64,000 bases of DNA from Clostridia bacterium (GTDB lineage: Bacteria > Bacillota > Clostridia > Christensenellales > UBA1242), in contig JAGAOQ010000021.1 in NCBI GenBank assembly GCA_017623705.1, positions 9,485 through 73,484 on the forward strand, given 5' to 3'. A model generated the notes under the pieces. That model saw nothing but the letters and a program-made list of their open reading frames with translations. It made no database searches and had not been told where the DNA came from. Shown here in pieces: positions 1 to 64,000 of this stretch (position 1 is the stretch's first letter; the number at the start of each line of letters is the position of its first letter). Position numbers and translations under genes: made by a program.

Positions 1-1125
1 TGCGTCTAATGAAAAATCGTCTTCCGCAGGTTCAACTACTTCGGTGTTGATTTTTTCTTTTGGTGTCGTTTCGACTTCGACAACTTGTTCGGCTTGTTGT
101 TCGGCAACTTGTTGTGCGACTTTCGCTTGTTCTGCCTCATTGATAGCTCGCTCAACGTCCGCTTCCATGATGTTATCCATTATCGTATCGAAAACTGCAT
201 CAATTTCTTCGTCGGTTAATGTTGCTTCTTCGGTTGTGGTTTGTGTTTCGTTGTCCGTAGATTGTTCGCCTACGTTTTCAACAGCGTTTTCTTCGGTATC
301 CACCTTTACCGTTGTTTCATCATTAGGTGTTGCTGGGGTTGCGTCTTCAAGCACTGGTGTTGCTTCTTCACTTGGTTGCGGGTTATTTAATTGTTCAATT
401 TCTTGCGTATTATCAACATTACGCAAAACAACTTCGCTTTCGGCTGATTTTTGTTTAATGATAAATTCTCGGGTGTCCGCAATTTGTGTTTCGTTTAATT
501 CACCACGAGCCGAATATAATGGTTTAGTTTTCTTGCCAAAAACTTCGGGGTAAGCGTCAACAATAATAAATGGTTTAGTAATACTTAAAAAATTGATACT
601 GTTTTCTTTTAATGCCAAAAAGATGCCATCACGATAAATGTTTTTTTCTTTTTCAAAACGAGATAGGAACAAAAACAAAATGACTTGGACAACGGGCATA
701 ATTAGAGCTAAGCCAATCCCCACCCAAACCGTTTTGGTTACCGCAATGTTTACTACCAAGGAAATAATTGCGACCAAAACCGAAGCCACGATGACTAAAA
801 TTGAATAACGTGGTTGTGGTTTTTGTTCGGTTACTTCATCAAATTCTTTACGAGTCATGGCACGGACACCGCCATTTTTTACCATGATAGGATATTTACA
901 TTCGCTTTCGTCGAACTTACGTAAGAAATCACGGTATAAGTATAATGACTCACGTTCTTTGGCATCTTCGGGAACAAATTTAGCACGACGCCAAAGTTTC
1001 GCAATACTAATTAACGAACCAGCACAAAAGTTTTTTTGTATTTCGATACGACGTACCGTATTAAATGCCCAAAACATCGACAAGACGATTAAAGCGATAA
1101 TAAAACCAATAATGATTAAATTCAT
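1..1125 (-). CDS. membrane protein with long acidic low-complexity C-terminal tail (3' end runs off the window)
   Basis: My own minus-strand translation. ATG at 1125-1123 is preceded by a GGGGGAA RBS and the frame stays open to position 1. The product starts MNLIIIGFIIALIVLS, has hydrophobic segments, then an E/T/Q-rich tail. It is absent from the ORF track because no stop codon lies in the window. Confidence 0.6.
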   Translation of the reverse strand, partial: MNLIIIGFIIALIVLSMFWAFNTVRRIEIQKNFCAGSLISIAKLWRRAKFVPEDAKERESLYLYRDFLRKFDESECKYPIMVKNGGVRAMTRKEFDEVTEQKPQPRYSILVIVASVLVAIISLVVNIAVTKTVWVGIGLALIMPVVQVILFLFLSRFEKEKNIYRDGIFLALKENSINFLSITKPFIIVDAYPEVFGKKTKPLYSARGELNETQIADTREFIIKQKSAESEVVLRNVDNTQEIEQLNNPQPSEEATPVLEDATPATPNDETTVKVDTEENAVENVGEQSTDNETQTTTEEATLTDEEIDAVFDTIMDNIMEADVERAINEAEQAKVAQQVAEQQAEQVVEVETTPKEKINTEVVEPAEDDFSLDA

Positions 1126-1192
1126 CTAGTTCCCCCAAACTTCCTAAACATAGTCTAACGGAAAACTCGGTAATTGGCAAATAAAATTGAAA

Positions 1193-2092
1193 TCAATCAA
1201 CTTTTCCCAAAAAGACTATTTCCGTTTCCAATAAGACGCCCGTTGCTTTTTCCACCTCATCTTGCAAGTGGTACAAAACCTGCAAAATATCACGGCAAGT
1301 CGCACTGCCCGTATTCACAATAAAATTACAATGTTGCGGACTAACCATCGCTCCACCAACCGTGTACCCGCCCAAGCCCAGTTCTTCAATTACCTGCCCA
1401 ACGTAAAAACCATCTTTGGGTCGTTTGAAAACACTGCCTGCACTCGGTTGACGTGGGTGTCGCCGTCGTTTTTCCACAATTTCTTGCATACGTGTTGCAA
1501 TTTTTGCAGGTTCATCTTTGTTTAACCGTAAGTATGCTCCGATAATCACGGCAGGTTTTTCCATGAACCGTGAGTGCCGATACCCAAAAGCCAACTCGTC
1601 CCGAGTTAAAGTCTTGACTTGTCCGTCTTCAATCATGTCCACCATTACCACCACATCACTTAAACTATGCCCAAAAGCACCGCAGTTCATATAAACTCCG
1701 CCACCCACCGTAGCAGGGATGCCCGTTGCCCACTCTAAACCGCTCAACCCATGTTGCCGAGCATAATTTACGACCGCACCTAATTTTGCTCCGGCGTCGG
1801 CATAGACAAAGACATCATTTTGTTCAATGGTTTGGAAGTTGAGTTTAATCACAACTCCGTCAAAACCATCATCACTCGCCAGTACGTTTGCCCCTAACCC
1901 CAAAATAAAATAAGGTTGTTCCAAATACGTTAACGCACTTAACAATTTGAGTAACTTACTTTTATCATCGACAATGACGAAATATTTTGCTGGCCCGCCA
2001 ACCCGAAAAGTTGTCCACTGAGCCAACGGTTCATTGCGTTTTACATTTTCCACACCGCAGATATACTCTAAATAATTTGCTAAAATTTCCAC
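1193..2092 (-). CDS. murB: UDP-N-acetylenolpyruvoylglucosamine reductase
   Basis: 299 aa. FAD-binding N-terminus with TTFRVGGPA and LGLGANVL, and C-terminus with GSVFKRP, typical of MurB. GTG start overlaps the tsaC stop. Confidence 0.9.
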   Translation of the reverse strand: MEILANYLEYICGVENVKRNEPLAQWTTFRVGGPAKYFVIVDDKSKLLKLLSALTYLEQPYFILGLGANVLASDDGFDGVVIKLNFQTIEQNDVFVYADAGAKLGAVVNYARQHGLSGLEWATGIPATVGGGVYMNCGAFGHSLSDVVVMVDMIEDGQVKTLTRDELAFGYRHSRFMEKPAVIIGAYLRLNKDEPAKIATRMQEIVEKRRRHPRQPSAGSVFKRPKDGFYVGQVIEELGLGGYTVGGAMVSPQHCNFIVNTGSATCRDILQVLYHLQDEVEKATGVLLETEIVFLGKVD

Positions 2093-2643
2093 TATTTCAT
2101 AGATATGCCACTACCCGCCCGAAGTACCTTAATTTGTGGCGGATTTTGTTGCGTGTCAATTTGCACCAAGGAACTAGGTTTTTGGTGATAAATTTTGCGA
2201 CCCCGTACCACAGCTAAATCTTTTTCCGCAAAAACTTGCACACCTTGTCGCCAAGATTCAATTACTGGTTGCCCGTGCAAATTAGCACTGGTTGCCACCA
2301 ACGGCACACCGCAAGCGGATAACAACTTATTCAACCAACCACTTCGTACCACACGCACCGCTTGGCCGTTGACAATTACTGTTGTTCGCTTTTTACGTAA
2401 AGTATTTTTTTCGACCGCAGTAATTTTGCCACAGTATAATTCCACCGCTTTGCTTGACGGCAACAACCAAATCAATTTCGCATCATCAGGTTTACCTTTG
2501 GCAGTTTTGACTTTTTGCACGACATTTTCGTCCAAAGCATTACCACCAATTCCCCACACTGTATCCGTAGGATAAACAATGACGCCACCATTTTTCACAT
2601 AATCGGCAATTTTTTTAATTTCATGATGGCGAAAAACTTTCAT
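2092..2643 (-). CDS. tsaC: L-threonylcarbamoyladenylate synthase (Sua5/YwlC/TsaC family)
   Basis: Motif VIVYPTDTVWGIGGNA and SANLHGQP. I moved the start to the internal ATG at 2643 (MKVFRHH...) because the longer ORF overlaps the gltX 3' end. A TATAAT box lies 6 nt upstream. Confidence 0.85.
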   Translation of the reverse strand: MKVFRHHEIKKIADYVKNGGVIVYPTDTVWGIGGNALDENVVQKVKTAKGKPDDAKLIWLLPSSKAVELYCGKITAVEKNTLRKKRTTVIVNGQAVRVVRSGWLNKLLSACGVPLVATSANLHGQPVIESWRQGVQVFAEKDLAVVRGRKIYHQKPSSLVQIDTQQNPPQIKVLRAGSGISMK

Positions 2644-2663
2644 CAAGCAATTATAAAACGAAA

Positions 2664-4106
2664 TTACCAACGGGTCAAACGTGCCTTCACGACATCGTTG
2701 CCCAAGATACGACAAATTGCCCACAAATCTGGTGTATTTGTTTTTCCCGTAACCGCCAAACGAACTTGTCCTGTCAAAGCACGTAACGTCGGTTTATCCG
2801 GAGCCATGTTCTTAATTTTTTGCCACCAAGTGTCTTTATCATCGTTAGCATCGTAAATTTCCGCATAAGCCGATAACAAATTACGGTCGAAGTCTTGTCC
2901 GTCCACTACGATTTCGTCCCACATGTAACTGTATAAATCAGGAATATCTTCCAACTTAATCAAGTCTTTACGGGGACGTTCGCCACCCCGTTCAACACCC
3001 AACATTGCTTCCAGACGATTTTTAATGGTCGGCGTGATGTTCGGTAACTTCTGCCAATCCCAAGCGTTAAACATTTTCACAACTGTCGCATGGTCGTAAC
3101 GAGCCCAAACATTTTTCGCAATATCATTAAACTTTGGCAAATCGAACAACGGATTATTCGTACCAATTTTACTAATCTTAAATTCAAAATCCGTTAACGG
3201 AGCCGACGGGTTAGCCGTACGCCACAATTCAAAGTCGCTATTATAAATTGTCAACAAATATTCAAAGATTGCCTCACGTGGATAACCAGCATCAACCAAA
3301 TTCATCACCAAAGCTTGCGGGTCTTTGCGTTTGGATAATTTACGTTTTTTGCCATTATCTTCAATATTGATTGTTGGCATGTGTAAATAGTTCAAACGTG
3401 GAAAACCTAACAAATCGCACAGTTGGATATGTTCCGCCGTTGAAATCAACCATTCTTCCCCACGAATCACCAGAGCTGTTCCCATTAAGGTATCATCAAT
3501 CACGTGTGCAAAATTATAAGGTGGCAAACCATTTGCTTTCAAAATAATCGGGTCATTAACCTGTGGCAACAAAGCAATTTCGCCACGTCCTGCATCATTA
3601 AACACAATCCGTTCGCCCCAATCTTGATAACCAAAATTCGCACGAATCACATAAGGTTGTCCCGCTTGAATCCGTTGTTGAACTTCTTCCGCACTCAAAT
3701 GGCGACATTTTGCATATTTACCATAGTATCCTGTCGGTTCATTATTTTTAACTTGCGTTGCCCGCATTTGCGATAAATCATCTTCGGTACAGAAACAATA
3801 ATATGCTTTACCTTGTTTCACTAAATCGTGAGCATATTTTTGATAAATTTCGGCACGTTCACTTTGAACATAAGTTTCAGCAAACTCAATGCCAAAATAC
3901 TTAAAACAGTCTTTCATCTTCGCCACGGCATCAGCCACATAGCGTTTACTATCAGTATCTTCAATTCGCAAATAAAAACGACCGCCATTTTGACGAGCTA
4001 AATAAGAATTAACTAATGCCGTCGCAACTGTCCCTAAATGCACGTAGCCAGTTGGACTAGGTGCAATGCGATAACCGTTTTTTGGGTTAGAGTGGCAATT
4101 TTTCAT
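2664..4106 (-). CDS. gltX: glutamate--tRNA ligase
   Basis: 480 aa class I aaRS. RIAPSPTGYVHLGT (HIGH region) and KLSKRK (KMSKS region). GGAG RBS upstream of the ATG at 4106. Confidence 0.9.
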   Translation of the reverse strand: MKNCHSNPKNGYRIAPSPTGYVHLGTVATALVNSYLARQNGGRFYLRIEDTDSKRYVADAVAKMKDCFKYFGIEFAETYVQSERAEIYQKYAHDLVKQGKAYYCFCTEDDLSQMRATQVKNNEPTGYYGKYAKCRHLSAEEVQQRIQAGQPYVIRANFGYQDWGERIVFNDAGRGEIALLPQVNDPIILKANGLPPYNFAHVIDDTLMGTALVIRGEEWLISTAEHIQLCDLLGFPRLNYLHMPTINIEDNGKKRKLSKRKDPQALVMNLVDAGYPREAIFEYLLTIYNSDFELWRTANPSAPLTDFEFKISKIGTNNPLFDLPKFNDIAKNVWARYDHATVVKMFNAWDWQKLPNITPTIKNRLEAMLGVERGGERPRKDLIKLEDIPDLYSYMWDEIVVDGQDFDRNLLSAYAEIYDANDDKDTWWQKIKNMAPDKPTLRALTGQVRLAVTGKTNTPDLWAICRILGNDVVKARLTRW

Positions 4107-4389
4107 TACGCAACTCCGTTACTTGACGCAAACATTCATTGATAACAGCGATGACCAAGTCTTCGGTCATTTCTACATCATCAGGGTCGATGGCTTCGGG
4201 TTTAATGTGCAAGTCTAATAATTCATAAGCCCCAGACATCGAAGCGGTTACCATACCACCGCCAACCGTAGCTTCAACCGCAGTTTCCGCCAACTCCGCT
4301 TTGGTTTGTTCCATCTTTTTTTGCATTGCTTCGGCTTGCTTCATCAAGCTTGCCATTTGTCCATTGTTACCCATCGAAAAATTTCTCAT
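4087..4389 (-). CDS. ybaB: YbaB/EbfC family nucleoid-associated protein
   Basis: 100 aa. MKQAEAMQKKMEQ...VEATVGGGMVTASMSG...IKPEAIDPDD matches the YbaB family pattern. It sits in the usual position downstream of dnaX. Confidence 0.85.
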   Translation of the reverse strand: MRNFSMGNNGQMASLMKQAEAMQKKMEQTKAELAETAVEATVGGGMVTASMSGAYELLDLHIKPEAIDPDDVEMTEDLVIAVINECLRQVTELRNEKLPL

Positions 4390-4398
4390 ATCAATAGT

Positions 4399-4710
4399 TT
4401 ACACGATTTTAACTTTGTCGCCAAATAATTCCTTTAAGCGTGCCACATAATCTTGCTGTTCATCTGGCACAACACTATCCATTGCTTGCAAAACAATTTC
4501 CACATCATCACCCGCCAAATTTTTTAACAACGCTAAATGATTTTTTAAGATACTTTCTTCCGCTTCGTTGTGCAAACGCAAAGTAATTTGTTTTGACCCG
4601 AAAGCAACATCGTCCATATTACTCAACAAACCGAACAAAGCAAAATTTTTACTTTCCCGTAGACTTCGCAAAATTTTTGCCCAAACCGCTTCCAAATTAA
4701 TCTCCGCCAT
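4399..4710 (-). CDS. small protein resembling the C-terminal domain of DNA polymerase III tau (separate ORF)
   Basis: 103 aa from ATG 4710 (MAEINLEAVWAKIL...). Its ATG overlaps the dnaX stop in a TAATG junction. It occupies the place normally taken by the DnaX C-terminal region. Confidence 0.45.
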   Translation of the reverse strand: MAEINLEAVWAKILRSLRESKNFALFGLLSNMDDVAFGSKQITLRLHNEAEESILKNHLALLKNLAGDDVEIVLQAMDSVVPDEQQDYVARLKELFGDKVKIV

Positions 4711-5720
4711 TAAGCTCCACAAGCTACCAACGCTGCCGTTTCAAAATAACCGTGCGGGTCAGTGGCATATTTCAAAGTCATTTCCAAATTAGCAAAAACT
4801 CGTAACGCCGTCGCTAAACGTGGACTTGGTTGTTTAACATAAGCATCTTTAATCGCCGCCAAAGTTCCTGCCAAAATACGAGCTACCCCCGTCGAACTGT
4901 TGAAAATTTGTTGGACTGTTGCTCGTACCCCTTGTGCATCGGTTGCCATAATTTGAGCCACCAAATCAGTAAACACTTTACTATCCAAACCGCCAACCAC
5001 ACGGTTGATAGCCGTAACCGTAATTTTATCTTGACCGCAATACGCCGCCACCGTATCCGCAAAAGATAAAGCATCACGCACACTGCCTTGTCCTTCTTTG
5101 GCAATCAAAGTTACTGCTGCGTCTTCCGCCACTAACTTTTCTTTTTGGAAAACGTTTTTCACAACTTTTTCAATTTCTGTCAAAGCAACATTTTGGAAAT
5201 TAAAACGCAAGCAACGACTTTGCACCGTGGGTAACAATTTATGTGGTTCAGTTGTTGCCAACACAAAAATCACGTGAACTGGTGGTTCTTCCAAAGTTTT
5301 CAACAACGCATTAAACGCTGCCCCCGAAAACATGTGAACCTCGTCAATAATGTAAACCTTATACTTACCAACAACCGGCGGATATTTAACACTTTCAATC
5401 AAATCACGGACAGCATCAACACCATTATTACTTGCCGCATCAATTTCAAAAATATCCATTGTCTTATTAGGATTTTGACACCAACTACATTGACCGCAAA
5501 CTTTGCCGTCTTGAAAATTTTCACAGTTAACTGCATCGGCAAAAATTTTTGCGACCGATGTTTTACCTGTTCCCCGTGTTCCGCAAAACAAATAAGCGTG
5601 TCCAATTTTTTGACTGGCAATTTGATTACTTAATGTTTTCGTGATGAATTCTTGCCCGACAACTTCCGCAAAACTTTTGGGTCGATAAACACGATAAAAT
5701 GATTTTACGTTCGCACTCAT
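4710..5720 (-). CDS. dnaX: DNA polymerase III subunit gamma/tau (short, 336 aa)
   Basis: YRPKSFAEVVGQE, Walker A GTRGTGKTS, zinc module CGQCSWC, Walker B IIDEVHM, SRC motif VQSRCLRF. Confidence 0.9.
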   Translation of the reverse strand: MSANVKSFYRVYRPKSFAEVVGQEFITKTLSNQIASQKIGHAYLFCGTRGTGKTSVAKIFADAVNCENFQDGKVCGQCSWCQNPNKTMDIFEIDAASNNGVDAVRDLIESVKYPPVVGKYKVYIIDEVHMFSGAAFNALLKTLEEPPVHVIFVLATTEPHKLLPTVQSRCLRFNFQNVALTEIEKVVKNVFQKEKLVAEDAAVTLIAKEGQGSVRDALSFADTVAAYCGQDKITVTAINRVVGGLDSKVFTDLVAQIMATDAQGVRATVQQIFNSSTGVARILAGTLAAIKDAYVKQPSPRLATALRVFANLEMTLKYATDPHGYFETAALVACGA

Positions 5721-6487
5721 TCGGGTTGCCTCTTCATAAATTCAAATGCTAACTCACGGTAAGCTTTTGCCCCCGGACATTTTGCATCATAAAGACAAAT
5801 TGGCTTACCATAACTCGGTGCTTCCGCCAAACGAACATTACGTGGAATCTTCGTATTAAACACTTTGCGTCCAAAGAATTTCAACAATTCCGCTTGTACT
5901 TGTTGCGTCAACAAGTTGTGTGTCATCATCGTTACCAACACACCTTCAATATCAATGTTAGGATTTAATCCTTGTTTCTTAACCAAACGAATGGCACGCA
6001 CTAACTGGCTAATTCCTTCCAAAGCAAAGTACTCACACAAAATTGGAATAATTACGGTATCCGCTGCCGTCAACGCATTTACCGTCAACAAAGTCAAAGT
6101 TGGCGGACAGTCAATAAAAATGTAATCATAACTATCTTTAATCTTGTTCAAGCAATTACGCAAAACTTGTTCACGACCACTCATACGCACCAATTCAATT
6201 TCCGCACCAACTAAATCTTGCGTACTCGGTAAAATTTCCAAACCTTTCACCGCTGTTAATTGAATTGCATCGGTTGGATCGACTTGATCACACATTACGT
6301 CATAAACCGAAACAGTCTTATCGGTAACTTCGACCCCAACACCACTGCTGGCATTATGTTGTGGGTCAAAATCCACAATCAAAACTTTCTTTCCTAAATC
6401 ATGTGCTAAATACGCTGCCAAATTGATACACGTAGTTGTCTTTCCAACACCACCTTTTTGTAACGCAACTGCAACGACTTTTCCCAT
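5717..6487 (-). CDS. parA: chromosome partitioning ATPase ParA/Soj
   Basis: Deviant Walker A KGGVGKTTT, DFDPQ, and a ParA-type C-terminus. It is adjacent to parB. Confidence 0.9.
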   Translation of the reverse strand: MGKVVAVALQKGGVGKTTTCINLAAYLAHDLGKKVLIVDFDPQHNASSGVGVEVTDKTVSVYDVMCDQVDPTDAIQLTAVKGLEILPSTQDLVGAEIELVRMSGREQVLRNCLNKIKDSYDYIFIDCPPTLTLLTVNALTAADTVIIPILCEYFALEGISQLVRAIRLVKKQGLNPNIDIEGVLVTMMTHNLLTQQVQAELLKFFGRKVFNTKIPRNVRLAEAPSYGKPICLYDAKCPGAKAYRELAFEFMKRQPE

Positions 6488-6520
6488 TTTTTTTGAACTC
6501 CTTTTGCTTTTTTCCCTTTT

Positions 6521-6529
6521 AGGATAACA
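6521..6529 (-). promoter_or_regulatory. extended -10 promoter element TGTTATCCT upstream of parA
   Basis: The reverse complement of aggataaca is TGTTATCCT. It lies 33 nt upstream of the parA ATG, and an AAAGGAG RBS lies in between. Confidence 0.4.
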
Positions 6530-6610
6530 TATTACAATTTATTTTACCAGTTTTCCTGCCATTTTTAGCGAAAAACACAACATATAGCACTTCCCTACCA
6601 CCACTTCACA

Positions 6611-7522
6611 CTATATCTTGTGGTTTTTCAAATAATTAACTACTCTTTCCAGTTCTTCGGCAGCATAATAAGCGATTACCACCTTACCACGTTCCAAAGT
6701 ACCGTCGATTTTAACCTTTGTCCCGATTGCACGAGATAAGATTTTTTCTTGTTCACGAATTTCTGGTGCTTTTGCTGGTTTAGTTTTATTTGACGTAAAG
6801 GTTGGCATTTTGCCGTCAATCAATTCACCCAAAGCACGGACGGACAAATTTTCATCAACAGCACGGCGAGCATAATCAATTTGTTTTTGTTGGTTATCAA
6901 CCGATAGCAAACGAATCGCATGGCCTGCGGTTAATTTTTGATGACTAATCATTTGTTGGATTTCATCAGGCAAGCTCAACAAACGCAACGAGTTAGCAAT
7001 CGTACTACGTGGCTTTGACAAACGTTCGGCAACTTTTTCCTGCGTCAATTTATGTTCGTCCATCAACTTTTTAATACCCAAGGCCAATTCAATATCATTC
7101 AAATCAGCACGTTGCAAGTTTTCAATAATTGCAATCTCTGCCACTTGTTTAGGATTAAACTTTTTAATCACGGCAGGAATTTCTACCAGCCCCGCCATAC
7201 GTGCGGCACGCCAACGACGTTCACCCGCCACAATCATAAAACGGTTACCAACAGGCGTTACCAAAATTGGTTGTACCACACCATAGGTTTTGATACTTTC
7301 TGCCAACTCACGCAAAGCTTCTTGATTAAAGACTTTACGTGGTTGGTTAATATTATTATCAATCATTGCAACAGCGATTTGTTGTACGCCGTCATTTTCT
7401 GTTTCTACTGTTTCGTTTGTTTCGTTTTCTGTATGATGTTCATTGATTGGTGTTAATTCATCATCTAAGACAATATTTCCAAACAATGCACCCAAACCCT
7501 TACCTAATTTTTTTTCTGCCAT
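6611..7522 (-). CDS. parB: chromosome partitioning protein ParB/Spo0J
   Basis: 303 aa. ParB box GERRWRAA, helix-turn-helix region LTQEKVAERLSKPRSTIANSLRLL. Confidence 0.9.
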   Translation of the reverse strand: MAEKKLGKGLGALFGNIVLDDELTPINEHHTENETNETVETENDGVQQIAVAMIDNNINQPRKVFNQEALRELAESIKTYGVVQPILVTPVGNRFMIVAGERRWRAARMAGLVEIPAVIKKFNPKQVAEIAIIENLQRADLNDIELALGIKKLMDEHKLTQEKVAERLSKPRSTIANSLRLLSLPDEIQQMISHQKLTAGHAIRLLSVDNQQKQIDYARRAVDENLSVRALGELIDGKMPTFTSNKTKPAKAPEIREQEKILSRAIGTKVKIDGTLERGKVVIAYYAAEELERVVNYLKNHKI

Positions 7523-7568
7523 GTTTTAATTGTAATTTGATTTAACAAAAAAAGCAATCACTTGTTTA

Positions 7569-7598
7569 TACAAATTGTTTAACGTTAAACAATTTGTA
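7569..7598. promoter_or_regulatory. parS-like site 1: 30-bp perfect palindrome around TGTTTAACGTTAAACA (core 7576-7591)
   Basis: Read directly from the sequence: tacaaattgtttaacgttaaacaatttgta is self-complementary. It lies just upstream of parB. Confidence 0.75.
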
Positions 7599-7673
7599 CT
7601 TACACATTTATTGTCAACGGCTTGAAGTCAAGTTGTTTACATTTCGCATTGTTAAAAACTTTGCAGTCAAAAA

Positions 7674-7695
7674 AAATGTTTAACGTTAAACATTT
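7674..7695. promoter_or_regulatory. parS-like site 2: 22-bp palindrome, same 16-bp core (7677-7692)
   Basis: aaatgtttaacgttaaacattt has a core identical to site 1. Confidence 0.75.
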
Positions 7696-7797
7696 ATATA
7701 TGCACAAATATAAAATCAGTGTACTTGCAAATAATTGATACTTACTAACAGGGTTAATGTTAATAACTTAACATCATGATGCTTGGATAAATAGAAT

Positions 7798-7813
7798 TGT
7801 TTAACGTTGAACA
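7798..7813. promoter_or_regulatory. parS-like site 3 (one mismatch: TGTTTAACGTTGAACA)
   Basis: Same core with A to G at 7809. It is the third copy within 240 bp. Confidence 0.6.
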
Positions 7814-7873
7814 TTTTACTGGTTGCAAAACTTAACATTGACAAATTCCGCCATTAAAGGATATAATCTAAAT

Positions 7874-8440
7874 ATGAAAGCAGGTTTAGTTGCAGATATA
7901 GTTGTCGCAATTATCATTCTTATCAATTTGCTTGTTTGTACACGCATGGGTTTAGTGCGTTGCGTCTTGAAATTCTTTTCAACCATTCTTGCTTTAATTA
8001 CCGCAATGCTAACCGTTACGCCGCTAACCAATTTCTTTGATAGCAAATTCCACTGGGTCGACGCCGTTGAAAAATGGAACGTACCTTTTATTAGTGCGGA
8101 AACCTTATTGAAGCTTTTAATCGGGATTGCTGTTTTCGTAATCGTACGTTTAATTGCTTCGTTGCTCGATAAACTGTTAAGACACTTAAAAGAAAAATTA
8201 AAAGCCGTCAACATCATCGACCGTATCCTAGGTACAGTCTTCGGGGCTTTCGCAGCTTTGGTAGAATTGACTTTGGCTTTCATGTTAATCAACCAACTCG
8301 GCTGGGCAAACAACTTATCATTAACCGCAGATGCGGGTGGCTTCTTCGCTTATCGCTTGTACGAATTTTGCCGAGATCACTTATTCAACTTACTTGGCGA
8401 AATCTTTGCCACAGCCGCAGCATCAACACCAAAGTTCTAA
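7874..8440 (+). CDS. cvpA: CvpA-family membrane protein
   Basis: Start moved to ATG 7874 (MKAGLVADIVVAIIILINLL...). Four hydrophobic helices and a CvpA-like N-terminal pattern. TATAAT lies 6 nt upstream. Confidence 0.55.
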   Translation: MKAGLVADIVVAIIILINLLVCTRMGLVRCVLKFFSTILALITAMLTVTPLTNFFDSKFHWVDAVEKWNVPFISAETLLKLLIGIAVFVIVRLIASLLDKLLRHLKEKLKAVNIIDRILGTVFGAFAALVELTLAFMLINQLGWANNLSLTADAGGFFAYRLYEFCRDHLFNLLGEIFATAAASTPKF

Positions 8441-8516
8441 CCGAGTTCAATTTCAAGCCACCGACTTACTTACTAACAAAGCAAAGTTACTTACAATTAA
8501 AATGTAAGTAACTTTT

Positions 8517-9557
8517 TTATTGCGAAACAATTTGTCCGTTCTTAATATGAAAGATTTTTCCAACCGACGGTGCATCAGTCGCCGTAATCACAACTTGATG
8601 ATTAGCTACCGCAGTTAGCAGTCTTGCTTGACGACTGCTATCCAACTCACTAAACACATCGTCCAACAATAAAATTGGTGTTTCACCCGTTAAGTCGGCA
8701 AACAAATCTAATTCGGCTAATTTGATTGATAACGCAGCGGTGCGTTGTTGTCCTTGACTGCCGTAGACTCGTACGTCTTTACCGTCAATCAAAATTGCTA
8801 AATCATCTCGGTGCGGACCAACCGTCGTTGTCCGTAAACGCAAATCTTTTTCCCGTGCTTGCTGCAAGTCCTGCTCAAAATTTGCACAGGTTTCATAGGT
8901 TAGGGCAATCGTTTCTTTGCCACCGGTTAACGCACGGTGCTTTTCAATCACGTAAGGAGTTAATTTTTGAATAAACGCTTGTCGCTTTTGAATTAAAATT
9001 TCACCTTGCTTAATCAGTTGTAAATCCCAGACACTCAATTCCCGTTCAGTACAATTATTCTTCAAACTGGCGTTACGCTGTTGCAAAATTTTATTATATC
9101 GGGCGAGTGCGTAAAAATAGCTTTTATCAATTTGCGAAATATCAATATTCATAAAACGACGACGGTCGGCGGGAGCTTCTTTTACCAATTTCAACTCGTC
9201 GGGCGAAAAAAAGATACAGTTAATTTGTCCCATCAGTTCAGCTACTTTGGTAATCGGGATACGGTTGATAGAAATAGATTTTTTCATGCCCAAACCCAGT
9301 TGAATCGCAATATCAACTTTGCCGAAACGCTTTTCTGCCACGACTTGCACCAAAGCCCGTTCTTGTCCAAATTGAACCATTTCGCTATCACGTACCGCAC
9401 GCCAGCCACGTCCCACGCACGACAAATAGATTGCTTCCAGCAAATTAGTCTTACCTTGTGCGTTTGGACCGACCAAAACATTTACGCCTGCGGATAGTTG
9501 CAGAGTAGTGTGCGTATGGTTACGAAAATTATCGACGGTTAAATTGGTAATTTGCAT
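8517..9557 (-). CDS. recF: DNA replication and repair protein RecF
   Basis: Start moved to ATG 9557 (MQITNLTVDNFRNH). Walker A GPNAQGKTNLLEAI, signature GSQGQQRT, Walker B LLLDDV. Confidence 0.9.
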   Translation of the reverse strand: MQITNLTVDNFRNHTHTTLQLSAGVNVLVGPNAQGKTNLLEAIYLSCVGRGWRAVRDSEMVQFGQERALVQVVAEKRFGKVDIAIQLGLGMKKSISINRIPITKVAELMGQINCIFFSPDELKLVKEAPADRRRFMNIDISQIDKSYFYALARYNKILQQRNASLKNNCTERELSVWDLQLIKQGEILIQKRQAFIQKLTPYVIEKHRALTGGKETIALTYETCANFEQDLQQAREKDLRLRTTTVGPHRDDLAILIDGKDVRVYGSQGQQRTAALSIKLAELDLFADLTGETPILLLDDVFSELDSSRQARLLTAVANHQVVITATDAPSVGKIFHIKNGQIVSQ

Positions 9558-9574
9558 TTCAATATATATAATAC

Positions 9575-9607
9575 AAAAAAAACCGCAGCAAAGCCACGGT
9601 TTTTTTT
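9575..9607 (-). terminator. possible bidirectional hairpin terminator (A-tract / CCG-CGG stem / T-tract)
   Basis: aaaaaaaaccg-cagcaaagcca-cggtttttttt lies downstream of the 9625-10176 gene. The stem is AT-rich, so it is weak. Confidence 0.35.
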
Positions 9608-9624
9608 GCGAATTCAATCATTCA

Positions 9625-10176
9625 TTATTTAGCTGCTTTTGCTTTTGAAGCAGTTTTCTTTGCAGGAGCTTTTGGAGCTTCGGCAACAACTTCTTCCTTA
9701 GCTGGTTGAGCAACTGGTTCTGCAACTACTGCTTTCGCTGGAACGTTAGTTGTTTCAATGAAACGTGTTGCACCTTTAATCAATGGATATAAACCAAAGA
9801 CAATGAAAGGAACCCATAATTGATAGAATGATTCAATCGCTCTTTCACCTACGAACAAGACGAAATCTTGTCCGTTAGCAGAAGCGATTACCACCAAAAC
9901 AATCAAGATAAGTGAGATAACGCTACCCATTACCATGTAAATCACACTAACAGCTTTTTTGCTATTTTGTAATGATTTAACGATTGTAACAGCAACCATA
10001 CCGAAGAAGAACAAAATGGTCGAAATTAACAACGCAATGTTGTAGAAACTTTCAATCCAGTTCTTATCAGCGATGAATTCCGAATTATTTACCCAAGCAA
10101 TAACTGCAATCACTCCGCCGATTAAGAATAAGAATGCTAGTGAAAGTCGCGACCAGTTCTTACGAATAAAATCCAT
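9625..10176 (-). CDS. membrane protein with A/K/P-rich C-terminal tail
   Basis: 183 aa. Four predicted TM helices, then AKAVVAEPVAQPAKEEVVAEAPKAPAKKTASKAKAAK. No family recognised. Confidence 0.6.
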   Translation of the reverse strand: MDFIRKNWSRLSLAFLFLIGGVIAVIAWVNNSEFIADKNWIESFYNIALLISTILFFFGMVAVTIVKSLQNSKKAVSVIYMVMGSVISLILIVLVVIASANGQDFVLFVGERAIESFYQLWVPFIVFGLYPLIKGATRFIETTNVPAKAVVAEPVAQPAKEEVVAEAPKAPAKKTASKAKAAK

Positions 10177-10335
10177 GACTTTTTCTCCTTTTAATTTGGG
10201 CGTATCCCAAAAAATTTTTACATAAAGTAAATCTACTATATTATAGCTTTGATTTGCATTTTTACCAAATCATTTTTACCTTACCGAGTAAATTTAATCT
10301 TGACATTTTAGTACGTTAACATGTTAACCTAGAAC

Positions 10336-11151
10336 ATGCCAGAATTACCCGAAGTTGAAACGGTGCGTTCAATTTTACTACCATATCTAGTGGGTCGTAG
10401 AATCACGAACACAATTATTAACCTGCCCAAAGTCGTTGCGAACATGAATCCATCGGCGTTTATTACCGCCACAAGCGAACAGACAATTACCGACTTTTCA
10501 CGGCGGGGCAAGTTTTTAACCTTACATTTACAGAGCGGGGCATACCTTGTAATTCATTTGCGTATGACGGGAACTTTGACCGTCAAACCGACCAACAGTC
10601 CTGCGGAAAAACACACCAACTTAATTTTAAGTTTGGATAACGGACAAGATTTACGTTACATCGATTCCCGTGGTTTTGGACATTGGTGGTATTTTGAACC
10701 CGACCAACCCGATACCAGCGGACAACTTTTACTCGGTCCCGAACCCAAAGATGTTACTTTGCCGTACTTGCGGGATAAATTAAGCCAACGCAAAACAGCA
10801 ATCAAAACTTTACTGCTGGACCAACACATTATCGCCGGAATTGGCAACATTTACGCCGACGAAATTTGCTTTCGCACCCAAATTCGACCCACTCGCAGTG
10901 GTGCCAGCTTGTCTGAGACAGAATTTCAACGCTTAGTTGCGGTAATTCCCGCCGTAATTGATGAATTTATTCAAATTCACCGTGTCCCATTTGCGACTTA
11001 CGCCATCGAAAAAGGCAAAAGCTACCAAAAATCGACTAACCGTGCCGTCTACGGACGAGCAGGGCAACCATGTCAAAAATGCGGACACCCACTAATCGGC
11101 ACCCGCATTGGACAACGCAGTTCAGTATTTTGTGAACACTGTCAAAAATAA
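10336..11151 (+). CDS. mutM: formamidopyrimidine-DNA glycosylase
   Basis: N-terminal MPELPEVETV, and a C-terminal zinc finger CQKCGHPL...VFCEHCQ. Confidence 0.9.
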   Translation: MPELPEVETVRSILLPYLVGRRITNTIINLPKVVANMNPSAFITATSEQTITDFSRRGKFLTLHLQSGAYLVIHLRMTGTLTVKPTNSPAEKHTNLILSLDNGQDLRYIDSRGFGHWWYFEPDQPDTSGQLLLGPEPKDVTLPYLRDKLSQRKTAIKTLLLDQHIIAGIGNIYADEICFRTQIRPTRSGASLSETEFQRLVAVIPAVIDEFIQIHRVPFATYAIEKGKSYQKSTNRAVYGRAGQPCQKCGHPLIGTRIGQRSSVFCEHCQK

Positions 11152-11985
11152 TTATGCTTTTTCGTCAACTTTTTCAAAGAAAGCTAGACCCACACAGTTT
11201 GGACCACCATGTGCCCCAACGATTGGCCCGATTTCACGCTTTTCGGTAAAGTCGAAACTAAATATTTGCTTGAAGTCTTCCGCTTTTTCGCTGTTGTGAA
11301 TATGTCCGTAATAAATCGGCATCGTCAAATCGACATTATTTGTTAAGCGTAATACTTGGCGTTTAGCTAAATTATAACCTAACCCTTTGGCAACCATTTG
11401 CAACTTCTTATTCACCACACCAATAATCGGTTTTAAGTGCAAAGTGTTGGCCAATAAACCTTTCACAAAACTAATGCGTCCGCCTTTAACTAGATATTTT
11501 GTCGTGTCCGCAATGAAATAAATTCGTACCCTTGCCCGTAAAGCTTCCATCGCTTGTGCCAAACTATCCAAAGTCGCACCCGCTTCAATCAACTTACGTG
11601 CTTCCATTACCAACGCATAATATGCCAACGTGAAAGTTTGTGTATCAAAAATCACGAGGTTAGGGGAGTTTAATTCGTTGGCAGCTTGTGTCAAGCTGTT
11701 GAAAGTTCCCGATAAACCACTGGAAACCGACATCACAAAAACTTGGTCGCCCGCATCAAGTAATGGCTTGATAACTTGCACGTAATCATGAGCATTGATT
11801 TGCATTGTCTTCGGCATTGTCTTTGCTTTCGGGAGCAAATCGTAAAAAGTGTCGTTATCTAAATTTTCGCCCGCCAAATATTCTTGGTCGTCAATTATCA
11901 TTCGCATCGGCATTGAAATAATGCCTAACTTTTTGGCTTCTTCCGCACCAATTTCGCAAGTGCAGTCAACAACTAATCTTATCAT
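11152..11985 (-). CDS. DegV family fatty-acid-binding protein
   Basis: 277 aa. Typical DegV layout (IRLVVDCTCEI..., SSGLSGTFNS, KGGRIS). Confidence 0.85.
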   Translation of the reverse strand: MIRLVVDCTCEIGAEEAKKLGIISMPMRMIIDDQEYLAGENLDNDTFYDLLPKAKTMPKTMQINAHDYVQVIKPLLDAGDQVFVMSVSSGLSGTFNSLTQAANELNSPNLVIFDTQTFTLAYYALVMEARKLIEAGATLDSLAQAMEALRARVRIYFIADTTKYLVKGGRISFVKGLLANTLHLKPIIGVVNKKLQMVAKGLGYNLAKRQVLRLTNNVDLTMPIYYGHIHNSEKAEDFKQIFSFDFTEKREIGPIVGAHGGPNCVGLAFFEKVDEKA

Positions 11986-12035
11986 ACCTAATCATAGCAT
12001 GATAAATCACAAATATGCTAGCAAAATTATTTTGT

Positions 12036-12989
12036 TTAGTTAACTCGAATCGCACCGTTATCGCACTTGTTGCCCCAAGAGTCAATTAACTTGTTATCTC
12101 GGTACACACACATGATTTCGCAGTGGTTTGCACATTTTGGACATTCAAAACCTTTGGTCTTAAAGTCTAAACCAGTAATGTTAAAGTCAAACGCCCGTTC
12201 AATACCCGATTTTTGTGCCAAAATTGCCACGCCGAACGCCCCCATCAAGTGTCCATTCGGGTCAACTGTAACTTCACAACCAACAGCATCTTCAAAAGCT
12301 TTCTTCACGCCGATGTTTTTGCTGACACCACCTTGGAAAACAATGGGAGCTTTTACTCGTTTGCCTTTACCCACGTTGTTTAAGTAGTTGGTTACGACTG
12401 CTTTACATAAACCAGCAATAATATCTTCCTTTTTGTGTCCCATTTGAGCTTTATGCACCAAATCGCTTTCCGCAAACACAGTACAACGAGCCGCAATGTT
12501 CGTCGGTTGCTTACTGGTTAAGGCAATCGACCCAAATTCTTCCACCGAAACACCCAAACGATGAGCTTGACTGCTTAAAAATGAACCTGTACCTGCCGCA
12601 CATAAGGTGTTCATGGCGTAATCCACTACATAACCGTTTTCGATAATGACAATTTTACTGTCTTGACCGCCAATTTCAAAAATTGTGTTGACGTCAGGGT
12701 AGAGTGTTGTCGTACCAATCGCATGAGCGGTAATTTCATTTTTTACCACGCTGGCGTTGGTAACCGCACCAATCAATTTTCTAGCACTACCAGTTGTTCC
12801 CACACCAACCACTTGAATGTTTTTGCCTTTGATTTGTTTTTCCAAAGACTTCAACAAGCGTTTTACCGCATTCATCGGGTCGCCTTCCGTCCACAAGTAA
12901 TCACTTGCCACAATCGTGTTTTTTTCGTCAATCACAACACCTTTTGTCGAGATTGAACCAATATCAATACCAATATAACCTTTTTTCAT
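12036..12989 (-). CDS. BadF/BadG/BcrA/BcrD-type ATPase (CoA-substrate-specific enzyme activase-like)
   Basis: GIDIGSISTKGVVIDE and GVGTTGSAR are acetate/sugar-kinase-fold motifs. A Cys cluster lies at the C-terminus. Confidence 0.8.
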   Translation of the reverse strand: MKKGYIGIDIGSISTKGVVIDEKNTIVASDYLWTEGDPMNAVKRLLKSLEKQIKGKNIQVVGVGTTGSARKLIGAVTNASVVKNEITAHAIGTTTLYPDVNTIFEIGGQDSKIVIIENGYVVDYAMNTLCAAGTGSFLSSQAHRLGVSVEEFGSIALTSKQPTNIAARCTVFAESDLVHKAQMGHKKEDIIAGLCKAVVTNYLNNVGKGKRVKAPIVFQGGVSKNIGVKKAFEDAVGCEVTVDPNGHLMGAFGVAILAQKSGIERAFDFNITGLDFKTKGFECPKCANHCEIMCVYRDNKLIDSWGNKCDNGAIRVN

Positions 12990-14086
12990 TATTTTGCTCC
13001 TTTTGTTGTGTTTTTACGTGCGATAACCATGTCATAAAATGCTTCTAACCGAGTTTTGATACCCGTTTCGCTGGTTTGCGAATCAAAACTAAAATTCAAA
13101 ATCGGGATTTTGTAGTCATTACTGATGTTTTGCAAAATCGGCATCGCATCAATTTCGGGGGTACAACCAAACGCTTTGACTTGAATTACGCCGTCCATAC
13201 CTTGCTTCACATAAGACAATGCTTCGGCAATGGTGTAAGTTGCGGTTGCCCCGGGATTAAACTTAGCGTATTTTTTCCCGAAACGGTGGCGTTTTTTCCA
13301 TTGATTTTTAATCAAAGTGTTTGTCAAGTTCATATCACGGAAAACTTCCATTCCCATAGCAGCCAACTCTTTTTCCATGTAGTAGTTACTAAACGGTTCT
13401 TGCACTGTATAATAGTCGCCGACCATGCCAACTTTCAAAGTTTTTGCTGGTTTATTCACAGGAATTTGTTTCAAACGTCGCAGAAAAGTCTTTTTAACCC
13501 GTTTCAGTTGTTTGCCGTTCTCGACTTTTTCCAAAGCTGCCAAAAATTCCTTTTGCAAAGCTTCAAAATCACCATCATTGACTTCAAAACCGATGTGATG
13601 ACGTAAATAATCGTCAAATTCGTCAATCAACTTAATCATGTTCGTCATCGTTGGAATTGCCGCAACAACTTTCGGCAAAGATACGTTCGGGTTAATCATT
13701 TTCATGTGTTCAATAATCGAACGTGGGGAAGTCCACTTAATTTCCGCCATGTTCATAAATTGAAACTTGTAACCCATGTCGCTCAAAATTTGTGCCGCTA
13801 ATTCGCCGTAATAATTCAAACGACAAGCTCCAAAAATCTGCATCAAGCAGTTTGCACCTTTTTCCAAAGCTTCCAAATAGCAACCTAAACAATACTTAAA
13901 CGGCACGCAAACGTAGTCAGGACTGTAACGACTGCCTAACTCCAACGTGCGACGAGTAATTGGTGGCGGTGTCATGTACTTCACCCCGAAACCACGTTCA
14001 ATCAAAAACTTAAAAGCGTAAGAATAATTACCCCATTGCGGGAAACACGCAATAATTTCATTGTTCACATTTTCAGCCATGAGCAT
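12989..14086 (-). CDS. activase-associated protein (2-hydroxyacyl-CoA dehydratase-related, DUF2229-like)
   Basis: 365 aa, translationally coupled to the activase. The three-gene arrangement matches the activase plus two DUF2229-type partners common in Firmicutes. Family assignment is from memory. Confidence 0.55.
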   Translation of the reverse strand: MLMAENVNNEIIACFPQWGNYSYAFKFLIERGFGVKYMTPPPITRRTLELGSRYSPDYVCVPFKYCLGCYLEALEKGANCLMQIFGACRLNYYGELAAQILSDMGYKFQFMNMAEIKWTSPRSIIEHMKMINPNVSLPKVVAAIPTMTNMIKLIDEFDDYLRHHIGFEVNDGDFEALQKEFLAALEKVENGKQLKRVKKTFLRRLKQIPVNKPAKTLKVGMVGDYYTVQEPFSNYYMEKELAAMGMEVFRDMNLTNTLIKNQWKKRHRFGKKYAKFNPGATATYTIAEALSYVKQGMDGVIQVKAFGCTPEIDAMPILQNISNDYKIPILNFSFDSQTSETGIKTRLEAFYDMVIARKNTTKGAK

Positions 14087-14993
14087 GCTCCTTTTTGAAA
14101 TTTAAGATGTCGACATAACTTTCCAAACGAGTTTCCAAACCCGCAGTACCGTCTTGCGTATCCATGGTTAAGACCAAAATTGGCTTATCCTTAACTTTAC
14201 GAGTAATCATTTCGTTGACCATACTGTCTGGACCGCACGGGAAAGTGGTTAAAATCACAATCCCGTCCACTTCGTCGTGGTACTTTGCGATTGCCCCCAC
14301 AAGATGTTGGTTGTATCCCCAGGGCAGTGTTGAACTAATTTCTTTGAACTGGTGGATACATTCGTAAGCATCGAAGTGTTCCGCAATGATTGGTTCACAA
14401 TTTAATTGACGCAAGCTACGTAAAATCGGTTCACCCACAAACTTGTCGCCGATATTGTAAGCATGAGCAACGACCAAAACTTTATTTTTTTTGGTTTCAC
14501 GCAAAGTTTGGATTTGAGCTTGACTGCGGAACATTTCAAAGTATTGTTGTGCTTGACGAGCTTTGGTATAAGCATCTTTAATCACCGCACCTTTCAAACC
14601 GAGGAATTTACCCATTTTTTTGAAAGCTTTGTATTCTGCACGTGGACCTTTTTTATGTAAATTATAAAAGAGCAGTTGGATTTCACGATCACGGAAAGTG
14701 TTCCTTACCAAATCAATTTGTGCCAAAAATTTCGTACACATTTGAGCTCGATAAGCAAATTCAACCCGAGGAACAAAAATGTAATCACATTTCCCGATTA
14801 ACCAGTCAATATGCCCCAACAAAATTTTCGTCGGTAAACAAGCTTCGTCAATCGCTAAATTTTCCCCACGAGTAATAATATCTTTGGTCGTTACTGGACT
14901 AATCACATACTCAATGCCCGCTTGGTCAAAGAAAGTTGTCCAAAACTTCTCATTTTTATAATAAAGTAAAGCTCTTGGTATCCCAATTTTCAT
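14073..14993 (-). CDS. activase-associated protein (DUF2229-like), first gene of the triad
   Basis: 306 aa. MKIGIPRALLYY N-terminus is typical of this family. It overlaps the next gene by 14 nt. Confidence 0.55.
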   Translation of the reverse strand: MKIGIPRALLYYKNEKFWTTFFDQAGIEYVISPVTTKDIITRGENLAIDEACLPTKILLGHIDWLIGKCDYIFVPRVEFAYRAQMCTKFLAQIDLVRNTFRDREIQLLFYNLHKKGPRAEYKAFKKMGKFLGLKGAVIKDAYTKARQAQQYFEMFRSQAQIQTLRETKKNKVLVVAHAYNIGDKFVGEPILRSLRQLNCEPIIAEHFDAYECIHQFKEISSTLPWGYNQHLVGAIAKYHDEVDGIVILTTFPCGPDSMVNEMITRKVKDKPILVLTMDTQDGTAGLETRLESYVDILNFKKEHAHG

Positions 14994-15014
14994 TTTATCC
15001 TCCTCGTTTGTTAA

Positions 15015-15869
15015 TTATTTAGCAAAGAAAGCTACGCCCAAAGCGTTTGGACCAACGTGTGTTCCAATCGTGCTACCATACATGTAAACAGGAATATCTT
15101 TAATATTAGTAACGTGTTCTTGCCACAAAGAAGCACTGTCTTCCAAATATTTTCGCAAATATTCATCACGATAACCCGAGAAAATCAAACCGTAAGGCAT
15201 TTCAAAATCAATTCCGCCCACTTTTTCCACTAATTGCATTAACAAGTTGTTACTTTTTTTGCTTCCCATGGCTTTACCAACTAACTTAACTTCGCCGTTG
15301 ATTACCGAAATTACTGGTTTAATTGAAAGCAATTCACCCGCAAATGCCGTCAGGGTAGAGATGCGTCCGCCTTTGCGTAAGTATTTCAAAGTGTCAACAA
15401 CCGCAATTACTTGCAATTTTTTCTTTTTCGTTTCCAATTCTTCCGCAATTTCATTTGCCGCTTTACCTTCTGCAATTAAACGCAAAGCATAATCACACAA
15501 AACTCGTTCACCAGTCGCTGCACTCAAACTGTCAATCACAAAAACTTGATGCGGGAATTTTTTTGCCGCCATTTTAGCATTATTATATGTCCCCGATAGC
15601 TTTGATGAAATCGTAATCGCAATAACTTGACTACCGTCCGCCGTTAATTTCTCAAATTGCTCCGTCCAGCGGTATTCGTTAATTTGACTGGTTTTTGGCA
15701 ATTCGTTACTTTCCACCAACTTTTCTAAAAATTGTTGTGGCAATAAGTTTACACCGTCTAAATAAACATCTTCGCCAAAACGAACTTCCAGCGGAATCAT
15801 GTAAATACCTTTCTTTTCAGCTTCCTCTTGTGTAATATCCGAAGCACTATCAATTAAAACTTTAATCAT
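15015..15869 (-). CDS. DegV family fatty-acid-binding protein (second copy)
   Basis: 284 aa. MIKVLIDSASDI, SSKLSGTYNN, RKGGRIS. Confidence 0.85.
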   Translation of the reverse strand: MIKVLIDSASDITQEEAEKKGIYMIPLEVRFGEDVYLDGVNLLPQQFLEKLVESNELPKTSQINEYRWTEQFEKLTADGSQVIAITISSKLSGTYNNAKMAAKKFPHQVFVIDSLSAATGERVLCDYALRLIAEGKAANEIAEELETKKKKLQVIAVVDTLKYLRKGGRISTLTAFAGELLSIKPVISVINGEVKLVGKAMGSKKSNNLLMQLVEKVGGIDFEMPYGLIFSGYRDEYLRKYLEDSASLWQEHVTNIKDIPVYMYGSTIGTHVGPNALGVAFFAK

Positions 15870-16321
15870 TTATTTCCTCCATAATTTTCACAAATTTGCG
15901 TTAAGTTATTTGAAATTTGCGTCAAAGCTTTGTAAAAAATACCACGCTCAGTTTCCGTAATTCCGCTACCACCCATTTCTAACATGGTCGAAATCTTATC
16001 CAAAATAATCGCCGAATCACTTTTGCCTTTTTCCGTTAATTTAATCGGGTTGCGGTATTTTTGCGTGCTTTGTTCGTCTAAGTAAACTAGGTCTTTGTTC
16101 ATCAATTCTTTTACCGTTCTTGACATTGCACCCTTGTCTTCGTTACACAAGTCGCAAAGCTCAGTCAAACTTGCTCCGTCTTTTTTCTTGTCGAGAATAA
16201 ACATACATTGAACTTGTTTTCCCTTCAAACCGAGTTCAGCAACTTCGCTGTTTTTAATTTTTTGAATACACCGTGAGATGTTCAAAATTAAGTCCGTAAA
16301 AAGTTGATACCTATGTTCCAT
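15866..16321 (-). CDS. MarR family transcriptional regulator
   Basis: 151 aa winged-helix pattern (LTELCDLCNEDKGAMSRTVKELMNKDLV). Its stop overlaps the degV start by 4 nt. Confidence 0.8.
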   Translation of the reverse strand: MEHRYQLFTDLILNISRCIQKIKNSEVAELGLKGKQVQCMFILDKKKDGASLTELCDLCNEDKGAMSRTVKELMNKDLVYLDEQSTQKYRNPIKLTEKGKSDSAIILDKISTMLEMGGSGITETERGIFYKALTQISNNLTQICENYGGNK

Positions 16322-16437
16322 ACTTAACCTGCATATAGAGTATTATTAAATTGTTGTCATGTCAACGATTTATCTAATTATTTACAAAAAAAATCTCCAC
16401 CAAGCTGATGAAGATTTTATTCCGCTAGTAATCGTAA

Positions 16438-16653
16438 TCAATATTTGCGTCTTACGTAAATAGCACCACGCCAGATCGCACTAACGATCAGCCATAGGGT
16501 AGCCAGCAAGACTAAAATGTAGACGATAATTGACCCGATGTTATAGCCACCGAAAATCCAATCTACCAAATTAAAGTTGAAGATACCAACTAACCCCCAA
16601 TTTAATCCGCCGATACACAACACAATTAAACTAATAATGTTTGCGATAATCAT
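16438..16653 (-). CDS. DUF378-family small membrane protein
   Basis: 71 aa. GGLNWGLVGIFNFNLV motif. GGGAGG RBS. Confidence 0.7.
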   Translation of the reverse strand: MIIANIISLIVLCIGGLNWGLVGIFNFNLVDWIFGGYNIGSIIVYILVLLATLWLIVSAIWRGAIYVRRKY

Positions 16654-16745
16654 AATCTACCTCCCTAAACCTATTATGCGTGGAAAGGAACAAAATATGT
16701 AAAAAAAACTTCACCGAACAGATGAAGTTTTTCACAAAAGAACGA

Positions 16746-16822
16746 TGGTGGAGGTGAGCGGATTCGAACCGCTGACCCCCTGCTTGCAGGGCAGGTGCTC
16801 CGACCAGCTGAGCTACACCCCC
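16746..16822 (-). tRNA. tRNA-Ala (anticodon UGC), CCA encoded
   Basis: Hand-folded cloverleaf: GGGGGTG/CACCTCC acceptor stem with the G3:U70 Ala identity pair, anticodon stem CCTGC/GCAGG, loop CCTGCAA, T-loop GGTTCGAATCC. Confidence 0.9.
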
Positions 16823-16836
16823 AGGTTCTAAAAAAT

Positions 16837-16865
16837 ATTTTAGAAAACTTGTAGCTTTTTGTCAA
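16837..16865 (-). promoter_or_regulatory. sigma70-type promoter for tRNA-Ala (TTGACA-17 nt-TAAAAT)
   Basis: The minus strand reads ttgacaaaaagctacaagttttctaaaat. The -10 box ends 14 nt before the tRNA 5' end. Confidence 0.6.
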
Positions 16866-16871
16866 GTACTA

Positions 16872-16880
16872 TGTTATAAT
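16872..16880 (+). promoter_or_regulatory. extended -10 promoter TGTTATAAT for tRNA-Arg
   Basis: TGTTATAAT lies 19 nt upstream of the tRNA-Arg 5' end. The same 9-mer or near-identical copies recur before gyrB, yidC, 35486 and 62513. Confidence 0.6.
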
Positions 16881-16899
16881 TATTTTGTTCAAGCAAAAC

Positions 16900-16976
16900 G
16901 CACCGCTAGCTCAGCTGGATAGAGCGTCTGTCTACGGAACAGAAGGTCGAGCGTTCGAATCGCCCGCGGTGCACCA
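16900..16976 (+). tRNA. tRNA-Arg (anticodon ACG), CCA encoded
   Basis: Hand-folded: acceptor GCACCGC/GCGGTGC, D-arm GCTC-AGCTGGATA-GAGC, anticodon loop CTACGGA, T-loop TTCGAAT (one A:C mismatch in the T stem). Confidence 0.9.
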
Positions 16977-17071
16977 CAAGTAAATAATACGAACGGAAAA
17001 TTTGCGATAACTGGCAAATTTTATGCCAGGGATTTTTGGGGCGTGAAAATTGAATTAAATATTTAAGACAG

Positions 17072-17100
17072 AAAACTCAAGTTGAAATTTGAGTTTTTTT
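17072..17100 (+). terminator. rho-independent terminator after tRNA-Arg
   Basis: aaaactcaa-gttgaaat-ttgagtttt followed by a T-run. Confidence 0.6.
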
Positions 17101-17206
17101 GTTAATTAAAGTTAATGTTGCTTTTTGTATTTATCATTTATGAATATTCCATTTACACACTTTAATATTTTGATATATACTATTTAAGTATTTTTGACGA
17201 TTTCAT

Positions 17207-18595
17207 ATGATAAACTTTGATAAAGAATCCCAGTTATATGAAAAGTCGTTAGACGTGAATTATAAAAAGTCTAATGGTGTTTTTTACACTGATTTAAATT
17301 TGGCTCAATTAATAATGAATGAAATTGAGTTTAAACATCCCGATGTAAGAGTAATAGATCCTTGTTGTGGTACTGGTGTTTTTGTAAAAATAGCCGTTGA
17401 TAAAGGATTAAATAATGTTTATGGAATTGATTTGGATAAAACTGCTATTAGTCTTGCAAAAAAGATGTGTCCATCAGCTAATTTAAAATCAATGGATAGT
17501 ATCTCGAATGATTTTAACGAGATTATGAAAAAATTTAAAATCAAAGAAAAATTTGACTATGTTATTGGGAATCCGCCATATGTTCCTTTAACATCTGCAT
17601 CATTAAAAACACAAGAATATTTATTTTTAAGACAAGTTAAAAATTATGGGGATAATCTTTACATTGCTGCACTGTTACGAGCCAAGGAGATGTTAAATGA
17701 CGACGGAATTATTTCTTACATTATACCTAAAAATTTTTTGCACGTTGATTCTTATAGTTTTCTAAGAAGGGAGTTATTGCGCGATTTTTCAATCATTTCT
17801 ATTGTTGACATCGGGATGTATTTCAAAAAAGTTAGAGGCGAACAGATTGTTTTAACATTGCAAAAGAAGAAAAATGCCAATAATGTTATTAAGTTAAAAA
17901 AACTAATCAATAATAAATTTGAGTTTTTAACTGAAATAAGACAAGATTTTTACACAGACAAAATTATTATATTTGAAAATAAAGAAGATGTTGAAATTTA
18001 TAGAAAATTTAACAAATCATACACAACATTAAACGATTATGTTAATGGTTACGTTGGCAGGGGACATTCGCAATCTTCAAATGCAATTTGCGGTAAAGAT
18101 ATTAGAAAATTTGGACTCAAATCTCTACCACAACAAGAAGATGGTAGCCAAATATTTATACAAAATATTTATAGTGCGGAAGCTGGTATAATAGCTTGTT
18201 TCGGTGGAAAACTTGAAGCAAATGAAACCGTTACCATTTTTACTGATGGTGATTCAACAATGTGCAGGTATGTATTAGGCATTATCCATTCGAAATTGAT
18301 AAATTTCTATTTACTTAAATATTGTTATAATAATTCATCTGTAACAATGCACGTTGATGCTAAATATTTACGTAGTATTCCTTTTATTGTTGATAATGAA
18401 AATTTTAACATTGTTCTAGAATACGTCGATAAACTAGAAAGTTTGGACTATATGTCAAATGAGTGGTTTGAATATTGTAACCTGTTGAATAGAATAGTTT
18501 ATAGAATTTATAATTTATCAGAAAAAGAAATTAATTTTATTGATGCATTTATTAAAAAAACTCAATCAAAAAAGTGGGACAGAAATGGCAAATAG
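17207..18595 (+). CDS. N6-adenine DNA methyltransferase (gamma-class, Eco57I/TaqI-like)
   Basis: 462 aa. GVFYTD (motif X), IDPCCGTGVF (motif I), IGNPPYVP (motif IV), long C-terminal target-recognition region. Confidence 0.8.
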   Translation: MINFDKESQLYEKSLDVNYKKSNGVFYTDLNLAQLIMNEIEFKHPDVRVIDPCCGTGVFVKIAVDKGLNNVYGIDLDKTAISLAKKMCPSANLKSMDSISNDFNEIMKKFKIKEKFDYVIGNPPYVPLTSASLKTQEYLFLRQVKNYGDNLYIAALLRAKEMLNDDGIISYIIPKNFLHVDSYSFLRRELLRDFSIISIVDIGMYFKKVRGEQIVLTLQKKKNANNVIKLKKLINNKFEFLTEIRQDFYTDKIIIFENKEDVEIYRKFNKSYTTLNDYVNGYVGRGHSQSSNAICGKDIRKFGLKSLPQQEDGSQIFIQNIYSAEAGIIACFGGKLEANETVTIFTDGDSTMCRYVLGIIHSKLINFYLLKYCYNNSSVTMHVDAKYLRSIPFIVDNENFNIVLEYVDKLESLDYMSNEWFEYCNLLNRIVYRIYNLSEKEINFIDAFIKKTQSKKWDRNGK

Positions 18596-19349
18596 AGCAA
18601 ATGATTTAACGGGAAAAGAATGGTTGCAAAATTCTTTTAGTATTTGGCGAGACCTAAAAAAAACACAAGAAGAGAAGAATCTTGGGCATCCTGCGTCTTA
18701 TCCAATAAGTTTGTGTGAAAAATTAATTAAAACATTTGCAAGAAATAATTGTAATGTCCTAGACCCTTTTAATGGAGTTGGAACAACAATGGTTGCAGCC
18801 GAAAATTTAGGATGCAACGGAACTGGAATTGATTTATCAGAAGAATATTGTAATATTGCAAGAAAAAGAATTACATCAGATAAAATAAAGATTTATCAAG
18901 GTGATAGTTTTAAGTTAGTAAATTCTCTAGAGAAAAATAGCTTTGATTTAGTTGTAACTTCACCACCTTATTGGGATATTCTTAATCAAAAAAGGACAGT
19001 TGACCAAAAAAATAATATCAATTATTCAGATAAAAATAATGATTTAGGCAATATCGATGATTATTGGAAATTTATAGAATCGCTTAAAAACTTATTTGCA
19101 AATATTTATCCTTTATTAAAACATAAATCATATTGTTTAATAAATGTTATGGATTTGAGAAAAGGCAGTAACTTTTATTCTTTCCATAGCGACCTCGCCT
19201 ATGCATTAAAAGATGTTGGCTATATATTTGATGATTTAATTATTTGGGATAGACAAGCTGATTACAATAATATGAAGACTCTAGGTTATCCATATAAATT
19301 TAGGATTAACAAAGTTCACGAATATATTTTGATTATGTATAAGGAGTAA
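18585..19349 (+). CDS. N4/N6 DNA methyltransferase with motif I upstream of SPPY (apparently permuted beta-class)
   Basis: Start moved to ATG 18585 (MANRANDLTGKEW). HPASYP...VLDPFNGVGTT (motif I) is followed by VTSPPYWD (motif IV), then a IIWDR...HEYILIMYK block. Confidence 0.75.
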   Translation: MANRANDLTGKEWLQNSFSIWRDLKKTQEEKNLGHPASYPISLCEKLIKTFARNNCNVLDPFNGVGTTMVAAENLGCNGTGIDLSEEYCNIARKRITSDKIKIYQGDSFKLVNSLEKNSFDLVVTSPPYWDILNQKRTVDQKNNINYSDKNNDLGNIDDYWKFIESLKNLFANIYPLLKHKSYCLINVMDLRKGSNFYSFHSDLAYALKDVGYIFDDLIIWDRQADYNNMKTLGYPYKFRINKVHEYILIMYKE

Positions 19350-19353
19350 AAAA

Positions 19354-20241
19354 ATGAACATACAAATGGCATATTTATTAGGAATGATAATTGGTAACGG
19401 AGAAATACAAAGAAACAATTCTGCTACTAAAATTTTAATAAACATTCCACATAAGAACGAAAGAACAGATGATGGGAATGATGTAAAAATTTATGTAAAA
19501 GCAAGTATCACTGATATAAAATCAGCTTTAGAGCCAACCATTGGTACAATATTAAACTGTACTCAAAACAAATCGGTATCAACGATTTATTTTGAAAAAC
19601 CAAATTCTGATTATTTAATAACTGAAATTATGAGAATGTGTCAAAACGAAAGAACATTTGAAACAATGCACGTTCCACAGTATTTTTATACTGCATCACG
19701 AGATGAGATACTTTATTTTTTACGAGGCTTTTGTGATGTAACTGCTTATATACGAAAAAGTAATTGTTATATTGATGGAATAACACAGAGAGTGTATATT
19801 GAAATTATGCACAACTGGTATGTTGCTGCAGAAATATGTAATTTACTTAAAATAGTAGATATACCTGTTCAAACCATAGATTGGGCACATCCAAATATGA
19901 GAGATGGTAAATTAGCAAAATATAATCAAGGCAATCATAATTTTTGGAAAAAAGAACATCAAATTAAAATTACAGCAAATGAATTTTTGCCAATAGGTTT
20001 TACTGTTATTCACAAAAACAATGCACTTGAAAAATTTGCGAATGAAATGATTAACTATTATTCTAGGTTAGGCAAAAATATATCTGAAAAAACCCACAAA
20101 TTTTATTGGCAAAAAAAGAAGAAGCGTAGTTTACGTCCAAGCCATCCTGGAGAAAGTGATGTGTCAATTCCATCAGAAATTAGAGGGAAACATTATGATT
20201 GTTGGCAAGATATTGCAAATGATTTAGGTTATAGGGAGTAA
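19354..20241 (+). CDS. hypothetical protein with two degenerate LAGLIDADG-like motifs (possible DNA-binding or specificity component)
   Basis: 295 aa. AAGGAG RBS. AYLLGMIIGNGEI near the N-terminus and ILYFLRGFCDVTAYI about 110 aa later resemble LAGLIDADG helices, but the usual acidic catalytic positions are N and T. By-eye assignment only. Confidence 0.35.
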   Translation: MNIQMAYLLGMIIGNGEIQRNNSATKILINIPHKNERTDDGNDVKIYVKASITDIKSALEPTIGTILNCTQNKSVSTIYFEKPNSDYLITEIMRMCQNERTFETMHVPQYFYTASRDEILYFLRGFCDVTAYIRKSNCYIDGITQRVYIEIMHNWYVAAEICNLLKIVDIPVQTIDWAHPNMRDGKLAKYNQGNHNFWKKEHQIKITANEFLPIGFTVIHKNNALEKFANEMINYYSRLGKNISEKTHKFYWQKKKKRSLRPSHPGESDVSIPSEIRGKHYDCWQDIANDLGYRE

Positions 20242-20243
20242 TT

Positions 20244-20717
20244 GTGAGGGAATTTGATTTATATGAACCAATGGTTAATTGGTTAAAACAATACTTAGAG
20301 GGGAAATATAAAAATTGTGAAATCTTTGTAGAAGATACTCATTCTCAAAGGTTAGACCGAGCTTTACATAAATATGGAATAATAAATGATTTAGCAACTG
20401 GTGTCGATATTCAAATAGATGTCCTCGGTATTGTTAGAAAAAATGAATCATATAAATTATTCTTTATTGAAGCGAAGATTACAAAACTTACGCTGAGAGA
20501 TTTAGGTCAATTATGGGCATACTGCAAGTTGATTGACCCAGAAGAAGCATTTTTATTAACATCTGAAAGTTTTGGTTCTTTGAATAAAATTTTAAGAACT
20601 TTTGGGCGAGAAGATTTATTAGATTTTGGCAATGGAAAAAAAATAAAAAAGATGAAAGTTGGAATTTGGAATGTTGCTAGAAATAATATCGATTATATGA
20701 CACTAATACCACAGTAA
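20244..20717 (+). CDS. small PD-(D/E)xK-type nuclease (candidate restriction endonuclease)
   Basis: 157 aa. GTG start with AGGGAG RBS. VDIQIDVLGIV...LFFIEAK gives a D...ExK arrangement with a downstream QLWAY helix, as in restriction-endonuclease-fold proteins. Confidence 0.5.
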   Translation: MREFDLYEPMVNWLKQYLEGKYKNCEIFVEDTHSQRLDRALHKYGIINDLATGVDIQIDVLGIVRKNESYKLFFIEAKITKLTLRDLGQLWAYCKLIDPEEAFLLTSESFGSLNKILRTFGREDLLDFGNGKKIKKMKVGIWNVARNNIDYMTLIPQ

Positions 20718-20758
20718 AATTAAAAAATTCATATTTGGCAGTTAAACGTGTGCTTGTC

Positions 20759-20780
20759 TATATATACAAGTGGCGTCGCT
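20759..20780 (+). repeat. left copy of flanking direct repeat (inside a 14-bp inverted repeat, 20748-20761 / 20791-20804)
   Basis: Read directly from the sequence: gtgtgcttgtctat...atagacaagcacac encloses the repeat. Confidence 0.7.
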
Positions 20781-21237
20781 TCGCTCCGCCATAGACAAGC
20801 ACACTAAGCAAGCCAAAACGATGGCGAAAATTGGGTCGGTGCGCAGGCTTTTCACCGGACCCAATTTTTCTTTCCGCCGTCGTTGTTTTTTTCGGCACTG
20901 ATTTTTATCTGTGCCGTTTTAAATTTTTTGCATAGTCTTTTCGCTGTCAATGTTCTTTTTCATTGACAGTTTATATGCTAAAAATTTTGGGTCTTGCTTT
21001 TTCTAATACGGTGTGCTAGTCTATTCGCTGGTACGAAAAAAGACCACGCAAAATGACAATTAAATAGTATTAGTAAATTTTGTTAAGTGAACGGACCGCA
21101 ACTCGAAAAATTAACGAAGAATCAAATTCGGCCCGATTAAAAAAATAAAAAGTAAAAAATTGCATTTATGGGCGTTAAAGAAAATAGTGGCCAAATTTTC
21201 TTTGCGTCTTTTTTTGTCCTTAAAAGGAGTTAAAAAA

Positions 21238-21366
21238 ATGCAAAAACCAACAATCGTAATTAAGAATGATTTAGATTTATCTCTAATTAACAATGAGTTC
21301 ATTGTGGCAATGCTGAATTTAATTCTTAAGGATAAGGAGCAGGAAAATGGACTACATCAAAACTAA
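21238..21366 (+). CDS. small hypothetical protein (42 aa)
   Basis: AAAGGAG RBS 8 nt upstream of ATG 21238 (MQKPTIVIKNDLDLSL...). No family recognised. Confidence 0.35.
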   Translation: MQKPTIVIKNDLDLSLINNEFIVAMLNLILKDKEQENGLHQN

Positions 21367-21417
21367 AATCTATTTTGACGGTAGCCATTACATTGGCATT
21401 CCCAAAACAGCTCAGTA

Positions 21418-22224
21418 TTGGAAGAAAAAAAACACAAATCTAAACCACAAACAAATGAAACAGAAACAAAAGTTAAAGCAATGTTAAGTGAGAAAACAAA
21501 CGAAACTAAACAAGAGAAAACAAAACGAGTAATTAAAGAATTAGACAATGAAATAAAAAATTTTGCACACAGTAAATCAATTGTCGATAAAGTTATCAGT
21601 AAATATAAACGCAATCGTATTGTCAGATTAACTAGATTAAGTCGTAAAGTTGGATTACAACAATGGACACATTTTTGCACATTTACATATGATTCTAATA
21701 AATTAACAGAAACTGAATTTAGAGAAAAATTTTTAAATTGTATAAGACATTTATCCAATCGTAAAGGTTGGAAATACATTGGTGTCTTTGAACGCAGTCC
21801 AGAATTACAAAGACTTCATTTTCACGGCATCTTTGTCATTCCAGAAATGGTCGGCGAAATCATAGAAACCAAAGATTATTCTACCAAAACCCACCAAATG
21901 CAAATTGCTCATCAAAACACTTTCTTTTTAACACGCTTTGGTCGTAACGATTTCAAACCTATAGAAGATAATGCTACGGCACAGAAAGCCGTTAGATACA
22001 TCTTGAAATATATTCGTAAGACCGGTGAGAAAGTGATTTATTCTAAACACTTACAAACCTATTTTGTAACCGATGTTATGGAAGATGATGTAATTTGCAC
22101 AATCGGACAAGAGAACCGCAAGATTCTTCTCTTCGATGATTTTAAGTGTTGGGATTTGGTAAACGGAAAACTGTTTGGCATGGTGAGTAAAAAGTTGATA
22201 GATAACTTGCCAAAAGCTTTCTAA
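21418..22224 (+). CDS. rolling-circle replication initiator (HUH endonuclease, two-tyrosine type); true start probably 21347 via a frame change at the A8 tract
   Basis: FCTFTYD (motif 1), RLHFHGIF (HUH), AVRYILKYIRK (YxxKY as in the phiX174 gpA family). The track ORF starts at a TTG. An RBS-led ATG at 21347 lies in another frame. Confidence 0.7.
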   Translation: MEEKKHKSKPQTNETETKVKAMLSEKTNETKQEKTKRVIKELDNEIKNFAHSKSIVDKVISKYKRNRIVRLTRLSRKVGLQQWTHFCTFTYDSNKLTETEFREKFLNCIRHLSNRKGWKYIGVFERSPELQRLHFHGIFVIPEMVGEIIETKDYSTKTHQMQIAHQNTFFLTRFGRNDFKPIEDNATAQKAVRYILKYIRKTGEKVIYSKHLQTYFVTDVMEDDVICTIGQENRKILLFDDFKCWDLVNGKLFGMVSKKLIDNLPKAF

Positions 22225-22393
22225 GTGTCTTGTTCCGCCAGAGTGTAAACGGAATTGTTGCTCGGTCAAGGGTAAAGTGAATCGCTAGCGACCCTTGACC
22301 GTTAAGTAAAATCTTTAACTAAAAAATTACTAACAATTCCGTTTAACTCGTGGCTGTCGCAAGACAAAACAAAAAACATAAAGGAGGTAAAAA

Positions 22394-23902
22394 ATGAAAA
22401 CAGCAGTTGTGTATGCCCGATACAGCAGTGATAGTCAATCTGAGCAGTCGATTGAAGGTCAATTGCGAGTTTGTCAAGAGTACGCCAAGAATAATCAAAT
22501 TCTGATTGTTGACACTTATATCGACAGGGCAATGACGGGAACAAATGATTTAAGACCAGACTTTCAACGAATGATTCGAGATAGTAGCAAACGACAATGG
22601 AATTATGTGATTGTCTACAAACTTGACCGTTTTTCCAGAAATAAATATGAAACAACAATTCATAAACACACATTGCACAATAACGGAGTCAAAGTTTTGT
22701 CTGCTATGGAAAACATACCTGATACACCAGAAGGCATTATTTTAGAATCCTTGCTTGAAGGAATGAATCAATACTATTCCGCAGAGTTATCACAAAAAGT
22801 TCACCGTGGCTTAAACGAAAGCTACTTAAAAGGTCAATTCACTGGCGGAGCAACTTTGTATGGCTACGATATTGTGAACAAAAAAATTGTTATCAATCCG
22901 ACCGAAAGTGAAATAGTAAAAGAAATCTTTGCTAAATATGCACTTGGTTATACTGGTGTTTCAATTGCCAATGACTTAAAAAGTCGTGGCGTAAGGACAA
23001 AAGAAGGAAAGTATCTTAATGTCGCAAGAATTTACAAATTGATTAAAAATCCTAAATTTATCGGACAAACTATTCACAATGGTAAAGTTTATACTAACAT
23101 CTATCCAGCCATTATTGATGAACAAACTTGGCAAAAAGTTCAAGATGTTCGCAATACCAATAAACACTCTCATGGCAGGAAGAAAGAAGTTTATAATTTC
23201 ATCTTATCTGGTAAGTTAGTTTGCGGTCATTGTCATCATTTAATTGTTGGCGAAAGTGGGACTTCGGAAACCACGGGCAAACATTATTACTATAATTGTT
23301 TAAGTCGCAGAAGAAAGAAAGCCGTGTGTAATTTCCACGCTGTCAAAAAACAATGGCTAGAAGATTTAGTTATTCAAACAACTTGGCAGTTATTAAAAGA
23401 TAAAAACCAATTAGATGAAATTGCCAATATGATTTACCACAAACATCAAAATCTTAAAGATAAATTATCTAATGTTAAAGCATTAGAAATACGAAAGAGT
23501 AGTGCCGAAAAAGCAGTGAAGAATTTAATTACAGCACTGGAACAAGGTATTATTACCGAACAAACCAAAACCCGCTTACAAGAATTAGAAAAAGAAATTA
23601 TGCAATACAATTTTGAAATTGAACAAGAAAAACAACGAACCTACACCTACTTAACTTTGGATATGATAAAAAATTATTTATACAATGTTATACCTAATGA
23701 CAGTGTGCATACTATATCTGCACGCAAACACATTGTGAAATTATTTATTCGCGAAATTATTTTTGATAATCAAACATTAACAATTACTTACAATTTTACG
23801 GATAACAATCCCAGCAAACAACCGCTCGACGAAATCAACGAAGTCATCACTATCTCTAATAGTTCAAACAATCAAGAACCCCTTGCACCAATTCTAACGT
23901 AA
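22394..23902 (+). CDS. large serine recombinase
   Basis: 502 aa. AVVYARYSSDSQ catalytic-Ser motif, KLDRFSRN, recombinase domain, Cys4 zinc ribbon (CGHCHH...YYYNC), coiled-coil C-terminus. AAAGGAGG RBS. Confidence 0.9.
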   Translation: MKTAVVYARYSSDSQSEQSIEGQLRVCQEYAKNNQILIVDTYIDRAMTGTNDLRPDFQRMIRDSSKRQWNYVIVYKLDRFSRNKYETTIHKHTLHNNGVKVLSAMENIPDTPEGIILESLLEGMNQYYSAELSQKVHRGLNESYLKGQFTGGATLYGYDIVNKKIVINPTESEIVKEIFAKYALGYTGVSIANDLKSRGVRTKEGKYLNVARIYKLIKNPKFIGQTIHNGKVYTNIYPAIIDEQTWQKVQDVRNTNKHSHGRKKEVYNFILSGKLVCGHCHHLIVGESGTSETTGKHYYYNCLSRRRKKAVCNFHAVKKQWLEDLVIQTTWQLLKDKNQLDEIANMIYHKHQNLKDKLSNVKALEIRKSSAEKAVKNLITALEQGIITEQTKTRLQELEKEIMQYNFEIEQEKQRTYTYLTLDMIKNYLYNVIPNDSVHTISARKHIVKLFIREIIFDNQTLTITYNFTDNNPSKQPLDEINEVITISNSSNNQEPLAPILT

Positions 23903-23989
23903 TTCTAACTCACAGACGAAACCTAATAATTCCAATGCCATAATTTGGAAATCTTTGACCTTTTTGGATTTTAATTATATATTTTATCT

Positions 23990-25009
23990 ATGAAGCATAA
24001 AATTTTGAAAACTTTTATCTTAACATTTATTTTATTATTACCAATGGTAATCCTTGTAGGATGCGGAACAACAAATGAGTCAAATCAAGACAATGAATTG
24101 AAACAAGATAATGTATTTTATTTTGATGACGCTAATATCAACATTAACAACATTAATTTCAGTTTTTCTTGTTCAGAAACCAAAATTCAAAATACTGAAC
24201 TAAGAGTTACAATTACTGCAACTAATACTTTACTTAAAGACCAAATTCTTAATTTAGATAGTATAAAAGTAGTAAATGAAAAAACAAAAGTTGAATACAA
24301 ATATTCTGGTGCTACTTTTTATGGCGACATCACTTTGCAATATAATATAAAAACAAATTTATATTTTAATGCTTATATTCCAAGTTCTTATTTAACTGAA
24401 AACTATTACATTCAGTTTAATAACGGTGGCAATACTTATCGTATTAATTTATACGAAACACCAGATGAATTGAGAGAATCTCATACCGTTTCGTTCCAAC
24501 TTTTTTCTTACCCAAATTACAGCAATGTAAAGAATATTTCAGTTAAAGATAATAGGAAATTTGAAAAATATATTTATGAGAGTGGTGACCATCTATACTA
24601 TTGTGATACTTGGTATACTGATGAAGCAAGAACTAATGAATTTAATTGGAATTCCAAAATTACACAAGATGTTACTTTGTATGGATTTAAGTTTCCCAAT
24701 GTGCAATATTCAAGCAGTAGTGGAGAAACATTTGTATCAAAAATTAAATATGTTCCACAGGACGGAATTCTTGTTATTGATAGCTTTTCATCGAAAGTAT
24801 ATTTATCAAATTATGCCTTATATGATAATAATGATGTGAAAGAAATATATTTACCTAAAGAATTAAAAAAAATATACAATGGGAACTTTAATAAAATGAA
24901 TAATTTAGTTAAAATTCACTTTGCTGGAAGTGAAACCGAATGGAATGCCATAGAAAGCACTAGCACAATCCCATCAAATGTAACTATTATTTTTAATTCA
25001 AAGTATTAA
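23990..25009 (+). CDS. lipoprotein, function unknown
   Basis: Signal peptide with lipobox LVGC-G. N/Y/K-rich. The C-terminal IYLPKELKKIYNGNF...IHFAGSETEWNAI resembles BspA-type leucine-rich-repeat ends. Confidence 0.6.
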   Translation: MKHKILKTFILTFILLLPMVILVGCGTTNESNQDNELKQDNVFYFDDANININNINFSFSCSETKIQNTELRVTITATNTLLKDQILNLDSIKVVNEKTKVEYKYSGATFYGDITLQYNIKTNLYFNAYIPSSYLTENYYIQFNNGGNTYRINLYETPDELRESHTVSFQLFSYPNYSNVKNISVKDNRKFEKYIYESGDHLYYCDTWYTDEARTNEFNWNSKITQDVTLYGFKFPNVQYSSSSGETFVSKIKYVPQDGILVIDSFSSKVYLSNYALYDNNDVKEIYLPKELKKIYNGNFNKMNNLVKIHFAGSETEWNAIESTSTIPSNVTIIFNSKY

Positions 25010-25061
25010 ATTATCAATAATTTGAGTGTATAATATTAAACACAAACATTTGCTTGGAATT

Positions 25062-25090
25062 CTAGCGTGCCTTTATATATATAACAAGTG
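25062..25090 (+). repeat. partial extra copy of the flanking repeat (CTAGCGTGCCTTTATATATATAACAAGTG)
   Basis: It matches 25185-25211 except for a TA expansion, then diverges after ACAAGTG. Confidence 0.65.
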
Positions 25091-25184
25091 AATGAAAATT
25101 TGCGGTCAAAAATAGACTAAAAAAAATGGCTAATTTTAACAAAAAAAAGACGGTAATTTTACACAAAAATAGCAATTTGAGATC

Positions 25185-25219
25185 CTAGCGTGCCTTTATA
25201 TATAACAAGTGGCGTCGCT
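25185..25219 (+). repeat. right copy of flanking direct repeat
   Basis: CTAGCGTGCCTTTATATATAACAAGTGGCGTCGCT. Its 3' 23 nt match 20759-20780 apart from one extra A. Confidence 0.7.
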
Positions 25220-25240
25220 ACGTAGTACAAATATAAACTA

Positions 25241-25268
25241 AAAAAAGGACAGTGCTTTGTCCTTTTTG
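25241..25268 (-). terminator. rho-independent terminator of the dehydratase gene
   Basis: The minus strand reads aaaggac-aaagcact-gtccttttttt. Confidence 0.5.
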
Positions 25269-25314
25269 AAACACAAAAATTGTTTGTGCCAAGTGGTTGT
25301 TAGCGGGGAAGTCG

Positions 25315-26421
25315 TTATTTGTTTTCGCCGGCGTAGATTTTGTCTGCTTGCATTAAGAATTCACGGACTTGGCTTTCGGTAACGTGTAACATGTCTTTTT
25401 CTAACATATAATTGCTGGTCCATTCAACGATTGCTCGAATCGTGTTATCTATATTGTAGATAATGCGGTATCCTAACACGTTTTTTGCTTTTGTAATGTC
25501 CAAAGCCAATTTACTTGCTTCGTGGATAGTGTCTACTTTTTGTAAAACTTCATATTTTACTCTCGGTTCATGTTTACGATAATAATCTAAAAGCTGTTTA
25601 ATACTAATGCAGTTTTCATATTCAGGACCAATGTTATAACTTCCAGCAAATGCAACGTTCTCATATTGTAACATAGCTAACTTAACGTACATATATAATG
25701 GTTCAACCACATACTGAAAAGGACGAGTTGAATTTGGATTACTAATTACCACTGGTTCATTTTTAATCATGCTCTTGATACAATTAGGAATAATTCTATG
25801 CTCACCCCAATCACCACCACCAATAACATTACCAGCTCGACAAGTCGAAACACTCACACCATGTTCTGCGTATTTATCAGGATTAAAAAAACTTTTAATG
25901 TACGAATAGGTTACTAATTCACTACATGATTTACTATTAGAGTAGGGGTCATAACCACAGAGTGGGTCATTTTCAACAAATGGTTGACCAGAATCATTGT
26001 TTAAGTAAACTTTGTCAGTTGTAACATTGATTACACTTTTCACCGACGGTGTATTTCGAACGGCTTCCAACAAATTTACCGTTCCCATTACATTTGTTGC
26101 GTAAGTTTCTCTTGGTTGTTGGTAACCAGTAATCACAATCGCCTGCGCTGCTAAATGAAAAACAATTTCGGGCTTAAAATCTTGCATGACTTTAACTAAA
26201 TGATTGTAATCACAAATATCACCGACATGGTGTTCAATTAAATTTTTGCCATTGATTAGTGAAAACATATTAGGTGATGTTACTGGTTCAAGTGCATAAC
26301 CACAAACTTCTGCTCCTAATTCTCGTAAAAGAACAATTAACCAAGACCCCTTGAAGCCAGTATGTCCCGTAACAAAAACTCGTTTACCGTGATAAAAGTT
26401 TTTTAGCGTTAAAATGTCCAT
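25315..26421 (-). CDS. rfbG: CDP-glucose 4,6-dehydratase-like NAD-dependent dehydratase
   Basis: Start moved to ATG 26421 (AAGGGAAAA RBS). FYHGKRVFVTGHTGFKGSWL...LGAEVCGYALEP is the characteristic RfbG N-terminus. YSNSK catalytic motif. Confidence 0.8.
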   Translation of the reverse strand: MDILTLKNFYHGKRVFVTGHTGFKGSWLIVLLRELGAEVCGYALEPVTSPNMFSLINGKNLIEHHVGDICDYNHLVKVMQDFKPEIVFHLAAQAIVITGYQQPRETYATNVMGTVNLLEAVRNTPSVKSVINVTTDKVYLNNDSGQPFVENDPLCGYDPYSNSKSCSELVTYSYIKSFFNPDKYAEHGVSVSTCRAGNVIGGGDWGEHRIIPNCIKSMIKNEPVVISNPNSTRPFQYVVEPLYMYVKLAMLQYENVAFAGSYNIGPEYENCISIKQLLDYYRKHEPRVKYEVLQKVDTIHEASKLALDITKAKNVLGYRIIYNIDNTIRAIVEWTSNYMLEKDMLHVTESQVREFLMQADKIYAGENK

Positions 26422-26535
26422 ATTTTCCCTTTTTATGTTAATCAACGAGAAATAACAATTTAAGTTTAATTTAATCACGCAAAACTGTCAATGCAACAAG
26501 GAACTTGATTAGTTGGATTTTATAAGCTTCCGCCC

Positions 26536-27528
26536 TTAAAAGTTGTGCCAGTCGATGCCTTCTAGGTCGCTGTTGAATTCTTCGTAAGCTCCACAGAAGA
26601 CTGATGAAGTTTTGTCGCTGATTTGAATACTGAAAGTGTCTAAATCATAAGATAAATTTTCCAGCATAATGCCCGCTGTAAATTCGTCGTACGCAAAGAA
26701 AGGGAAGTGCTTTTGAAAAAGTTCTTTGATGTCTTTGGTTGTGTCTTTGGCTAAATATTCACTGATTTCATTTTTAATTATGTTGTCGTATTTTTGGTGG
26801 AAAATTTCTAAACATTTTTCGTTTGGGTATTTTTTCTCATCAATATTCCAATCTAGCCAAAAGCCAGTGTCTGTATCATGTGTATTCTCAATTGCATTGA
26901 ACATAAAATAATTGATAATATATTGACTGTGGCTTTCAATTTGTTTTCGCCACATTTCCACTGTTTCCAAGACAAAACTGATTTGTGCGTCAACTTCATC
27001 ATGTCGTTCTAAGGCACGTGCTAAAAGATAGCCAAAACCCAAACTATCTTTCTCAGTGGAAAACACACCTAAATTACCCAATTTAACTGCTTTTAATTTT
27101 GGTTTAACCAGTACTTCCAGTGCTTGTTCTTTCTGTTCTTGTTCTCGGTATCGTCGTGTGCGTTCTGCGAGTTTTAACTGTGCTTGTTTTTCTTTTTGTT
27201 TACGGTATAAAATAGCTACGCCATAAATTGAAATCGTCATCACTACGATAAATACCAAAGCATAAGTAATAACTAAATCTTCGTAATCAATCAAGCAAAC
27301 AATTCCGTACAAACCAAACAAGATACAATATAACGTTACTATTAGCACATCAAAAATCGTCATTAACCATTTTTCGTGCTTTTGTCGACAACGAATTAAA
27401 CGTCTCACAAATACCACAAGTGTGATAATTGACAACACGCAAATGCTAAGTTCTACAATCCCCCGTACATACCCGACTGCAACAACGTCATATTGACTGC
27501 TGGTGTTTTGAGCAACTTCCAAATTCAT
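26536..27528 (-). CDS. membrane protein with coiled-coil linker and unknown cytoplasmic C-terminal domain
   Basis: 330 aa. Three N-terminal TM helices, a K/E/Q-rich helix, then an acidic domain of about 180 aa. No family recognised. Confidence 0.55.
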   Translation of the reverse strand: MNLEVAQNTSSQYDVVAVGYVRGIVELSICVLSIITLVVFVRRLIRCRQKHEKWLMTIFDVLIVTLYCILFGLYGIVCLIDYEDLVITYALVFIVVMTISIYGVAILYRKQKEKQAQLKLAERTRRYREQEQKEQALEVLVKPKLKAVKLGNLGVFSTEKDSLGFGYLLARALERHDEVDAQISFVLETVEMWRKQIESHSQYIINYFMFNAIENTHDTDTGFWLDWNIDEKKYPNEKCLEIFHQKYDNIIKNEISEYLAKDTTKDIKELFQKHFPFFAYDEFTAGIMLENLSYDLDTFSIQISDKTSSVFCGAYEEFNSDLEGIDWHNF

Positions 27529-27584
27529 TTATACTCCTTTCATCAATTAAGTTTAACTAATCGATGTATCTTGTCAACTTCTCA

Positions 27585-27614
27585 TAAAAAAGACACCGAG
27601 GTGGGTGTCTTTTG
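27585..27614 (-). terminator. rho-independent terminator after the 392-aa paralog
   Basis: The minus strand reads gacacc-cacctc-ggtgtc followed by TTTTTT. Confidence 0.6.
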
Positions 27615-27620
27615 GTTGTG

Positions 27621-28799
27621 TTACATCGTGCGGGTGGTGTCATCGGTGTGGATTAAGTTTTTTGCTTTGGCGAACAACTGTTTTAACACGTTGGGACAAG
27701 GTTGGATTGCCAGTTTACTTTTCTTGATTGCATGTTTCTTGACTTTATTTTTTTGCCAGTCAATACGTTTGAGCAATTCGACTTCGTTGTCAAAAGCTTC
27801 GTTGATAAAATTGAAATTACGCTTATCGATGCGTTTTAAGAATTCCACTTGATTGTTAAAAGTTTCGTCAAAAAAGTCAAAATTACATTCAAATGTGTAG
27901 TTCTGTTCGTAACCGTTCAAGTAGTTACGCACCAATGATGACTTCCAACGGTTTTCCAAAGTAAAATCGTACTCGTCGTATTGATAAGGCATTTCGTTCA
28001 AGACTTTGTGCGACATTAAATCAATCGTTGTTGCTGTGCCTGTGCCTTTGGGGTTGATTGTGGTGGGTAATTCTTGCCAGTTCAAAATCCGCCATTGTAG
28101 TGGCACAACCGGAGCAAGTAATTCCAGCACATTATTTTTGTTCACAAATTTCTTGCCTTTCATTGAGTATTCGTAGCCACGGTAAACTTCGTAATCGCCC
28201 TTTGCGAACAAGCGGGGACTTAAATATTCTTTGCCAGTTGGGACTTGTTTATGTTTTGCAGGGGAGTAAATGGAACTCAAATTGAAGTCGGGATATTCAC
28301 CAAAGTTAAGGCACATGTATTCCTTTTTGCCGTTTGTCGCTTGGTAAGGTGTGTGGCTGTAATTTTTGTTTTTTTCCAAAACTTGTAACAATTTAATGTA
28401 AGCGTTAACATCTAAACGCACACAAGGACGAATCCCCAATTTTTTCCCAACAAATAATTCGTCGGGCAATTTAACTTTATCACCGTTTAATTGGTAAGGT
28501 TTATGTTCCTCGTAATCAATCATGTTATCTTCGTAGATGATGGCGTTTTGCAAACCCGTTCGGTTGTCAATACAACCATCAATCACTGCTGTTGGTACAT
28601 TTCTTTCCAGTGGTGTAAAATGCTCGTTCCGTAACCAATATTTGCCACTTTCCGCACTGTTGTCATGCACGATAAAGTCTTCCCGTTCAAAACGATATTT
28701 GTTAACCAATTCGTCATAAGTTGGTAAGTAAACCAAATCATTAACTTCGTGTCCTTTCGTACCAATTTTGGTACGCACAATTAAATCTTTAAGTTCCAT
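27621..28799 (-). CDS. paralog C of the MELKDLIV family (WWLR / RPC.RL / W.ILNW..LP domain protein)
   Basis: 392 aa, no signal peptide. It shares N-terminus MELKDLIV, YWLRN, IRPCVRLDVNAY, FGEYPD, WRILNWQELP...GTGTATTIDL and SLVRNYLNGY with 28881-29795 and with the N-terminal half of 31509-33686. Its own TTGTTT-17-TATAAT promoter lies at about 28815-28845. Confidence 0.7.
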   Translation of the reverse strand: MELKDLIVRTKIGTKGHEVNDLVYLPTYDELVNKYRFEREDFIVHDNSAESGKYWLRNEHFTPLERNVPTAVIDGCIDNRTGLQNAIIYEDNMIDYEEHKPYQLNGDKVKLPDELFVGKKLGIRPCVRLDVNAYIKLLQVLEKNKNYSHTPYQATNGKKEYMCLNFGEYPDFNLSSIYSPAKHKQVPTGKEYLSPRLFAKGDYEVYRGYEYSMKGKKFVNKNNVLELLAPVVPLQWRILNWQELPTTINPKGTGTATTIDLMSHKVLNEMPYQYDEYDFTLENRWKSSLVRNYLNGYEQNYTFECNFDFFDETFNNQVEFLKRIDKRNFNFINEAFDNEVELLKRIDWQKNKVKKHAIKKSKLAIQPCPNVLKQLFAKAKNLIHTDDTTRTM

Positions 28800-28880
28800 A
28801 ATTTTTCCTTTTGCTTTAATTTTTTATTCGTATATTATAGCGAACAGGTTGGCAAAAAACAAGGGGCTTAGCAATTTTCC

Positions 28881-29795
28881 TTAACAATTTTCCATGGATT
28901 GAATAAAAGCTTTCATGTCGGGAATCAAATCACGTAAAGCTTCGGGGTTAGTTTTGAGCGTACGCAAGAAATCTTTTTTCAAAAAAATTAAGTTTGTATC
29001 CAAGGTAAACGCTTTCTTCTTGGCTTCGGTTAAGGTGTAAATGTTTTGCAACAAAGCTTGTTCTTCGGCGAAAGCGTGGTCAAGGAAACTCAACTGTTGT
29101 TCGCCGTAACCGTTCAAATCACGACGAATTGCACTTTTTTCCCAGGTCGTATAGTGATAGAAATCTTCAAGGCGAAAGGTAAAGTTTGACATACCAATGG
29201 TATCCAAACTGATTAAATCAATCGTTTTCGCCGTGCCATTGCCTTTGTAATTAAGTGAGGGCGGTAATGAATCCCAATTCAAAATTCGCCAACGAATACT
29301 TTGTTCAATCTTTTTCCCGTGTTTGATGTCAAAATGTTTTCCCAAATCCAAGCAGGGATAATCCATCTTATACGGCAAATAACTGCTGTCAAGGCGAGCC
29401 ATTTGTTCGTAAGTTTCCAAATTCAAACGCATACAAGGGCGGACATTACATTGACATTTATGCGGTTCGTAAGCATTGCGTGCTTTTATGTTTAATTTAT
29501 ATAAGTAGTTAAAAATGTTATCGTCCCACTCTTTCATTTCGCTCATCAACATGGGGTAGTGTGTCCCGCTTTGATTGCTAACGCACCCGTCGGCGTAAAG
29601 TTGGTTTGAACCCGTTAATTTGTCAATTTTGTCGTTGCGTAGCCACCAGAAGTCAACATTATCTTGCCAACTAACCATCAAGTCTTTTTTCGTGAAATGG
29701 TATTTTTCGGTCAACTCACGATAACTCGGCAGGTAAATCATATCGGTTACAGTTTCGCTCAATTTAGTTGGAACAATTAAATCTTTTAACTCCAT
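28881..29795 (-). CDS. paralog B of the MELKDLIV family
   Basis: 304 aa. MELKDLIVPTK, FWWLRN, VRPCMRLNLETY, WRILNWDSLP...GNGTAKTIDL, AIRRDLNGY. Confidence 0.7.
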   Translation of the reverse strand: MELKDLIVPTKLSETVTDMIYLPSYRELTEKYHFTKKDLMVSWQDNVDFWWLRNDKIDKLTGSNQLYADGCVSNQSGTHYPMLMSEMKEWDDNIFNYLYKLNIKARNAYEPHKCQCNVRPCMRLNLETYEQMARLDSSYLPYKMDYPCLDLGKHFDIKHGKKIEQSIRWRILNWDSLPPSLNYKGNGTAKTIDLISLDTIGMSNFTFRLEDFYHYTTWEKSAIRRDLNGYGEQQLSFLDHAFAEEQALLQNIYTLTEAKKKAFTLDTNLIFLKKDFLRTLKTNPEALRDLIPDMKAFIQSMENC

Positions 29796-29844
29796 ATTAT
29801 TTTCCTTTTAGTTTTGTTACTATTATATTCACCGCCCGAGCAAA

Positions 29845-31131
29845 TTACAAGACCCGATTTGATAATTGTTGTTCGTTGGCTGGCGAACGACGTAAACCGA
29901 GCGAATTTGGTTGAATACGGCAAGTGGTGAGTTTATGTTGCAAGTCATTGATTTGTTGACGGTCGACGAAAATAACTTTGCCACAACACGGCTTGAAGAC
30001 ATCATTTGCCCACACCAACCAGTACAAGTTTTTGATTTTTTGGTTTTCGGGTGTGTTAGAAACATCAGAAAAACCATCGGTAAAAACAATTTTATTAACC
30101 TTGCGGTCGTGCGAAAAATTTTCCAGAGCAATGTCAAAGTTTGTTCCGCCACGCCCAACAATATCGAAGTATTCAATGTCGTGAGTTTTTTTAATTTCGT
30201 CAAACCCGTAAAAGCGAGTATCGAAACAACCAACTAACAATTTGGAATCTTTGGCTAAATGCTTAACTTGTCGCAAGAAAGCTCGCAACATATCTTCACT
30301 CACCGAACCACTGGTGTCCAACATGACTTCCACAATGGCTTTGTCGTCGTTGGTTACCGTGCCAATACGAGCTTGATAATCATTGTCTTCGTCGGCTCGG
30401 CGGTAAGACCAACGGTCTTCGTCTTGCTCTAATTCACGACGTAAAATTTGTTTCCACGAAACAATCGCTTTGGCTTCGCCGACCTTACCAACGCCCAAAC
30501 CATTGCCACCCGCAGTTTGTCCGCCTTCTTTGGCTTCGTTGCTGGCTTGCTTTAATTCTTGACGAATCTTTTCGGCTAACTCTTTTTTGAGCGTTTGGTT
30601 TTGAGCGGTAAATGATTTTTCTTGCTGACTTGCTTGTGCATCGCCGTCCTGCGTTTGCGTGTCGTCTTGTCCCTGTTGTCCTTGCTGTTTAACCGCATCG
30701 CCCCATGCTTGATGTTGTTGCGGGTTTTGGTTTTGATTTTGCTTGTCTTGTGCCAACATTTCGTAAACTTCATCGGCGGATTTGCCTTTCGCTTCGGGCA
30801 GGTTAATTCCACCTTGCGGAAGTGGTAAATTGGCTTCCATTAACATTTGATTGATGACAGCATCGGTTGCGATGTTCCAACGTTTCGCATCTTTACCACG
30901 ACTTCTCATGATGTGGTCAAAAGCCACGTGCATCACTTCGTGTGCCAATAAAAACATTCGTTCTTCCAAACTTAACTTACTCAAAAAACTCGGCGAATAC
31001 TTAACTTGCTTGCCGTTCGTTTCCGCAGTTTCCACTCGGTCATCGCTGGTGAAAATCAACTTTGCCATCACCGAACCCAACAACGGAAATTTACTTAACA
31101 CCCCTTGCTTAACCTCTTCAAGCATACGCAC
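29845..31131 (-). CDS. HExxH metallopeptidase-like domain fused to a VWA domain (DUF2201-type)
   Basis: 428 aa. LLAHEVMHVAFDH...ATDAVIN N-terminal domain, a Q/N/D-rich linker, and a C-terminal VWA domain with MIDAS-like DTSGS. Overlaps the upstream ORF by 14 nt. Confidence 0.75.
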   Translation of the reverse strand: MRMLEEVKQGVLSKFPLLGSVMAKLIFTSDDRVETAETNGKQVKYSPSFLSKLSLEERMFLLAHEVMHVAFDHIMRSRGKDAKRWNIATDAVINQMLMEANLPLPQGGINLPEAKGKSADEVYEMLAQDKQNQNQNPQQHQAWGDAVKQQGQQGQDDTQTQDGDAQASQQEKSFTAQNQTLKKELAEKIRQELKQASNEAKEGGQTAGGNGLGVGKVGEAKAIVSWKQILRRELEQDEDRWSYRRADEDNDYQARIGTVTNDDKAIVEVMLDTSGSVSEDMLRAFLRQVKHLAKDSKLLVGCFDTRFYGFDEIKKTHDIEYFDIVGRGGTNFDIALENFSHDRKVNKIVFTDGFSDVSNTPENQKIKNLYWLVWANDVFKPCCGKVIFVDRQQINDLQHKLTTCRIQPNSLGLRRSPANEQQLSNRVL

Positions 31132-31534
31132 CTACCCGATAAATTAAACTCAAACTTTGAATCCGTGGCGATACCTTACTTAACTCGGTAACAGGTAAAA
31201 TAATTTGCGTATCCGCTGGCAAATGATAACCGTTCAAACTGTAATGTTCTAACAGACCAATGAACTTGGCTTGTTCGTCAAAAGTAATTTGCTCTAAACC
31301 GTCAATGCACAACAATAAACGTTTGCCCGCTTTGGCTTTCACTAAAATTGACATTAACCACTTCGGGTATTGATAACCGTCCGCCGTTGGGACAATCCCT
31401 AATTCACTGGACGGTGTCGTGGCGGGGACGATTACCGCCGTAGGAAAGTTCGACGCTTGCAAACCTTCCAACAAAAGCGGACTGCCAACATTCTGCGTGA
31501 TGATTGCTTCAAGCTTTTGCTTTGTCGTTGTCAT
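31118..31534 (-). CDS. small degenerate AAA-like protein (no intact Walker A)
   Basis: 138 aa. PLLLEGLQASNFP stands where LLLEGPPGTGKT would be, and LLLCIDGLEQ where Walker B would be. It overlaps both neighbours (26 nt and 14 nt). Confidence 0.4.
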   Translation of the reverse strand: MTTTKQKLEAIITQNVGSPLLLEGLQASNFPTAVIVPATTPSSELGIVPTADGYQYPKWLMSILVKAKAGKRLLLCIDGLEQITFDEQAKFIGLLEHYSLNGYHLPADTQIILPVTELSKVSPRIQSLSLIYRVGAYA

Positions 31535-33686
31535 TGCTGTTTCCCCTTAAAATTTGGTTATCTTCGGCAATTTGGATTGATTTCAAATGTAAAGCTTTTT
31601 CGTCATCGTTGCCGACCCATGCCACATCAAACATCTTCAAAATTTCCGCACCCAAATGTTCCCGAATGAAGTTACGTACCAACTTAATTTCATCAATTTT
31701 GGCAAAACGCAACGAAAGAGCTAACGCATATTTCGCATCAAATTTAGTCGGGATTTCGTTATAGTCATAATTTTCGGTAACAACGTCTTCCACCGTAATC
31801 GGCAAGATTTTAGCGTACTCCATTAACGAAGTTGCGATTGATTTACCAACTTTGTTTTCCAACAATTCTTTGCGTAACACACCATGATTAGCATAAATCA
31901 AATCGCTAACTTTTTCCCAACCACGTGGGTCAATCGCATACTTCGGCGGATTCTCGGCATCGTAAGGTGAATAAAAAACACTGTCGCCATAAGTCCCCAC
32001 AAAACTGGCAACCAACGGGTGAACCCTTAATTGACCTTGATGTTTAAGACTATTTTTGCTACCCCATTCTAACCATTGTTGAATATCGGGTTTCAATTCG
32101 ATATGCCCATCAAAACGGCGGAACAACGGCTCTGGCATGTTATACGCAGCTTCACTTTCGTCAATACTATTACCCGCCGCCGCAACAACTACGTTATCGG
32201 GTAACTGTCCTACGTTAGGTCCAATCGCTCGGTTTAAGACAATGTGGTAAACCAAACTTTGTTCGTTCGGCTTGACGTTGGTAATTTCATCAATGAACAA
32301 GACGTGATTTTGGTTCGGTTCTTGTTGACACTTTTTACACAAATCAGCGTACCAGTAGGGTGGTACCCAAATTCCCGCTTGCGTCTTGTCGTTGTTAGGA
32401 TAAATGTTTTTACCGATAACCTCTTCGGGTAAAATTCCGTTACGTAAAGTAATGGAAACATAGTCGGGGTCAACTTCTTCAATACGACGAGTTTTTCCAA
32501 TTCCGCTGGGCCCGTGCAACATAAACGACTTACCGTTCTGGACGTAGAATTGAATTTGCTCGTCAACCGTCATCGGTTCTTCCACAACTTGCACGCCCCA
32601 ACCTTTACGCTTTTGGTTGTTTTGTAAAGCATTTTTGTCAATCTGGCTAATGATTTCAATTTCCTTGCTAAACGCTTGGTTGATGAAATTATACTTCGTA
32701 AAATCGCCACCGTTTGGGGCAGGGTACTTAACGTTACCGTTTTCAATGAGATTGTTCACGTTGTAACCGTTCAAGAAACCACGAATTGTACTATTCTGCC
32801 ATAACGTAATGTTCTGGTCTTGTTGGTTAGGATAAAAGGGGATTCCCGCCATCACAGCGTTCAAAGTTTGTAAGATAATCCTTTTGGTGCTTCCCGTCCC
32901 ATTGCGGTTAATACTTTGCGGTAACTCTTCCCAGTTTTTAATTTCCCACATGATTGGCTTAACTTCCACCCAGTAACCATTATTATGATAACCTTTGTTA
33001 ATGCGGACATATTTCTTGCCGTCTAATTCGTATTCGTTATAAAAATTTGGTTTCGTATTTTTCTTTTCAAAACAACCGGTGTAAGTTTTTCCTGTCGGCA
33101 CAATCGCTCGTTTTTCAAAAGCTTGTTCTAAATGGTCGTTTAATTTTGCTCCCACATATTGATCGGGAAATTCACCTAACTCCATAAAATGGAATTTATC
33201 GTTACAATTACTAATCTTAAAAGATTTTACATTACGAAAGCGAACATCACTTTTCAAAGCGTTTCGCACCGCCAAATAAGCGTTGATGTCTAACACCATG
33301 TTTGGACGTAACGCATGCGGTAAGCGACGTTCGTAAGCATTGGCACAAAAAACTTCACCTTGGTCGTTGAGCACAGCAACTTTGTTTTCACGGTTGTAAG
33401 CATAAATACTCGGGAAACCAGAACGCAACCACAGACGACATGGTTCATAAGTTTCTTTGTTTTGATTTTTAGTTAACGCCGAGATTAAATTTTCTTCGGC
33501 TAAATCACCGAAAGCTTGATTCAAAATTGCGTAGTCAGTGGGAAAGCATTTTTCTTTGTCTGAACAATATCGAGAAGACGGCAAATAGACCATATCTCTG
33601 GTTTGAAAATTAACATCATAACTGAAATGGTTACATTCGTCAGTGTTTTCCAACAAAATCGGCACAATTAAATCTTCTAATTTCAT
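31509..33686 (-). CDS. fusion protein: MELKDLIV-family domain (paralog A) plus MoxR-like AAA+ ATPase (AAA_5 type)
   Basis: 725 aa. N-terminal half carries MKLEDLIVP, LWLRS, LRPNMVLDINAY, FGEFPD, MWEIKNWEELP, TIRGFLNGY. C-terminal half carries Walker A LHGPSGIGKT, Walker B VLFIDEITN, AAAGNS, PLFRRF. AAAGGAG RBS. Confidence 0.8.
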   Translation of the reverse strand: MKLEDLIVPILLENTDECNHFSYDVNFQTRDMVYLPSSRYCSDKEKCFPTDYAILNQAFGDLAEENLISALTKNQNKETYEPCRLWLRSGFPSIYAYNRENKVAVLNDQGEVFCANAYERRLPHALRPNMVLDINAYLAVRNALKSDVRFRNVKSFKISNCNDKFHFMELGEFPDQYVGAKLNDHLEQAFEKRAIVPTGKTYTGCFEKKNTKPNFYNEYELDGKKYVRINKGYHNNGYWVEVKPIMWEIKNWEELPQSINRNGTGSTKRIILQTLNAVMAGIPFYPNQQDQNITLWQNSTIRGFLNGYNVNNLIENGNVKYPAPNGGDFTKYNFINQAFSKEIEIISQIDKNALQNNQKRKGWGVQVVEEPMTVDEQIQFYVQNGKSFMLHGPSGIGKTRRIEEVDPDYVSITLRNGILPEEVIGKNIYPNNDKTQAGIWVPPYWYADLCKKCQQEPNQNHVLFIDEITNVKPNEQSLVYHIVLNRAIGPNVGQLPDNVVVAAAGNSIDESEAAYNMPEPLFRRFDGHIELKPDIQQWLEWGSKNSLKHQGQLRVHPLVASFVGTYGDSVFYSPYDAENPPKYAIDPRGWEKVSDLIYANHGVLRKELLENKVGKSIATSLMEYAKILPITVEDVVTENYDYNEIPTKFDAKYALALSLRFAKIDEIKLVRNFIREHLGAEILKMFDVAWVGNDDEKALHLKSIQIAEDNQILRGNSNDNDKAKA

Positions 33687-33760
33687 CTTGAATATACTCC
33701 TTTATCTTTCACTTATAAAGTAGCATATTCATTTGTTAAATTCAAGATTTCCAACAAAAT

Positions 33761-34594
33761 TTACTTGGCTTTTTGATTAAGTTCTTGTTTGACCGCCAAA
33801 TATTCTTGCAAGATTTCGGTTACCGCAGGATTGTTATAAACATGATGTTTGTCTTTGAAAACGATGTCGGTCTGCCATTGCTTCACGACTTTAACGTAAA
33901 TGTAAGGGAAGAAACGCCACGAGCCACAATAATGACGAATGAGGGTATCACGGTTGATACGGCGTTGACGGTTGTAGCGGGGGTGGATAATCAATTTTTT
34001 TGTCGCACATTTATTGAGAGCGGTTTGGTCAGCCAGAAATAATTTTTTTTCAATGCACATGCGACGAGCTTTTTCCATGAGTTGCGTTGCCCTAATTTGA
34101 GGCATATTCATCAGCAGGACACCCGAGTTGCAATAGTTCCAACCCATGAACCAACGTCCCATGTAATCACGGCAAGCGGCGTATTCGTAGTCCGTAAGGT
34201 CAATCGCAAACAAATCCGCCAAAGAGCCGAGAATCAAAGTATCCGTATCTAAATACAAAACTTTATTTGGTAAGTCGGGAATTTCATTTACATACAATCG
34301 CAACATCGCATAAGGCGTGAAACGGTCTGGAATGGTTAAGTTACCATCTTCACGATAACGTTGCGTTAAATCGACGACTTGGCAAGAACTTTGCGGATTA
34401 CGTTTTTGTAAAATACGGTTGATAATCTCGACTTGTTCTTCCCGTAATGCTGTGTATTTGGGATTTTCTTCCGCTAAGTCCATTGTCAAAAGCCAAATCT
34501 TAATCGGCTCTGGATTAAATTTCACCACCGAAATTACCGAACTCAAAATGCCGTCAAAAGCTCCTAAATTGCCAGCATACATAATGTGATACAT
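33761..34594 (-). CDS. glycosyltransferase family 8
   Basis: 277 aa. YAGNLGAFDGIL N-terminus, LYLDTDTLILG (DxD), and HYCGS near the C-terminus, as in GT8 enzymes. Confidence 0.75.
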   Translation of the reverse strand: MYHIMYAGNLGAFDGILSSVISVVKFNPEPIKIWLLTMDLAEENPKYTALREEQVEIINRILQKRNPQSSCQVVDLTQRYREDGNLTIPDRFTPYAMLRLYVNEIPDLPNKVLYLDTDTLILGSLADLFAIDLTDYEYAACRDYMGRWFMGWNYCNSGVLLMNMPQIRATQLMEKARRMCIEKKLFLADQTALNKCATKKLIIHPRYNRQRRINRDTLIRHYCGSWRFFPYIYVKVVKQWQTDIVFKDKHHVYNNPAVTEILQEYLAVKQELNQKAK

Positions 34595-34596
34595 AT

Positions 34597-35442
34597 TTAA
34601 CTTTGCTCCTTTTTTTTGTAGATAATTTTTTGGTAAGTATTTTCCCGACTGCGTGCCACCATTTGGGCGTAAATGCGATCACGTAAATCTTTAATCTGCG
34701 TTTGACGGTCTAACTCTGGGTTAGGATAAAATGGCCCGTCAACATAAGTAATGATTTTCACTTTCTTACCACGTTGGTGATAAGTGTTCGTAAAACAGAA
34801 AGCTGGTACATTATATTTCACAGGGTAGCGGAAAGATGTTTCCACAAATGGTCGAATTTCCGTGTAATACGGCCAAATATGAGCTTCGGGGTAAATTAAA
34901 ATTGGTTTCTTATCGGCTACGATTTGGTCAATCGCACGCACAAAACGTTTGGTATTTTCTACGTCGGGTAAAATTGGCAACGCACCTAAACGGCGAGCCA
35001 ACCAACCGATACCCGGCATCATAATATTACGCTCGTTGACGATGACGTAAGCATCATGCGGAGCAATGACTTTGCACATGGCAGCATCGAAGAAATTTTG
35101 CGTGTGATTACCGTAAATAAAGTAGCTCGTTTTTTTCGCAAGACGGAAAGCTTTTTTGTTGATGACTTTCCACCCAAAACGAATTTTGGCATGCGTCCAA
35201 GCAATCGGCGTGCCTAACATACGACACCAAAAGAAATGGTGCAGTTTATAAAATGGGTCTCGGCGGTAGTATGTGTACAAGCCACGCCAAGGTCGATAAG
35301 GACTGTCATTACTAAAATCGTCGGTTAGTTCGTTAGTGTACTCGATAACTTGTTTTTGTTCCACTGGAACAGTGTACCTTAAAGCAGTGAGTTTTGTAAA
35401 ATCATTCCATAATTTTCTTGCTAAATATTTTGATTTTCTCAA
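34597..35442 (-). CDS. lysophospholipid acyltransferase-family protein
   Basis: 281 aa. YGNHTQNFFDA and IYPEAHIW blocks resemble the PlsC-type acyltransferase motifs, although the H-to-D spacing is atypical. Confidence 0.5.
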   Translation of the reverse strand: MRKSKYLARKLWNDFTKLTALRYTVPVEQKQVIEYTNELTDDFSNDSPYRPWRGLYTYYRRDPFYKLHHFFWCRMLGTPIAWTHAKIRFGWKVINKKAFRLAKKTSYFIYGNHTQNFFDAAMCKVIAPHDAYVIVNERNIMMPGIGWLARRLGALPILPDVENTKRFVRAIDQIVADKKPILIYPEAHIWPYYTEIRPFVETSFRYPVKYNVPAFCFTNTYHQRGKKVKIITYVDGPFYPNPELDRQTQIKDLRDRIYAQMVARSRENTYQKIIYKKKEQS

Positions 35443-35449
35443 TGAGATG

Positions 35450-35458
35450 TGTTATAAT
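35450..35458 (+). promoter_or_regulatory. extended -10 promoter TGTTATAAT
   Basis: 27 nt upstream of ATG 35486, with an AAAAGGGG RBS in between. Confidence 0.5.
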
Positions 35459-35485
35459 TTTCCATAACAAAAAGGGGAAAAATTC

Positions 35486-36925
35486 ATGAAAGGGTTTAAG
35501 CAGTTCGGTTTCTTGTTATGCACTGGTTTAATCGGCTTTTTGGTCGGTGTCATTGCTACCATGCAAACACCAAATTTAAGTGCGTCCGAAACAACAGGAC
35601 ATGAACACACTTTAACTGCTCACCAACAAATTGACGCTACTTGTACCCAAGCTGGAACTCGTGCTTACTGGGAATGTGAAACTTGTGATTTGTTATTTAC
35701 CGACGCTAATGATATTTACGAAATTGACCTTAACGAATTTATTGCGTGGAAAGTCTTACCCAAACTCAACCACAAAACTAACGAGAATTATCACGTTGCT
35801 TACCAAAAACCAACTTGTGCCAGCAACGGTAACCAAGAATATTACATGTGCATCAATGGTTGTGGACAATACTTCCAAGACCAACATTGCCAAATTTTAA
35901 TTCCCGAAAAAAACGTTACCATTAAAAATGATAAAGCTATGCACACTTTAACCTTAGTTGAAGCTAAGACCGCAACTTGTGCCGAAGCAGGGCATATCCA
36001 ACATTATAATTGTACCACCTGCCACAAAAATTTTAGCGATATTTACGGCACCGAAATTAACAACGTAACAACCACCCTCGACCACGATTTGACTTATGTT
36101 AACGCTACCAATCCAACCTGCTTCACCGACGGCGAATATGCACACTATCACTGCAAAAATTGTCATCAAGATTACAGCGACGCTGCTTGTACAGACCAAA
36201 TGACAACGACCGTAATTCCTCATTTGGAACATAGCTCGTACGCTTCACATTATGTTGATTATCAAGCCCCAACTTGCGAAACAGCAGGACACCACGCTTA
36301 CTACCTTTGTGAACACGGTTGCGGACTAAAATTCAAAGAAGTAACTTGCGACAATTTATACACCGCAAACGAATTAACTATTCCCGCTTACGGACATAGC
36401 TGGACTTATGTTAAAGCTGACGAAAATCAAACCGCAAAATATGAATGCGATACAAACGGCAACTTTCAACACGGCTGGATTAAATACGACATCGTTTGTA
36501 CTCACGACGGTTGCGATGGTTACAACGGTAGCAAAGAATTCTGTGGCTTTGCCAAATTAGACAAAACCAACAACACCGAATCCAAAGTTACGCACACGAT
36601 TGATTATCTTGTCCAAGACGAAACATTACAAGAAGTATACGATTTGTTTACCTTAGACTGGAATCAAAGCACAATCGCTTATGACGACCAAAATCAAGCT
36701 TACACAACAATTACGTTGAAACTGGCAGATACTTACAACACACAAGCAAAATACACCTACCAAGACGTAACCAACGACTTAAACACAATCATTGATTCAA
36801 ACCGTTTAAGCTTAACCGTTTACTTAAACGCAAAAGACACCAACGACATGATTACATGGCGACTTGATTGGGACGCCGACGGCATCTACGAACAAACGAT
36901 TAAAGTTGCGATTCAAAATTATTAA
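35486..36925 (+). CDS. membrane-anchored or secreted protein with five Cys-rich repeats
   Basis: 479 aa. N-terminal TM/signal segment. Five copies of H-x-[AP]TC-x2-G-x4-Y-x-C-x2-C-x3-F/Y-x-D spaced about 50 aa apart. Confidence 0.65.
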   Translation: MKGFKQFGFLLCTGLIGFLVGVIATMQTPNLSASETTGHEHTLTAHQQIDATCTQAGTRAYWECETCDLLFTDANDIYEIDLNEFIAWKVLPKLNHKTNENYHVAYQKPTCASNGNQEYYMCINGCGQYFQDQHCQILIPEKNVTIKNDKAMHTLTLVEAKTATCAEAGHIQHYNCTTCHKNFSDIYGTEINNVTTTLDHDLTYVNATNPTCFTDGEYAHYHCKNCHQDYSDAACTDQMTTTVIPHLEHSSYASHYVDYQAPTCETAGHHAYYLCEHGCGLKFKEVTCDNLYTANELTIPAYGHSWTYVKADENQTAKYECDTNGNFQHGWIKYDIVCTHDGCDGYNGSKEFCGFAKLDKTNNTESKVTHTIDYLVQDETLQEVYDLFTLDWNQSTIAYDDQNQAYTTITLKLADTYNTQAKYTYQDVTNDLNTIIDSNRLSLTVYLNAKDTNDMITWRLDWDADGIYEQTIKVAIQNY

Positions 36926-36946
36926 GCTGTTGTAAGGGGTAAAAAC

Positions 36947-37699
36947 ATGGATAACGTAAAAGTTAGCATTATTATTCCAATGTATAATGCCGAGAAATAC
37001 ATTACTGACTGCTTAAATTCTGTGTTTAACCAAACTTATCCCAACTACGAAGTAATTGTGATTGACGACAATTCACAAGACCAAAGTGTTTCACTTGTCC
37101 AAACATTCCAAACACAACACGATAACTTAATTTTACTACGCAATGATACCAACCAAGGTGTAGCTACCGCTCGCAATCTCGGTATCCAACAAGCAACAGG
37201 GCAGTGGATTGCTTTTTTAGACGCAGATGATATGTGGCTCCCCGAAAAATTAAATCAACAAATTAACGCCTTACAAACACACCAAGCACAACTATGTTAC
37301 ACATCACAAATCTTTTACGACGACGATGGCAAACCGACTAAGAAAAAATTTCTTGTCAAAGAAAGTATCGACTATCGCAGTTTGTTAAAACAAAATCTTA
37401 TTTGTCTATCTTCGGCGATAATCAAAAAAGAACTTTGCGTAAAATATCCGTTTCATCATGCTAACTTACACGAAGATTTTATTTTTTGGTTAGAAATCTT
37501 ACGCCATGAAAAAATTAAAACTATCGGTTTAATCGAACCTTTAACCATTTACCGTTTAACCAAACAATCAAAAACTCGCAACAAATTCAAATCTTTAATC
37601 ATGACTTATCGTACTTACCGTCATCTGGGGTTAAATTTCTTTCAAGCTTGTTACTATCTACTTTGTTACATTGTGAACGGTGTAAAAAAATATCATTAA
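36947..37699 (+). CDS. glycosyltransferase family 2
   Basis: VSIIIPMYNAEKYI, VIDDNSQD, FLDADD. Confidence 0.85.
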   Translation: MDNVKVSIIIPMYNAEKYITDCLNSVFNQTYPNYEVIVIDDNSQDQSVSLVQTFQTQHDNLILLRNDTNQGVATARNLGIQQATGQWIAFLDADDMWLPEKLNQQINALQTHQAQLCYTSQIFYDDDGKPTKKKFLVKESIDYRSLLKQNLICLSSAIIKKELCVKYPFHHANLHEDFIFWLEILRHEKIKTIGLIEPLTIYRLTKQSKTRNKFKSLIMTYRTYRHLGLNFFQACYYLLCYIVNGVKKYH

Positions 37700-37701
37700 A
37701 A

Positions 37702-37731
37702 AAGCGTACTGTTGTGAGTACGCTTGCTTTT
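37702..37731. terminator. bidirectional hairpin terminator between the GT2 gene and pyk
   Basis: aagcgtac-tgttgtga-gtacgctt with flanking A-runs and T-runs. Confidence 0.55.
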
Positions 37732-37750
37732 ATTTGATTGAACGCTTGAA

Positions 37751-38773
37751 TTATTTAGCGTTTTTTTGACTCCATGCTTCGTTAGTAATTTTACGCATGA
37801 ATTGGATTGTTTCGATTGGGAATTGACCCATTGCGGTTTCTTCCGAAGTCATAACTGCGTCTGTACCGTCGTAAACTGCGTTAGCAACGTCAGTTGTTTC
37901 AGCACGACTTGGACGTGGTTTTTGCATCATGTTCAACATCATTTCAGTAGCAACAACAACAAATTTGTTTGCAGCGTTACATTTCTTGATAATCATTTTT
38001 TGAACGGTAGGCAATTTTTCTAATGGGTATTCAACACCTAAATCGCCACGAGCAACCATGATACCATCAGCTTCGGCAATGATTTCGTCCAAATTTGCCA
38101 CAGCTTGTACGCTTTCGATTTTAGCGATAATTGGGGTAGCACCTGTAATTTTACGCATTTCACGAATATCTTCGGCACGGTTAACAAATGAAGCTGCGAT
38201 TAAATCAACTTTTTGTTCAACACCGAACTTCAAATCTTCAATGTCTTCTGGACGTAAGAATTGTAAGTGAACATCAACGCCAGGTACAGCCATACTCTTT
38301 TTGTTAGAGATTTTACCACCAACTTCAATTTTCAAGACAATTTCTTTGCCTTTAACTTCTTGAACTTTGGTAACGATTAAACCGTTACAAATTAAAACGG
38401 TATCGCCAGGTTTAACGTATTTGTATAAATCTGGGTGAGAAATTGAAACACCTTGTTGATTACCAACACGTTCATCACAATACAAAGAGAAAATATCTCC
38501 TGGTTCAACGGTAACTTCACCGTTTTCAAAAGTACGTAAACGAATATCTGGACCTTTGGTATCCAACATAATTTTAATGTCTTTACCAAATTTTTCGTTT
38601 ACTTCACGCACCATTGCGAATTTGTTGCCATGTTCTTCATGACTTCCGTGGCTGAAATTACAGCGGGCAATGCTCATGCCTGCGTCAGCCAATCCTTTGA
38701 TTTTATCTACACTTTCCGTTGCAGGACCAATTGTGCAGATAATCTTGATTTGTTTTTGATTATTGCTTTCCAT
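37751..38773 (-). CDS. pyk: pyruvate kinase, short form lacking the C-terminal regulatory domain
   Basis: Start moved to ATG 38773 (MESNNQKQIKIICTIGPAT). RCNFSHG, MLDTKGPDIR, IIAKIE, MVARGDLGVE, MTSEETA. The protein ends right after the A domain. Confidence 0.85.
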   Translation of the reverse strand: MESNNQKQIKIICTIGPATESVDKIKGLADAGMSIARCNFSHGSHEEHGNKFAMVREVNEKFGKDIKIMLDTKGPDIRLRTFENGEVTVEPGDIFSLYCDERVGNQQGVSISHPDLYKYVKPGDTVLICNGLIVTKVQEVKGKEIVLKIEVGGKISNKKSMAVPGVDVHLQFLRPEDIEDLKFGVEQKVDLIAASFVNRAEDIREMRKITGATPIIAKIESVQAVANLDEIIAEADGIMVARGDLGVEYPLEKLPTVQKMIIKKCNAANKFVVVATEMMLNMMQKPRPSRAETTDVANAVYDGTDAVMTSEETAMGQFPIETIQFMRKITNEAWSQKNAK

Positions 38774-38777
38774 AACT

Positions 38778-39332
38778 TCAATTATAAATAATTTCAATTA
38801 TTTTGTCGATTGTTTTTTGTAAATTATCATTCTTAATCACGTAATCGTAGTATTTTGCTTCTTTTATACACTCGTCGTAGTCTTGCATGCGAGCTTGAAT
38901 ATCACTTAACGCATCGCCTCGCTTGTGTAAACGTTGTTCAATTTCGTTTTTGTCGGCGGTAATAAAAATCGTCGTAACATGCTTAAAACGTGATTGTAGG
39001 GCTTTTACGCCGATTAAATTGCAATCTTTCAACGGAATTTTATTTTGAGCAAATATCTCGTTAATGTATTTTTCACTCATACCACGTTTTTCGCCATGGC
39101 GGATTGTGTATTCAAAAATATCACCACTGGCTACCATTTGGTCAAATTCTTCGTTACTGACAAAATGGTAAGGATTACCTTGGCTTTCGTTGGGTCGCAT
39201 TGCTCTTGTTGCTACCGAAACTAATTTAGCAAAGCGGTCAGGATATTTTTTGGTTAATGTTTTAATGATTGTGTCTTTACCAGCTCCACTTGGCCCTTCT
39301 ATGACAATAATGCGTTGGTTATGTTCTTCCAT
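38778..39332 (-). CDS. gmk: guanylate kinase
   Basis: 184 aa. P-loop GPSGAGKDT, and TRAMRPNESQGNPYHFVS. Confidence 0.85.
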   Translation of the reverse strand: MEEHNQRIIVIEGPSGAGKDTIIKTLTKKYPDRFAKLVSVATRAMRPNESQGNPYHFVSNEEFDQMVASGDIFEYTIRHGEKRGMSEKYINEIFAQNKIPLKDCNLIGVKALQSRFKHVTTIFITADKNEIEQRLHKRGDALSDIQARMQDYDECIKEAKYYDYVIKNDNLQKTIDKIIEIIYN

Positions 39333-39375
39333 AAATAAGCTTAACTTGCTTATGAAATTTAGTCAAACTGTCAAT

Positions 39376-39407
39376 AAAAAAAAGTAACCACATTTACGGT
39401 TACCTTT
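39376..39407 (-). terminator. rho-independent terminator of glyQS
   Basis: The minus strand reads gtaacc-gtaaatgt-ggttac followed by TTTTTTTT. Confidence 0.6.
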
Positions 39408-39440
39408 TCTAAAAATAAAACACTACATCACACAAGTTAT

Positions 39441-40847
39441 TTATAAAATATTTTTTTTCTTATTATAGCTTGTAAATATGTCAATAACTTTTGCTGGTAA
39501 ATCGGCGATTTTAACTCGGGTTTGTTCCATGGTATCACGGTTACGAATGGTTACTGCTTGGTCGTTTAACGTGTCGTAGTCGACAGTTACGCACAAAGGT
39601 GTCCCGATTTCGTCTTGACGGCGGTAACGTTTACCGATTGAACCTGCATCGTCGTAAGTTACAGTAAATTGTTGTTGTAAATCACGGTAAAGTTGTGTCG
39701 CAGTTTCGGTTAAACCTTTCTTTTGTAATGGTAAGACGCAAATTTGATAAGGTGCTAGAATTGGGTTCAATTTCAAGACAACACGAGTATCGCCGTCCGC
39801 CAAAGTTTCGGTGTGGTAAGCATCGCAAAGGATAGCCAAGAACAGACGTTCTAAACCTTGCGAGCTTTCAATAACGGTTGGAATAAATTTTTGGTTTGTC
39901 ATCGGGTCTAAATATTCCATTGATTTTTTGGATAAGTTTTGATGGTTAGTTAAATCGTGAACGCCACGGTGGTGTGTGCCATTAAGTTCGCCCCAACCGA
40001 AAGGGAAGTGGTATTCCATATCGCACGCAGCTTTGGCGTAGAAAACTAATTTTTCATGGTCGTGGAAGCGTAGATTTTCCGCACGGATACCCAAAGTATT
40101 AGTAATGAAATTCCAAATCTTTTGTTTATATTTTTCGTAATGAGCCATGGCATCATCGGCATGGCAGAAAAGTTGGTGTTCCATTTGTTCAAATTCGACG
40201 GTACGGAAAATAAAGTTGCCGGGCGTAATTTCGTTACGGAAAGCTTTGCCGATTTGACCGATACCAAAAGGTACTTTCAAACGCATGCTACGTTGGACGT
40301 TGGTGAAGTTGATAAACTCGCTTTGAGCGGTTTCCGGACGTAAGAAAATTTGGTCGGTGTTATTTTGTGTAACGCCACGGTGAGTTTCAAACATTAAGTT
40401 AAATTGACGAATTGGTGTCCAATTAAACTTACCGCATTTTGGACAGACGAGATGATGTTGGTTGATGTATGCTTCCAAAGCTTGGTTGGTCCAACCGTCC
40501 GCATTGATGTTTTCGTCATGACTTTCAATCAATTTGTCGGCACGAGTACGGGTTTGACAATCTTTGCAGTCCATTAACGGGTCAGCAAAACCACCGACGT
40601 GGCCACTTGCGACCCAAACGTTGCGGTTCATTAAAATACCACCATCTAAACCAACACTGTTATCGTTGGTTGTAACGAACTCACGCCACCACAGTTGTTT
40701 AATGTGATTCTTTAATTCCACACCTAATGGACCGTAGTCCCATGTATTTGCTAAACCGTCGTAAATTTCCGAACCTTGGAAAACGAAACCACGGTTTTTA
40801 CACATTGCAATAATTGTATCAATCGAAACTTTATCCGTTGTCATCAT
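39441..40847 (-). CDS. glyQS: glycine--tRNA ligase (dimeric class II type)
   Basis: 468 aa. RGFVFQGSEIYDGLANTWDYGPLGVELK N-terminus and FRNEITPGNFIFRTVEFEQME motif 2 region. Confidence 0.9.
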   Translation of the reverse strand: MMTTDKVSIDTIIAMCKNRGFVFQGSEIYDGLANTWDYGPLGVELKNHIKQLWWREFVTTNDNSVGLDGGILMNRNVWVASGHVGGFADPLMDCKDCQTRTRADKLIESHDENINADGWTNQALEAYINQHHLVCPKCGKFNWTPIRQFNLMFETHRGVTQNNTDQIFLRPETAQSEFINFTNVQRSMRLKVPFGIGQIGKAFRNEITPGNFIFRTVEFEQMEHQLFCHADDAMAHYEKYKQKIWNFITNTLGIRAENLRFHDHEKLVFYAKAACDMEYHFPFGWGELNGTHHRGVHDLTNHQNLSKKSMEYLDPMTNQKFIPTVIESSQGLERLFLAILCDAYHTETLADGDTRVVLKLNPILAPYQICVLPLQKKGLTETATQLYRDLQQQFTVTYDDAGSIGKRYRRQDEIGTPLCVTVDYDTLNDQAVTIRNRDTMEQTRVKIADLPAKVIDIFTSYNKKKNIL

Positions 40848-40856
40848 TTGAACTCC

Positions 40857-42140
40857 TTATTTCTTCTTTAAGACGGTAATGCCGTGCATGTATTTATGTA
40901 AAGCGACAGGAATGTTTACGCTACCGTCAGCGTTTTGGTTTTGTTCTAAAATCGCAGGTATTAAACGGGAAGTAGCTAAACCAGAGCCGTTCAAAGTGTG
41001 GAGTAGTATCGTTTTACCGTCAGCGTCTTTGGTGCGAATATTTGCACGGCGAGCTTGATAATCGGTGGCATTAGATACCGAAGAAACTTCCTTATACCCT
41101 TTCATGGACGGTATGAAGACTTCGATGTCATAAGTCTTTGCCATACTTGCCGAACAGTCGCCCGCAGCCAAAGCGGTAGTTTGGAAATGTAAACCTAAAC
41201 CTTCCAACAATTTTTGTGCGTTGCGGAGTAGTTCTTCAAAGAAAGTTGGACTTTGTTCGGGTAAACAGTAAACAAACATTTCAACTTTGTTAAATTGATA
41301 GCCACGAATCATACCACGTTCATCGGTACGGTATGAACCCGCTTCCTTACGGTAGCATGGAGTATAGCTAAAATACTTAATCGGCAGTTGGGTATTATTA
41401 ACAATTTCATCACGGTGTAAATTAAGTAATGCCGTTTCCGCTGTCGGTAATAAGAATTTACTTTTCTTCGGGTCTTTGTTGAAGTCGGTTACGAAAACGT
41501 CTTCCACAAATTTCGGGAATTGTCCCGCAGCGTAACCACTTTCCCAGTTTAGTAAGTGTGGTGGCATAATAAATTTGTAACCGTTGGCGATGTGGAAATC
41601 AATGAAGTAGTTTAACAACGCCCATTCTAACATCGCACCGGCACCCGTATAAACCCAAGTCTTGGCACCGCTTAATTTTGCCCCCCGTTCGTAGTCAATC
41701 AAACCGAGATTAGTTGCCAAACTTACATGGTCTTGCCATTTGAAATCAAGAGCAGGTTTCTTGCCGAAAGTTGTTACCACACGGTTATTTTCTTTTCCGC
41801 CTGCCACAACTTCGGGAAGGGGAATGTTCGGTAACGCCGATAGAATCTCAAAAATTTTGTCGTTGATTTTGGTTAGTTCTAAATCACTGTTCGCAATTTT
41901 ATCGCCAATCGCTTTCATTTCGGCAATTTGTTTGGTAGCGTCTTTGCCTTCTTTTTTGAGTTTAGCAATCATCGCACTATTCTCGTTCCTTTTTTGGCGA
42001 CGAGCTTCGTTGTGTTGAATTAAATTACGGCGAGTATTATCTAACGTGAGTACGGTGTCGAAATTGACTTCGCAACCACGTTTAGCCAGTTGTGTTTGTA
42101 CCCATTGCGGGTTATTACGAATTAAATTTATGTCGAGCAT
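40857..42140 (-). CDS. serS: serine--tRNA ligase
   Basis: 427 aa. MLDINLIRNNP, coiled-coil arm, class II motifs (CYRKEAGS, TLNGSGLA). Confidence 0.9.
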   Translation of the reverse strand: MLDINLIRNNPQWVQTQLAKRGCEVNFDTVLTLDNTRRNLIQHNEARRQKRNENSAMIAKLKKEGKDATKQIAEMKAIGDKIANSDLELTKINDKIFEILSALPNIPLPEVVAGGKENNRVVTTFGKKPALDFKWQDHVSLATNLGLIDYERGAKLSGAKTWVYTGAGAMLEWALLNYFIDFHIANGYKFIMPPHLLNWESGYAAGQFPKFVEDVFVTDFNKDPKKSKFLLPTAETALLNLHRDEIVNNTQLPIKYFSYTPCYRKEAGSYRTDERGMIRGYQFNKVEMFVYCLPEQSPTFFEELLRNAQKLLEGLGLHFQTTALAAGDCSASMAKTYDIEVFIPSMKGYKEVSSVSNATDYQARRANIRTKDADGKTILLHTLNGSGLATSRLIPAILEQNQNADGSVNIPVALHKYMHGITVLKKK

Positions 42141-42146
42141 GTATCA

Positions 42147-42154
42147 ATTATACA
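42147..42154 (-). promoter_or_regulatory. extended -10 (TGTATAAT) 6 nt upstream of the serS ATG; likely leaderless mRNA
   Basis: The minus strand reads cattgtataattgatacATG. No SD sequence. Confidence 0.5.
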
Positions 42155-42205
42155 ATGATTTCGTGGTACTCGGCAATGGTTTATCGGCGAATAAATTACT
42201 CACAC

Positions 42206-42916
42206 TTAAAAATCTTCGGGAGATTCTTCGTCTTTGGGTGTCATGATTGCTTTGATTTCGTTTTTCAAAGGTTCTTCGTCAAATTCGTTGTGGTTGTTTG
42301 ACCAAGTGTAAGTAATGCGGTAATTTGGCGAAATTTCAAAAGTTGCAAACTGTAAGCCGTCCATGTAAGCTAACATCTTAATGGTTGGTTTCAAGAAACG
42401 ACGACAACGTTCGGGTAGATTATTGACATACTTTTCCGAAAGTGAAATTTCGTAAGGTTTGCCCTTGTTATCTTGTGTAATAATGAGAGCTTTCTTGAAT
42501 TTGTTTAATTCGGTGTTAAAAATGGACAACTTCATTTGTTCAATTTGTTTTTGTTCATTTTTGCTCAAATTCAACATCATGGTCGGCTTAATTTTTGCCA
42601 ACTCGCTTTTAATCAAAGGGTCTAACGAATTATTGCCAACTTCGGTACGGAAACGTGCCGACACGTTAGGGAAAATGCGGTCCACGTCGTCGGGAGCAAA
42701 GTCCGAAGAGCTAACCACGATTTCGTGTGTTTTGCGAATTTTTTTGCAAAGCTTTTCGATTTCACGCATGGTGATGTCATAAAAAAATAAGTTAGTAAAA
42801 ATGTAAGCCCGTTGTAACGAGTTTTTTACTAACTTTTCGGTGAGCATACAAGCAACAACGCCATCGGCGGTAACAGTAAAGCTTTTGTTGATCGCATCAC
42901 AACTGTGAAAATTCAT
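42206..42916 (-). CDS. hypothetical protein downstream of dnaN
   Basis: Start moved to ATG 42916 (MNFHSCDAINK), which overlaps the dnaN stop (TAATG). 236 aa. No family recognised. Confidence 0.5.
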   Translation of the reverse strand: MNFHSCDAINKSFTVTADGVVACMLTEKLVKNSLQRAYIFTNLFFYDITMREIEKLCKKIRKTHEIVVSSSDFAPDDVDRIFPNVSARFRTEVGNNSLDPLIKSELAKIKPTMMLNLSKNEQKQIEQMKLSIFNTELNKFKKALIITQDNKGKPYEISLSEKYVNNLPERCRRFLKPTIKMLAYMDGLQFATFEISPNYRITYTWSNNHNEFDEEPLKNEIKAIMTPKDEESPEDF

Positions 42917-44022
42917 TAACCCAACCTCACGGGGAGTACTAAGAATAAGTAGTCGCCACGTTTCGCACTGGTAATGACGCAAGGTGCTAACGGGGTAGTA
43001 AATGATAATTTAACAAATTCGTCGTTGATAGTGTTCAAAGCATCGAACATAAATTTGGAATTGAACGCAATTTTAATGCTTGTGCCGTCGATGTTAGCAG
43101 GAACACGTTCGTTGATTTGACCTTTTTCGTTATTAGCAAAAAGTTCCAAATTTTTGTCGGCGGTGGTCAAGGTTAATAAGTTGATTTTATTTGAACTAGC
43201 CAATAAACCAGCACGACCCACCGAAGCCAAGAGTGGAGCAGTTTCTACCACCACGTTGCAGTTAAATTCGGTGGGAATAATTTGGCGGTAGTTGACGAAA
43301 TCGCCTTCAATTAAACGAGAAGCAAAAACCGTGCTACCGATAGTAATTTGCACGAACTTTTTTTCGGCGATTAAACCGATTTCTTCTTTGTCGTCGGTCA
43401 ACATGCGACGCATTTCTTCCAAAGCACGACTCGGGATAATCAATTTTGCCGAACCGGTTGGACGTACTAATGGTTTGGTAATGCGAGCCAAACGGTAACC
43501 GTCCAAAGCAACCGCAGTTAAAGTGTTGTTTTTGTCATCGACATCGAACAAAGCACCACGCAAAACAGGACGAGCATTATCTTGTGCGGTAAACGGTGTA
43601 GTTTTGTTAATTACTTCACGCAAGTCTGCACCTTTCAAGAAGAATAATGGTTTAGCGTCTAAATTGATTAAGTCGGGATATTCGCTAACAGGCATGCAAG
43701 AAAAATTACCGTCGTTGCCTTCGCCGTGTTCAATCACAGCGGTTGTATCGCTACTGGTGAAAGTAATTTGACCTTTGCCGATTTTTCCAATGTATTCACA
43801 AAATAGTTTACCGGGTAATAAAGCACTACCTTCGGTTTTAACGTCCGCATGAATGGTTTTACGGATATACAATTCTAAGTCGGTTGCAAAGAATGTAACG
43901 GTGTTACCTTCCGCAACAATTTTAATCCCTTCCAAAATTTGGTTCACAGTTTTACTGTTTGTTCCATGTGCCACAATCGCTACGGCACTTTTCAAATCTT
44001 CGCCATCACAAATAAATTTCAT
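42916..44022 (-). CDS. dnaN: DNA polymerase III beta sliding clamp
   Basis: 368 aa. Three-domain clamp pattern (MKFICDGEDL...ILEGIKI..., C-terminal YLFLVLPVRL). Confidence 0.9.
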   Translation of the reverse strand: MKFICDGEDLKSAVAIVAHGTNSKTVNQILEGIKIVAEGNTVTFFATDLELYIRKTIHADVKTEGSALLPGKLFCEYIGKIGKGQITFTSSDTTAVIEHGEGNDGNFSCMPVSEYPDLINLDAKPLFFLKGADLREVINKTTPFTAQDNARPVLRGALFDVDDKNNTLTAVALDGYRLARITKPLVRPTGSAKLIIPSRALEEMRRMLTDDKEEIGLIAEKKFVQITIGSTVFASRLIEGDFVNYRQIIPTEFNCNVVVETAPLLASVGRAGLLASSNKINLLTLTTADKNLELFANNEKGQINERVPANIDGTSIKIAFNSKFMFDALNTINDEFVKLSFTTPLAPCVITSAKRGDYLFLVLPVRLG

Positions 44023-44030
44023 ACTCTATA

Positions 44031-44036
44031 ATTATA
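44031..44036 (-). promoter_or_regulatory. -10 box TATAAT 8 nt upstream of the dnaN ATG
   Basis: The minus strand reads gctataattatagagtATG. No SD sequence. Confidence 0.45.
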
Positions 44037-44056
44037 GCGAAATTTTGCGAAAATGT

Positions 44057-44485
44057 CTATTGCTTTAATTCAATCGCCAGCATAAATTTGTCGCCGTTAT
44101 AGAATTCAATCAAGTAATTTGTGAAGTAAGCATTTAATTGACTGGTGATGGCGTCTTCAATGTAAGTACGGCATTCGTCTAAATTATGTAACTCTAAACG
44201 GTTTAGTTCGGTGCGGTCTTCTTCGCCGTAGCCGTAATCGTGTTGCATAACATAACGTAAAGTTTGAATGTTTTGAATTTTGGCTTCCTTTTGTACGGGA
44301 GGCAGGGTATCGGCAGGGACTTTGGGAGCAGTTACCTTAACCATGGTGTGGTCGGTTAAGCTTAACACCAAACTGTTGCCCCGACGGCTAACGGGGTTAG
44401 TAATTTCACGACGCATCATACTTTCCAAAAAATTAACGACAAAAGTGTGTTCCAGTGTTTTGTGTATTTCCTGTGTTTTATTCAT
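44057..44485 (-). CDS. hypothetical protein inserted between dnaA and dnaN
   Basis: 142 aa. TATAAT 5 nt upstream of the ATG. No recognisable family. Confidence 0.45.
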   Translation of the reverse strand: MNKTQEIHKTLEHTFVVNFLESMMRREITNPVSRRGNSLVLSLTDHTMVKVTAPKVPADTLPPVQKEAKIQNIQTLRYVMQHDYGYGEEDRTELNRLELHNLDECRTYIEDAITSQLNAYFTNYLIEFYNGDKFMLAIELKQ

Positions 44486-44563
44486 GCTACATTATAAAAT
44501 AATGACAAGCAGAAATAAACTAAAATCGTTTTACATTTTTCGACAAATTTCGACAAAGGGCAA

Positions 44564-45922
44564 TTATTTATCCAGTTGCTTCAAAATATCTTCGACCGCA
44601 ATTTTTAGTTTGTGTTCGTTCTTTAAGTTGGCAATTTTATCACGTGAGTAAATCACCGAAGCATGGGTACGTCCGCCAAGAATTTCGCCGATTTCGGTTA
44701 AAGGTACATCTTTCAAACGTTCGGTTAAGAGGTAAGCGGTAACCATGCGGGCGTCGGCAAGTTTTTCGGTACGACGCTTACCCGTGATTTCGTCCGGAGT
44801 AACATCGAAGTAAGCGGCGACAGTGGCAATCACTCGGGCAGCGGTGTCGCCAACACGAGCATTTTCTTCGTCGTTAGAATTGTCCGCCAAAGCGGTATTA
44901 CAGTCTTCGATGGTAGGAATCGTGTGTCCGTTTAGTTCGGCGTAAACAATAATCTTGATTAAATGACCTTCCATATCACGGATATTTTCGTTGACCTTGT
45001 TGGAGTATTCCGCAATGTAAGATGCAACTTCGTTGGGTAAGTATTTATCTTCCAACGCAGCTTTCTTTTGTAAAATTGCGGTTCGCATTTCGATGTCGGG
45101 GTTGCGAATGTCTTGGAAAATACCACTTTTCAAACGAGATTGTAAGCGTTCGGACAAAGTTGCAATTTCGTTCGGGTGGCGGTCGCTGGTTAAGACGATT
45201 TGGCGTTGGTGTTCAAACAAGTCATTAAAAGTGTGGAAAAATTCTTCTTGTGTGGCTTGTTTGCTGGCTAGTTCCTGCACGTCGTCAATTAAAAGCACGT
45301 CGACGTTACGGTACTTTTCCCGGAAAGCACCGAAATCACCTTTTTGTTTAATTACGTTTACATAGTCATCGGTAAACTTTTCAATCGTAGTTAAAACTAA
45401 TTTGGTGGCAGGGCGGTCTTCGAGAATTTGGTTGGCAATCGCATTTAGCAAGTGGGTTTTGCCTAACCCCGAACGTCCGTAGATAAAGAGTGGGTTAATT
45501 TTTTTGCCGGGGTTTTTGGCAACAAATTCCGCCATCGCAGCAACTTCTTGGTTCGACTTACCAACGATAAAGTTCGTAAAAGTTTGTTGTGCGTTAATGT
45601 TGTTACTATATATAACTGGTTCGGTGGCAGGTGTTTCGGGAACTGGGTTGTTGGCGGCATCACGACGTTCTTTTTCGACAGCATCAATGATTTCGATTTT
45701 TTCAACTAACGGAGCAACGGTTTTGACAGCACTTTCGATGTGGGGGAAGTGGCGTTCATTGCGAGCATAATTAGCATCACGGGTCGACATCGCTACAATC
45801 ACAAAAGTCCCGTTTTCAAAGGATTCGGGCATGAGTGGTTGAATGTATAAGTCAAAAGAAATACTACTAATGTTATTTTCAATGATAGGTAAAGCTTTTT
45901 TCCAAATTTCATTAACGTCCAT
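44564..45922 (-). CDS. dnaA: chromosomal replication initiator DnaA
   Basis: 452 aa. Walker [19 protein letters not shown], box VII SDR, and a C-terminal DNA-binding domain ([15 protein letters not shown]). Confidence 0.95.
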
Positions 45923-45988
45923 AGATGAGATATGTTACCACAAAAATGTTAGTTTTGTAAAACACTGCTTGCCAAAATTAAAAGTTTG

Positions 45989-45997
45989 TGTTATGCT
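45989..45997 (+). promoter_or_regulatory. extended -10 (TGTTATGCT) 7 nt upstream of the rpmH ATG
   Basis: tgtgttatgctcatatttATG. No SD sequence. Confidence 0.5.
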
Positions 45998-46004
45998 CAT
46001 ATTT

Positions 46005-46142
46005 ATGAAAAGAACTTGGCAACCTAGTAAAGTTAAACGTCGTCGTGCGGTTGGTTTCCGTAAACGTATGAAAACAGTTGGTGGACGTAATGTTATCCGC
46101 CGTCGTCGTGCACGTGGTCGTAAACGTTTAACCACAAAGTAA
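46005..46142 (+). CDS. rpmH: 50S ribosomal protein L34
   Basis: 45 aa, [22 protein letters not shown]... It was extracted from the longer track ORF 45843-46142. Confidence 0.95.
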
Positions 46143-46143
46143 C

Positions 46144-46476
46144 ATGCTACCTTTAAGGTATCGGCTGAAAAAGCGAAAAACATTTAACTACTTACACCAA
46201 CACGGAAAACGCCAGAGTGGTGCTTACGTGGTGGTGTATTTTTGTAGTGCTAACCGTTTGAAAGTCGGGTTTAGTGCCAGTAAAAAAGTCGGGAACAGTG
46301 TTGTCCGTCATCGTTCTGTCCGCTTAATGCGTGAAGCGATGCGTCCGTTATTATCACGAGTTAATCCACGCAGTAATTTGATTGTGGTTGCCAAACCCGA
46401 CTTACCCAAACAACATCTCTTATATATAACATTAGATTTGGAAAACACTTTGAAAAAAGCTGGACTTGTGTTATAA
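46144..46476 (+). CDS. rnpA: ribonuclease P protein component
   Basis: 110 aa. Basic. LKKRKTFNYLHQHGKR...VGFSASKKVGNSVVRHR matches the RnpA pattern. It follows rpmH directly. Confidence 0.9.
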   Translation: MLPLRYRLKKRKTFNYLHQHGKRQSGAYVVVYFCSANRLKVGFSASKKVGNSVVRHRSVRLMREAMRPLLSRVNPRSNLIVVAKPDLPKQHLLYITLDLENTLKKAGLVL

Positions 46477-46477
46477 T
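46469..46477 (+). promoter_or_regulatory. extended -10 TGTTATAAT overlapping the rnpA stop, 11 nt upstream of the yidC ATG
   Basis: gtgttataatcatagttaattATG. No SD sequence. Confidence 0.4.
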
Positions 46478-46488
46478 CATAGTTAATT

Positions 46489-47619
46489 ATGAATATTCAG
46501 TTTCCGTCCGCTGGTGGCATCGAAGGTTTTGTTTATTGGTTAATCGAACAAATTATGAGTTGGGGTTGGGTTTCCTATGGTTTCGCCATTGTCTTTTTTA
46601 CCCTGTTTATTAAATTAATGTTGTCGCCATTAGATTTCTTAAACCGTTTTTTAACTCGTCGTACGCAAATTAAACAACAAGCTTTGTCGGGTGAGATTGC
46701 CGACTTGGAAAAAATCTACAAAAACGACCCGATTGGTTTAACTCGGGCTCGTCAAGCTTTGTACCAAAAAAATGGCGTTGGTGGTTTAGGTGGTAGTTTA
46801 ATTTCGTTGGCAAGTTTAATTTTAACCATGGTCATCTTCTTTAATGTCATGGGTGCTTTGAGTAATATCTCGAATTATAACATGCGTGTGCAATATCAAG
46901 AATTGCAAGGTGTTTATCAAGAATACACTGCGGATAAAGATGTGAACAATTTGACCGACGACCAAAAAAGTGAATTAGGTACTTTGTTAAACGAAAAATA
47001 CAACGACACAAAAATTTCTTTCGGCTGGATTAAAAACATTTGGCAACCAGACAGCCCAATGTCTAGTGCAATTATGTCGGTGGATAGCTACAACAACACA
47101 CAACCCGACGACTATAAATTGAAAACCGATGCCGACAAAGCTGAATACAACGCAATTTATGATTATATTGATGTTAAAAATGAATCCAACGGTTTCTTCT
47201 TGTTAGCGGTATTTTCGGCACTGACAATTTTCTTGTCGATGAAAATCAATACCATCATGCAAAAACGTAACGCACCACAAAAAACTACGGTGAAAAAAGA
47301 CGAACCGATTATCACTTATTCCATGCGTGATGCGAAACAACAAGGTGTGGAAGAAAAACCTGTGGTTGACCCCGCACAAATGAGTAAAATGATGATGTGG
47401 ATTATGCCGATTATTTACGTCTTGTTTGCGACCATGCAAACTTCGGCGTTTGCTATCTATATGATTGCGTCATCGGTTGTTTCCACCGCTTTAACGGTGT
47501 GCTTTTCGTTCTTGATTGACTTGATTTTGAAAAATATGAAACAACCAGAAATTACCAAAGATTTCGATGCTACGGTGATTAACCCGCATGCGAAGTATTT
47601 CAAAGGAGGAAAAAAATGA
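46489..47619 (+). CDS. yidC: membrane protein insertase YidC/Oxa1 family
   Basis: 376 aa. FAIVFFTLFIKLMLSPLD first core helix, five TM segments, basic C-terminus. Conserved position after rnpA. Confidence 0.85.
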   Translation: MNIQFPSAGGIEGFVYWLIEQIMSWGWVSYGFAIVFFTLFIKLMLSPLDFLNRFLTRRTQIKQQALSGEIADLEKIYKNDPIGLTRARQALYQKNGVGGLGGSLISLASLILTMVIFFNVMGALSNISNYNMRVQYQELQGVYQEYTADKDVNNLTDDQKSELGTLLNEKYNDTKISFGWIKNIWQPDSPMSSAIMSVDSYNNTQPDDYKLKTDADKAEYNAIYDYIDVKNESNGFFLLAVFSALTIFLSMKINTIMQKRNAPQKTTVKKDEPIITYSMRDAKQQGVEEKPVVDPAQMSKMMMWIMPIIYVLFATMQTSAFAIYMIASSVVSTALTVCFSFLIDLILKNMKQPEITKDFDATVINPHAKYFKGGKK

Positions 47620-48395
47620 AACAAACGATTACAGTGAGTGCGAAAACACTCGACGAAGCCATTACCAAAGGTTGTGCCGAACTCGGCGTTGGAATTGACG
47701 AAGTTGATTTTGAAGTGGTGGACGAAGGCGGTATGTTCCGCAAAATGCAAGTGCAATTAACGGTGAAAGGTTCTGCCGACGAAGTGAAGACGGACGAAGT
47801 GCAAGTTGAAGCAGTAAAAACGGAAAGCCCTGCGGTGCAAGTTGAAGCGGGTAAAGTGGAAGAATTTGAAATTGGTGGCAAAGCCAAAGCCAGCCGTCCT
47901 GCCAAAGAGCCACGCAAAGTTACCGAATTTGACCCTGCTTGTCCAAAGTTTGCGAAGACGTTGGCGTTTGCCGAATCATTTTTCAAATTGATGGGGGATA
48001 ACTTAACCGTTACCACATCGCACGACGATAAAGAATTTATCATTGCGGTTGACGGCGAAGACGTTGGTCGTTTAATTGGTAAGAACGGACGCACCATGGA
48101 AGCGATTAACTCAATTATCCATGCGATTGCCATTAACACGCACACCGACGAACCACGCCGTGTTAGTGTTGATATTGGTAATTACCGTGCGAAACGCAGA
48201 GAATACTTAGTCGACTTGGCAAAACGCAAAGCCGAACAAGTTAAAACGACAGGGCGTGCTGTACGTTTGAACCCGATGCCAGCTCGTGAACGTGTGATTG
48301 TGCATTTAACTTTGCAAGATGTGGAAGGAATTATCACGGAAAGTGAAGGCACAGACCCGCAACGTTATTTAGTGATTAAACCGGGTGCAAGATAA
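47616..48395 (+). CDS. jag: Jag/KhpB RNA-binding protein (Jag_N, KH, R3H)
   Basis: ITVSAKTLDEAITKGCAELGV N-domain, KH IGKNGRTMEAINSI, R3H-like ERVIVHLTLQ. Confidence 0.85.
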   Translation: MKQTITVSAKTLDEAITKGCAELGVGIDEVDFEVVDEGGMFRKMQVQLTVKGSADEVKTDEVQVEAVKTESPAVQVEAGKVEEFEIGGKAKASRPAKEPRKVTEFDPACPKFAKTLAFAESFFKLMGDNLTVTTSHDDKEFIIAVDGEDVGRLIGKNGRTMEAINSIIHAIAINTHTDEPRRVSVDIGNYRAKRREYLVDLAKRKAEQVKTTGRAVRLNPMPARERVIVHLTLQDVEGIITESEGTDPQRYLVIKPGAR

Positions 48396-48402
48396 GCATT
48401 AA

Positions 48403-48428
48403 AGCGTGAAAATTCACGCTTTTTTTTA
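48403..48428 (+). terminator. rho-independent terminator after jag
   Basis: agcgtg-aaaatt-cacgct followed by TTTTTTTT. Confidence 0.65.
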
Positions 48429-48494
48429 CGTCCTTTTTCACGCCTATATATATAAGAAGTTGTCGCAAATACGTTGCTTTTTGCCTGTATGATA

Positions 48495-48503
48495 TGTTAT
48501 AAT
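48495..48503 (+). promoter_or_regulatory. extended -10 TGTTATAAT 8 nt upstream of the gyrB ATG
   Basis: gatatgttataattattcattATG. TTGCTT lies 18 nt upstream as a possible -35. No SD sequence. Confidence 0.55.
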
Positions 48504-48511
48504 TATTCATT

Positions 48512-50449
48512 ATGAGTAATGAAAAAAACGGGCAAAAAAAGACTACTGCCAATTCAAATTATGAAGCCAAAGACATTACCGTTTTGGAAGGTTTAGACCC
48601 TGTTCGTAAACGTCCGGGTATGTACATTGGTTCAACCGACACACATGGTTTGCACCACTTGATTACCGAAGTTGTGGACAACAGTGTTGACGAAGCTTTG
48701 GCGGGTTATTGTACAGAAATTAGCGTTACGATTGAACGTGATGGTTCAATCTCGGTTTTGGATAACGGGCGTGGGATTCCGACCGGTATTCACCCGACCG
48801 AAAAAATTTCGGCGGTGCAGTTGGTTTTAACTAAACTCCATGCTGGTGGTAAATTCGGGAAGGGTGGTTACTCAATCTCGGGTGGTTTGCACGGGGTTGG
48901 TGTTTCGGTTGTTAACGCTTTGTCCGAATGGTTAGAAGTTGAAGTTTATCAAAATGGCAAAATTCACCACCAAACTTACAACCGTGGTGTGCCACAAGCT
49001 CCGTTGCGTGAAATCGGCAAAACCGATAAACACGGTACCAAAGTTATGTTCTATCCCGATGCGGAAATTTTCGACACGATTGAATTTAACTACGAAACCA
49101 TGAAAGTCCGTTTGCGTGAGTTGGCTTTCTTGAACAAAGGTTTGGTGATTAAATGTGCCGACATGCGTCCAGGACGTGAACACAAAGACAATTTCTGCTA
49201 CAAGGGCGGAATTAAAGAGTTCGTGGAAAGCTTGAACAAAGGTAAAGAATTAGTCATTCCAGAAATTATCTACGTCCACAAAAAGAACAAAAATAACGAA
49301 GTTGACGTTGCTTTCCAATGGAACGACGGTTACAGCGAAAATATCCACACTTATGCGAACAACATTAACACGCAAGAAGGTGGTGTGCATTTAATCGGTT
49401 TCCGTAACGCTTTGGCGAAAGCCATTAACGATTATGGCCGTAAAGCAAATTTAATTAAAGAAAGCGACAAATTGACGATTGAAGACGTTTTGGAAGGTGT
49501 GGTAGCGATTATTTCGGTTAAGTTGGAAAATCCACAATTTGAAGGGCAAACCAAAACTAAATTAGGTAACGCTTACATGCGTGGTGAAGTTGAAAAAGCC
49601 GTGCAAGAAAAATTTGGTGAATTCTTGGAAGAAAATCCAAAATCGGCCAAAGAATTGATTTTGAAATGTCAAACCGCACGTAATGCTCGTGAAGCAGCTC
49701 GCCGTGCCAAAGATTTGGTACACCGTAAAGGCGTTTTAGAAAATACAACTTTGCCGGGTAAATTGGCAGACTGTACCGAACGTGATCCAAAGTTCTGTGA
49801 AATCTTTATCGTCGAGGGTGATAGTGCGGGTGGTACAGCGAAGCAAGGACGTGATCGTCGCTTCCAAGCAATCTTGCCGTTACGTGGTAAAATTTTGAAC
49901 GTCGAAAAAGCTCGTTTGGCTCGTGTTTTGGAAAGTGAAACCATTAAGAACATGATTACCGCTTTTGGTTGTGGTATTCAAGAAGATTTTGATATTACTC
50001 GTTTGCGTTATCACAAGATTATTACGATGTCCGATGCGGACGTGGACGGTAGCCATATTCGTATCTTGTTGCTAACATTCTTGTACCGTTTCATGCGTCC
50101 TTTGATTGAAGGCGGTTACGTGTACGCAGCTCAACCACCGTTGTACAAAGTTACTCGTGGTAACGAAGAATTATATGCTTACAGTGATGCCGAACTTGAA
50201 CAAATTATTGGTAAGGGTGGTCGTGGTAAAGCTAACGTCCAACGTTACAAAGGTTTGGGTGAAATGAATGCGGAACAATTATGGGATACAACCATGAATC
50301 CAGCTAACCGTACCTTGGTACAAATTACTTTGGAAGACGCTTTTGCCGCCGACGAAATTTTCTCAACTTTAATGGGTGAAAAACCAGAATTACGTCGTGA
50401 ATACATTGAACGTAACGCTGCGAACTTCACACAGGATTTGGATATTTAA
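48512..50449 (+). CDS. gyrB: DNA gyrase subunit B
   Basis: 645 aa. LEGLDPVRKRPGMYIGS, GHKL ATPase motifs, Toprim EIFIVEGDSAGG, PLRGKILNVE. Confidence 0.95.
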   Translation: MSNEKNGQKKTTANSNYEAKDITVLEGLDPVRKRPGMYIGSTDTHGLHHLITEVVDNSVDEALAGYCTEISVTIERDGSISVLDNGRGIPTGIHPTEKISAVQLVLTKLHAGGKFGKGGYSISGGLHGVGVSVVNALSEWLEVEVYQNGKIHHQTYNRGVPQAPLREIGKTDKHGTKVMFYPDAEIFDTIEFNYETMKVRLRELAFLNKGLVIKCADMRPGREHKDNFCYKGGIKEFVESLNKGKELVIPEIIYVHKKNKNNEVDVAFQWNDGYSENIHTYANNINTQEGGVHLIGFRNALAKAINDYGRKANLIKESDKLTIEDVLEGVVAIISVKLENPQFEGQTKTKLGNAYMRGEVEKAVQEKFGEFLEENPKSAKELILKCQTARNAREAARRAKDLVHRKGVLENTTLPGKLADCTERDPKFCEIFIVEGDSAGGTAKQGRDRRFQAILPLRGKILNVEKARLARVLESETIKNMITAFGCGIQEDFDITRLRYHKIITMSDADVDGSHIRILLLTFLYRFMRPLIEGGYVYAAQPPLYKVTRGNEELYAYSDAELEQIIGKGGRGKANVQRYKGLGEMNAEQLWDTTMNPANRTLVQITLEDAFAADEIFSTLMGEKPELRREYIERNAANFTQDLDI

Positions 50450-50458
50450 GGAGTAACT

Positions 50459-52942
50459 ATGAGAAAGAAAGATTATAGCGAAGAATTACAAGAAATTGTC
50501 GATAACACGAAATACGTCAAAGTTAAGATTGAAGACGAAATTCACAAATCGTTTATGTCTTATGCGATGATGGTTAACATGAGCCGTGCAATCCCTGACG
50601 TCCGTGATGGTTTGAAACCAGTTCACCGTCGTATTTTGTATTCAATGCACGAACTCGGTTTAACACACGATAAACCATTTAAGAAATGTGCTCGTATCGT
50701 CGGTGAATGTTTGGGTAAATATCACCCACACGGTGATACTTCGGTTTACGATGCGTTGGTACGTTTAGCTCAACCATTTACCATTAACATGCCGTTGGTT
50801 GACGGACATGGTAACTTTGGTTCTGTTGACGCTGACCCACCGGCAGCTATGCGTTATACCGAAGCTCGTATGTCGGCGGTGGCGAGCGAAATGTTGCGTG
50901 ATATTGACAAAAATACTGTTGATTTCCGTCCTAACTTCGACGAAACCGAACAAGAACCGATTGTTTTACCATCTCGTTTCCCAAACTTGTTAGTCAACGG
51001 TAGTGATGGAATTGCGGTTGGTATGGCGACCAACATTCCACCACACAACTTAGGCGAAGTGATTGATGGTGTCGTGGCTTTGATTGAAAATCCTGACATT
51101 GAAATCGACCAGTTGTTACGCATTATTCCTGCCCCTGACTACCCAACGGGTGGTATTATCATGGGACGTGCTGCTTTGCGTCATGCTTACAAAACAGGGC
51201 ATGGTAGCATTGTTTTGCGTGCGACTACGGAAATCGAAGAACACAACGGCCGTAATCGTATTATTGTTACGGAAATTCCTTACCAAGTTAACAAAGCAAA
51301 ATTAGTTGAAAGCATTGCCATGTTAGTTCGTGATAAACGCATTGAAGGTATTTCTAGTGTTGACGAAGAATCTGACCGTCATGGTATGCGAATTGTTATC
51401 AATTTGAAGAAAGACGCACAAGCACAAGTTGTCTTGACTAACTTATTCAAATTGAGCCAATTACAAATCTCGATGGGTATCAATTTCTTGGCATTGGTTG
51501 GTAACGAACCAAAAGTCTTGAACTTGAAAGAAATGTTGTACTACTATTTGGAACACCAAAAAGAAGTCGTACTCCGTCGTACTAAATTTGACCTGGAAAA
51601 AGCCGAAGAACGTGCTCACATTTTGGAAGGTTTGGTGAAAGCTTTGGCGAACATTGACGAAGTTGTGGCGATTATCAAAAAGTCAAAAGACAAAATTGAA
51701 GCGGCAACTAAATTGATGAAACGCTTTATTTTGAGCGACCGTCAAGCAAATGCTATTTTGGAAATGCGTTTACAACGTTTAACCAGCTTGGAAGTTGAAA
51801 AACTGAAAGCCGAATTGGAAGAATTGCGTGCTTTGATTATCGAATTGAAATCAATTATTGCAAGTCAACCAAAATTGTTAGCTTTAATTAAGAAAGAATT
51901 GTTGGAAATTAAAGACAAATATGCGGTCGAACGTGTTACGGAATTGACAACTGACTACGGTGATATTGACATCGCTGACTTGATTGAAAAAGAAGACGTT
52001 GCGGTTTCGATGACACACTGCGGTTACATTAAACGTTTACCATTGACCGAATACAAAGCTCAACGTCGGGGCGGTAAAGGTTCAAATACGCACACCACGA
52101 AAGAAGAAGACTTTGTGGAACGTATGTTCGTAACCAATACGCACCATGACTTGTTGTTCTTTACTAACTTGGGTAAAGTTTACCGCATTAAAGCGTTTGA
52201 AGTCCCCGAAGCAACCAAAGGTTCTAAGGGACGTGCGATTGTCAACTTGTTGCAACTAGCTAACGAAGAACGTGTTGCTGCGGTCATTCCAATGGAAGAC
52301 TATGACATGGGACATATCGTGTTGGCAACAACTTACGGTATGATTAAGAAGACAAAATGTAGTGAATTTGCTCGCATTGCTCGTACAGGTAAGATTGCGA
52401 TTGGCTTGAACGAAGGCGACCAGTTAATTGCTGCGGGACACACGGCTGGTGCCGACGAAATCATTATGGCGTCCAGCTCTGGTAAGTGTATCCGTTTCAG
52501 TGAAGAAGATGTTCGTCCAATGGGACGTGGTGCTGCTGGTGTTAAGAGTATGAACATCGAACGTGAAACTGAATCCATTGTGGATATGTGTATTATTGAA
52601 CCAGGTTGTGAAATCTTAACGGTATCGGCGAACGGTTACGGTAAACGTAGCGACCCTGATGACTATCGTTTGCAATCACGTGCTGGTAAGGGAATTAAAG
52701 CTGGTGTGTTCAACGAAAAAACTGGACCATTGGTTAACTTGAAACAAGTCCGCACCGAACAAGACATTATGTTGATTGGTGATAACGGCACGATGATTCG
52801 TACCAAAGCAAGTTACATTTCCAAGATTGGTCGTGATACGCAAGGTGTACGCATTATGCGTGTGGGCGAAGGAGCAAAGATTGTTGCCGTTGCTGTTGCT
52901 GAACCGCAAGAAGAAGACGAAGAAGACGGCACAGCAGAATAA
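50459..52942 (+). CDS. gyrA: DNA gyrase subunit A
   Basis: 827 aa. [26 protein letters not shown], catalytic-Tyr region [10 protein letters not shown], GyrA-box beta-pinwheel C-terminal domain, acidic tail. Confidence 0.95.
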
Positions 52943-52968
52943 TTAAAGCATTAAAAGGTGAATAAAAC

Positions 52969-55359
52969 ATGAAACCCTATGATTTTCGAGCGATTGAAAA
53001 AAAGTGGCAAGATAAATGGGCGGAAGAAAAACGCTTTGAAACCAAAGACCATGTCGCAGGTAAGGAAAACAAATACATACTGATTGAATTTCCTTACCCG
53101 AGTGGCAAAGGGTTACACATCGGCCACATGCGTAGCTATACTGCACTTGACGCTTTGGCACGTCGCTTGCGTTTGCAAGGGAAAAATGTTTTGTTCCCGA
53201 TGGGAATTGATGCGTTTGGCTTGGAAGCTGAACGAACTGCAATCCGTGAACATATTCCGCCACAACAAGTCGTTGCTCGTAATACCGCAACTTTCCGTGA
53301 GCAATTATCTCGTGTTGGTTTGTCGGTAGACTGGTCCCGTTTTATTAAAACTTGCGACCCCGAATACTACAAATGGACACAATGGCAGTTCTTACAATTT
53401 TTCAAAAAAGGCATTGCTTACAAAGGTACAGCCAATGTAAATTTCTGTCCGAACTGCGGAATTTTAGCTAACGAAGAAGTGGAAAACGGGACATGCTGTC
53501 AATGTCATGCGGAAACCGAACAGAAAACAATTCCGCAATGGATGATGAAAATGACAGCTTACGCCGACCGTTTGATTGATGATTTGCGTGAAACCGACTA
53601 CTTGCCACACATTAAGACCAGCCAAATCAATTACGTCGGGCGTAGTTATGGCGTCGAAGTCGATTTCCAAATTAAACAAGGCGGACAAATTAAAATTTTC
53701 ACGACTTGTATTGAAACAATCTTTGGTTGTACGTTTGTGGTGCTGGCACCCGAACACCCGTTGTTAAAAACTTTGCAACCGCAAATTAAGAACTGGGACG
53801 CTGTCCAAAAATACTGTCAACAAGCAACACGCAAAAGTGAATTTGAACGTGCCGAAATGGCGAAAGACAAGACTGGTTGTCGTTTGGACGGAATTGTGGC
53901 GATTAACCCAGCGAATGGGCAAGAAGTTGCTGTTTACGTTGCCGATTTCGTGTTGGGTAGTTATGGTACCGGTGCAGTTATGGCTGTGCCGACACACGAC
54001 CAACGAGATTACGAATTTGCGGAAAAACACGGTATCGACATGATACAAGTAATTGACGGCAAACTGGACGGCAAAGCTCTGGAAAAAGACGTGTACTTGG
54101 CACAAAATCCCCAGTTAATCAATTCGGCTCAATTTAGCGGACAAACCGTGCAAGACGCCAAAGTCAACATTACACGCTGGCTTGCCGAACAAGGCGTTGC
54201 TCGGGAAACTAAAAATTACAAAATGCACGACTGGGTTTTTGCTCGTCAACGTTACTGGGGCGAACCAATCCCAATTATCCATTGTCCACATTGTGGTATG
54301 GTGCCTGTGCCGGAAAAAGATTTACCAGTTTTATTACCCGAAACACAAAGCTACGAAGCAACCAGCGACGGGCAAAGTCCGTTAGCAAAAATTGCGGACT
54401 GGGTCAACGTTAAATGTCCAACTTGCGGTGCTGACGCAAAACGTGAAACGGATACAATGCCGGGTTGGGCGGGCAGTTGTTGGTACTTTATCCGTTACTG
54501 CGATCCACACAACGACAAAGCTTTTGCTGACCCTGAAAAAATGAAAGCATGGTTGCCGATTGCGTTGTACAACGGCGGTAATGAACATACAACTCGTCAT
54601 TTGTTGTACGCACGTTTCTGGACAAAATTTTTGTACGACCAAGGTTTGTTCCCGCTGAACGAATTTTGCCAAGCACGGATTTCGCAAGGGATAATTCTCG
54701 GCGAAGGCGGTGTTAAAATGAGTAAGAGTTTGGGCAATACGGTTGACCCTCGTGATGTTGCCGACCAGTACGGGACGGACGCTTTACGTTTGTGGGTGTT
54801 GTTCATCGGCGACTATCAAGAAGTGGCGGTATGGAGCAATGACGGCGTTAAAGCTTGTCATCGTTTGTTACAACGTGTCTGGGCTTTGCAAGACAAAGTG
54901 GTGGACGGAAAGCAATTTAGTCCAGCTTTGAATTATTTGTTTAATTATTCAATCCAAAAAATTACTAATGATATGGAAGCCATGAAATACAACACGGCAG
55001 TATCTCAAATTATGATTTTAATGAATGCGATTGAAAAGCAAGGGACAATTAACCGTTACGAATACGAAACGTTATTAACAATTTTGAATCCATTTGCACC
55101 ACACATCACGGAAGAATTGTGGGCAGGTGTGAAAGACGCCAGCTGGCCAACCGTGGACGCCAAAGCTTTGGTTCAAGACACGGTTGAAATTGTGGTTCAA
55201 GTCAATGCGAAGATTGTTGGTCGTTTAGTTATCAACACTGCGGACGATGAAGCGACGGTGGTTGCTAAATGTCGTACGCAAGTTAAAAATATACCCGACA
55301 ACGTGAAGAAAACAATTTACGTGAAAAACAAGTTAGTCAACTTTATTGTTGCCAAATAA
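52969..55359 (+). CDS. leuS: leucine--tRNA ligase
   Basis: 796 aa. PYPSGKGLHIGH (HIGH) and VKMSKSLGN (KMSKS). Confidence 0.95.
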   Translation: MKPYDFRAIEKKWQDKWAEEKRFETKDHVAGKENKYILIEFPYPSGKGLHIGHMRSYTALDALARRLRLQGKNVLFPMGIDAFGLEAERTAIREHIPPQQVVARNTATFREQLSRVGLSVDWSRFIKTCDPEYYKWTQWQFLQFFKKGIAYKGTANVNFCPNCGILANEEVENGTCCQCHAETEQKTIPQWMMKMTAYADRLIDDLRETDYLPHIKTSQINYVGRSYGVEVDFQIKQGGQIKIFTTCIETIFGCTFVVLAPEHPLLKTLQPQIKNWDAVQKYCQQATRKSEFERAEMAKDKTGCRLDGIVAINPANGQEVAVYVADFVLGSYGTGAVMAVPTHDQRDYEFAEKHGIDMIQVIDGKLDGKALEKDVYLAQNPQLINSAQFSGQTVQDAKVNITRWLAEQGVARETKNYKMHDWVFARQRYWGEPIPIIHCPHCGMVPVPEKDLPVLLPETQSYEATSDGQSPLAKIADWVNVKCPTCGADAKRETDTMPGWAGSCWYFIRYCDPHNDKAFADPEKMKAWLPIALYNGGNEHTTRHLLYARFWTKFLYDQGLFPLNEFCQARISQGIILGEGGVKMSKSLGNTVDPRDVADQYGTDALRLWVLFIGDYQEVAVWSNDGVKACHRLLQRVWALQDKVVDGKQFSPALNYLFNYSIQKITNDMEAMKYNTAVSQIMILMNAIEKQGTINRYEYETLLTILNPFAPHITEELWAGVKDASWPTVDAKALVQDTVEIVVQVNAKIVGRLVINTADDEATVVAKCRTQVKNIPDNVKKTIYVKNKLVNFIVAK

Positions 55360-55368
55360 TTGAATAAC

Positions 55369-56103
55369 TTAATTTAAGAAGTTTGTGATTAACTTTGTCG
55401 CCGTCGTAAGATAGGTGGCAGGGTCGGTTAGGTAGTGCGTGCAAGCTGGATTTTCTTTGCGGTACCAAGTGCGTTGGCGTTTAATGAACTGCATGGTTTG
55501 GTGGTATAGTTCGTCATAGTATGTTGCCAAATCAATTTCGCCTTGTAAGTAACGTAAGTTCAAACGGTATTCTAAACCGAGTTTGTACAAGAAGTCGCTG
55601 TCCACACCCCGAGCTAGCAACTGGCGTGTTTCGTCAAACATACCTTGTTGGACACGGTCGATGTTACGTTGTTGGACTTTGGGAGCCAAAATTGTATTCG
55701 GCGGGACAAGACAAATTTGCAGTACGTCATAACGTGGTTGGTTGGGTTCGGTGTTAAACCCGTAGCCGTTGATAACTGCCCGAGAGTACAGTCCCGTGCC
55801 ACCGACTAACATCGGCAATTTGCCACGAGCAATAATTTGGTCAATCGTTGCATAGGCATCTCGTTGGAAGTCGCCGACGGAATAACGAGTATTTTGCGTC
55901 GGGTCAACGATGTCTAAACAATGGTGCGGTACGCCTTGCATTTCGGCAGGCGTAATTTTTGCTGTGCCTAAATCCAAACCTTGATAAACTTGGCGACTGT
56001 CCGCCGAGATAATTTCCGCATTAAACTGTTTGGCTAACAAAATCGAAAGAGCTGTTTTTCCGCTGGCGGTGAGTCCGCTAATGACGACAAGCTTGGGTTT
56101 CAT
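55369..56103 (-). CDS. miaA: tRNA dimethylallyltransferase (short form)
   Basis: Start moved to ATG 56103 (ATGA overlap with the lepB stop). ISGLTASGKTALS and ADSRQVYQGLDLGTAKIT. Confidence 0.85.
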   Translation of the reverse strand: MKPKLVVISGLTASGKTALSILLAKQFNAEIISADSRQVYQGLDLGTAKITPAEMQGVPHHCLDIVDPTQNTRYSVGDFQRDAYATIDQIIARGKLPMLVGGTGLYSRAVINGYGFNTEPNQPRYDVLQICLVPPNTILAPKVQQRNIDRVQQGMFDETRQLLARGVDSDFLYKLGLEYRLNLRYLQGEIDLATYYDELYHQTMQFIKRQRTWYRKENPACTHYLTDPATYLTTATKLITNFLN

Positions 56104-57014
56104 TTTTGCCATACCCAACCAAAACAAACGTAATACACAAATTTATCCCACAAGTATGCGGGCAAAGATGAATCGTTGCTAATCACGTCGACACATTGAC
56201 TGACGTAATTTGACGCTGGCAACGGTCCTAAATAAGTTGAATCCCAGCTGTGATTAAATTCGCTGTTGGCTGAGCCACGGTTGTCGCCCATTAAGAAATA
56301 ATGGTCTGCGGGAATGACTAACATGTAGCGACTGGTTTCGGTTGTGCCGTCGGTCGTCGCTGTGTTCGGGGCTAAACATGATGTGTAGTGTACCGATACC
56401 CAGTCATTCATGTCCGCATCGTTTTGGTTGTTAAGTACGTTCCACAACTGCACGTAGTTCATGGCACTCGGTTGAGCCACTAACGGGTCGAGATAGTTTT
56501 CGTCCAAACGTTCGTCGTTAAGGTACAGATAATAATTGTCGCCCGTTCGGGTCATGCTAATGCGGTCGCCTGCTTTGGCAATTAAGCGTTTAATGATGTA
56601 CATATAATCGCCACCTTCGTCGGCACGGTTATAAGTCTTTCGCAATTCATTTAACATGATTAAAGCTGTTTGGTCGCCTTGGTTGGCTTCACGGAGATAT
56701 TGGACGTAACGAGTATTTTTCAAATAGAGTTTACTGACAATAATATCGCCACGGTCAGGTTCGCCGAGAATACAAGTAATGGCACTGTCGGTATTTTCAC
56801 CGCTGGCATTCAAGGTGGTCATCATGGACGTCCCGATAATTGGGCACATGGCAAAAACCACACAAAAAGCAATCATCGCAATCGAAACCACGGTAACCAA
56901 AATTGTTCCGCAAATGGTGAGCTTGGTTAATACACGTGTCGTCGGTGAATCTTGGTGCAGACCTTTACCGTTAGTCGCTGCCACATATTCTTGCCCGACA
57001 AAATCTTTTGCCAT
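56100..57014 (-). CDS. lepB: signal peptidase I
   Basis: 304 aa. N-terminal TM helix, catalytic Ser box IGTSMMTTL, Lys box IKRLIAKAGDRI, GDNRGSANS. Confidence 0.8.
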   Translation of the reverse strand: MAKDFVGQEYVAATNGKGLHQDSPTTRVLTKLTICGTILVTVVSIAMIAFCVVFAMCPIIGTSMMTTLNASGENTDSAITCILGEPDRGDIIVSKLYLKNTRYVQYLREANQGDQTALIMLNELRKTYNRADEGGDYMYIIKRLIAKAGDRISMTRTGDNYYLYLNDERLDENYLDPLVAQPSAMNYVQLWNVLNNQNDADMNDWVSVHYTSCLAPNTATTDGTTETSRYMLVIPADHYFLMGDNRGSANSEFNHSWDSTYLGPLPASNYVSQCVDVISNDSSLPAYLWDKFVYYVCFGWVWQK

Positions 57015-57118
57015 AGTTTTATTATTATCGTCTTTGGCTTTTTTGTCAATATTTTAAGTATGTTCCACTTTTGGATTTATCTTTCGATTTGTCTTTCATT
57101 GTTGATTTATCGGTACTA

Positions 57119-57829
57119 CTAATTTTTGAGTGTATCTAACAATCCGCTACAATGGAACGAATAGTCGTTTTCGCCCGCAATAATAATGTGGTCTAAAAAC
57201 TTAATGCCGAGATTTTGGAACGTGGTGTACAAACGGCGTGTCAACTGCATATCTTCGACCGACGGACTCGGGTCGTCGTTCAAGTGGTTATGAGCAAGAA
57301 CGACTTGTGCCGTTTTGTTGGCTGTAACCACCGAAATAATTTCACGGACATTGATATGTACCATATCCAGTTCGTGATTCGTGATGTGATAAACTTTCTT
57401 GACTTTACCGCCCGTACCTAAACAAACCAGCACGAACTGTTCGACGGTGTAAGTCCGTAACAGTGGAGCAAGGTACTCGATAGCTTGTTCGGGTGTTTGA
57501 ATCTTCGCCCGATTCACAGTTTGTTGAGCAAGATATGTAGTGAACTGCTTTAAGAAATGTAAGAAGACTGCCGATTGCTCACCGATACCAAAAGCTTTGG
57601 CTAGGTCCGCAGGTTTAGCATCAATCACCGCTTGCAACGAGCCGAACTTGTTAATCAAACTGTGAGCGGCGGGGTTGGTATCTTGGCGTGGAATACAAAA
57701 ACCGAGAGCAAATTCTAACACTTCGTATTCATTGAAAGTGGCTAACCCGTTATCCAAAAAACGTGTCCGTAATTTCTTACGCCGACCACGATGAATTTGT
57801 TCATTCAAGTTATCTTTCGTGTGTTCCAT
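57119..57829 (-). CDS. radC: RadC-like JAB domain protein
   Basis: 236 aa. JAMM-type motif LAHNHLNDDPSPSVEDMQLT. Confidence 0.85.
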   Translation of the reverse strand: MEHTKDNLNEQIHRGRRKKLRTRFLDNGLATFNEYEVLEFALGFCIPRQDTNPAAHSLINKFGSLQAVIDAKPADLAKAFGIGEQSAVFLHFLKQFTTYLAQQTVNRAKIQTPEQAIEYLAPLLRTYTVEQFVLVCLGTGGKVKKVYHITNHELDMVHINVREIISVVTANKTAQVVLAHNHLNDDPSPSVEDMQLTRRLYTTFQNLGIKFLDHIIIAGENDYSFHCSGLLDTLKN

Positions 57830-57840
57830 GCTGTCCTTGT

Positions 57841-58062
57841 TTAGTTGTTGCTATTTTGCTTTTCGTACATTTTAATTTCATCTTTCAAGTCTTGAATTTC
57901 TTCTTGCATCGCAACATTATCGTCTTGTAGTTTGTTGATTTGTGTGTGGTAATGTGCAATGAAACCAAATTGAATCAAGAGTGTTACAATTAACACCGCA
58001 AAAGCTACCGTCGTAATTGTTACAACTAAACGTAAGCGTTTGAGTAAATCTTCCTTTTGCAT
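57841..58062 (-). CDS. FtsB/DivIC-like septum formation initiator (small TM coiled-coil protein)
   Basis: 73 aa. One TM helix followed by a heptad-rich segment (INKLQDDNVAMQEEIQDLKDEIKMYE). Confidence 0.55.
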   Translation of the reverse strand: MQKEDLLKRLRLVVTITTVAFAVLIVTLLIQFGFIAHYHTQINKLQDDNVAMQEEIQDLKDEIKMYEKQNSNN

Positions 58063-58068
58063 TGCAAT

Positions 58069-58077
58069 ATCATAACA
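58069..58077 (-). promoter_or_regulatory. extended -10 TGTTATGAT 6 nt upstream of the ATG at 58062
   Basis: The minus strand reads gtgttatgatattgcaATG. No SD sequence. Confidence 0.5.
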
Positions 58078-58118
58078 CTTCCAGCTATTTTTGGCAAAAC
58101 GAAAACATACAAATAACT

Positions 58119-58868
58119 ATGGCTTGGTATACCGCAATCTTTCTCGGTTTAGTGCAGGGGCTTGCCGAATTTTTGCCGATTTCGTCCAGCGGACATTTAC
58201 TTTTATTGCAAAGCTTTTTTGGTATCACCGACGGCGGTTTGTTACTTACATTATTGTTGCATCTCGCCACGTTGCTGGCTGTCGTCGTAGTTTATCACCG
58301 TCGCTTGTGGGACGTGCTGCGTCGCCCGTTTAGTGCGGAAACTTTGCAGTTAGGTGTGGCAACCATCATTACTTGCGGTATCGTGCTGGTCTTTCATGAC
58401 ATTATCGACAGTTTGTTTACCGTCCAAACTCTGCCGTATCTTTTTGTGGTGTGCGGAGTGTACTTGCTGTTACCAACGCTTTTTCGCCCACAAGCTAACC
58501 AACGTTTTTGGTGGCACGCCGTCGTCATGGGTGTTGCACAAGGCGTCGCTGTCGTGCCAGGGTTATCCCGCAGTGGACTAACCATTACCAGTGGACGGTT
58601 AGCAGGTATGACGGCAACGCAGTCCACCGACTTTTCGTTCTTGATGTCAATCCCGATTATTTTGGCGTCTTTGGTTTTTGAATTATTGCGTGGGGGCAGT
58701 GTGCAAGCTCTTGGTTTTGGGAACATTGTCTTGGCGTTTGTTACTGCCTTTCTGGCTGGTATCATGGCGATTAAGTTCATGCTTAAAGTAACCCGCAAGA
58801 TTGATTTGCGGTGGTTCGCCGTTTATTTGTTAGTCCTTGGTGTTGGTTTATGGTTTTGTCAAAGTTAA
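58119..58868 (+). CDS. uppP: undecaprenyl-diphosphate phosphatase
   Basis: Start moved to ATG 58119, which avoids overlapping the divergent gene. LGLVQGLAEFLPISSSGHL and PGLSRSG motifs. Confidence 0.85.
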   Translation: MAWYTAIFLGLVQGLAEFLPISSSGHLLLLQSFFGITDGGLLLTLLLHLATLLAVVVVYHRRLWDVLRRPFSAETLQLGVATIITCGIVLVFHDIIDSLFTVQTLPYLFVVCGVYLLLPTLFRPQANQRFWWHAVVMGVAQGVAVVPGLSRSGLTITSGRLAGMTATQSTDFSFLMSIPIILASLVFELLRGGSVQALGFGNIVLAFVTAFLAGIMAIKFMLKVTRKIDLRWFAVYLLVLGVGLWFCQS

Positions 58869-59282
58869 TTAAATTTGACGGGTAAAATCGGGCGTAGTTT
58901 TGGTATTAGTATTTGGTGTGGTGTTTTGTTGTGTACGAACAGGTGTTTTCAAATGTTTGAGTAAATCTTTGATGGAAGCTTTGCCCGTGCGTTTAGTTAG
59001 CCATTCCGCCGCAAAACGTTTGGCAATTTCGTCGGCGTTTAATCCCGTACTCAACGCAAGAATTTGCCAGTTCAACATGATGTACCCTAAATAGTCGACC
59101 ATTTGTTTTTGACGTTCTTCGCTGTAAGGGTGTTGGTTGAAGTTGATACCGTAAGCAATATCTGCGATGTCGCCCGCACTTTTGTTTAAGCCCAAACTTG
59201 CCATTAAGATTGCCGTCTTGGTCGGGATAGCTTCTTCTTCGATAAATTTTTCTGCAATTTCTTTAATTTTGTCGTTCATCAT
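58869..59282 (-). CDS. hypothetical all-helical protein (possibly MazG-like pyrophosphohydrolase fold)
   Basis: Start moved to ATGATG at 59282 with a GAGGAG RBS. The helical pattern is only weakly reminiscent of the MazG/dimeric dUTPase fold. Confidence 0.3.
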   Translation of the reverse strand: MMNDKIKEIAEKFIEEEAIPTKTAILMASLGLNKSAGDIADIAYGINFNQHPYSEERQKQMVDYLGYIMLNWQILALSTGLNADEIAKRFAAEWLTKRTGKASIKDLLKHLKTPVRTQQNTTPNTNTKTTPDFTRQI

Positions 59283-59289
59283 AATCTCC

Positions 59290-60036
59290 TCAATTTTTAT
59301 TAGTTTGGTTAAATTCAATCCCAAAGCAGAACGGAGCAAAGACTTCCTTGCCGGGTAAGTTTGCTGTTTGCATTTTAGCAACAAATTTTTTACGGTTAAA
59401 CTTTACGTCAACACGGTAAATATTGAAGTTATCGTCAATGCCGTAGTTATCGACCACATCAAACAAAGTGTAGAACGTATTGTCGGCTTTAACACAACCC
59501 GAACTACCTTGCAAAACGTACGAGTGTTTTTCTTCGTCGATAAGAATTTTACGTTTGTGTAAATGCCCGAAAAAGACGACGTCGCACTTTTTGTTTTTGA
59601 AGTACTTGCGTAAGTCTTTTTCGTTAAATTCTAATTGTGTATCAATTACTTTGCCGTTTTCGTCGTGGCAGTAGTGTGTGAACAAAATATTAAAACCTTT
59701 GTAAGTAATTTTACGTTCCAAAGGCATTTTGGCAATGTAAGCTAAATCATCACGGTCCAAAGTTGCAAACGTTGTTTCAATTAAATCTTTGTTAGCGTAG
59801 GTTTGAGCTGTCGCCGATTCATCATATTTGGTAATCCGTTGTTCGTGGTTGCCGAGTACGCACTTTACGTTGTGCTTGCGGAGTAAACGCAGACAACCAG
59901 CACTATCTGGTCCAAAGACAATCGCATCGCCTAAATAATAAATATCCGTAATCTTACGGTTACGTTTAATATCTTTCAAAATTGCTTCCAAAGCTTCTAA
60001 ATTGCCGTGAATATCACCAAAAACTGCAATCGCCAT
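59290..60036 (-). CDS. calcineurin-like metallophosphoesterase
   Basis: MAIAVFGDIHGN, LGDAIVFGPD, LGNHE, FGHLH. Confidence 0.8.
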   Translation of the reverse strand: MAIAVFGDIHGNLEALEAILKDIKRNRKITDIYYLGDAIVFGPDSAGCLRLLRKHNVKCVLGNHEQRITKYDESATAQTYANKDLIETTFATLDRDDLAYIAKMPLERKITYKGFNILFTHYCHDENGKVIDTQLEFNEKDLRKYFKNKKCDVVFFGHLHKRKILIDEEKHSYVLQGSSGCVKADNTFYTLFDVVDNYGIDDNFNIYRVDVKFNRKKFVAKMQTANLPGKEVFAPFCFGIEFNQTNKN

Positions 60037-60044
60037 AATTAGTA

Positions 60045-60698
60045 TTATAATGGCTTTTGTGTTTTTTTACAACTATAACGACTAAATAAATAAACGATGA
60101 CACCCAGTACCAAAGCACAACCGATAACAATCACATAATATAACGGGCGATTCGGGTAGACGTCCTTAAATTCAATCGGTGCGGTCGACGTCCATAAATA
60201 GATATAACTGCCGTCATCTTCGTTGTTTACAATCCAGTCGGTGTTGGCTTCGCTATGACGGTCTTCGGCAGTATAACCCACAATGTAAGTAAAATGACTG
60301 TTGGCAGGTAACAACTCAATCGGGTTGTAGAGCTGTTGTGTGTAATAAATTTTGAACGGACGCACAACCTTTTTCACCACCGACGGCGGAGTATTGCTAA
60401 GCGTCAAATCAACTGTGTAAGTATTGTCAGTAACTGCTTCCCGAATTTTTACGCCAACAATTTTCGGCGTATCCGTTTCATCGCCAGCTTGTTCCGCAAT
60501 GATACGTTCAATTTCTGCTTTCCAGTCCGTAATCATACTCGGGTCAAAGCTAGTCGGGTCTTTAATTTGTAAAAATACCGTCGCTTCGTGTGGTTCGTCT
60601 TGCGGGTAAGTTTGCGTAACATCATCATGAAAAGTACTGCACGCCGACAACAAGACAGCCACCAAAAATGTTAAAACCAAAGCACTAAATTTTTTCAT
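60045..60698 (-). CDS. lipoprotein with C-terminal TM anchor
   Basis: Signal peptide plus lipobox LLSAC-S. Hydrophobic helix near the C-terminus. Confidence 0.55.
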   Translation of the reverse strand: MKKFSALVLTFLVAVLLSACSTFHDDVTQTYPQDEPHEATVFLQIKDPTSFDPSMITDWKAEIERIIAEQAGDETDTPKIVGVKIREAVTDNTYTVDLTLSNTPPSVVKKVVRPFKIYYTQQLYNPIELLPANSHFTYIVGYTAEDRHSEANTDWIVNNEDDGSYIYLWTSTAPIEFKDVYPNRPLYYVIVIGCALVLGVIVYLFSRYSCKKTQKPL

Positions 60699-60737
60699 TT
60701 ATCCTATCAATATGGCAAGCTACGGGCAAAATGTCAA

Positions 60738-61193
60738 TTAGCGTAAAATTACATTACTTGAACGAGCTGAAATACGGTCGCCATCACTCAAAATCAAAGC
60801 CGTGTTGTGTGTATATTCTTGCACGTAGTCATTAACACGAATCGTAAATGATTTGTTGTTTTCGTCGGTCGCCAAAATTGTGTATTCACCGGGGCGTACC
60901 GTACCACGTTTAGAAACTACGTATTCAACACCAGCTTGTAAAACGGTATCATTTTTTTGTAAGTTCACACTTAAATTACGGCGAGATTTTTCTTTACGGG
61001 TCATAACAACTGCCAAGGTGATTGCCAAGATTAAGCAAAGTCCGCTAAAAATTCCCGCTACAATGATTAAGTAACGATTATCGCCCGAGAAGTCGATACC
61101 AGAATGCAAAGCAACCAACACGCCCGCAACTGTGCCCAAAGCCACGCATCCGCAAATCAAAAATAAATTTTTCAAAAATTTTATCATACTCAA
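60738..61193 (-). CDS. membrane protein, unknown function
   Basis: 151 aa. Two N-terminal TM helices, then a beta-rich C-terminal domain. Confidence 0.5.
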   Translation of the reverse strand: MSMIKFLKNLFLICGCVALGTVAGVLVALHSGIDFSGDNRYLIIVAGIFSGLCLILAITLAVVMTRKEKSRRNLSVNLQKNDTVLQAGVEYVVSKRGTVRPGEYTILATDENNKSFTIRVNDYVQEYTHNTALILSDGDRISARSSNVILR

Positions 61194-61226
61194 TTATAGC
61201 ACACTCCCGCCAAAATGCGAATAGAA

Positions 61227-62315
61227 TTATTTTTCAATTTCCATCGCTTGTGGCATGGTTGTTGTTTTGTGTGCGTAACTATTGATAATTGACTGGAAGT
61301 CGTCAACCATTTCGTGCCAATATGTATTCGGTACATAGTTTTTGGCTTTGAAATTTTGTAAGCTATTTTCCACACCTTTGCACAAAGCCCACGCCATCAT
61401 TTGCGATACGCAGTCGGCGTTCGGGGCGTAGTGCAGTGCGTTTTTGATTTTGGTCGGATTGATTTTCCAATCTTGATCACGTGCCGTGATGGCAATGTAA
61501 TGTTCGTCGTATTGACCATCGTAGGTATTAAGTAAGCGATTAGTGGTGATTTGAATACTTTCCGCAGTCGCCGTATTAAATGGTAAATTGGGTAGGATTG
61601 TTGGTTGAATAACTCGGTTAAGCCCGTTTAACGAACCCAGCTTATCACGATGTAAATGAATCCCGTCATTGTCTTGTTCCCCCGTGAAAGCTCCACCTTT
61701 TTTGAGTAACGCAAAATTTAGTTCACCCACGACTTCATCTTTTTTGCTAATCACACGAACACTAGGGATACGATTATAAAGCACGTTGAGCGGTGCATAA
61801 GCTACTTCCAATGTCGCATTGTTAATGGCATAAGCTTCGTTTTCGGTATATCCAAACAATAAAAGTTTTTCGTTCAAGTTATTGATAATACTTTGCAAAG
61901 CTTTATTCCCGGCACAAAAAGTAAAGAAGGTGATGAGGGACATGTTTTTCTTCGCTGTATTTATATCGAGCGGGTAACCATTTTTATCAATTAACAAAAG
62001 CAGTATGGCGTTTGCAATTTTATTGATTGCACTTTGGGACAGGTCGCCGTATTGACTATACTTAACCCCGACAATATCCACATGGTCGAGTTTATGATAA
62101 CCTTGTTTGGGTGCGAACATTAAGTCCAAATAATTTTCGACTTGTTTAGCAAAGGCATTAGCGTCCCTATTTGTTGTTGCGTAGTTTCCCGACAGGCATA
62201 AAACTGTTGGCTTAACAAATTTGAGATTATCCAAATCTAACAACTCCCAATGATGTGGAGCGTTCAAACTTCTTTTGCCGACTTCGACACCTAAGTGAGG
62301 ATAATTTGGATTCAT
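61227..62315 (-). CDS. hypothetical protein
   Basis: 362 aa. Long ORF with good coding character. No motif recognised. Confidence 0.5.
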   Translation of the reverse strand: MNPNYPHLGVEVGKRSLNAPHHWELLDLDNLKFVKPTVLCLSGNYATTNRDANAFAKQVENYLDLMFAPKQGYHKLDHVDIVGVKYSQYGDLSQSAINKIANAILLLLIDKNGYPLDINTAKKNMSLITFFTFCAGNKALQSIINNLNEKLLLFGYTENEAYAINNATLEVAYAPLNVLYNRIPSVRVISKKDEVVGELNFALLKKGGAFTGEQDNDGIHLHRDKLGSLNGLNRVIQPTILPNLPFNTATAESIQITTNRLLNTYDGQYDEHYIAITARDQDWKINPTKIKNALHYAPNADCVSQMMAWALCKGVENSLQNFKAKNYVPNTYWHEMVDDFQSIINSYAHKTTTMPQAMEIEK

Positions 62316-62482
62316 ATTTCAACGACAATTATAAACGAAAGCCAGCCGAGATTCAATAGTCTTAACAAAATTAAACGCAAAAAACCCGCCAAAATTTGGA
62401 CTAAGTTCTAGTTTGCATTGACAGGAATCAACTAAATATACGGTGTTAGAACTAAAAATTTTAATCAAAAACCAATAGTATA

Positions 62483-62491
62483 TGTTATACT
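62483..62491 (+). promoter_or_regulatory. extended -10 TGTTATACT
   Basis: 21 nt upstream of ATG 62513, with a CAGGAG RBS in between. Confidence 0.45.
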
Positions 62492-62512
62492 AAAAAACAG
62501 GAGAATGGTTTT

Positions 62513-63919
62513 ATGGTTAATCAGCTTTTGGAAAATTATATTATCAATAATATTTTGCCATTATACGAAAAAAACGATTTAGGTCATAATATTGTTCACA
62601 TCAAAGAAGTAATTAGAAGATGTTTTGTTTTGAATCAAACATTTCAATTAAACCTTGATGAGAATATGATTTATGCGATAGCTTCGTACCATGATTTGGG
62701 AAAGTATCTTGACCATGAGCAACATCATTTAATTGCTGGTCAAATGTTTTTTGAAGATAAAAATATGTCCAATTTTTTTAATGACGAACAACGCTTAATG
62801 ATTAAAGAAGCGATTGAGGATCATCGTTCGTCTAAGGAAGATAACCCACGGTCGCCTTATGGTAAACTGATATCGTCAGCAGATCGTAACACATCAATAG
62901 AAATTGTTTTCATTCGTAGCTTTTTTGTGGCACACGAAAGAATGCCCGAAATGAACATTGAAGATTATTTGGACTATACAATTAAAAGACTAGCGAAAAA
63001 GTACAGTGAAGATAATCCAGAAAATATGTTTTATGAAGATGGGGTTTATAAAAAATTTCTTGTCGATATGAGAAATCTCTTAAAGCAACCGGATAAATTT
63101 AAGGCAGAGTATTGCAAAATCAATCGAATCAAATCCAGAAAACATAAAGTTTGCGAAGAACCGGGGCGTATTGATTTAGTTAAACAGGATTATCAACCAA
63201 CAAAAAAATCGACATTCCAAAAAACAAATATCAATCACGAGAAAGATTTCCGCATGGATATTTTACTTGCAACCAATAACAAACATAAAATCGAGTTTAT
63301 TAAAATGGCTGCCAATGGATTAGGCATAAATTTCCATACCCCGAAAGAACTTGGTTTGCAACTTAATGTCGAGGAAAATGGAACGACGGCGGTTGAAAAT
63401 GCGATTATCAAAGCGGCGACACTAAGTCAGCTTAGTAGTATGCCGACTTTTGCTTGGGATATGGGTATGCACATTAAAAAACTACCTGAGAACCTCCAAC
63501 CCAATTTACATATCCGCAGACCATTTGGCAAAGAAGAATTATCAGATGCTGATATGGTTGAGTACTGGCGTCGTCTGGTGGCACAAAACTGCGAGAACGG
63601 AGAAAGTCCGGCACATTATTTTGACGGAGTCGCTTTAATTGACGGAAACAAACTGGTCAATAGTGCCAGTTTTGATGTAGGAACTTTTATTTTTACATCA
63701 ATTAAAAATGAAAATGGTATTCCTAAGTTCAATGCTTTTGATCAAGTTAGAAAAACATTGGATAACAAATATTTTTGTGATTTAACCGAAAAAGAAAACT
63801 TAAAATACGATTCTGAACGTACAAGACAAATTAAGAAATTTTTTCAAACTGCTTTGGTTAAAATCAATGCCTTAAACCAAACAGCAAAAGATAACAATAT
63901 GACTTGTGAAAAACTATAA
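62513..63919 (+). CDS. fusion of an HD-domain phosphohydrolase and a RdgB/HAM1-like (ITPase-fold) domain
   Basis: N-terminal part has HNIVHIKEV...ASYHDLGK...EDHR (HD pattern). C-terminal part has ILLATNNKHKIEF...VEENGTTAVENAIIKA (HAM1-like pattern). Confidence 0.55.
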   Translation: MVNQLLENYIINNILPLYEKNDLGHNIVHIKEVIRRCFVLNQTFQLNLDENMIYAIASYHDLGKYLDHEQHHLIAGQMFFEDKNMSNFFNDEQRLMIKEAIEDHRSSKEDNPRSPYGKLISSADRNTSIEIVFIRSFFVAHERMPEMNIEDYLDYTIKRLAKKYSEDNPENMFYEDGVYKKFLVDMRNLLKQPDKFKAEYCKINRIKSRKHKVCEEPGRIDLVKQDYQPTKKSTFQKTNINHEKDFRMDILLATNNKHKIEFIKMAANGLGINFHTPKELGLQLNVEENGTTAVENAIIKAATLSQLSSMPTFAWDMGMHIKKLPENLQPNLHIRRPFGKEELSDADMVEYWRRLVAQNCENGESPAHYFDGVALIDGNKLVNSASFDVGTFIFTSIKNENGIPKFNAFDQVRKTLDNKYFCDLTEKENLKYDSERTRQIKKFFQTALVKINALNQTAKDNNMTCEKL

Positions 63920-64000
63920 ATCGTAAATCTGTTATTTTTTACATCATTTACACTTGTTATCTTAAAAAAGAAAATAGTCTAACTTATCGCAGACTATTTC

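Follow-up and report, generated by a model that had tools for sequence, protein, structure and literature searches.

A putative type II restriction-modification operon combining a LAGLIDADG-fold protein devoid of catalytic acids with a small PD-(D/E)XK nuclease

Introduction

Among the closest described counterparts of the system considered here are the heterodimeric type IIS/IIT restriction enzymes BspD6I/BstNBI and BtsI/BsrDI of class III (PMC3017599), which combine a large recognition subunit with a small PD-(D/E)XK subunit of approximately 160–190 aa and are accompanied by two methyltransferases, those of BsrDI being an N6-adenine and an N4-cytosine enzyme. In BtsI, the subunits comprise 328 and 164 aa (38 and 18 kDa), the N-terminal PD...E-X12-QR site of the large subunit is formed by D58, E72, Q85 and R86, and the genes follow the order M1-S-M2-L. 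The enzyme FokI keeps its reader apart from a PD-(D/E)XK cleavage module which is non-specific and must pair, and the single-chain nucleases Alw26I, Eco31I and Esp3I are matched by an adenine and a cytosine methyltransferase, separate or fused, each serving one strand of an asymmetric site.

Concerning the LAGLIDADG fold, each LAGLIDADG helix must end, at its C-terminus, in an acidic residue, these positions being occupied by the essential residues D21 and E117 in I-DmoI, and WhiA, from which these acids are missing, does not cut DNA (PMC3384342). Among host proteins, a 2012 review ties LAGLIDADG only to WhiA and maturases, the word does not occur in a review of type II enzymes from 2014, and a literature search turned up no restriction enzyme of the LAGLIDADG type; these sources agree with the statement, made in an earlier sequence-only reading of the present locus, that the fold is not known to be among those established for restriction enzymes. 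Engineered fusions of inactive I-SceI to PvuII or FokI are reported to join a dead LAGLIDADG binder to a PD-(D/E)XK nuclease (PMC3258161, PMC2685105).

In the current study, we describe a four-gene module in which two methyltransferases (M1 and M2) are followed by a LAGLIDADG-fold protein (P3) and a small nuclease (P4), in the order M1-M2-P3-P4 as opposed to that of BtsI.

Results

The module is located in the window, i.e. the 64,000-nucleotide stretch of Clostridia bacterium DNA that was analysed (Table 1). All four ORFs are present as the sequence-only reading had claimed, being co-oriented, AT-rich and closely packed: since the start of M2 is the ATG at 18585, M1 and M2 overlap by 11 nt, and gaps of only 4 and 2 nt separate M2 from P3 and P3 from P4, respectively. 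The M2 start lies within a longer TTG ORF that begins at position 18540, and homologues of M2 share the same start point. The GC content of 0.27–0.33 across 17–21 kb, versus approximately 0.40 in the flanking DNA, defines a low-GC island which adjoins tRNA genes and an integrative element.

Table 1. Features of the methyltransferase-P3-P4 module and their positions in the window.
Feature	Position	Strand	Description
Candidate promoter TTTACA-18-TATACT	17152-17181	+	26 nt 5' of M1; weak
M1	17207-18595	+	462 aa; gamma-class N6-adenine DNA methyltransferase; DPCCGTG then NPPY
M2	18585-19349	+	254 aa; N4/N6 amino-methyltransferase; SPPY
P3	19354-20241	+	295 aa; double-LAGLIDADG-fold protein; proposed DNA-recognition subunit
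P4	20244-20717	+	GTG start; 157 aa; PD-(D/E)XK-type nuclease; proposed catalytic subunit
Inverted repeat GTGTGCTTGTCTAT...ATAGACAAGCACAC	20748-20806	.	directly 3' of P4 stop; end of module

The promoter-like site ahead of M1 is only a weak operon-promoter candidate, as the 34 promoter-like matches in the region do not clearly exceed the number in shuffled sequences (mean 25.8, sd 6.0). An 18-nt direct repeat (family D9) has its left copy inside the terminal inverted repeat. A downstream serine recombinase and Rep gene were considered as parts of the module and rejected; they lie within a different unit, delimited by direct repeats of 18 nt, and are also missing from the other 83 loci.

The assignment of M1 as a gamma-class N6-adenine methyltransferase and of M2 as an N4/N6 methyltransferase, originally made on the NPPY and SPPY motifs, was upheld by family comparison. 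M1 matches the Pfam families Eco57I (PF07669, 1.3e-18) and N6_Mtase (6e-13) as well as MTase_II of PADLOC, presents DPCCGTG ahead of NPPY in the order typical of the gamma class, and includes a weak TaqI_C-like specificity domain (Pfam TaqI_C, 3e-4, below the cut-off of that family). In NCBIfam, M1 comes closest to the Alw26I/Eco31I/Esp3I adenine methyltransferase family but, scoring 69 bits where the cut-off is 353, does not belong to it. M2 matches N6_N4_Mtase (PF01555, 5.7e-31) in two stretches of permuted order, together with MTase_II of PADLOC (2e-42). Because a C5-cytosine methyltransferase replaces M2 in related loci, M2 was read as cytosine-specific, and this substitution would suggest that it is probably an N4-cytosine methyltransferase.

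The AlphaFold model of P3 is confident (pLDDT 89.1, pTM 0.89) and follows the secondary-structure order of the LAGLIDADG fold. When this model was compared with the PDB using Foldseek, all 50 of the matches listed were LAGLIDADG proteins (probability 1.00, E down to 4e-6), including bI3 maturase, I-AniI, I-DmoI, I-Tsp061I, PI-SceI, I-OnuI and WhiA, and the LAGLIDADG-type core that had been suspected is therefore present in the prediction. Both of the LAGLIDADG-like motifs noted previously were found, LLGMIIGNG at residues 8–16 and LRGFCDVTA at residues 123–131, at the C-terminal ends of predicted helices 3–15 and 116–128, although their spacing is 115 aa and not the approximately 110 aa first given. 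The catalytic positions, five residues past the packing glycine of each helix, are N15 and T130 in 121 of 121 close homologues, and in 65 distant representatives they are R/K and A/T/C/G/I/S, with a single Asp. The claimed replacement of the catalytic Asp/Glu by Asn and Thr consequently extends to the whole set of close homologues, an acidic residue being almost never encountered even among the distant ones, and neither helix of P3 ends in the acidic residue characteristic of LAGLIDADG nucleases.

By sequence comparison, P3 gives no match above threshold to any LAGLIDADG family in Pfam, while nine of 35 family members show sub-threshold matches to Hom_end (best E 0.0015) and one matches LAGLIDADG_3 at 0.036; none of the Pfam domains of WhiA was matched in P3 or 35 homologues, and neither P3 nor its profile matched a PDB sequence at E<=10. 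The C-terminal extension of P3 ends in a NUMOD1-like helix motif (residues 264–294), a likeness that is indirect in that the motif matches a repeat protein which itself matches I-TevI_DNA-bd and NUMOD1. We propose that P3 is a catalytically dead, monomeric LAGLIDADG scaffold that acts as a DNA-recognition subunit.

For P4, structure prediction (pLDDT 85.5) returned the alpha-beta-beta-beta-alpha-beta core of a nuclease, as had been expected, with the signature D59...E76-x-K78 arranged such that the Asp precedes strand 2 and E-x-K is situated on strand 3. Residues E3, D59, E76 and K78 are invariant in 120–121 of 121 homologues. The best fold matches in the PDB, namely BamHI (E 0.01, probability 0.97), MspJI, Can2, EcoT38I and Cap4, are weak, with best E values of only 0.01–0.06, and P4 found no useful match among PDB sequences. 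The D...ExK signature perceived in the sequence-only reading is thus present and invariant, but the accompanying argument that P4 is too small to carry its own recognition domain is less secure, as small size alone is no proof that such a domain is missing; type II enzymes of comparable size are known that are complete as homodimers. The argument for a separate reader is drawn from the other observations. We propose that P4 represents the cutting subunit, its conserved signature being consistent with this role, and that it probably works as a pair.

P3 and P4 have 2226 and 2540 database homologues, respectively, and their ORFs are therefore not chance occurrences. Neither protein matches a family in Pfam, NCBIfam, PADLOC or PHROGs, and the source names seen for their homologues all read "hypothetical protein". 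The two genes are adjacent in 83 of 83 loci, which derive from Clostridia, Bacilli, Mycoplasmatota, Bacteroidota, Spirochaetia, Campylobacter, Synergistaceae, Elusimicrobia and others. In 82 of these loci two methyltransferase activities are encoded beside P3-P4, always one of the adenine and one of the cytosine type, the single exception possessing just 52 nt of upstream DNA. Three non-homologous methyltransferase sets were distinguished: M1 with M2 (48 loci), a C5-cytosine enzyme with M1 (13 loci), and an EcoRI-like adenine enzyme with a C5-cytosine enzyme (21 loci), the latter two sometimes fused; M1 is kept upstream of P3-P4 in 61 of the 83 loci. The P3 proteins of all three sets intermingle in one cluster at 65% identity. 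This constant pairing of one adenine with one cytosine methyltransferase fits one enzyme for each strand of an asymmetric site, and, with a nuclease and methyltransferases bearing catalytic motifs side by side, the gene content is that of a type II restriction-modification (R-M) system.

The module is also carried by phages and by a 6.5-kb Lactiplantibacillus plasmid. Approximately half of the loci harbour accessory genes to which no function is assigned; a relationship between two of the accessory proteins, X114 and the NOV_C protein, was considered and rejected as they share no BLASTP similarity, and no homologue of either is encoded in the window.

In distant relatives of approximately 545 aa, a Lys/Glu-rich linker joins a P3-like domain to a P4-like domain within a single polypeptide. 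Their PD...ExK motif is invariant, and P4 aligns to the C-terminal domain of one such protein (P0288) with 34% identity (E 4e-20); this fusion indicates a functional tie between P3 and P4. Of the 72 such loci whose downstream DNA exceeds 400 nt, 70 carry a second P4-like ORF of approximately 165 aa after the fused gene. In this second protein, N-R-[ST] takes the place of E-x-K, implying that pairing need not mean two active sites. Further members are proteins of 1000–1300 aa bearing P3-type motifs. The fused and long relatives matched no family in Pfam or PADLOC, and at 50% identity the family resolves into 335 cluster representatives. Its members come from many phyla of bacteria, from some archaea, and from phages and small plasmids.

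Discussion

Based on these findings, we consider it likely that the module is a type II R-M operon for an asymmetric site, which M1 and M2 would modify, P3 would read and P4 would cut. The findings support the proposal, already put forward in the sequence-only reading, of a LAGLIDADG-like recognition subunit that directs a small nuclease, with one methyltransferase for each strand. M1 would methylate adenine on one strand and M2 cytosine, probably at N4, on the opposite strand. The restriction enzyme would be bipartite: P3, a monomeric LAGLIDADG homing-endonuclease scaffold that was domesticated with the loss of both catalytic acids, would retain its DNA-binding beta-saddle and C-terminal helix motif and locate the unmethylated site, while P4, bound to P3 in a physical complex, would perform the cutting. 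Two P4 copies per P3 would probably cut both strands, a stoichiometry suggested by the occurrence of P4-like domains in pairs in the fused relatives; for the P4 encoded in the window, the homodimer idea is only an analogy with those proteins. The long Lys/Glu-rich linker of the fused relatives suggests that cleavage may take place at a distance, in the manner of type IIS enzymes.

The subunit sizes prompted a comparison with BtsI and BsrDI, and identity with these enzymes was rejected on the basis of their published descriptions: P3 is a LAGLIDADG-fold protein, in contrast to the large subunits of BtsI/BsrDI and BspD6I, which possess a PD-(D/E)XK-type site of their own and nick alone, and to the FokI-like reader of BspD6I. 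A search of P3 for P-D-X13-17-E-X12-Q-R located QR at residues 19–20 and 145–146, with no Glu 13 residues upstream of either. The gene order is different as well. FokI resembles the present system in its modular plan, and the fused relatives share its reader-linker-nuclease order, yet its reader has another fold and the two modules of the window are separate polypeptides. The 702-aa fused EcoRI-like and C5 methyltransferases of related loci reproduce the layout seen with Alw26I, Eco31I and Esp3I; the nucleases of the latter are single chains, and the fused relatives match no Pfam family. P3 and P4 look like a natural version of the engineered I-SceI fusions, which are artificial, recognise a site of 18 bp and lack cognate methyltransferases.

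With the homing enzymes I-DmoI, I-AniI, I-OnuI and PI-SceI, P3 shares fold and topology and its helix motifs are similar, but the acids are gone, no intron, intein or free-standing homing context was encountered, and P3 is instead always found in a methyltransferase-P3-P4 operon with a separate nuclease as partner. LAGLIDADG enzymes normally read long sites, and a useful restriction enzyme with its methyltransferases needs short ones; this discrepancy is a point against a LAGLIDADG reader in an R-M system.

Certain P3 motifs are conserved throughout the superfamily, namely W-[GA]-H-P-N (177–181), [KR]-E-H-Q-x-[KR] (200–205) and D128, and these could form a non-canonical active site. P3 might then both read the site and nick one strand, leaving the other to be cut by P4, as in class III BtsI, BsrDI and BspD6I, an arrangement that we regard as unlikely. 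The motifs are kept in all subfamilies, the fused and 1000–1300 aa forms included, a conservation exceeding that expected of specificity residues; positions 209–210, just past the last strand, commonly include an acidic residue; the extra small subunit of the fused relatives is without E-x-K, so that a second active site would have to come from elsewhere; and there is a precedent in the large subunit of BtsI and BsrDI, which nicks by itself (PMC1950550). However, the canonical acids are missing throughout the superfamily, P3 matches no nuclease family in Pfam, NCBIfam or PADLOC, its sequence lacks the BtsI/BsrDI-type P-D...E-X12-Q-R motif, and the location of the conserved motifs at the base of a beta-hairpin loop is equally compatible with a structural site or a docking surface. 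The bolder notion that the HPN/EHQxK cluster provides the LAGLIDADG scaffold with a new active site is, in our estimation, similarly doubtful.

It is less probable still that P4 is a complete small homodimeric restriction enzyme, as the existence of type II enzymes of its size would permit, and that P3 either regulates the operon in the manner of WhiA or is an unrelated passenger. WhiA, a LAGLIDADG-plus-HTH transcription factor, gives the top query-length-normalised TM-score among the P3 matches listed (0.48), and like P3 it has a monomeric double-LAGLIDADG core without both catalytic acids, followed by a C-terminal appendage of DNA-binding type. In place of these acids, WhiA has Arg and Gly, P3 has Asn and Thr, and most of the distant relatives of P3 have Arg/Lys and Ala. 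The appendage of P3, however, is indirectly NUMOD1/I-TevI-like rather than a WhiA-type helix-turn-helix. Moreover, WhiA is encoded in a conserved housekeeping operon, whereas P3 belongs to a mobile methyltransferase-nuclease operon and is fused to a nuclease domain in relatives, which is hard to square with a mere regulator; in some loci an HTH is already fused to a methyltransferase for control. The invariable adjacency of P3 to P4 speaks against a passenger, and an adenine paired with a cytosine methyltransferase implies an asymmetric site that a symmetric homodimer would not read.

Least probable of all, and only remotely so, is that P3-P4 serves cassette mobility or homing, or another defence or addiction function merely travelling with methyltransferases, since the homing-endonuclease heritage of the P3 fold, the mobile setting (the low-GC island beside tRNA genes and an integrative element, the small plasmid and the phages) and the accessory genes of about half of the loci are set against two constant, strand-complementary methyltransferase activities drawn from three unrelated sets, the signature of protection from a cognate nuclease, and against a minimal plasmid version consisting of just methyltransferase, P3 and P4 apart from replication and toxin genes.

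Returning to P3 as reader and P4 as cutter, this design appears to be widespread in bacteria, phages and plasmids, and we found no description of it. On balance, P3-P4 rather probably constitutes a large undescribed superfamily of restriction enzymes, with a dead LAGLIDADG reader and a PD-(D/E)XK cutter in split, fused and more than 1000-aa appended forms. If confirmed, LAGLIDADG would be a new reader fold for restriction enzymes, which use few folds, and this would be the second independent domestication of a homing-endonuclease scaffold, after WhiA; it would also be the first use of LAGLIDADG in R-M and the natural counterpart of the engineered meganuclease-nuclease fusions. Of the DNA readers that can be re-engineered, LAGLIDADG scaffolds have been studied best, and a natural reader with a detachable cutter and its own methyltransferases could yield new asymmetric-site or nicking enzymes and could guide the design of meganuclease fusions. 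Given the size of the family and its distribution across many phyla, many gut-microbiome genomes would carry a restriction barrier that is presently unannotated.

Results

The four genes of the module are co-oriented in the order M1, M2, P3 and P4, the first two encoding methyltransferases, the third a LAGLIDADG-like protein and the fourth a nuclease-like protein. The mechanical ORF of M2 opens at a TTG codon at position 18540, and since its homologues begin where an ATG sits at 18585, the latter was taken as the start, which gives an 11-nt overlap with M1. The four-ORF layout described in the sequence-only reading (this overlap, then gaps of 4 nt before P3 and 2 nt before P4) was thereby confirmed, as was the AT-richness that it had remarked upon, the GC content being 0.27–0.33 in the module region versus approximately 0.40 in the flanks.

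Features of the module and its surroundings in the window, and accessory genes at related loci
Feature	Position	Strand	Remarks
M1	17207-18595	+	ORF, 462 aa
M2	18585-19349	+	ATG start, 254 aa
P3	19354-20241	+	295 aa
P4	20244-20717	+	GTG start, 157 aa
Direct repeat, left copy	20766-20783		ACAAGTGGCGTCGCTTCG
Rep-like gene	21418-22224		PF23343; inside the repeat-bounded unit
Large serine recombinase	22394-23902		inside the repeat-bounded unit
339-aa protein	23990-25009		N-terminal hydrophobic stretch, then Cys; inside the repeat-bounded unit
Direct repeat, partial third copy	25076-25090		
Direct repeat, right copy	25205-25222		ACAAGTGGCGTCGCTACG
Accessory gene, L001	3099-3443		between methyltransferases and P3, or after P4
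Accessory genes, L015	5170-5625, 5643-5987		between methyltransferases and P3, or after P4
Accessory gene, L074	4973-5998		between methyltransferases and P3, or after P4

Divergent tRNA-Ala(TGC) and tRNA-Arg(ACG) genes at 16746–16976 lie directly upstream of a low-GC block (17.0–25.2 kb), and this pair is a plausible integration hotspot; a search for a duplicated tRNA end at the block returned none. A weak promoter-like site is present 26 nt upstream of M1, although in a region of such high AT content the frequency of sites of this kind is not clearly raised. Approximately 50 nt past P4, 18-nt direct repeats bound a 4.4-kb unit (20766–25222) that looks like a small integrative element distinct from the restriction module.

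The enzyme classes assigned earlier to M1 (gamma-class N6A) and M2 (N4/N6, with SPPY) were both upheld. M1 matches the Pfam families Eco57I and N6_Mtase, with a TaqI_C specificity domain below threshold, and its motif order, DPCCGTG followed by NPPY, is that of the gamma class. Its top NCBIfam match, the Alw26I/Eco31I/Esp3I adenine methyltransferase family, scores 69 bits against a cut-off of 353, thus placing M1 outside that family. M2 matches N6_N4_Mtase (5.7e-31) in two stretches, of which that containing motif I precedes that containing SPPY, so that M2 is circularly permuted relative to the Pfam model and the usual beta-class layout.

P4 has 2540 homologues but no curated family in Pfam, NCBIfam, PADLOC or PHROGs. 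Its structural model (pLDDT 85.5) comprises a helix (3–21), three strands (26–31, 60–66 and 69–78), a second helix (84–97) and a further strand (101–106), with D59 directly before the second strand and E76-x-K78 on the third; E3, D59, E76 and K78 are invariant in 120–121 of 121 sequences. The best PDB fold match is BamHI (E 0.01, probability 0.97), followed by MspJI, Can2, EcoT38I and Cap4, and while these scores are weak, all of the top matches are of the PD-(D/E)XK nuclease fold. P4 is consequently a predicted PD-(D/E)XK nuclease, as the sequence-only reading had it.

The family of P3 comprises 2226 database proteins, and no match to P3 was found in Pfam, NCBIfam, PADLOC, PHROGs or the PDB sequence set. 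The 120 homologues listed (its own entry aside) are approximately 291–309 aa in length, 54–84% identical to P3 and all named "hypothetical" at source. Among 35 family members searched against Pfam, Hom_end was matched weakly by nine (best E 0.0015) and LAGLIDADG_3 by one. An AlphaFold model computed with 35 homologues as input (pLDDT 89.1, pTM 0.89) contains a first half of H3–15, E16–20, E24–32, H49–63, E68–71, E75–83 and H87–95, and a second of H116–128, E131–135, E145–151, H155–167, E174–176 and E202–207 with more helices thereafter (H, helix; E, strand). Foldseek returned 62 PDB matches at E ≤ 0.001, and the 50 listed are all LAGLIDADG proteins, including bI3 maturase, I-AniI, I-DmoI, I-Tsp061I, PI-SceI, PI-PfuI, I-OnuI variants and WhiA; the fold suspected earlier from two motif-like helices was thus recovered by structure prediction.

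The catalytic acid of the LAGLIDADG consensus is found five residues past the packing glycine. The motif helices of P3 terminate in LLGMIIG-N15-G and LRGFCDV-T130-A, which places N15 and T130 at these positions, and the substitution of Asn and Thr for the acids, remarked upon previously in P3, is invariant in 121 of 121 close homologues. In an alignment of P3 with 65 distant representatives, the first position is R or K in 58 of 66, while the second is A, T, C, G, I or S in the distant representatives, with a single Asp overall. The corresponding acids of I-DmoI, D21 (also given as D20 in that review) and E117, are located at the base of both LAGLIDADG helices, and WhiA, which has Arg and Gly at these positions, does not cut DNA (PMC3384342). 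From the invariance of N15 and T130 and the non-acidic residues of the distant relatives, canonical LAGLIDADG catalysis is predicted to have been lost across the whole P3 superfamily.

Residues 264–294 of P3 (HP.E.D..IP..IRG.H..W..IA..LGY) resemble the repeat protein P0361, which matches the Pfam I-TevI DNA-binding and NUMOD1 families, and this indirectly suggests that the C-terminus is a putative additional nuclease-associated DNA-binding motif. P0361 itself (640 aa) is composed of 11 tandem units of approximately 55 aa, whose core, FPLDVNGYHF.SW.DA...LGY, resembles both the P3 C-terminal motif and the I-TevI/NUMOD1 DNA-binding families.

A scan of one genome per species identified 198 species with a P3 relative; 80 loci were fetched and, with three others, made up a set of 83. 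P4 directly follows P3 in all 83. The hosts span Clostridia, Bacilli, Mycoplasmatota, Bacteroidales, Chryseobacterium, Desulfarculales, Spirochaetia, Treponema socranskii, Campylobacter, Synergistaceae, Alphaproteobacteria, Elusimicrobia, Gastranaerophilales and Anaerolineaceae. When 1.84 billion cluster representatives were searched with a profile, 335 relatives were recovered, including other subfamilies of approximately 300–320 aa, and the one checked shares the methyltransferase-reader-small ORF layout, the second upstream gene being lost to the contig end.

In relatives of approximately 540–557 aa, a linker of about 70 aa that is rich in Lys and Glu joins a P3-like region to a C-terminal P4-like domain. 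Residues 3–155 of P4 align with residues 407–552 of one such fusion, P0288 (34% identity, E 4e-20), with PD...E-x-K intact, and this signature is invariant in 20 fused proteins. The fused form (loci L086 and L090–L172) also carries a zinc-ribbon-like CxxC...CxxC insert in its first repeat, and its hosts include Acinetobacter baumannii prophages, Empedobacter, Nanoarchaeota, Patescibacteria and a Heimdallarchaeaceae MAG (a fragment). Of the 72 loci whose downstream DNA exceeds 400 nt, 70 carry a second P4-like ORF of approximately 160–170 aa behind the fused gene, and two methyltransferases again adjoin the pair. This second partner retains PD but replaces the E-A-K of P4 with N-R-[ST] (Asn in 63 of 70 and Lys in none), and it has Glu for Q89 (61/70) and Lys for E3 (59/70). 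As the N-R-[ST] change is conserved, it does not represent decay, and the protein would be either an inactive structural subunit or one with a rearranged active site.

Two methyltransferase activities accompany P3-P4 in 82 of the 83 loci, the exception being a locus with just 52 nt of sequence upstream. The activities come in three sets, namely M1 with M2 (48 loci), a C5-cytosine enzyme with M1 (13) and an EcoRI-like adenine with a C5-cytosine enzyme (21), so that one adenine and one cytosine methyltransferase are always combined; we infer that M2 is an N4-cytosine enzyme, because it and the C5 enzymes fill the same role across loci. The EcoRI-like and C5 pair is a 702-aa fusion where examined directly (L073, L059, and plasmid and phage records). 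At some related loci the EcoRI-like enzyme (L074, 2648–3889) bears an N-terminal HTH_3 domain, probably a built-in operon controller, which M1 of the window does not have. P3 proteins tied to each of the three sets occur intermixed within one 65%-identity cluster, indicating that methyltransferase sets have been swapped while the nuclease pair was conserved.

Minimal carriers comprise a 6.5-kb Lactiplantibacillus plantarum plasmid (fused methyltransferase, P3 and P4) and two phage genomes, on which the P3 and P4 genes are annotated as hypothetical. In the smallest, the P9 plasmid (L084, NZ_CP060181.1), the fused adenine and C5 methyltransferase, P3 and P4 have a replication gene and a gene for a YafQ toxin as neighbours, and in a Lachnospiraceae phage (L085, PV036410.1) the trio adjoins an excisionase. 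Besides L. plantarum P9, cultured carriers include [Ruminococcus] torques ATCC 27756, Treponema socranskii ATCC 35536, Butyrivibrio sp. X503, Merdimmobilis hominis An559 and Hominisplanchenecus murintestinalis DSM 111139, and those of the fused form include Acinetobacter baumannii and Empedobacter falsenii. In about half of the split loci, P3 is separated from the methyltransferases by one or two small accessory genes. One encodes a 114-aa protein without a family (35/83 loci) and the other a protein of 151 aa or 341–357 aa (29/83), of which the long form contains a nuclease-like NOV_C domain (PF13020); neither the 114-aa nor the NOV_C-type gene is present in the window.

Discussion

The natural fusion of P3-like and P4-like regions, alongside their unbroken adjacency as separate genes, supports the split enzyme proposed in the sequence-only reading, and the fusion constitutes strong evidence that the separate P3 and P4 would act as one enzyme. 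We consider it likely that P3 is the reader and P4 the cutter of such a bipartite enzyme. P4-like domains appear to operate in pairs, and since the lone P4 of the window has a canonical site, we propose that two P4 copies on one P3 would cut both strands; the long flexible linker of the fused forms hints that cleavage would occur beside rather than within the site. Together with its methyltransferases, P3-P4 would form a putative restriction-modification system for an asymmetric site.

The main rival concerns three features of P3, W-[GA]-H-P-N (177–181), [KR]-E-H-Q-x-[KR] (200–205) and D128, which flank the long loop connecting the final two strands in the second repeat. Their role may be structural, they may serve for docking, or they may make up a catalytic centre of a non-canonical kind, and in the last case P3 would itself nick one strand; their retention in every P3 subfamily speaks for such a role, which we nevertheless regard as unlikely. 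The same motifs occur in proteins of approximately 1000–1300 aa with a P3-like C-terminus. Proteins of 990–1300 aa (P0302, P0305, P0313, P0322, P0378 and the L087 product) have this C-terminus behind a long N-terminal region in which no Pfam match was found. At the one locus where their gene context was seen (L087), the genes after the long P3-like one (1211–4186) are those of an N6_N4 methyltransferase, two unknown proteins and an 1853-aa RNase_T/DEAD/RecQ-type helicase, and the long proteins may represent a different defence system with the same reader.

By fold, P3 is nearest to monomeric LAGLIDADG homing endonucleases and WhiA, although it differs from the former in catalytic residues and sequence family, and from the latter in domains and context. 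In organisation, the module resembles the class III heterodimeric type IIS systems BtsI/BsrDI and BspD6I/BstNBI, in which two methyltransferases accompany a large reader and a small subunit of the PD-(D/E)XK type; their large subunits, however, possess a PD-(D/E)XK-type site of their own that has no equivalent in P3. GenBank entries DQ355163 and DQ367879 cover the BtsI and BsrDI subunits. The domain order of the fused relatives is like that of FokI, and the closest functional analogue is an engineered one, inactive I-SceI fused to PvuII or FokI.

The statement in the sequence-only reading that LAGLIDADG is not known among the established restriction folds agrees with the sources consulted: the word is absent from a 2014 survey of type II enzymes, a 2012 review of homing-endonuclease relatives ties restriction enzymes only to the HNH, GIY-YIG and PD-(D/E)XK families (PMC3384342), and our literature search for a LAGLIDADG-type restriction enzyme found none. 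Restriction-enzyme names were likewise absent from the source names of split- and fused-family proteins. If the bipartite model holds, as is likely, the module would add a new reader fold and a new architecture to the known restriction-modification systems, and a putative listing of it in REBASE is possible.

Follow-up and report, generated by a model that had tools for sequence, protein, structure and literature searches.

The closest described counterparts of the element reported here are the IME_oriT of streptococci, the SCC and ECC cassettes, and the streptococcal mobilizable elements with Rep-like relaxases. IME_oriT are small, direct-repeat-bounded elements with an integrase and a relaxase related to rolling-circle Rep proteins; they insert into the stem-loop in which a different element's transfer origin has its nick site (Libante et al. 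2020, PMC7563843). SCCmec and ECC cassettes are mobilised by large serine recombinases (CcrAB) and form composite islands with highly variable cargo; cassettes of this kind have att repeats of ~50 nt and occasionally contain RCR rep genes (6/32 ECC elements; PMC6222049). The streptococcal IMEs combine a Rep-like HUH protein with a tyrosine or serine integrase in a small integrated element, and many of them have a gene for the membrane ATPase TcpA beside the relaxase gene (Coluzzi et al. 2017, PMC5357655).

We suggest that positions 20781-25219 of the 64-kb stretch of DNA analysed here (hereafter the window; all features are given on its + strand) are probably a small integrative element in the genome of an uncultured gut Clostridia, which crossed over at a hairpin by the action of its serine recombinase. 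Because of the repeat at its ends, the span can equally be written as 20759-25196. The element has its own integrase, is bounded by direct repeats and is matched by an empty site in a relative, as expected of an IME. With IME_oriT it shares its small size, an integrase together with a Rep-related protein, a stem-loop site and direct repeats. However, the IME_oriT relaxase is Rep_trans (PF02486, MobT-related), and membership is defined by such a relaxase close to that of IME_SagLMG15084_oriT, whereas the Rep in the window belongs to PF23343, which places the element outside that family. The two also differ in recombination module (one with an excisionase as opposed to a large serine recombinase), in hosts (streptococci and staphylococci as opposed to uncultured gut Clostridia) and in target, which is the complete oriT of an ICE for IME_oriT and a solo half-hairpin, with no identified ICE, in the window.

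A large serine recombinase, highly variable cargo and composite islands are the points of likeness to SCC and ECC. Nevertheless, there is a single recombinase gene with no Ccr orthology (it is distant from both CcrB, at 123 bits against a cutoff of 900, and XisF, far under the cutoffs), insertion is not at the 3' end of rlmH, the size is a tenth of theirs, and the att site overlaps a Rep-associated hairpin, all of which set it apart from these cassettes. The Rep domains of the streptococcal IMEs (PF01719, PHA00330, PF02407 and PF02486) are nominally distinct from PF23343, and the window element differs further in having no coupling-protein gene. The TcpA gene beside the relaxase gene finds a parallel in relatives, where a 705-aa Walker-A protein (no match in Pfam, PHROGs, NCBIfam or PDB) is encoded beside Rep. 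Within Clostridia, Tn4451 and Tn4453 are mobilisable elements of ~6 kb which are excised as circles by the large serine recombinase TnpX and carry a mobilisation function. Their junctions are 2-bp GA and their mobilisation is of the Mob/RSA type, as against a 14-22-nt repeat and an HUH Rep with a hairpin in the window; TnpX and the window recombinase are distant (E = 2.5e-4, catalytic domain only).

The insertion of 4.4 kb, its gene content and its boundaries (to within the 22-nt repeat) are shown by the data, as are the conservation of the hairpin described below and its linkage to Rep. The comparison with a relative lacking the segment, called for in the preliminary description, is provided by L089, a locus from another sample with tRNA-Arg on one side and, on the other, a CDP-glucose dehydratase gene 90% identical to the window copy. 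L089 joins the equivalent of window 20733-20783 (96% identical) straight to 25190 onward, with a single copy of the repeat and without the Rep, recombinase or lipoprotein gene, and the chromosomal flank from 25220 is common to both; since L089 is a 10%-diverged relative with a different upstream island, this could reflect island replacement rather than simple insertion. The assembly graphs of two sequencing runs break at both repeats: contig L001 (4459 bp) corresponds to window 20759-25217, contig L006, recovered in 3 samples, ends at 20761, and contig L004 begins at 25190. We take these breaks to show only that the samples contain the repeats in multiple contexts, and attB/attP pairs built from the window (two crossover models, TA-tract length variants and loop inversion) did not reproduce all four breakpoints (20761, 20759/20763, 25217 and 25190). 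Neither a circular junction nor an empty site from the same strain was recovered, terminal overlaps were absent from all 18 complete small metagenome contigs with the hairpin, and a search of phage and plasmid collections with the 4.6-kb segment gave no match.

A variable island and a CDP-glucose 4,6-dehydratase gene flank the insertion site. The island (17053-20732) encodes two DNA methyltransferases (Pfam) and two unknown ORFs, has a G+C content of 0.27-0.33 against ~0.40 in the flanks, and ends in the target half-site; in L089 its place is taken by an unrelated 341-aa ORF. We conclude that the left arm of the hairpin described below (20748-20761) derives from the target side, and that the element inserted into a solo half-hairpin terminating a variable island rather than into naive chromosome. 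At the tRNA-Arg end, GGGGCGTGAAAAT (17040-17052) was considered as a remnant of the hairpin but rejected, as the resemblance is too short.

Direct reading of the sequence confirms the repeat pair proposed earlier, TATATATA(A)CAAGTGGCGTCGCT, at 20759-20780 and 25197-25219. The left copy is TATATATACAAGTGGCGTCGCT, with an exact 14-nt core at 20767-20780, and the right copy is TATATATAACAAGTGGCGTCGCT, which matches it at 22/23 positions and has one additional A. The exact 14-mer CAAGTGGCGTCGCT occurs at two sites only within the 64 kb, both in the repeat pair; allowing up to 2 mismatches gives 3 matches against 0.23 expected, a number reached in 0/100 shuffles, while a third match to the repeat 21-mer is absent from the window even at 3 mismatches. 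The similarity reported upstream of the repeats is also real, as the local alignment of 20750-20783 with 25190-25222 scores 41, compared with best scores of 20-27 in each of 20 shuffled windows. The truncated third copy (CTAGCGTGCCTTTATATATATAACAAGTG, 25062-25090) is likewise present; it belongs to a truncated half-site (25050-25090) in which similarity stops directly after ACAAGTG, and the two right-hand copies are part of a tandem duplication of ~51 nt (25031-25081 and 25154-25204, 76% identity, 123-nt spacing). The idea that this third copy is the remnant of one old att event did not hold up, given that arrays of truncated half-sites recur in relatives. An extra arm-like motif, GTGTGCTAGTCTAT, lies at 21011-21024 in the non-coding leader of the element (13/14 against the left arm, score 23). 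The looser relative described in the jag-gyrB spacer (48439-48473) is marginal, scoring 29 against a null maximum of 27, and its proposed role as a secondary target has no support beyond chance; the family half-site profile finds no match there at E<=10.

The repeat corresponds to the 5' half of a bulged hairpin that is conserved across the family and consists of an arm, an unpaired (T)ATACAAG bulge and a variable inner stem-loop. At the left junction (attL, 20735-20807) this hairpin is complete, as seen from its fold and from 40 aligned relatives. It comprises the context TTGGCAG (20735-20741), the perfect 14-bp inverted repeat noted before (GTGTGCTTGTCTAT, 20748-20761, and ATAGACAAGCACAC, 20791-20804; 14/14), the unpaired 5' bulge ATATACAAGT (20762-20771) and the inner stem-loop (20772-20790). 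As ssDNA it folds at -18.1 kcal/mol (z = -5.3), a stability equalled in 0/200 shuffles, and its architecture is common to the 40 relatives, with compensatory changes in 13/22 pairs. The right junction (attR, 25174-25219) is made up of the element-side context TTTGAGATCC, the degenerate arm GCGTGCCTTTAT and the right repeat (25197-25219), and its similarity to the hairpin ends at the hairpin apex; the same is true of a second half-site in locus L083. Among the Rep-recombinase loci a second att copy was found only in the window and L083, the remaining loci probably being too short.

Across the family the hairpin is linked to Rep: in an unbiased metagenome sample, 57/80 usable hairpin loci have a Rep homolog within 3 kb, and the recombinase is near only 15/80. 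We read the hairpin as a putative Rep origin, of replication or transfer. The attL/attR interpretation of the preliminary description is thus kept in part, in that the repeats do mark the junctions of a 4.4-kb insertion, while the repeat itself is not an anonymous att core but half of a hairpin that mainly tracks Rep. This stronger association with Rep than with the recombinase weighs against integration by the recombinase. Hairpins or half-sites also adjoin the recombinase gene where Rep is lacking, in at least a dozen loci, so the recombinase lineage keeps these sites too. Two other roles were considered and rejected. A sigma-70/sigma-54 promoter in the half-site would need a TTG...TATA spacing that fits the window copy only, not the family consensus, and the sites are not called by a promoter scan; the left inverted repeat is not the upstream gene's terminator, because the same structure is conserved beside Rep genes in unrelated contexts.

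Inside the element, a small ORF of 42 aa (21238-21366, predicted as a gene in the source scaffold) precedes the Rep gene; it is kept in locus L008 at 91% and had no family match in the searches made. The Rep (21418-22224, 268 aa) is an HUH rolling-circle protein, whose sole Pfam match is PF23343 REP_ORF2-G2P (E = 3.6e-11, 43.7 bits, cutoff 27.8) and whose translation carries all three HUH motifs (FCTFTY, HFHGIF and YILKYIRK); a PDB search with it returned chance matches only. The protein may act as a relaxase or as a replicase. A long imperfect hairpin follows (22226-22370, -36.8 kcal/mol, z = -9.15), and a comparable structure precedes the recombinase gene in many relatives, some of them without Rep; possible roles of the hairpin are those of a single-strand origin, an ssDNA promoter or a leader. 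Rfam has no family for either this hairpin or that of attL, at gathering or permissive thresholds. The large serine recombinase (22394-23902, 502 aa) is intact, with the Resolvase, Recombinase and Zn_ribbon_recom domains of an integrase-type layout (PF00239, E = 4e-27; PF07508, E = 2e-16; PF13408, E = 6e-11), and matches the PHROG 95 integrase (E = 2e-108). A Rep gene followed by a recombinase gene is a module seen in at least 14 genome loci. The cargo (23990-25009) reads as a predicted lipoprotein of 339 aa with a signal peptide and the lipobox LVGC; it has no family match (Pfam and PHROGs among the searches) and no homology to the 341-aa ORF of L089, and its gene is missing from the closest relative, L008. 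The Rep, recombinase and lipoprotein ORFs are all intact and 99.98% identical between samples.

In the mechanism that we favour, the circular element would have borne the hairpin as its attachment site, and the serine recombinase would have joined this to a pre-existing solo half-hairpin ending the neighbouring restriction-modification island. Tandem accretion at att sites has a precedent (PMC12084326). The left junction would then become a perfect hairpin, assembled from the target's arm and the element's right half, and the right junction a half-hairpin composed of the element's own degenerate arm and the chromosomal flank. A Rep nick in the hairpin would start replication or transfer, with Rep, the hairpin and the long hairpin before the recombinase gene helping the excised circle to replicate through a single strand or to be mobilised. 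The predicted circle junction would read ...TTTGAGATCCTAGCGTGCCTTTATATATA(A)CAAGTGGCGTCGCT joined to TCGCTCCGCCATAGACAAGCACAC..., and the predicted same-strain empty site ...TTTGGCAGTTAAACGTGTGCTTGTCTATATATA(A)CAAGTGGCGTCGCT joined to ACGTAGTACAAATATAAAC.... The former folds poorly in the window copy (-6.0 kcal/mol, against -18.1 for attL), and by this measure the window copy may be crippled.

We infer which enzyme made the junctions, and likewise the positions of the crossover and of the Rep nick. Textbook serine-integrase sites (attP ~50 bp, attB ~40 bp) have pseudo-palindromic symmetry about a central dinucleotide at which crossover occurs (PMC3783163). The window site fits such symmetry poorly: a weak dyad (GCG..CTTG / CAAG..CGC) is centred on the TA tract, and the strong dyad, the hairpin, is centred on the apex and asymmetric by ~10 nt. 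A crossover at the apex of the hairpin would leave the right half of attB without similarity to attP; one in the TA tract would call for one additional indel to reconcile L089. The remark that long identical flanks are unusual for serine recombinases is not generally valid, as CcrAB-type cassettes have att repeats of ~50 nt (PMC6222049), so that a Rep-driven mechanism cannot be argued from the length of the repeat alone.

Other evidence does bear on such a mechanism, in which Rep would nick in or beside the bulge of the left-end hairpin, replicate rightward and terminate at the partial origin copy on the right, releasing a unit-length ssDNA circle; insertion would be this strand transfer in reverse, with a pseudo-origin in the chromosome as the target, and the recombinase would be an accessory, e.g. 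for multimer resolution. We consider this unlikely. It would account for the linkage of the hairpin to Rep over the recombinase (57/80 against 15/80 loci), for the long perfect stem with a conserved unpaired bulge, which is the type of site used by single-strand nucleases, and for a full origin at one end with truncated origin copies at the other, resembling ori/ter. It also agrees with the half-sites of many relatives, which stop at one position, just after ACAAGT, as a nick-site scar would; in the window and L083, however, the repeat runs 9-10 nt past this boundary, to the apex. The Rep has the two-tyrosine motif YILKY, which we liken to that of the phiX174 A protein and IS91-type enzymes, and the family bulge consensus includes CTTGATA, which we take to be the nick core of the pC194 and phiX174 origins, but CTTGATA is absent from the bulge in the window. 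Against the mechanism, recombinase genes that have no Rep gene within 8 kb still have hairpins or half-sites next to them, and the module conserves a 502-aa integrase, intact here, whose type ordinarily carries out integration and excision. The two-tyrosine Rep and the layout of full and partial origins recall IS91, ISCR and Helitron elements, which move by Rep alone between an ori and a ter end and have no integrase; the intact integrase and the retention of sites in Rep-less relatives do not.

The 99.98% identity between samples of three intact ORFs speaks against a remnant of a small ssDNA prophage or integrated rolling-circle plasmid that has lost its mobility. We consider this reading very unlikely: it has in its favour the name of PF23343, given for ssDNA-phage replication proteins, and the poorly folding predicted circle junction, consistent with decay, but the element ORFs include no capsid or morphogenesis gene (Pfam, PHROGs) and the phage and plasmid collections gave no match. 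Distinctly unlikely, in our view, is that no discrete site-specific event took place at all, the half-site being a generic island motif and homologous or illegitimate recombination among its copies having replaced the whole tRNA-Arg-proximal island. Here the entire interval 17053-25219, and not merely the 4.4-kb segment, differs between the window and L089, one 45-nt half-site follows four unrelated upstream contexts (window, L008, L181 and L089), and relatives carry tandem half-site arrays. Against this, the 4.4-kb unit assembles in independent runs as a separate contig bounded at the repeats and itself encodes an integrase, many genomes have the Rep-recombinase module preceded by a hairpin of this type, and an identity of 14-22 nt is little for homologous recombination to work on.

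Returning to integration by the serine recombinase, a wider reading can be offered tentatively, with more doubt than conviction. In a widespread family of gut Clostridia elements, one hairpin might be both the rolling-circle origin of an HUH Rep and the attachment site of a large serine recombinase, with solo half-origins at the ends of defence and surface-protein islands as targets. Each integration would regenerate the full origin on one side and deposit a further half-origin on the other, and islands would therefore grow by accretion, recorded in half-site arrays and somewhat integron-like. If the reading is right, the window element would be a minimal, three-gene example, from uncultured gut Firmicutes, of a serine integrase combined with a rolling-circle nick site, and one may ask whether the two enzymes, serine recombinase and HUH nuclease, use a single site jointly or in competition. 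The family would supply many natural attP/attB pairs, which are sought for genome engineering, from a poorly explored clade of large serine recombinases. Half-origin targets would explain the piecewise build-up of restriction-modification, defence and surface-protein islands near tRNA genes.

The 4.4-kb segment between the direct repeats encodes a small 42-aa ORF, an HUH Rep of 268 aa (PF23343 match above the cutoff; motifs FCTFTY, HFHGIF and YILKYIRK), an intact large serine recombinase of 502 aa (resolvase, recombinase and zinc-ribbon domains) and a 339-aa lipoprotein that matches no family. Capsid and morphogenesis genes are absent from the segment, which also has no match in phage and plasmid collections. 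We class it as a minimal integrative element, which is probably mobilizable or replicative. Direct reading of the sequence confirmed the repeats of the preliminary description: a left copy, TATATATACAAGTGGCGTCGCT (20759-20780), set within a perfect 14-bp inverted repeat (arms 20748-20761 and 20791-20804), a right copy, TATATATAACAAGTGGCGTCGCT (25197-25219), and a truncated third copy (25062-25090). The exact 14-mer CAAGTGGCGTCGCT occurs in the 64-kb window only in the two repeat copies, and allowing up to two mismatches gives 3 matches vs 0.23 expected by chance. The proposed upstream extension of the similarity also held (local alignment score of 41 vs 20-27 in shuffled windows), and a tandem duplication with 123-nt spacing takes in both right-hand copies. 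The suggested looser relative in the jag-gyrB spacer (48442-48474) scored 29 vs a shuffled maximum of 27 and aligns chiefly via the TA tract; we regard it as unsupported.

An element-free relative is present on L089, a contig from another sample, whose CDP-glucose 4,6-dehydratase shares 90% identity with that of the window and which has the same tRNA-Arg flank on the opposite side. Here the equivalent of 20733-20783 (96% identical) joins straight onto that of 25190 onward, leaving a single repeat copy; genes for Rep, the recombinase and the lipoprotein are all missing. L089 also lacks the extra A by which the right copy differs from the left, which, read most simply, would put the crossover within the 14-nt core, rightward of the TA tract. 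In independent k-mer assemblies of two runs, contigs terminate at both repeats: one assembled contig of 4459 bp corresponds to 20759-25217 (99.98% identity), a left-flank contig recovered in three samples ends at 20761, and a right-flank contig starts at 25190. As the exact breakpoints were not reproduced from simple attB and attP sequences (empty target and excised circle), we conclude no more from these breaks than that the repeat sequences have more than one context in those communities. Together with the empty locus, they support the earlier reading of the repeats as attL and attR of a small integrative element.

The window derives from metagenome scaffold XIEF21-1_SAMN15830135, and the source names of its proteins and of its relatives indicate an uncultured Clostridia bacterium as the host. 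The element is part of a stretch of low G+C (0.27-0.37 over 17001-25000 vs ~0.40 outside) that begins just past tRNA-Arg (16900-16976) and whose left part (17207-20717) encodes two DNA methyltransferases, one of Eco57I/N6_Mtase and one of N6_N4 type, and two unknown proteins. This island (17053-20732) is variable, its entire length being replaced in L089 by an unrelated 341-aa ORF; the two islands share a left boundary (...GGGGCGTGAAAAT, about 17052) and the same half-site at their end. Homologs of the two unknown ORFs also occur upstream of a different Rep-recombinase element (contig L081).

A search of 80 genome loci encoding recombinase relatives revealed a conserved hairpin, of which the left site is a complete copy. 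In its outer stem, the consensus GGCGTGTGCTTGTC pairs with GACAAGCACACGCC, enclosing an unpaired 5' bulge that ends in ACAAG and a variable inner stem-loop. When 40 distinct examples were aligned, 13 of the 22 predicted pairs proved to be maintained by changes on both sides; these include the inner stem and the outermost pairs, both unconstrained by the search pattern. The left junction of the window folds at -18.1 kcal/mol (z = -5.3), and its left arm lies on the target side, because L089 has this arm without the element. The right repeat copy represents the 5' half of the structure as far as the apex, and its arm is degenerate. A further arm-like motif, GTGTGCTAGTCTAT (21011-21024; 13 of 14 positions as in the left arm), lies 210 nt into the element, within the non-coding leader that precedes the small ORF.

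Scanning metagenome contigs for the two arms alone yielded 119 matches that were oriented, 80 of which extended for 1.3 kb or more beyond the right side of the hairpin and were counted. A Rep homolog was located within 3 kb of the hairpin in 57 of these 80 (47 convergent with it, 10 arranged as in the window), and the recombinase was present in 15. At least 12 recombinase loci carry hairpins or half-sites with no Rep within 8 kb. The site is thus linked to both proteins, more tightly to Rep. We infer that the hairpin is a Rep origin, for replication or transfer, and that the recombinase lineage has come to use it, in full or as the 5' half alone, for attachment. In 39 of the 80 loci Rep is adjoined by a conserved 705-aa protein, the commoner arrangement being the 705-aa gene, then Rep, then the hairpin (for example, L132 604-2721; homologs in about 40 loci). 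This protein has several membrane segments near its N-terminus and a Walker A motif (GSMGKKKT), and searches of Pfam, PHROGs, NCBIfam and PDB gave no match. It might be an ATPase for coupling or translocation; its gene is absent from the window element.

Directly 5' of the recombinase gene lies an imperfect non-coding hairpin of 145 nt (22226-22370; -36.8 kcal/mol, z = -9.15) with no Rfam match. Comparable structures precede the recombinase genes of many relatives, Rep-less loci included, their base stem ending ...GTCGAAAGACAAAA immediately before the ribosome-binding site. The apical loop of the window copy contains a TAGCGA, not conserved, which we take to resemble the ssoA CS-6 motif. Possible roles of the structure are those of single-strand origin, ssDNA promoter or leader.

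A 45-nt half-site with the left context TTGGCAGTTAAAC occurs at four loci behind upstream sequences unrelated to one another. In the window it follows the methyltransferase island and in element-free L089 the 341-aa ORF; in L008, whose recombinase is 97% identical, it follows a gene for an LRR surface protein, and in L181, whose element is 95% identical, a further half-site that itself comes after HTH and M78-peptidase genes. Judged from these contexts, the integration target appears not to be naive chromosome, and is probably a solo half-site of a kind that recurs where accessory islands end. At other loci the upstream neighbours are often defence genes. Defence-related genes are also frequent next to family hairpins (L098 2372-3199, L056 2602-5158, L074 4604-5764, L043 5322-7166), examples being a TIR effector of CAP12/Pycsar type, a methyltransferase accompanied by an AAA_21 ATPase, a C5 cytosine methylase and a Schlafen-like helicase that has a NERD domain. 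Relatives also carry tandem arrays of truncated half-sites (five in L084, 2723-2920; two in L010, 1067-1146; three in L045, 6668-7353; further arrays in L065, 2827-3284, L126, about 1774-1797 in hairpin-oriented, reverse-complement coordinates, and L181, about 1450-1490), usually between the full hairpin and the recombinase gene. Each unit consists of a context starting TTG or ATG, an arm and a bulge ending ACAAGT, at ~44-nt spacing, and most stop at one position just past ACAAGT, followed by an A-rich stretch.

At several recombinase-only loci (L021 2490-2523, L026 3717-3747, L028 2404-2434, L062 9717-9742) the opposite strand carries a half-site with a TGGCAC context just 3' of the stop codon of the recombinase gene, a different element architecture using the same kind of site. 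Contig L083 carries a second half-site (14224-14260, minus strand), inverted and 7.7 kb from its Rep-recombinase element, with the same left context and with similarity that stops at the apex of the hairpin; this may be a target still free, or else a boundary of a segment that can invert. In L181 the left part of the element (1494-2455; 95% identical) stands behind HTH_3 repressor-like and M78 (ImmA/IrrE-like) peptidase genes. Such gene pairs regulate some integrative elements and prophages, and here they may belong to a longer form of the element.

Most economically, the recombinase would insert a hairpin-bearing circle at a solo half-hairpin. The preliminary description had objected that long identical flanks are unusual for serine-recombinase products; long att repeats do occur in some large serine recombinase elements (PMC6222049), so repeat length is no objection. 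The fit to textbook att architecture (PMC3783163) is imperfect: for a crossover at the apex the right half of attB is unrelated to attP, and for one at the TA tract there is a plausible pseudo-palindrome (GCG..CTTG / CAAG..CGC), but one extra indel is needed to match L089. The predicted circle junction of the window copy folds poorly (-6.0 kcal/mol), and its origin may be damaged once excised. Mobility could alternatively be driven by Rep, as suggested by the linkage of the hairpin to this protein, its two-tyrosine motif, the single-strand style of the bulge, the layout of a full plus a partial origin and the truncation of half-sites at a fixed point; such a role for Rep has to be set against the presence of a conserved integrase and the retention of the sites at Rep-less loci.

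Functionally closest are the IME_oriT elements, whose integration site is the nick-site stem-loop in the oriT of a different element and whose relaxase is Rep-related (PMC7563843); the window Rep, however, belongs to PF23343 and not to Rep_trans, so the element is not a member. Neither is it an SCC/ECC cassette (PMC6222049), as its recombinase falls far below the Ccr cutoffs and its target is not rlmH, nor one of the streptococcal IMEs that combine RCR-Rep-like relaxases with serine or tyrosine integrases (PMC5357655). What is new beyond the preliminary description is the identification of the att sequence as half of a Rep-associated, putative origin hairpin, and of the likely target as a recurring solo half-site. 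The finding would gain interest if the recombinase and Rep were shown both to use the hairpin, or if Rep were shown to catalyse mobility.

Follow-up and report, generated by a model that had tools for sequence, protein, structure and literature searches.

A small integrated element in the window (the whole 64-kb stretch of DNA that was analyzed, which has a G+C content of 38.9%) carries a rep gene that is probably disrupted by a real frameshift mutation that is specific to its lineage. According to this interpretation, the ancestral rep would have been one ORF of 292 codons that began at an ATG at position 21347, behind an AAGGAG sequence. Its Arg-28 codon, which is CGC in the nearest relatives, would have become AA, which would have merged two AAA codons into a run of eight adenines (A8) and thereby placed codons 29–292 in the -1 frame. 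Normal translation would now stop after 46 codons, and the 268 residue protein present in the database, which starts at a TTG, would be without the conserved N-terminal motif. Based on these two consequences, we infer that Rep is off, or nearly so.

The start of the rep gene

The Rep ORF as annotated extends from 21418 to 22224 on the forward strand, in the -1 frame, and its 268 residue product is identical to MBO5229740.1, which was identified by exact look-up and is described as "MAG: hypothetical protein [Clostridia bacterium]". No Shine-Dalgarno sequence precedes either its TTG start or an internal ATG (Met 21481). Reading of the sequence together with the ORF listing revealed an ATG at 21347 that sits 7 nt 3' of an AAGGAG (21334..21339, forward strand), and the context of this Shine-Dalgarno sequence and ATG, TAAGGATAAGGAGCARGAAAATG, was the same in all five relatives compared. 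If no shift takes place, the ORF opened by this ATG (21347..21487, forward strand) consists of 46 codons and a stop and encodes MDYIKTKIYFDGSHYIGIPKTAQYWKKKNTNLNHKQMKQKQKLKQC, which is made up of 28 residues of Rep followed by an 18 residue out-of-frame tail that has no counterpart in any relative.

The site at which the frame breaks is the A8 tract (21425..21432, forward strand). The 0 and -1 ORFs overlap at 21418–21487, and within this overlap there is an A_AAA_AAC heptamer (21427..21433, forward strand) that has the X_XXY_YYZ register of a slippery site in the frame of the ATG, with A21427 preceding the 0-frame codons AAA (21428–30) and AAC (21431–33). A -1 shift at the heptamer gives ...WKKKN-HKSKPQTNE... 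and rebuilds full-length Rep, the real body of which is encoded by the codons from 21433 onward within the annotated ORF. The original prediction had described this arrangement from the letters alone, and its reading held up for the TTG without an RBS, the ATG 7 nt after a perfect AAGGAG, the A8 tract inside the ATG-led ORF and the entry into the Rep frame by a -1 shift on A-AAA-AAC, for which the register is correct. The ATG-led ORF is also real, but its extent had been given as 47 codons ending at about 21490, a trivial discrepancy.

The 292 residue -1 fusion was used as the query for a homologue search of a collection of ~15 billion proteins. This search returned 3428 matches, the best 120 of which were 282–301 residues in length (almost all of them 289–293 residues), had 100% query coverage in nearly every case and carry PF23343 (REP_ORF2-G2P). 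More than 100 relatives are single ORFs of 289–293 residues that start MDYxKTKxYFDGSHYIGIP. This in-frame N-terminus corresponds to codons 1–29 of the window's gene (21347..21433, forward strand, frame mod3=2), which encode MDYIKTKIYFDGSHYIGIPKTAQYWKKK(N), and the N-terminus was in frame in every aligned homologue. Residues M1, Y3, K7, Y9, F10, D11, G12, S13, H14, I16, I18, P19, W25, and K26 were invariant in the alignment. Residues 9–19 were kept as [YF]FDGSH[YF]I[GA]IP in 113 loci, with two to seven synonymous codons in use at each position. The combination of a fixed peptide with free synonymous codons indicates that the N-terminal segment is translated and strongly constrained.

Because the homologues carry this N-terminus in frame, the alignment identifies ATG 21347 as the real start of rep and TTG 21418 as an artefact, by which the gene caller would have rescued a broken gene. 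The abutting of the two frames at the 5' end of rep is judged not to be a chance juxtaposition, since the 28 codons ahead of the tract encode the N-terminus that is conserved in the Rep family. The test set beforehand had been to compare the MDYIK... N-terminus with the homologues, and the finding that the segment is fused in frame in them supports the prediction that the 5' end of rep lies in another frame with an RBS-led true start.

The Rep family

Rep matched PF23343 with a score of 43.4 bits (cut-off 27.8, E = 4.4e-11), and its motifs FCTFTY, LHFHG (HFHG), and YILKYIRK (YxxKYIRK) were invariant in the alignments. With a profile score above the curated cut-off and with motif I (FxTxT), the HUH motif and the catalytic Tyr motif all present, the protein can be classed as an HUH rolling-circle Rep. 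The AF2 model of Rep (mean pLDDT 69) was confident in its core, residues 105–232, and had a pLDDT of less than 50 for residues 1–35. The top Foldseek matches in the PDB were Rep domains (AAV, vientovirus, and geminivirus), although these were weak (E = 0.018–0.11, TM ≤0.54). No PHROGs family was found for Rep, a tblastn search of plasmids gave no match, and a tblastn search of phages gave a single unannotated record with 39% identity.

The Pfam match, the three motifs and the fold matches to viral Rep endonucleases liken the protein to the PF23343 Reps of the plectrovirus ORF2/inovirus gene II type. It differs from these in that it belongs to an uncharacterized subfamily of 292 residue proteins of gut Clostridia which are always beside a large serine recombinase, and in that this subfamily has an extra, invariant N-terminal motif, YFDGSHYIGIP. 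Elsewhere in the window, another ORF listed with a TTG start and 268 residues (58062–58868) was considered as a possible second frameshifted copy. It encodes an unrelated membrane protein and its equal length is coincidental.

The frame break in related loci

Related loci were obtained from GTDB genomes (80), metagenomes (80), and viral contigs (3), and from exact-protein look-ups. About 116 of the loci, those in which the N-terminal motif could be recognized together with the core of Rep, were counted. A frame split at the W25–K29 junction was found in none of these loci, in which the longest A run at the junction was A7. The relatives have AAA CGC/CGA/AGA/AAG AAA at the site, the Arg codon breaking the run in the near relatives, and the heptamer is not present in them. 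The split is missing from every relative, even those with 94–95% nucleotide identity, which argues against its having evolved as a feature of the gene, and on these comparisons it is unique to the window's lineage. A scan of the JGI metagenomes for the exact flanks with any junction allele (CAGTATTGGAAGAAAN{0,6}AAACACAAATCTAAACC) found nothing; the close relatives come from ENA and Logan, not JGI.

The nearest relatives, L001, L090, and L093, are 94–95% identical to the window over about 1.3–1.45 kb. In these three loci and in L007, which likewise has 94–95% nucleotide identity, the junction is TGG AAG AAA CGC AAA CAC (WKKRKH), and in the window it is TGG AAG AAA AA AAA CAC, such that two A's stand in place of the Arg-28 codon with a net change of -1 base. 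The cluster-mates with 93–97% amino-acid identity all have WK[KR]RKHKSK, and elsewhere in the family the Arg-28 codon is CGT, CGA, AGA, AGG, AAA or AAG. The lesion, as aligned against any known relative, is CGC to AA and no simple change in homopolymer length.

There are two paths by which this lesion might have arisen. The codon could have passed from CGC to CGA and then AGA, changes that are both synonymous and both seen in the family, after which loss of the G would give the window's sequence. Alternatively, the codon could have become AAA, creating an A9 tract that then contracted to A8. No allele intermediate between CGC and AA was present among the related loci, and both paths are accordingly reconstructions. 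Derivation of the allele by plain A9-to-A8 slippage from that of a known relative was rejected, as neither A9 nor AGA was found in the matching context in any of them and the nearest all have CGC. The several steps that CGC to AA takes, and the lack of an intermediate allele, count against the favored reading. Of the homopolymer indel that the original prediction had offered as one of its three possibilities, the part that stands is that an indel disrupting Rep is the favored explanation; the part that does not is a simple difference in tract length from the relatives. Judged by the same comparisons, the A8 tract and its A_AAA_AAC heptamer are by-products of the mutation and not an evolved signal.

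The A8 allele in other assemblies

The exact 268 residue product is encoded on seven contigs, three of which were fetched: L087 (ENA ERZ28654259, sample SAMN15830135), L088 (Logan, SRR12529193), and L089 (Logan, SRR12529165). All three have the A8 tract, each is 99.98% identical to the window, and they have in common one SNP relative to it, at 20822. The A8 allele is present, with the window included, in four assemblies that represent different assemblers, at least two Illumina runs and two haplotypes. We infer that the runs belong to Xie et al. 2021, a study of the ruminant gut to which the record name XIEF21-1 points and which employed PCR-free Illumina NovaSeq 2x150 sequencing (PMC8199421).

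There are 19 A8/T8 runs in the 64-kb window and no runs of nine or longer. Several of the former (e.g., at 14485, 18656, and 34043) are well within long ORFs whose frames stay open on both sides. Across 918 kb of the relatives' loci there were 118 A/T runs of length 8, 14 of length 9, and one of at least 10. An artefact that collapses long homopolymers was rejected based on this same steep fall in the relatives and on the open ORFs at the three positions above. In exact look-ups against the ~15-billion-protein collection, the in-frame A9 and A6 versions of the window's Rep were both absent, as were the product of the 46 residue ORF and the Met-46 product.

The extent of the damage to rep

The frame of the window's rep is disrupted relative to its intact homologues and the gene can in this sense be termed a pseudogene. 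Lesions were also identified in four other loci of the family: in L034 the codon for W107 has become a stop, L065 has a nonsense codon, L042 has a frameshift near residue 62, and L114 has both a stop at codon 3 and an A6-to-A5 frameshift near residue 86. As these lesions are independent, and all away from the window's site, occasional inactivation of rep appears to be the background expectation for the family, with the deletion of one base from an A-run being one route to it. The changes unique to the window's branch comprise three synonymous and four to five non-synonymous changes (M211T, T279M, E283K, possibly S287N, and the junction), which are compatible with relaxed constraint but too small in number to establish it.

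The frameshift is the only lesion in the window's rep, the remaining 263 codons being intact and every residue that is invariant in the family being kept. This single lesion in an otherwise intact gene suggests that the inactivation is recent or incomplete, or that the gene is not wholly dispensable. Arguing against a loss of function, the recombinase gene, a 42 residue ORF and a candidate origin hairpin of the same element are all intact. Arguing against a dead Rep, the register of the heptamer is perfect and its motif is the same as that of the IS1 site, which has no established stimulator. Some full-length Rep may be made despite the frameshift; by analogy with IS1, the A_AAA_AAC/A8 site could leak a little full-length protein, or the gene could revert by the gain of one A.

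Leakage, recoding and other explanations

The extension of that possibility is that the frameshift is real and that the A8 tract permits a low level of Rep activity, as a leaky or reversible switch, such that Rep would be throttled and not dead. The routes to such activity would be -1 ribosomal slippage, slippage of RNA polymerase that adds an A, or replication slippage from A8 to A9 (phase variation). IS1 frameshifts at an A_AAA_AAC for which no stimulator has been established (PMC4066793), the shift being made by about 1.6–2% of ribosomes (PMC12903888). In the window the heptamer is likewise in register, and the remainder of the gene and the element is intact. The addition of one A would give WKKKKHKS, which is the natural junction in L012–L014, and the avoidance of runs of at least nine in the window, together with their rarity in the relatives, fits with instability of such runs.

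Several observations nevertheless make a switch of this kind unlikely. All four assemblies have only A8, and with the in-frame allele absent from the protein collection there was no indication of phase variation by tract length. In E. coli, shifting is much rarer on A_AAA_AAC than on A_AAA_AAG, and most documented transcriptional slippage in bacteria involves runs of at least nine (PMC5009743). The run here, at A8, is below the latter length (~9) and is not conserved, which speaks against transcriptional slippage. The product of a ribosomal -1 shift would have N as residue 29, which is a (near-)invariant K in the family. In addition, no stimulator was detected. The 100 nt 3' of the site had a predicted folding energy of -2.5 kcal/mol (z = +0.5), with 134 of 200 shuffles folding as well, and the wider region was no better than its shuffles (z = -0.13). 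The sole SD-like element, GGAAG, adjoins the slippery site, whereas a stimulator would lie about 10 nt upstream of it. Finally, there was no sign that selection keeps the arrangement. The more specific proposal, that the new A_AAA_AAC/A8 site is a de novo expression throttle that works by slippage of a few percent or by A8-to-A9 change, is by analogy conceivable and a little more doubtful still.

An evolved form of recoding is much harder to sustain. The original prediction had raised programmed -1 frameshifting or transcriptional slippage of the dnaX, IS1 or IS3 type, in which the 46 and 292 residue products would both be functional, and the site does have a heptamer of the canonical X_XXY_YYZ form in its 0 frame and ORFs that overlap in the 0 and -1 frames, and it lies in a gene of a mobile element, among which recoding is frequent (PMC5009743). 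However, about 116 related loci, including those with 94–95% nucleotide identity, encode Rep as a single ORF, none of them with the split. There is no 3' RNA structure to act as a stimulator, the SD-like GGAAG abuts the site, and the tail of the 46 residue product is without a counterpart in the relatives. The comparative data already largely refute programmed recoding, and we consider it very unlikely.

It is just as improbable that Rep is a functional, N-terminally truncated protein made from TTG 21418 or Met 21481, to which the upstream ORF would be irrelevant. The public annotation (MBO5229740.1) reads so, and the HUH core (residues about 105–232) is encoded entirely 3' of TTG 21418, but neither start has a Shine-Dalgarno sequence and the N-terminal motif is kept in every intact homologue, across 113 loci, the N-terminus being present in almost all of the best 120 protein matches. 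Homopolymers are well known as places where errors occur and the gene is otherwise intact, but a sequencing or assembly error masking an in-frame tract (A9 or A6), the last possibility in the original prediction, is less likely still given that A8 recurs in three other assemblies from different pipelines and at least two runs, with two haplotypes split at 20822, that the data are PCR-free Illumina reads of 150 bp, that A8/T8 runs in other long ORFs of the window leave the frame unbroken, and that CGC to AA relative to the relatives is no miscount of tract length.

The element surrounding rep

The element that would have suffered the Rep-disrupting frameshift includes a conserved 42 residue ORF (21238..21366, forward strand) that has a 20-nt overlap with the start of rep at its ATG. 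This ORF is upstream of Rep in L001–L006 and L090–L092 and its exact product was found on nine contigs. Downstream, an intact gene for a large serine recombinase (22394..23902, forward strand) encodes Resolvase, Recombinase, and Zn_ribbon_recom domains and matches the phrog_95 integrase; in this element family such a recombinase is always 3' of Rep. The module of 42 residue ORF, Rep and serine recombinase is conserved in MAGs of gut and rumen Clostridia (Christensenellales, "Onthoplasma", and others), often with several copies per genome.

About 545 nt upstream of rep there is a conserved hairpin (20748..20804, forward strand) with a perfect 14-bp stem and a 29-nt loop, the sequence of which is ATATACAAGTGGCGTCGCTTCGCTCCGCC and which contains the motif ATACAAGTGGCGTCGCT. 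This loop motif is exact in the distant loci L050 and L057, whose Reps have 46–51% identity to that of the window, and in which the stems differ and are still complementary. Based on this conservation pattern, the hairpin is a good candidate for the origin or nick site of Rep. A second copy of the 5' part of the loop, TATATAACAAGTGGCGTCGCT, is located at 25198..25219 (forward strand) without a hairpin, and the two copies bound a unit that is about 4.46 kb long. The two Logan contigs have their first bases at 20759 and 20763, and the last base of one is at 25217. These breaks fall exactly at the repeats of the unit and, as a hint of continuing heterogeneity or mobility of the element within the population, count against the favored reading. 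A search of 18000–27000 with Rfam, which included the G+C-rich region at 20740–20900, found no RNA gene. The tRNAs of the window are confined to 16746–16976.

Relation to known systems and significance

The closest parallel to the site is IS1 insA/insAB' (the A6C motif), which has the same heptamer in register in a gene of a mobile element and no established downstream stimulator (PMC4066793, PMC12903888). If the window's site behaved as in IS1, there could be a short product of the upstream frame together with a longer trans-frame product. The two systems differ in that the split and the motif of IS1 are conserved family-wide and both products have roles, whereas in the window they are found in one lineage only, with relatives that have a single ORF, and the motif arose through the loss of an Arg codon. 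The poly(A) frameshifts of Buchnera and Blochmannia that are rescued by slippage (PMC5009743) likewise consist of a single-base indel in an A-run of a gene that is otherwise intact, and a "corrective" or "savior-indel" likeness is that slippage could restore a protein close to wild type. The documented "savior-indel" cases, however, have tracts of at least nine, and the window's tract is an A8. Ordinary pseudogenes of integrated elements also have single disabling lesions, as the independent lesions in L034, L042, L065, and L114 illustrate. Compared to these, the window's rep has one lesion and intact neighbors and is hence either young or not fully dead. The frameshift is an ordinary phenomenon.

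The interpretation has consequences chiefly for annotation, in that MBO5229740.1 should be regarded as a mis-modelled fragment of a frameshifted 292 codon rep, and the RBS-led ATG of the ORF that encodes the invariant YFDGSHYIGIP motif as the proper start codon for this Rep family. It also illustrates that a slippery heptamer of textbook appearance can appear accidentally through one lesion, and that the label "programmed" should be given to a site on comparative data, not on the shape of the motif. Were the gene leaky, the site would offer a modest example of recoding as it is born. If the throttle were true, the integrated element would keep a trickle of Rep while escaping the cost of its full expression, and the window would offer a snapshot of how a "savior" indel in such an element gives rise to programmed recoding. 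The element itself, with its origin-like hairpin, 42 residue ORF, HUH Rep, and serine recombinase, is uncharacterized and widespread in gut Clostridia, and is arguably of more interest than the frameshift.

A Hairpin Upstream of rep and the Putative Boundaries of the Element

A perfect inverted repeat with a 14-bp stem (GTGTGCTTGTCTAT / ATAGACAAGCACAC) and a 29-nt loop was identified at window positions 20748-20804, which places it some 545 nt 5' of the frameshifted HUH Rep gene, rep. Part of the loop, ATACAAGTGGCGTCGCT (hereafter the loop motif), is matched exactly in two distant relatives, L050 and L057, whose Rep proteins are 46-51% identical to that of the window. The stems of these two loci have a different sequence and have kept their complementarity (GGCGTGTACTTGTT / AACAAGTACACGCC). 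The hairpin is a likely origin or nick hairpin for Rep.

The 5' part of the loop occurs a second time, without a hairpin, at 25198-25219 (TATATAACAAGTGGCGTCGCT), directly after the gene for a 339-residue lipoprotein, and a further partial copy lies at about 25064-25090. Together, the copy within the hairpin and that at 25198-25219 flank a unit of approximately 4.46 kb. The start points of independent Logan contigs were 20759 or 20763, and the end point of one was 25217. This pattern suggests a branch in the assembly graph at the edges of the unit, of the kind that an excised form, a tandem form or an empty site would produce. In the relatives examined, the copy within the hairpin was the only one found within the sequence compared.

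The hairpin falls in a non-coding, G+C-rich stretch (20740-20900) for which an Rfam search returned no match. This stretch also contains position 20822, which is T in the window and C in three near-identical assemblies (L087, L088 and L089), and is the sole SNP across the 4.2-6.8 kb compared.

Other Features of the Rep-Recombinase Module

A 42-residue ORF (21238-21366; product MQKPTIVIKNDLDLSLINNEFIVAMLNLILKDKEQENGLHQN) with an AAGGAG of its own lies ahead of rep and extends over the rep ATG, giving an overlap of 20 nt. The ORF is kept upstream of Rep in relatives, and no family in Pfam or PHROG matched its product. Translation of the two genes may be coupled. Downstream, the stretch that separates rep from the serine recombinase gene carries nested inverted repeats at 22246-22345, in which outer arms of 14 bp (22246-22259 and 22332-22345) surround inner arms of 11 bp (22263-22273 and 22291-22301); these repeats could act as a terminator or recombinase site, or could serve as a single-strand origin.

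Elsewhere in the window, an ORF at 58062-58868 was observed to have both the 268-residue length and the TTG start of the annotated Rep. We rejected this ORF as a counterpart of Rep, as its product is an unrelated hydrophobic membrane protein and the likeness is coincidental.

In the region directly upstream of the element (16746-20717), tRNA-Ala and tRNA-Arg genes in divergent orientation come first. Beyond them lie two genes resembling DNA methyltransferases (Pfam N6_Mtase and N6_N4_Mtase) and two ORFs, of 295 and 157 residues, without an assigned family. The equivalent place in four related loci (L002-L005) holds other defence-like cargo, namely radical SAM, SRA and GIY-YIG genes. This region looks like a variable island adjoining the Rep-recombinase module.

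Rep Pseudogenes and Homopolymer Runs

Four further pseudogenes of the Rep family, with independent lesions, were identified among the related loci (L034, L042, L065 and L114): two carry nonsense mutations, one a frameshift, and one a stop at codon 3 together with an A6-to-A5 frameshift. A/T runs in the window numbered 47 of length 7 and 19 of length 8, with an abrupt cut-off at that length and none of 9 or more. The 918 kb of related loci (L001-L175) also showed a steep drop, with 692 runs of 7, 118 of 8, 14 of 9 and a single run of at least 10. These distributions are consistent with selection against A/T runs of at least 9 nt in these genomes.
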